Source of the DNA: Kondoa subrosea
Taxonomy: Eukaryota
Length of the DNA: 20,000 bases
Reading direction: 5' to 3'
Assembly (NCBI GenBank): GCA_039545335.1
Contig: BCIN01000009.1
Span: 557,276 to 577,275, forward strand
Position 1 is the stretch's first letter; the number at the start of each line of letters is the position of its first letter. A program made the translations under genes and the position numbers. Under the pieces are notes generated by a model. The model was not told where the DNA came from. It saw only the letters and a list, made by a program, of their open reading frames with translations, and made no database searches. Below are positions 1 to 20,000 of this stretch, piece by piece.

Positions 1-166
1 TCAGCAGACGTCTTGCTTGCTCTTCTGTTATAGCCTCTTGTAAGCACAGCGCGATATAGATTGTCAACTCTTCATCAAAGAACGTCGACCGCTTGCTCTG
101 AGAAGTGGTATCTTTGCTTAAGGATATTGACAGCCGAGCGTTGGCTATGAGTGTATCTGCTTCCAT
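1..166 (-). CDS. 5' part of a gene running off the window; possibly TRAPP II subunit Trs65-like
   Basis: Frame is open from ATG 166 to the window edge: MEADTLIANARLSISLSKDTTSQSKRSTFFDEELTIYIALCLQEAITEEQARRLL. The R-x-x-F-F-D-E-x-L-x-hydrophobic pattern recalls the N-terminus of fungal Trs65 (from memory). Only 55 codons are visible. Confidence 0.4.
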   Translation of the reverse strand, partial: MEADTLIANARLSISLSKDTTSQSKRSTFFDEELTIYIALCLQEAITEEQARRLL

Positions 167-245
167 CGTTGCATTGGAACAAAGTAATTATGCGAGAATA
201 CGCGATGCTCCCACCCCATTGTGCTACCCAAGTGCAAACCTGTCT

Positions 246-1451
246 TCATTTTCCATAATACAAGATATCGTAATGACCCGGTCTGAGTAACAGCATACTC
301 TCTTTGAAAACCAAAGGACCTTCTTGAACATTGATGACGTTCACTTCAGTCGTTCCCTGCATATCTGGACCTCCTGCTTCTTTCCCAGGCGATTGATCTA
401 AGTAAGCTATTGAGAGTGAGACTTGAAGGGCTTGACAAAGAGCTTGGATCACTTGATTTCATTGTATCATAAGTCGGCTGATTTAAATTATTCGAAAGCA
501 GCAAGAATACTCACTGAGGTGATCTGCGTCTCGGCCAATTGGTTCGATTAAATGCTGAGCGAACCGAACAGCTGAGGGCATTCCGGTCTCTGGATCTTTG
601 ATGCGCTCATCATCTTCATACGAGAAGAGGAAAGGGAAAAAGTCATCTGCTTTGCGGCGAACTTGAGCGGAAGTAATGAGACGTAGAAAGACGACTGTCG
701 AATTAGAGAACTATTGCAAAAGTATATCAGTTGTGCGCGTACGGCAGCTACAGATTGTGTACGTACTTCCGCATCATTAAACGATTTCACCAAAGCAGGT
801 TCGTCCAGACCGGAGGCGGACTTTAGCAAGTTGAAGAGGGGCTCAGAGAAGTCATTGCTATTGATAGAGTCAGATTCTTTCTGCTCCTGCAACAATGACA
901 CGTACAGGATGTCAGGGTCGAAGCCCGCCTGATTACGTAATCAGACTTATTCCATAATCAAGCTGCACGAAGCAGACCTACATCATGTAAATCTGGTGCT
1001 AAACCTTGCATCTGCGCTATTGCTGCTTGACAGGCTTGAGGACCAAGAGTTAAGAGAACTTCAGCATAGCGATAGGCGAAAGCTCTACTACGACCATGGA
1101 TCAGCACCCAAATTTCATCAATGAGACTTCCACAAACTAGAAGCAGTCGCCATCGCCTCGAAGTCTACGCATTTGCGTCCAACCCGTAGCTTGCATGAAC
1201 CGAATCTTTCTGATAAAGGTTACAGACTCCCCATCCTTGTACTCATTGAACAGCGCTTCTAGGTTTTCTCTCTCGCCTGACATTCCAATTCAACGGCACT
1301 TTGAAGTTTCTGTGGTTGCGAGCCTACCTAATAATGGCTTCTTTTGAGATTCGTCGTCTTCTCTCCATTTGTTAGTTAGCTCAATGATCTGTTGATCGGT
1401 GAGGTCGGTCTCTTTAGCTAGTACTTGCACATCTTGAGATTGTTCTGCCAT
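246..1451 (-). CDS. OTUB1: Otubain-type deubiquitinase (peptidase C65, OTUB1-like), spliced
   Basis: Spliced model gives the catalytic Cys motif MRRLRGDGDCFYRAFAY (~1070-1172), SNSTVVFLRLITSA, IEPIGRDADHLMIQAL and the C-terminal His motif LLLRPGHYDILY. Six GT-AG introns keep the frame. Confidence 0.92.
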
Positions 1452-1535
1452 GATTCCTCGTGGTTTGGGACAAGCAGAAACCGTCACGTAATACAAAGGT
1501 AATGCGAGACCGAGCTCATCCACTGTTACATTCTA

Positions 1536-1568
1536 GATACATACATACATCCCTTGTGTACATACATA
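1536..1568 (+). repeat. Short (ATAC)n microsatellite in the ARP10-OTUB1 intergenic region
   Basis: GATACATACATACATC and GTACATACATATG are read directly. Confidence 0.6.
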
Positions 1569-1571
1569 TGT

Positions 1572-3195
1572 CTAAGCACTTCTACTTCCACGCATAGTAG
1601 TCCAATCCGGTAACTCCTCGTCTTGCCAATTGCTATCTCTCAATACTATTTCCCCAGTAGTCTTGAGGTTAACACACATACTTGCTCCAATCCATGGTAG
1701 CAAACTCATTGCGAATGGAGGTGCTTTACCACCATTGTTTTCACCTTCCGCTAAAGGATCGTTTAGGATTGCGATTTCTTTTGCTAGAGCTGATAATGGT
1801 GAGAATCGGGTAGAGAAAGTTGCTCGAGAAGAAGAAGAAGTTGAGGTTAGGATGGAGACGAGTTCTTTTTGTAGTCGACAAGAGAAATTGGGTAACATTG
1901 CTAGACCGCCTGATAAGAGAATAGAAGATGTCAAAGGTTTGCGTAGATCAATAGGCAGCTGTTTGGCATTCCTTCTGACTCAGCATAACTTAAATGCGAA
2001 TTAGATGGAATGCCCTACATTCAGGATCACAGATAGGATGGTTTCCACTATGGATGGTTCATCCTCATCGCCCGACTCAAACAAGAGATCCGCACTCCTT
2101 TCTCGGATCCAACCAGGTATACTCAGAAGCCCTTTCAAAGTATTCGAATTCGTTGGATTACTAATCCGGATATTTAAGCTTGTAGCAGTCGAATTAGCTT
2201 CGTAACGTTTCTTCAACTCTTCCAAAAACGGAGCATCCATGCTCTCATCATATTCTGCAGAAGACATGCTTTCTTCACTTCTTCCTTCTATTTCCATCTC
2301 ACGGTCTTGTGTATTTGGTATCGGTTCACCAACAAACAAAGCACGAGTTATCAGGTCTTCCAATAAGGAAGAAGTCAGACATTCTACTGGTACAGGACCA
2401 GCAACAGGTCGCGGTGCGGTGGAAGTAGTGCTCAGGTTCGGTGGAGGTGTATAGGTAGCGGATCTAAGCAAAAGGCTTTTGAGTCGTTTTTTTAAACGTT
2501 TACCAGCGCAAGAAGTAGATTTCATTAGATTGAACAGTGGTCGAGCGTGATAGATCTTCATTTGGCGCACATTAGGAAAAGGAGGGAAGCGGATCTGAAA
2601 AGAGCTCACTGGTACTGCTGTAGTTTCGAGGAAACCACAATCGACTACCAGACCAGTTATACCTCCCGTAGCAATCAAGGCAAGAAGATGGGAAGGCGCA
2701 AAGGTCAGAGAAGGGATCTAATTGCATCTTTGAGACCCTCCTCGCGTGCTAGTCTTATCAAGGCGAACATACCTGAAGATTTCCAAAGAGAACTCTTGCA
2801 ATCAGGTTCTTGATGCGCATAGGTAGAAGGGGATTCTCAATGACCAGTACTTTGCGAGTTTTCGGGTCGAGCATCAATTCGCGGTAAAGGATCTTTCGAA
2901 GTCCAGCTTGAACGACAGCTTCTACTCTGTGCTCGTCTTCCTCTGACCAATCACTTGCACAGCTTAGACTCCACAAGCCGTCTGAATCTGCTCCAAGCGA
3001 CATAACATCCATCACGCCTCTTGGCCCAGCTTCGCCAGAGAACCCATAGCGCCAATATCTCGATCCTAGATCCAATATAGCAAGATCTTCAGAACCATAG
3101 AGCGTGTATTTGCGGCTTGAGATATAAGCAGGCGATGGAACATTCAGATTGCTGCTGCTTTCACTGGCTGTAGGTCGCGTTGGCGTTGATGCCAT
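1572..3195 (-). CDS. ARP10: Actin-related protein 10 (dynactin Arp11/ACTR10 family), 4 exons
   Basis: Actin-fold motifs ILDLGSRYWRYGFSGE, RKVLVIENPLLP, GLVVDCGFLETTAVPIY and LPIDLRKPLTSSILLSGGLAMLPNF. Introns at about 2718-2772, 2556-2609 and 1959-2018. Confidence 0.9.
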
Positions 3196-3482
3196 GGTAT
3201 CTTATGCTGCTTTGGGTATGCTCATAGCCTGATATCAGCCAGCCAGTCAGTCGCAGTTCTGCGGCAACCTGTTCACGGAAATGTTCTTGACTCTTCTGAA
3301 ACGAAACGCTGCCCTGCGATTCTTCTGTTATTACCTACCATGTGTTGCTGACTCACACGATATCTGTTTGCTCGTCTCTCCTTTTGTCTTCCTCTGCTCT
3401 ATACCCCTCGCTTCACCTTTTTTGTGTCATTCTGGCTCCGCCTTTGGGGTTCTAAAATTTGAACACAAGACAGTAATCGAGC

Positions 3483-5032
3483 ATGTTTCCTCCAAGCAGC
3501 CCTCGATTAGGCTATCCATCCGCTCATTCCGTCATCGGTCTGGCCAAACAAATCTATTTTGGTTTCACAAATGGGAGATCACTCTTCGGTTGTCTCTTCA
3601 GCGTTGCATGTGTGTCTTGATTTTAGCTACAACACGACATTTTGGCTGATCGCATGTGTGCAAAAGATGGCGCTGCGCCTGTCGCTCTGTGGATCTTCAG
3701 CTTCAAGCATGCAGGAGCAATACCGACTGAATGGAGACCGACTGTACGTTCCGATCTCTCCGTAAGCTGTTCATAAGCTTATAAGGCAGTGGATCGACGT
3801 ACAGATACATACGGAGCTCTTACCTCATATCAACAATATCCTAACTTCCTTTGTTGGCACTTTCTTACTCACACTCATTATTATGCCTTTCGTTTATCAA
3901 CTCCTTACACCTACCAAATCCGTCGAGTCAGTCTCATCGAAACAGAAGCTAGCAGCCTTTTCTTTATTGGCGTATCCTGCTGCATTGAGTATATTGAGTT
4001 GGCTAGCTGAAACGGTGCGTCAATTCTGCAACACCAGCTCGTTTCTTCAGCTTAAATAGTAGAATACGTGCAGTCTATAAGAAGATGGAAAGATCTGTTC
4101 GCTTTCTTATCTTATGGTGTACTCCATTTCGCTTCACCGTTCTTGGGTGGTTTCTTCCTTTGGCTCTGGGCACCATCAGGTACGTGTTGATGGTTACATG
4201 ATATGAAATGTTGCTGATGTTGTATATTCAGGGGTTGCGGCCACTTTTGGTTGGAGTTTAGGCTTTCAGAATTGTGCTAGTTTAGCAACTCATCTCGTCT
4301 TTCCAAGTGAGCCTGAATTTCATTGCTTATCAGCTATATGCTGATGGATTCAAAACAGACGCAGCACGTACGTTGCGACCATCAAAATCGTCCAGATTCA
4401 ATCGGCTTACGTAACTCCTTCGTTTGTCTAGCCTGGTTCGCAGATACCTATGGCAGTCCGCCTATACCCGAACCTAGCTACGAGACGCTCGGAAATCCAG
4501 CTGGTCTGATCCGAGTGGACGAAATTCTCAATGTGAATATCTATCACAAAGCGTTCGTCTGATCATCCGTTCTGCCACATTTCTGGCTAAGAGGGAAGAC
4601 AAATCGAACAGATTCAAGAGATCTCCAGTCGTCTTTGGTGCTATTCCTAGCGTACATGCAGGCACAGCAATCTGTCTTGCGCTCTACATGGGAAGATACT
4701 ATAACGATAGAGCAACAACAGCAATAATGATTTATGCTGCTTGGATGCTTTGGGCTACAATGTATTTACGACATCACTATATGGTCGATTTACTGGCTGG
4801 ATCGATTTATGCTTTGGGTTTCTTTCTTCTATTTCGACGAACGACTTTGAAACGGATTGATGCGCAAGCGATTGAAAAGGGTAGTACTAACGGATGGCAG
4901 AGATTGATTCTAGGGTATGGTTCAAGATTACCTACTGTTCTACCTACCTTGCAAGGTGCAAGTGGGGAAAGTAGTTATGATGTTTTGTCAACGACAGAAA
5001 TAGATGAAGAGATCAGGAAGTTGGAGCATTGA
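3483..5032 (+). CDS. IPT1: Inositolphosphotransferase Ipt1-like protein (Aur1/Ipt1 PAP2-type sphingolipid synthase), multi-exon membrane protein
   Basis: Spliced translation includes AIPTEWRPTIHTELLP, KDLFAFLSYGVLHFASP, SLGFQNCASLATHLVFPNAAPWF, AGLIRVDEIL, SPVVFGAIPSVHAG and RHHYMVDL. The LGxQN...THL and AGLIRVD motifs fit Ipt1 better than Aur1. ATG 3483 is inferred from the phase of intron 3610-3666. Confidence 0.8.
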
Positions 5033-5123
5033 AGAAGTAATCGTTTATGCATATACACACGTTTTAGTTTGCATACCGAAAGTTTTTGTAGTCATTCATT
5101 TTTAATACCCAGAATTGATAATT

Positions 5124-6629
5124 TCAAGGTTTATAAAATACTCTACAAATGCCTTCAAACTTGTAATTCGCATCCTTTTCATCCACTACATAAGCAAAAG
5201 CCAATTTGGTAGGTGAGAAAGCGATGGCTTCAGCTCCACTCTTGACTGGTATAGTATGTATGATCTGACCACTTTCAACTGAGGCCTATCGAGCACATTA
5301 TTACAGCGATCGTGTCTGCTTCAGAAGACGTACGATGTCTATCCTTGGGTCTTCTGTTGCCAAAGCTAGCAGATCACCATCATGCGAAAATCTGACCGCT
5401 CGCACAGGAGAACTGTAGTCAGAGGCAAGCGCCAATCAGAAGACTTCGCTGATTGCCTATGATCAGGACCAACTCTTGTTTCGTATACGTCTTCACGCAA
5501 AACCATTCTTTCGTATCCCATAAACTCGCTAACGAATCATTCGAACCCATAGCCAAAAACCTGTCGACGAGCGCATGCTCCATCACAAGTAAAGAGATGT
5601 TGCAGACGCCTGACTGACCTTCCTCTTGGATCTAGATCCAGTGTGGCGCAAGAAGCAGGATGGGCATCGATTTGAGTAATAATTTCCATACTTGGGAATC
5701 CAAAGAGTTTGAGTCCGACGCCGGAAGCTACTGCTAGATGAGCTGAAGTTTGCGAGAACGTCATTTCGTTGGCCTGAGGATACCCTCGTCAAGCAAAGCG
5801 GGACGAGGGAAAGAGATTGACTAACCTCGTCTGATTCTTTATGCGTCGAATGTATGCTTCCGTCTGCTGCTTGAATAATAGTGAAAACGTTGAACTTGTT
5901 TGCTACCACTAGCCAAACGCCATCAGGTGACCAAGCCATATTTATCGGGTGTTCTGGTATTGTAATTGTATGTATCGATCCTCCCTCTGTGAGCCTCTTC
6001 ACTTTCCTCATCACAATGTGAAGAGAATCCAAAGACTCACGTCTAATGTCCCATATTCGCAATGTTTTGTCTTCCGAAACCGTAGCGAGCTGTGCAAAAC
6101 ATCTTTATCTAATTGCCTGAAGCAATGAGAAGTAGGATGCCACGCACGCGTTCAGGATGTCCAGGATCCCATACTAGACTGATGATTTTATCCGTGTGAC
6201 CTTTGAGCGAACTTCCAGAACTCTTGTCTGAACAATCTGAATCAGCATGATATAGTTGAATAGCTGGAAAAATGGCACACAATCTGCTCCCCAGGGCTTC
6301 CATATCCTTACTGTCATATCATTCGATCCGGTAGCCAAACGAACACCATCGCAAGACCATCCTGTAGTACATTAATCAAACATGCAATGGAATACAGCGT
6401 TAAGGGCCGACCTAGAGCGTGTACTTTGTCTTTCTGTATCACAGCAATCAGGGCCTACCACATTCACAGCGTGCTGCGCGATCAGCTGACATACATGTAC
6501 ACCTCGTAATTCACGAGTCTGCCATTTTGCTAGAGAAGCAGATGTGGAAGCTACGGCTAAAGCACTGGATGTAGAAGCGATAGAGCTACTGCTTGATGCT
6601 ACAGCGGTCGTGATAGCTGTCGTCGACAT
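5124..6629 (-). CDS. THOC3: THO complex subunit 3 (Tex1), WD40 repeat protein, multi-exon
   Basis: TRELRGVHKDKVHALGWSCDGVRLATGSND, LKGHTDKIISLVWDP, SEDKTLRIWDIR, INMAWSPDG, IDAHPASCATLDLDPRGRFLAMGSNDSLASLWD, VRFSHDGDLLALATED. Ends EGICRVFYKP*. Confidence 0.88.
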
Positions 6630-6691
6630 TTTGACTTGGAAAGTGCACAAGATTTGAGAGGACTCTGAATGCGGGCTCTTCGGGCAGCAGA

Positions 6692-6834
6692 CTATCAGTA
6701 CAGAGAATTGGATGATCGGCTTAGAGCTCTTGAATGTATTTGGACAAGCAGCTCAGCTTGGCCAAAAGCGACGAGATGCGATAACACCAGAATGTGCTCA
6801 GCCTGTCTGCTATAGCGCAGACTAAGATTCTACT
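6692..6834 (+). repeat. Degenerate copy A of the TRS120 upstream region plus first ~18 codons (pseudogenic fragment)
   Basis: Aligns to 8511-8683: AGTACAGAGAATT(G/A)GATGA, CTTGGCCAAAAGCGACGA(G/C)ATGCGAT, AATGTGCTCAGCCTGTC(T/C)GCT(A/G)TAGC(G/A)CAGA. The start ATGAACCAA has become ATAACACCAG. Confidence 0.92.
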
Positions 6835-6945
6835 ATCTACTATCAGTGTGCTACGACTATCGTGCTATTATTGAGACGCTTGCTTTCCTCTTACGCGTCG
6901 GGCAGCATTTCTCGTCATACCAAATCAAAACTTGTTCGACAAGCC

Positions 6946-8409
6946 ATGAGCCTTTCTCCGGGTCCTGAAGCACCTATGGCTGTCGGCCGGACTCTACTGG
7001 CTCGCAATGACCTGCTTAATGACCGCTATCGTACAATCTCGTTGCTGGGAGAAGGCAGATGGTCACAAACGTATCTTGTTCAGGACAAGCAGTACGCTTA
7101 CGACCTCGCATGTAGTCAATGTTTAACTCATTTGACTGCTTCGACAGAAGCATGGACAGTTCTGCGGCTCTTGCATGCAAAATCTACTCCGCTTATGCCA
7201 CTCAAGGAGGCGTAAAGAAAGGCTACATTCGCGAATTAGAGGTCCTACAGCGTATCAGAGCAGAAGCAGAAGATTCTTATCTTCCTTCACTTCGAGATCA
7301 CTTCTACCATTCATCTTCGGAAGGTCAACATCTTTGTCTCTTTATGCCGTTGATGTGCGAATCCGTGGAGAATTGGCGGAAGTCCTTACCTAGCAAGTCC
7401 TTGGATGTCCAAACCACGAAGGAAATTGTCGCACTCGTGTTGGAAGGATTGACAGTCTTACACAAACACGGCATCATTCATACTGGTGAGTTGTGAACTG
7501 ATTTAGTACACAACACAAGCTGAGGCTAGTGCAGATATCAAAGCTGACAATATCCTTATCGATGGTGTTCAAGATGAAGACGTCGACAAGAGGTTGTCAG
7601 CAAAAGATACGGTGTCACTCGTCAAAGATCCTTTACCACATCACTACTCCCTTGAGCAATCTTCGAAAGCAAAAGAAACCTATACCTTCGTTTTGACCGA
7701 TTTTTCCAATTGTACGCCCTCGCTCTTCCGAACAGGGCTGGATCTGATCATTAATTGCCAGCCCAATTCGTTGGCGAGCCTTGTCCAGCTGAAATCATTA
7801 GCTCTTACTCTCTCAGAGCACCAGAAGTCACTCTTGGTGTCCCATTTGATCAGAAAGTTGATGTCTGGGCGATCGGCTGCCTGGTCTGTGACCAACTCTG
7901 TTTTGTAGGCCTCGACTGACCAAAGAGGCTCAGGTCTTCGAATTACTGACCGGTGCTTGGCTCTTTTCTCCTACGGACGGAGAGACTTGGACTGTAGGCT
8001 CTACTGTCTTGAGAAGATATGCGTCGCTGATCTCGATGTTATGCAGGTTGAAGATGACCATTTGGCCAAGATGTTGGAAATGACTGGCTCGTCAGCATTC
8101 CCACCTGCGCTTGTAGGTCAAGGGAAGAGAAAAGCGCAATATTTGAAGAATGATGGTAAGCTCTCGATATCCCCTTGATCTTTCCTTTCCCAATCTCACA
8201 ACTTGCCAGGCACACTATTGAAGATCGATGATCTTCTACCTGTGTCGATCGAACGAGCTTTCGCAACATACAAGAAACTTTCGGATAAGGAAGCAACAGA
8301 GGCAGCCGACTTCATTCGAGCTTGTCTCACCCTAGATCCAAGTTCAAGACCATCCACGGAAGAGTTGGCTGTCCATCCATGGATTCGTACAGCGTTTATG
8401 GGCGAATAA
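6946..8409 (+). CDS. Divergent SRPK/Sky1-like CMGC serine/threonine kinase, multi-exon
   Basis: Gly loop LGEGRWSQTY, ALACKI, YIRELEVL, LRDHFYHSSSEGQHLCL, IIHTDIKADNILI, VLTDFSN, SLRAPEV, VDVWAIGCLVFELLTGAWLF, EDDHLAKMLEMTG, FIRACLTLDPSSRPSTEELAVHPW. Confidence 0.87.
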
Positions 8410-8510
8410 GAAAGGCTGCATACTCAAACAATGGAAGGGAATGAAACTCATCGATATACCATTCAACAAGAGAGAAAGAGATTAATGTATACAAGCATTT
8501 GAACAGTAAG

Positions 8511-8683
8511 CTATTAGTAGTACAGAGAATTAGATGACCGATTGGGAGTTCTTGTTTGTGTATGCAAGTGTATGCAAGTATGTCATGAGGTGCAGCCTAG
8601 ATGCATCTTGGCCAAAAGCGACGACATGCGATGAACCAAAATGTGCTCAGCCTGTCCGCTGTAGCACAGATCCAGGTTCTGCT
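8511..8683 (+). repeat. Copy B (intact) of the direct repeat: TRS120 upstream region and first codons
   Basis: Matches 6692-6834. It has ~30 nt more sequence, including tandem GTGTATGCAA x2 (8558-8577), and the intact ATG at 8631. Confidence 0.92.
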
Positions 8684-11600
8684 TGTACCTGTGCAGCCTA
8701 TCAAGCGACAGACTTATGTGGATCATTGCAAGCTCATCAAGCAATTTACTCGGATTCAGCTTCGAGACGTGCCTGTAGACCCTCGTGGCCCTACAGCACA
8801 ATGCTCCGCTCTACCTACCTCGAACGGAATCTTGCTGTTGAATTACCTAGACTCTTATCCTCGTTCTCAAACTTATCTCGAAGAATTCCAATTGTCACGT
8901 CGAGTTTTGGGTGTAATAGGAGTATTGGACTGCGAAGAATGGGATAACCTGCAAGAGGGTATAGAAGAGTTCGATAGATTACTGAAATCACACCCTCAAG
9001 TCCTGTCAACTCGATGCTATGCCTTTCATCCATCTGCAGAACAAAAGGACGATGTGGAAGGCTTGGTGCTTATCCCAAACGTTGGTGACATGAGTTTCTA
9101 TATGTCTACACTCCTGGCCGACTTCTGCGCTTCCCTCTTGCATGGATTGTCGGATCTAGCTTTCGCCTATGATCGGAGACTGGTCGTCGAAGGTCCTTCG
9201 GAAGCTATCATACCCGATGTCCTTTCTTCACTCAATGCAAGATCGTCAAATACCATACAAAGGACTACCACTCCCGATCCAATTCGGCGTAATTCTACAC
9301 CCAACCCTTCTGAATCTTTAGAACATCTGCCGAATAAACGCTTGTCAACTATACCCAATACATCGGATGTCAATCTATTGGACAAATCAAACAGGAGGAA
9401 AATGCAAGGAAGAGTGCTGAAATTGAAAGCCGACTTGAGATCCTTGAGCGGAAGATGGACTGAAGCTACTGCATTGTACAACGAAGCAATTGTTATCAGC
9501 AAGACTACTTCAGACGATGTTTGGCATGGATCGGCTGCGGAGAACTTGATCATGTTACAGGCATTGTCTGTCTGGTTTGGTATGCGTGAGGTGAGCCAGC
9601 CGGTCATTCATGTCATTTGGGCATGGCCTGATCAGCGGCATCACAGACTACTGCTATAGACGGCAGCAAAAGCGATACTCTACCTCTGAACGGCTCTTCG
9701 ACATTGCGTGAATTACCAGATCGATATTCTCAAGTTCTTGCCCTTTATTCTAAATCCCTCACTTCGATCAACACATCAGAAGAAGATCAAACTCCGGCGC
9801 TCATCCATGCAGAAGCCTGCCTTCGAGCAGCACGCGTCACTTTATCAGCTTGGCGAGCTGGCGGCTGGTCTCCTCGAGCTTTGAGCTTTATGATGGCATC
9901 ACCACCTCTTGCACCTGCACCACTACCATCAGACTACGCTCGGCTGAGCGCTTTAGCATCTGTTCAACGCTTCAGCATATCAGAAATTGCTGGCCAAGCT
10001 TTAACAAAACAGTTGGAAACTATTGCATTCGCTGATCGACTCAATATCCTCAAAGCACTCGCTTCCATTTATTCACTTCTAGGCTATACTAGGAAACGCG
10101 CGACTGCACTCAGGGAAATAGCTGCTCTCCTAGCGGATTCAATCAGAAGAGCTAAATTACTCAATACCCAAAGGTATGGCGAAGTAGTAAGAAGTTATAG
10201 CACAACAGAAGGGAATGGATCTATTGTTGGGCTACTAGAAAAGGTGGTCGATGCCTACGGAGTGGAATTGATCGAAAAATTGATCAATGGGAGCAAAGAA
10301 GCCAACCAAAAGCGAAGGCAATCCGTATTTGGCTCATTGGAAGCTCAAAAGAAGCCATCTGTCGTTACTGAAGAAGTAGAGAGCATCTTTGGTTGGCCTG
10401 CTCTGCAAGTCAGTGTGATCAGGGATTCGGTTCTCGTTTCATCAATGATTTCAGGTGTGACTATCAGAAATCGATGTCCAGGCATACGCTGATGTCGTTA
10501 TATGATGCTGCACAGAACATCAAGCTGCTCTTCGATTTGGTGTCTCTGCTTTACGAAGTCTTAGTGCAGTTATGCCGCCTATGGAGCAGTACGAGCTCAG
10601 TCAAACTATCCCTGAGACTTTTGCAGCGGCAGCCAGACGTGGCGCCGAGTTTGAATTGGATTTCTGGGGTCCTCTTAATTTCGTTGTATCGATCGAAGTC
10701 GCACCGTACGTTTCCTATCTCAAACAATTTGTAAGTTGTGATTGATATCATGTCAATCGCAGTCTGTCACCGAATCGCTACCCACATGAAATGACAACTA
10801 CTTCGACTACTTCAAACGGCTCAACAACTCCGGCCAGTACCTTCTACTCCTTCGACCCAAAGAAGGAAAAGAGAATGACAGGAAATACACAAGTAAGTAT
10901 GCCCATTTTATCATGTCTAACGCACTGACATGTCTTACAGAACGTTCTGGTAGAGAATGAGCCTGTTGATTTGCTGGTAACATTGCAGAACACCTTCATG
11001 TTCGACTTACTCGTCGAAAACATCGAATTGAGGTGAGCTTTGCAACAATACCCTGGTACTCTCAAATGACCATCTTCTAAGTACCTCTGGCTGCGACTTC
11101 CAAGCACACCCAATTTCTATCACTCTGCCTAGCGCTTCTTATCATACCATCCATTTGTCCGGTACACCTCTATCAACTGGTACTCTCGATATTAGAGGCT
11201 GCAAAATCCGACTGCAAGGTTCTTCAGAGCGAGAATTTGTCCTACCGATCTGGTCGGCCAAAGTCAATGCCCGACCTGTCAGCCTAGAACTAGACGAGGA
11301 ACGCATCAAGCAAATAGGCGTTGAGTCGCGCAAGCGACAATCAATTGCAGAGATCAGCGATGTTCCTTCAGATTTGCAATTCCTGCAATGCAAAGTTCTG
11401 CCTCAGCAACCTTTGCTCAGCATAAAATCGACGTCACTTACTCATGGTGCTATGATGCTGTATGAGGGCGAAAGGTGCGTCTTACTTGTCATTTGAGATC
11501 GAAGCTCATCCTTACGCGAAGCATAGAGCTCAAATTCAACTTCAGATTGAGAATACTTCCCTTCTTCCAATCACTTTCCTGGATCTTGTCTTTCGCGATG

Positions 11601-13123
11601 CCCATAGTGCAGCAGCTCTGGAACGTCTGCAAGATCACGAAATCAGTCTCTTGCCAGGTGAAGCATACGAGCTTGATCAAGACCTGAGGCTTCAGCCCGT
11701 GTTCAGCTGGGACAGACCGGAAGTCGACATCCGCCTAGAACCAGGTGAACAGATGTTGCTCAACGTCATTTGCTTTGGTAAAGTCGAGTGGTAAGCTTCC
11801 GAGTGATGAAGACCGCTACATAGCCTGACTCTTCCTAGCAATGAAGCGGTCATACAGATCAATTATGGCAACTTTGCAGAGAACAGCAATCTTCAGTATA
11901 CTCGGCGGATGCTCTGTCCTGTTCTCCTGTCTGTCCGTCGATCCCTGTCAGCCCAATCCATGCTCTTTCAACATCTGCGTGAACTACCTGAAGCAGCCGC
12001 CTCGCAAATCATGAAGCGGTCCGCTACTCAGAATCGGCTTCGGGCTCAGAGTGTGTCACACGTCGCTGTACCGCTAGAAGCAACTTTGCGGTCCGTGGCT
12101 TCAGGCAAGCACTGTTTGCTGATTATCGACATGGAAAATATGTCCGGTCAGCCGTTCGAAGTTCATTGCGAAGCGCAACTTGGTGTGGCAGGTATGTAGT
12201 ATCACTTCATCACAAGGGTAAACTGAGACATGCAGCAGGTCTCGAAGCCTTCTCTTTCCACCAGCGTATAGAACCCGGAGCAACGGCTAGGTAAGCTATG
12301 GACTGAAGATTGTACTCAGTGTCTGATTGTCGAAATCCTAGCCTGCTTGTCAGGCTCAGCAGGATACGACTGCCTCCTTCTCAGCTATCGATGAAAGCTA
12401 TCCCGTTGCCTGAAGTAAGAAGACAGCATGTTGTATCTGATAGAAGAATATCACTGGAACAGCAAGCACTAGAACGGGATCTCTTCTGGTGCAGAGAATA
12501 CGTTCTGAATAGTATACAAGTATCTTGGCGTGAGGTATGTAAAACAGTCTGTTCGGCCCTACGCACACCGACCATTATTACAGATTGGAAGCCGTCGCCA
12601 CGGAACAGTCTCTCTTCGTTCACTTCGCTTATCAGAAGATATGCTAGCGACTCTCAAGGCACCAGCCGTCGGTTTGGATATCTTGATTAATTGCACGACA
12701 CCCAACATCGTTCGAACGAAAGGTTTACAAGACCACTGGGAAGTGCAGTCGGACCACTTTGTCGATATCTTTTGCTCTCTTTCAAGCACTCTTGGTATGT
12801 CTCGCATTCGCTATGTTTCTTCTGCTCTTTGACTGCCATCAATAGACCGTTCAATTTTGATGGAGCTGAAGGTCGAGACAGCAGTCACCTCATTTCCTGA
12901 TAGCGAAGAGGACCTACTTCAACCCCTTGCCGATCATCCTGACGTTATTCTGGACGGCAGCGGAATTCTACCAGTATTCGATTTGGCTACAACTTCCTGC
13001 AGCATTTTTTCGATATGCTTTCTGTCATCCGGTCTATACCGCTTGGTAGTTATGGCAACGGAAGCTTCTGCTGCGCAAGGATCTGTCAATGTAAGACGCA
13101 GTGTGTTTGTACATGTTAGCTAG
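8631..13123 (+). CDS. TRS120: TRAPP II complex subunit Trs120 (TRAPPC9), multi-exon
   Basis: AQIQVLLVPVQPIK, YLEEFQLSRRVLGVIGVLDC, GRVLKLKADLRSLSGRWTEA, DDVWHGSAAE, LGYTRKRA, FGWPALQ, NVLVENEPVDLLVTLQNTF and CFLSSGLY. Long Ig-like C-terminal region. Internal exon boundaries were only partly resolved. Confidence 0.92.
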
Positions 13124-13505
13124 AGTATGGACATCGTGGCAATTGCCAAAGAAACCAAGTGAGTCTCCCGCTTCTTCATCGCTCGACGTGAACTCATGGA
13201 CCTCGTAGATGATGAATATGAATGTACAATATGTACTGCCAAGAGGCGCTAGTGCCGTGGCCTTAGGATGGAATCGACCGGTGGTCATAGCTGGTGTGTG
13301 GGATGAGCCTGTACATTTTCCGGATGCTAATGTTCCAATCCTAGTACTTGTCGCAACGTCTGCGATCAACTGCGTATCGAAATGCAGAATTGCAATGCTA
13401 CTACAGCTAATTCGCATGAACCAAAGTCACAAAACTAAAAATCCGACCTCTAGCTTGCACACCCGCTGATTAGCATACCGCACTCATTCTACTATCCTAA
13501 GAACC

Positions 13506-14484
13506 TCAAGGAGTTGCCTTAGTTGCGCAATACATGCCACGAGCAATCATTGTAGCGCAAGTAAAATCAGTTGCGCCTTCGCCAAGATCAGCTGGTCGAA
13601 ACCTCTGTAAGCCAACAACAACTCACCGCTGACTTGTGCCCCAGTGTCGGCACTGTAGGTGCATGCCTTGGTGTTCTGAAGATCGAACTCTTGTTCGCCA
13701 TAAGAGCAGGTAAGGCTTGCAACTCCTTGAAGATTAGTTTCGAGTTGAGCTGCAGCGAAGTAGAATCCGTTCATGCGCTAGATCGACTTGTGAGCTTAGC
13801 AGCGAAAATTGGATCACGAATGCTTACGCGAGGGCAATCTAAGTAGCAGTTGCCGTTATTAAGAGAAGTGGGTGCTTCGTCAACTTGATCTGGGCATCGA
13901 GAGATGGTGCTTGTAGATTCACCACGAGTGACTATACTCGGGGAATTCAGCTTCTGTTTCGGCCAAGGCATAAATAAATCGTACGGAGACCAGTCTCTGA
14001 GCTGTATATGCATTTGGCCTGAAGCATAATCAGCATCGACAGAAATATCACGATCTCGAGAGCCTACAGATCCACCTCTTCCATTACTGTAAGAGCAATC
14101 GTTCTCGTTGGTTCTTCCGACACCTTCAGTCACGTATTTGTAAGCTTCTTGATCAGAAAGATAATAGGGAGATGCGAAAGCAGGGCAGTTCTAGCTCATA
14201 CAAATAAGCTACGAATGATCAATAGAAGTCCGACTGAGCCCACGATGTATTTCGAAGTCGCGATCGAAGGACTGGACGACGCACCACCTTGACGCGCAGT
14301 GAGACCTGCTCTAAGCTGTCAGCACGTCCTACCTGTGCATTTGAAGGGACTACGGACGGCGAGTCGCGTGACGCAATTGACCAGTCTTGACTTGTCTAGC
14401 AGCGATGACTTCACTGATAGGCAGAGCGGTAGCAGCGATAGCCAGATTCACCAGGACGGCGAAAAGGATGCTAATCTTCATCAT
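13506..14484 (-). CDS. Small secreted cysteine-rich protein (~200 aa, 10 Cys) with a two-fold internal repeat; 7 exons
   Basis: Signal peptide MMKISILFAVLVNLAIAATALP and a propeptide with RR and ARQ motifs. Six GT-AG introns join NCPAFASPYYL..CSYSNGRGGSAKCIYSSETGL..RCP..NCYLDCPRRMNGFYF..CSYGEQ..KACTYSADTGA..TCA..YCATKATP*. The ORF track shows it only as fragments. Confidence 0.8.
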
Positions 14485-15165
14485 GTTGTTATTGACCTTG
14501 AGGATGGCGTGAATTTGCTGCGAAAAGTTTCTTCCAATTCTTCTTAAAGAGGGTGATGTTGTTCCAAATGAGTGTAATTTGCGGTGTCAGCGTGTTGATT
14601 TGAATATGTACGATACTGATAGTATCTGAGAGCGTTCCTTGTAAGCAAACAAGATAGCATGGGACAATTAAGCCTTGAAAAGAAAAGCCGTTGTGATACC
14701 GAACGCGAGAAAAAAATCAAAACAAGTGAGAATCCCGGTGGACGGAGGCCGCAATTACCTAACCTTGCATTAGACGCGCTTCGAGACTCTTGGCAAGTTG
14801 GCAGCGAGCGAGAAATGAACCAAATGATGTTGTGATGTGCTGTGCCAGTTTCGCAAGGCGGGAACACAATAATATACCCTACCAGTGTCTGAAGGCCGAG
14901 AAGCACGACTCGCTGATCTTTGGCGAGAGAAGACAAGAGGAAAGGCAAAAGCAGAACAGTCAGAACAAAGCATTATCTTCACTAACATTATACTTTAAAT
15001 CAGCTTTGGTCTTTTTGCAAGTTGGAATCGTATCTCACCAAAACTAGCAGCAGAGTCAACAACAAATGATTCAGACAAAGGAGAGCGGAACTTGTTGTCT
15101 TTTAGTGATGACAATATCCCATGAGCTGATGATACAAATGCATATACACACCTCGATCTGTCCCT

Positions 15166-16137
15166 CTATTTGAGCAAGACAATAAGAAGCAGAAGAATAA
15201 CCACCAGAGCGATAATAACACATGTCGAGCTGTTATTCAATAAGTATCGCTCGGAGTTTGGGATGCAAACTCGCATACCTTGTTTCCCTACCGGCTCGTC
15301 TGCCAACCTTTTCCAGTTTTCCTGCAGCTCTCTTCAGTCTCGATTCTGTCTGATCTATAGCTGCATCCGTTTCATCCAACAGAGTTGCGTGGACTTCTAG
15401 CTCGCTTGAAATATTGAGACTTAGATCCCTTTGCCTGCTAATTGCTGTTGATAGCGCTGAGAGCTGATCATCTTGTTCAGACATCATTCGTTGCTGTAAT
15501 CTGTAAATAGACGAAAATGAGGTTTGAAGAGAAGACTCGGAACACAGAGAACTTACTGCATGACTTCCGAGTTAGCTTGCTTCATAGCGTTCTCGTCTTG
15601 CGCTAACGCTGCTTCTTCATCTTCCTGAACCGATATTGAAATGTGCGGTATAAGGGGTATCGACTCTTTTCCTTTCATACTAGCCGACCTATGTCCATTC
15701 GTCAGTCCCCTAATGAGTTCCACAGTCCAAATAGCACATACAGATCTTCCTGCTGATCCTCAACTTCATCCACTTGTATCAAGGTTTCTTGTATCAAAGG
15801 CAAGAACGAAATTCCTTCAAATCCAGTGACCAGATCTGTCAATCTCCCATACTGCTTCTTGAGCCCATTCACAATCTCTTCCGTTACATGCTCTTTGCCT
15901 TGCCTTTGCTGCTGTTGCAATATATTGATGCCATCTCGCAATGTCGAGAGCTGCGTGGACAGATCAGCGGCTTGCAGGCTGAATTGAGCAAGTCTTTTGA
16001 CACACATTACGATTGATCTTTGGCACTAGCGAAGGGGAAGGGGACAGCGAGAATTGTTGACTCCTTGTCAATTCCAAGACGGAGGTCAAAGTAGACGTCG
16101 CCAGGCTGGATAGACGCTGAGGAGTGATGCTATCCAT
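15166..16137 (-). CDS. SYN8: Syntaxin-8-like Qc-SNARE
   Basis: Helical N-terminus MDSITPQRLSSLATSTLTSVLE, SNARE motif MMSEQDDQLSALSTAISRQRDLSLNISSELEVHATLLDETDAAID and a C-terminal TM anchor CVIIALVVILLLLIVLLK*. Confidence 0.85.
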
Positions 16138-16338
16138 CGCTGCGCTGCTGAGGGCTAACAAGTCATCAAGGGAATATCGGAACGCAGGTATAAGCTTATT
16201 CGTAGATCAAAGTCAAGAGAGTAAGCGATGCAAAACAAAGGAACTCTTCATTGATGATGTAAGTTGTTACGCTTGTTCGACGATAGAAGGCTACTCGAGC
16301 ACAACATCGTCAAAGCTTGTGACAACCCCACACCCTCT

Positions 16339-19300
16339 TTACTCGAACAACTCAGTCGGTTCTTTGGTCATGATACCTTGAACAGCACTCGTCTTGTTTC
16401 TCTTGCGACGAGGCGACGAGCGAGCCATAGCTTCAGACGAGCGCTTCTTGGCAGCCGCAGATGGGATTGCCGGAGAGGGACGTCTTTGGCTGCAGCGGCG
16501 CGAACTTGCAGAAGGAGATGCGACCTGTTCGCAAGAAATATAAAAAGCCAGGTGACTGTACGTGCAGACGTACAGAATGAATCGGAGGACCAACAGAAGC
16601 CGTACGTTGAGCACGAGGTGAGCTGTGAGGAGAATTGGGCGAAAGAGGTTGTAAGCGGGAAGTAGCAGTGCGTGCTTGAGCAGCAAGTCCAGCTTGCTCG
16701 CGAGCAATACGACGTTCGCGACTTGCATCTTGTCGCAAAGCAGTCTTCAATTCTTGAGGCGAAAGAGAGTGGCCCTGTTCTTCTTCTCCGATCGCATCGC
16801 TGTCTGTCAATTGAGTTTGATTGCGAGCGTTGCGTTTCTGTCGAAGGGTTAGATGCTTGTGCATGAAATGAGAGCCGTCACTGACTTGCAAATCAGCCAA
16901 AGAGTGCTCTAAAGCCTCGGCGATTTCCTTCTCAGCACCTTGACCAGGGGTGAAGTATCGAGCTCGAGATAGCTTTGCCCTGCCCAGCATCCTTAGCATA
17001 TGTTGTCCATGATCGGATCAGGACCTACTGCTCATACAAACGATTGAAGACCGTTCGAGTCTTTTTGGCGACATTGCGAGATTTTCCACCAGTTGAGGGA
17101 GGTCTGTCCTTACCCATAGATTCTTGACGAACGAAGCCTTCGGTACATAAGCGATTGTATAATTGAGTTGCGACTTGCAGATCGCAATCTAACGACCATA
17201 ATCTTTAGCCATCAACGGAATTTCGACCTACAGTATCTTACCGAGTAGTTGCTTTAGACCAGCAGCTGAAGGCATCTCAACCGCAGCGGCACAAAGAGCA
17301 ATAACTAAGAGACAGTCGTTGGCTTACTTGGTGCTTTCAGAAAGGTAGAGGCTTACCGTGACGGAAGAGAGCCAGAGTACGCAAAGCTTCTAAAGCAGCT
17401 TGAACTCGACCTTCATATTGCACATCGTACGTCGCTTCACTAGAAGAGTATTGACACTTGTAGCAAGAGAAATTTCCTGCATCTGGCTTGAAAGTGCCAT
17501 CTTCGTAGCTGCACACAATTTTATCAGTGGTATGCATCGATCGGTCACAGAGGTAGACTTACCCATAGCAACAAGTATGCACCCAAAGTCCGCAAGAATC
17601 GCAAGCTGCCATCTCACCTTCAAACATGGTATGACCGCAATCGCAAGGATCAGTATTCTCTGGCTGATTATTGCTCTGAGTATCCTCGTCGGTCGTCATA
17701 ACAAGGGATTGAGTAGGATCGACCAGGGTTCGAGAATTCTGAGCTCGCTCAACAGCGGCGCTAACAAGATTTGCTTTTGCTGAAACGAATTTTAAAAGTC
17801 CTGAATCGTTGCCAGCTTCTTGGTCAATGATCATCTTGTCGTTGACTGGCGATTGAACAAGTAAATCGATAGGTGCATCATCTAAATCCATATCATGAGA
17901 TGCGGGTTGAGGTGCTTGAGAAATAGCTAAAGGCGTTTCGGCAGTTTCGTCTTCTTGCTGTGATCCACCAGGTGAATCGATCCTATTACCATTGTGAGTA
18001 GCAAGCGCTTTCATTTGCTGCATCAATGCATGGGTCGCAATAGTGGAATCTTGCGAATCGAATGAATACTGTGTCTCAAATGGGGGCTCATGTTCTACAG
18101 GAGGCTGCTGCTGCTGCTGCTCGTCGAGTTGCATTTGAGCAATTCGCTGATGTGGAGGCGAAGGTGGTGGAGATTCTGGAACGGGCGTCAAAGAGCTTGA
18201 GCGAGATTGTGTCTCTGACAAGTTGGACGAAACAATTTGAGATGCTGATACAATCTGTTTTGGTTGGGATGATTCGATGGACTCAGATAAAGCTTGAGAT
18301 GAGGGCAAAGGCTGAGTGGCAATCAACGAATCAGAGCGAGATTGGCTCGACTGAATATACATCAGCAAGGCTCCATATATAGGGCATGAATGACTCACAA
18401 CAGAGCGCAAAGGATCGTTACTTGAAATACGAGGGGCAAACATGGGAGCTGAATCAATGCGAGGTGGCAGATAAGACAAGCTCTGACAAGGTGAAGCTGG
18501 TTCTTCGAGTAAAGCGGGACGTAGCGGTGGTGATCCAGGTAGAGGCTCAAGCTGTTCTCCATCTCTAGTTCGACGACCCACAGGTTTGGGTTTACGCATA
18601 GACGCAGGTGCGCCTTGAGCTTTAGCTTGACTTTCCGTTTCAGCTTCTGAATCTTGTTCGCCAAGATCTTCAGCATCCCAAACAACAGGCCGCTCAGCAG
18701 CTTCAGCTCTGTTGTACTGCACATCAATCTGTTCTGAAGTCGCAGTGGCCGAAGGCATCGGGATTGGTTGCTCATCGGTCGAAGGCATGTGAAGTACCAC
18801 TGAGGCTACGTTGAGTGATACTGAATGGTAGCCAGTGCTCACGCGGCCCTGATCGCTTGTGAGTCAGCTTGCATTCGGCAGTAAAGAAAGGAAGACCCAC
18901 AATCGGAACACGATCTGGTACTTCGTCAATATCATGAGTGCCAAATTTGTATTTGTTTGACTCATAATCAACATCAGAGAAGTGAGGAGCTGTGTCACTA
19001 GGGTTAGCCATCACTTTAACATGTCTTGTGATAGACATACGCTGATAAACATCGGGCGTTTCCTCCGTGTAATACAGCTTCATAGCAATGTAGCGACGAC
19101 GAGGTAGCTCGCTCATGAGCTGAGTCATAGTAATCAAGCGTTTGACGAGCAATTGCACATCGGTCTTGACTTGATCGCGAGTTTGATGCTTCTTGCGCTT
19201 AGCTTCGTAACCGGTTTCCGTGGCATCGACTTCGATGTCTTTCATCTCGTCTCTTACATTCATCGAAGGTTTGCTGAATGTGCTAGTTGTGCCATCAGGT

Positions 19301-20000
19301 GCAGTCACGGTTTGGTCAGTATAAGAGAAGTTTAGTCTGCACCATTTATCAGCAAGCCAAGCATGATTCGCATGATTCGGAAATATGCTCACGTATAGCA
19401 CTCGATCAAATCGTTGGGACGGTCAGGGTCGACCTATTACCAATGTTTCAGTAGTGAATCGAGGGCAGCAAAGAAAGCAAACATAGATAGCAAGCATCAT
19501 AGTCTTCAAGAAGCTACGATCAAGAGCATCCTTGACACCATCCATGTAGTCAAGCAAGCGATCGCCTTCCTTCGATCCCCCTCGATGAAGTTTCTTAATG
19601 CGAACCGAGTTACCTGAAGCCTTGGGATGTGCCTTCTTGCCAATACTTCGTAGAAGATCAGCAGCAATCTTCGCAGTAGACATAAGATAGCTTACGTCTC
19701 ATCGGTAAAGGCGCTGCAATCACGATTCAGCTCATGCTGCGCAGGCTCGCTTAAGTGACACACTCATCAGGAAAGATGCCTCTGTTTTCGCGTGATCTTC
19801 AGCTCTGAATTGTTCAACTTCAGTCAGCACTCACCTTAGGAAAGAGATACAGCCAATTGCAGCATCCCTAGAGTCGAAATATCAGAAGTAAACAATGGCC
19901 ATTTCGAGCTCAAAATCTACATGAGGAGCTTCACTTCAGTCAACGACTGCTGCTTGGTGATCAAAGCTTGATCAGTAGCTTGAGATTGGACCTGCTTGGG
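16339..20000 (-). CDS. HOP1: Meiotic HORMA-domain protein Hop1 (HORMA + S/TQ-rich linker + PHD + winged helix); start lies beyond the window
   Basis: HORMA motifs QQSLTEVK, AAIGCISFLR, LLDYMDGVKDALDRSFLK and LITMTQLMSELPRRRYIAMKLYYTEETP. PHD CDC..CDSCGLWVHTCCYGY..CYKC. Winged-helix-like LALFRH..QLYNRLCTEGFV. Basic C-terminus. Confidence 0.9.

Follow-up and report, generated by a model that had tools for sequence, protein, structure and literature searches.

The window, the whole 20,000-nucleotide stretch of DNA analysed here, carries an intact SRPK-like kinase gene bracketed by two diverged direct repeats. The right copy of the repeat is the upstream region and start of the neighbouring TRS120 gene, and the left copy ends in a dead stub of the same gene. 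We tentatively favour, at a probability somewhat short of even, a history in which the kinase came in by break repair and a flanking duplication of ~0.2 kb rescued TRS120. The locus is most likely what a single, old rearrangement of a previously described type has left behind, and a weakly supported relic of the THOC3 start codon may add a twist to it. The features of the locus, from left to right, are as follows.

5124–6629, minus strand: THOC3/TEX1-like WD40 gene with several introns (ATG 6629–6627, stop 5126–5124; exon limits partly fixed)
6620–6696, plus strand: probable leftward part of the left copy, comprising THOC3 codons 1–3 and upstream DNA (weak likeness to 8448–8518, equalled in 35 of 1000 shuffles and 46 of 1500 GC-matched stretches)
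6697–6834, plus strand: core of the left copy (ungapped blocks, blastn)
6782–6834, plus strand: dead stub of TRS120 codons 1–18 (ATG to ATA, 1-base insertion)
6835–6945, plus strand: kinase leader, non-duplicated, 111 bases (59% pyrimidine, no ATG, no second copy in the genome)
6946–8409, plus strand: SRPK-like (CMGC) kinase gene with 7 exons and 6 GT-AG introns (model from splice signals)
8410–8447, plus strand: kinase 3′ flank, non-duplicated (38 bases if the relic at 8448–8518 is real)
8448–8518, plus strand: probable decayed THOC3 start and upstream DNA (AT-rich, 31% GC; suggestive only)
8519–8683, plus strand: core of the right copy, comprising the TRS120 upstream region and codons 1–18 (ungapped blocks, blastn)
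8631–13123, plus strand: TRS120/TRAPPC9 gene (start ATG 8631; the last open frame gives an inferred 3′ end)

A kinase gene between two copies of the TRS120 5′ end

The two neighbours were assigned by Pfam, THOC3 through PF25174 (E 3e-12 on one frame) and TRS120 through PF08626 (E 6e-52; matched on two frames). TRS120 is essential in budding yeast, and the methionine at 8631 aligns with the first methionine in 5 of 5 TRS120 homologues. An earlier note on this DNA had placed the left copy ~60 bp from the THOC3 ATG, and this ATG indeed lies on the opposite strand at 6629, 63 bases from 6692. Further to the right, TRS120 has a tail-to-tail neighbour, an intron-bearing minus-strand gene (13140–14480) with a signal-peptide-like start and several cysteines, for two frames of which Pfam gave no match. 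On the minus strand of 17559–19698, a HORMA-domain gene (PF02301), probably the meiotic HOP1, precedes a long low-complexity frame with a cysteine-rich motif at its end. A word-index protein search with the AUR1-like frame as query gave no match.

The repeat cores are identical at 102 of 124 ungapped sites, distributed over three blocks: 6697–6742 against 8519–8564 (11 differences in 46), 6754–6782 against 8604–8632 (2 in 29) and 6786–6834 against 8635–8683 (9 in 49). Blastn recovers the pair in two parts, at E 8e-19 and 2e-6, far ahead of any other self-match in the window. The bracketing of the kinase by diverged direct repeats, as well as the derivation of the right copy from the TRS120 upstream region and start, is thereby confirmed, and the differences are mostly transitions (15, with 7 transversions, over the three blocks together), as had been claimed. 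The right copy reads MNQNVLSLSAVAQIQVLL, the TRS120 start included. The left copy reads HQNVLSLSAIAQTKILL, in which the TRS120 ATG has become ATA with a 1-base insertion, so that the reported loss of this start also holds. Codons 3–17 of the left-copy stub show four synonymous and four changed codons relative to TRS120, which corresponds to a pN of 0.14 and a pS of 0.38 (pS on 12 sites) and is consistent with one free and one constrained copy.

As for its extent, the repeat lies where the earlier note had put it, but the right copy exceeds the left by 28 bases between blocks and the homology runs further left, to at least 6679/8498 and possibly to 6620/8448. Much of the 28-base difference is accounted for by a local 10-base tandem repeat of ~2.5 units at 8558–8587 in the right copy, which is probably slippage later than the duplication. 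Homology to the right of 6834/8683 is unsupported (67 and 150 of 150 shuffles did as well). A search of the organism's own genome (18.9 Mb, 27 contigs) finds two copies of the repeat, both at this locus, which argues against a dispersed multi-copy element, an outcome that would have spoken against the earlier reading. Two patterns within the cores were rejected. A codon-like pattern in block 1, with the same eight residues in both copies, is attributable to chance (equalled in 2041 of 5000 simulations), and the good preservation of the 29 bases that precede the TRS120 ATG does not point to selection, a comparable window having appeared in 6–65% of simulations depending on the assumed rate.

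An assembly artefact, the objection that the earlier note had raised against itself, can practically be dismissed. The window is situated at a contig end, and the two sequencing runs available are possibly the source of the assembly; against this, a single contig in each of the runs (2 of 2) covers 4000–14000 whole with 0 differences and 0 gaps, repeats so diverged do not confuse assemblers, and all three genes are intact. Both runs come from one sample, and the contig check bears on the assembly, not on the population.

The kinase has introns of 49–56 bases and, in the splice-signal model, an intact frame of 383 aa. Pfam PF00069 matches exons 2 and 7, and the catalytic Lys, helix-C Glu, HTD and APE motifs are present, with DFS in place of DFG, as in the relative P0038. 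Exon 2 retrieves 216 proteins at E 0.001 or better. The three best matches, 53–64% identical, are read-through frames on short contigs that break off at the position of intron 2, P0019 at that of intron 1 as well. The window exon and three orthologues form a clade (support 99/95, 46 rows) apart from the canonical SRPK of the genome; the named relatives are Agaricomycete kinases (38–50% identity), and the solved structures nearest to a profile of 14 relatives are SRPK1/2 and Sky1. Judged from its sequence, the gene is an SRPK-like kinase that is old in the lineage. A retrocopy is ruled out by the six introns, two of them at orthologue positions, which upholds the DNA-level event proposed earlier, and a recent foreign origin is rejected in view of the old lineage and the orthologue clade.

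DNA and exon searches of the genome return the locus itself or distant kinases and no close copy elsewhere; the nearest paralogues are 33–45% identical over the matched stretches, and a word-index protein search with exon 2 gave no match. Likeness of the kinase upstream DNA to the read-through leader of P0019 is chance (131–645 of 1000 nulls as high in 8 tests), and an ACGCGT word at 6893 occurs at chance frequency (3 found, 2.7 expected). Two other loci of this genome carry related genes. L060 (G000:C2:1815000-1824999) holds two adjacent SRPK-type kinase genes, the canonical one and, immediately upstream of it, a divergent one, with no DNA-level repeat between them. L061 (G000:C6:304000-313999) holds an SRPK-like paralogue, ~37% identical over the C-lobe, that apparently lacks some of the window-kinase introns and has no flanking repeats.

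Probable leftward extension and possible promoter use

With standard gap costs the homology between the copies reaches left to 6679/8498, and a gap-open setting of 250 takes the alignment to 6620/8448, exactly codon 3 of THOC3. Over six gap settings, the leftward score was equalled by 17–40 of 1000 shuffles, by 28–56 of 1500 GC-matched genomic stretches and by 103–258 of 3000 unmatched ones. The ten bases that hold the THOC3 start codon (6620–6629) match 8448–8457 at 8 of 10 positions, the differences being two transitions, one of which turns ATG into ATA. Among the 98 ten-base words of 6590–6697, only the word ending in this start codon has an 8/10 transitions-only match near the repeat diagonal, and the background of such matches is 103 in 1,438,704 genomic positions. 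Since several words contain the start codon, p was adjusted for them and comes to ~0.02–0.04 for a relic that was seen before it was tested. The distance from the THOC3 start to the TRS120 start is similar in both copies (152 bases left, 173 right). Counted by hand, the left extension contains 40 matches, 24 mismatches and 5 gaps; it is more diverged than the core (40:24 versus 102:22, p 0.004) and fits a neutral difference of 0.30–0.35 per site, near the stub pS of 0.38.

The earlier note had proposed that THOC3 and TRS120 were once a head-to-head pair. The probable THOC3 start in the right copy favours this ancestral arrangement, but at p ~0.03 it is suggestive only. The duplication may have taken in the entire divergent promoter of THOC3 and TRS120, with one ATG retained per copy, and if the relic is real, the duplicated unit extends from THOC3 codon 3 to TRS120 codon 18.

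By its geometry, divergent at 316 bases, the kinase plausibly shares the THOC3 promoter region. Capture of a promoter by the kinase is possible but not needed, since the gene has its own 111-base pyrimidine-rich, ATG-free leader. The left copy contains four ATGs (6712, 6734, 6776 and 6792), which would be part of the kinase mRNA if transcription started at a TRS120-type site; a start site in the unique 6835–6945 part appears at least as likely as one in the left core.

Possible histories of the locus

In the favoured relocation, THOC3 and TRS120 would originally have been divergent genes ~150–170 bases apart. At a break or stalled fork, repair synthesis would have run through the shared promoter to codon 18 of TRS120, switched to the kinase locus, copied ~1.6 kb with the introns, and then switched back ~140–230 bases upstream; alternatively, a circle made up of these segments could have been integrated, with an identical outcome. 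TRS120, cut at codon 18, would have survived because its promoter and start had been re-copied. Afterwards, the TRS120 ATG would have decayed in the left copy and, probably, the THOC3 ATG in the right copy, and the kinase would have disappeared from its donor site. THOC3 and the kinase would now form a divergent pair that probably shares the old promoter region, and the right copy would serve TRS120 and perhaps also the kinase 3′ end.

Several observations favour such a relocation: the repeat is the neighbour's own 5′ end and has only two copies, the leftward extension scores above ~97% of nulls over the six gap settings, the THOC3-start word is uniquely matched near the diagonal, the start-to-start distance is similar in both copies, and the stub divergence fits one free and one constrained copy. 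The introns are kept and common to orthologues, in an SRPK-like family that is expanding in other fungi, and no kinase relic lies beside THOC3 or TRS120. Against it, neither a donor copy nor a relic of one was found by a DNA search of the genome, which returned the locus alone. The left extension is more diverged than the core, and gap costs had to be softened for it to attain the THOC3 start; moreover, without the left core THOC3 and the kinase would still be a plausible 178 bases apart, so that no movement is required.

This last point is accommodated by a local copy-paste, in which the order THOC3/kinase/TRS120 would be ancestral and a 140–165-base piece of the TRS120 5′ end would have been templated 1.8 kb upstream and decayed since. 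It is the simplest event, a single small one that accounts for the core repeat and dispenses with a lost donor; the remaining gap (67 + 111 = 178 bases) is near the 152–173 bases of the relocation, and the kinase lineage is old in the fungal group, as the clade with three orthologues (99/95) indicates. The leftward extension and the THOC3 relic would then have to be chance (p ~0.02–0.04), and the insert would have landed in a stretch that should hold a leader or core promoter, 50–70 bases from the THOC3 ATG. We regard this history as possible, though on the unlikely side.

A tandem duplication with reciprocal loss is less probable still, and we consider it unlikely. The kinase would already have been close by, and a block with the kinase, the promoter and parts of THOC3 and TRS120 would have been doubled head to tail, after which deletions took out one copy of every gene and stopped at the promoters still needed. 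The remnants predicted are exactly a promoter with 5′ stubs of both genes; at the breakpoints the TRS120 stub is clear, and the THOC3 relic stands at p ~0.03. No distant donor is needed, tandem duplications occur in the sampled genome, and it is by such remnants that the process is recognised in mitochondrial genomes, as set out in the relevant parts of PMC5569537. The process demands at least three events, and neither the AUR1–THOC3 gap nor the DNA behind TRS120 holds a remnant of the kinase or its flanks: none of 14 alignments stood out (68–343 of 400 nulls as high), a result that complete deletion would also give, and tblastn over the window detected no second kinase trace. Both the local copy-paste of a TRS120 piece and the tandem duplication with loss were overlooked by the earlier note.

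Very improbable is a mobile cassette with the TRS120 5′ end as its integration site, open to excision between the repeats and hence to presence/absence variation. The geometry of the locus does resemble a gene-restoring integration. No recombinase or transposase family was detected by Pfam among the 21 frames scanned, the block has no terminal inverted repeats and no short target duplication, and it is single copy in the genome, in agreement with the earlier remark that a transposase is not to be seen. Pop-out by recombination between the repeats, which had been suggested at the same time, is unlikely given 18% divergence and a longest perfect tract of 18 bases common to both copies. Furthermore, the contigs show no joint in either of the two runs (contigs drop rare variants), and a crossover within the stub would leave TRS120 with a dead start.

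Flanking duplications at other kinases had also been envisaged, and these did not materialise: at E 1e-3, self-matches were obtained for 0 of 34 other kinase loci (~3.3–3.9 kb each, not necessarily complete with both flanks), and flanking repeats are absent from the two 10-kb loci with the nearest kinase paralogues. A genome sample of 72 loci, each 10 kb long and searched alone, amounts to 720 kb out of 18.9 Mb and includes 3,890 N. Self-matches occur in nine of these loci: judged by hit pattern, three resemble tandem arrays, two inverted pairs and two short tandem copies, one consists of the halves of an AAA protein, and at the ninth the DNA between the repeats is unreadable. No clear second case of a repeat-bracketed gene is present among the 72. 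The inverted duplications, at L068 (1–480/5096–5569) and L106 (1092–1807/4266–5165), measure 0.5–0.7 kb at 90–94% identity and lie a few kb apart; the direct duplications at L067, L090 and L092 span 1–2.5 kb at 67–90% identity and resemble tandem gene arrays.

It is doubtful, to a degree that makes it a poor bet, that this lineage repeatedly relocates genes by repair that re-copies the ends of neighbours, with the present locus as one of several scars, in which a ~150-base bidirectional promoter was split by reciprocal start-codon loss. If this were true, the left copy would serve THOC3 and the kinase, the right copy would serve TRS120 and, through AT-rich decay of the relic, the kinase 3′ end signal, and the locus would represent a dated natural experiment on the partition of a two-way promoter.

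Comparison with known systems

Most changes in gene order are traceless, and the window locus keeps readable junctions in a gene-dense fungal chromosome. Two metagenome scans with TRS120 and kinase alignments and one scan of viral contigs yielded no relative with flanking DNA at the locus. If an empty site exists in a sister genome, a gene would have entered a 150-base space between two housekeeping genes and killed neither, and two diverged copies of one divergent promoter would be on offer for reporter tests. Within the part of the literature that was searched, no fungal case came up in which a divergent promoter had been duplicated and each copy had lost one of its two starts. The main text of PMC2871058 mentions neither THOC3 nor TRS120; fungal gene pairs may be listed in its supplements.

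SRPK-like kinases form an expanding family, found on accessory chromosomes in other fungi (PMC6001611), and their number varies among fungi (PMC6001611, PMC3591445), as far as the relevant passages of these papers go. Like the fungal SRPK-like group described there, the window kinase is a CMGC kinase, nearest to SRPK1/Sky1 among solved structures, that stands apart from the canonical SRPK, in a family of variable copy number. Unlike those kinases, which are from ascomycetes, it has Agaricomycete kinases as its named relatives, and its function is predicted.

A close parallel in outline comes from Arabidopsis, where the sections of PMC2869330 on transposed genes report flanking repeats of more than 30 bases at 18 of 126 transposed genes and 2 of 102 controls, and where, for 13 of the 18, the repeat had its match at the orthologous target site (Woodhouse et al. 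2010, PMC2869330). As in that set, a non-transposon gene in the window has a direct repeat of more than 30 bases on each side, within ~500 bases, and the repeat derives from neighbouring genic DNA, which would be the target if the gene moved, here the 5′ end of TRS120, with two copies in the genome and no dispersed element. The genome yields no donor copy, a feature that the Arabidopsis set treats as optional, and the donor was likewise unidentifiable in many cases there, nine such genes being described (PMC2869330, same sections). The two differ in that movement in Arabidopsis was shown against A. lyrata, whereas the window is known from one genome, and in that the window repeat is a divergent promoter with the start of one neighbour, perhaps with both starts.

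In grasses, the portions of the Oryza brachyantha genome paper on double-strand-break repair (PMC3615480) describe intron-bearing genes copied without transposon signatures, as would be the case here. Breakpoints there are mostly precise and, in the cases analysed, the donor is near-identical, in contrast to the 0.14–0.23-kb duplication in the window, which has no donor. Finally, animal mitochondrial genomes that have undergone tandem duplication and random loss differ from the window, whose genes are nuclear and intron-bearing and in which no remnant of a second kinase copy was found. What the two would have in common, on the cases set out in PMC5569537, is that duplicated remnants of tens to more than 100 bases persist at both breakpoints of an apparent transposition.
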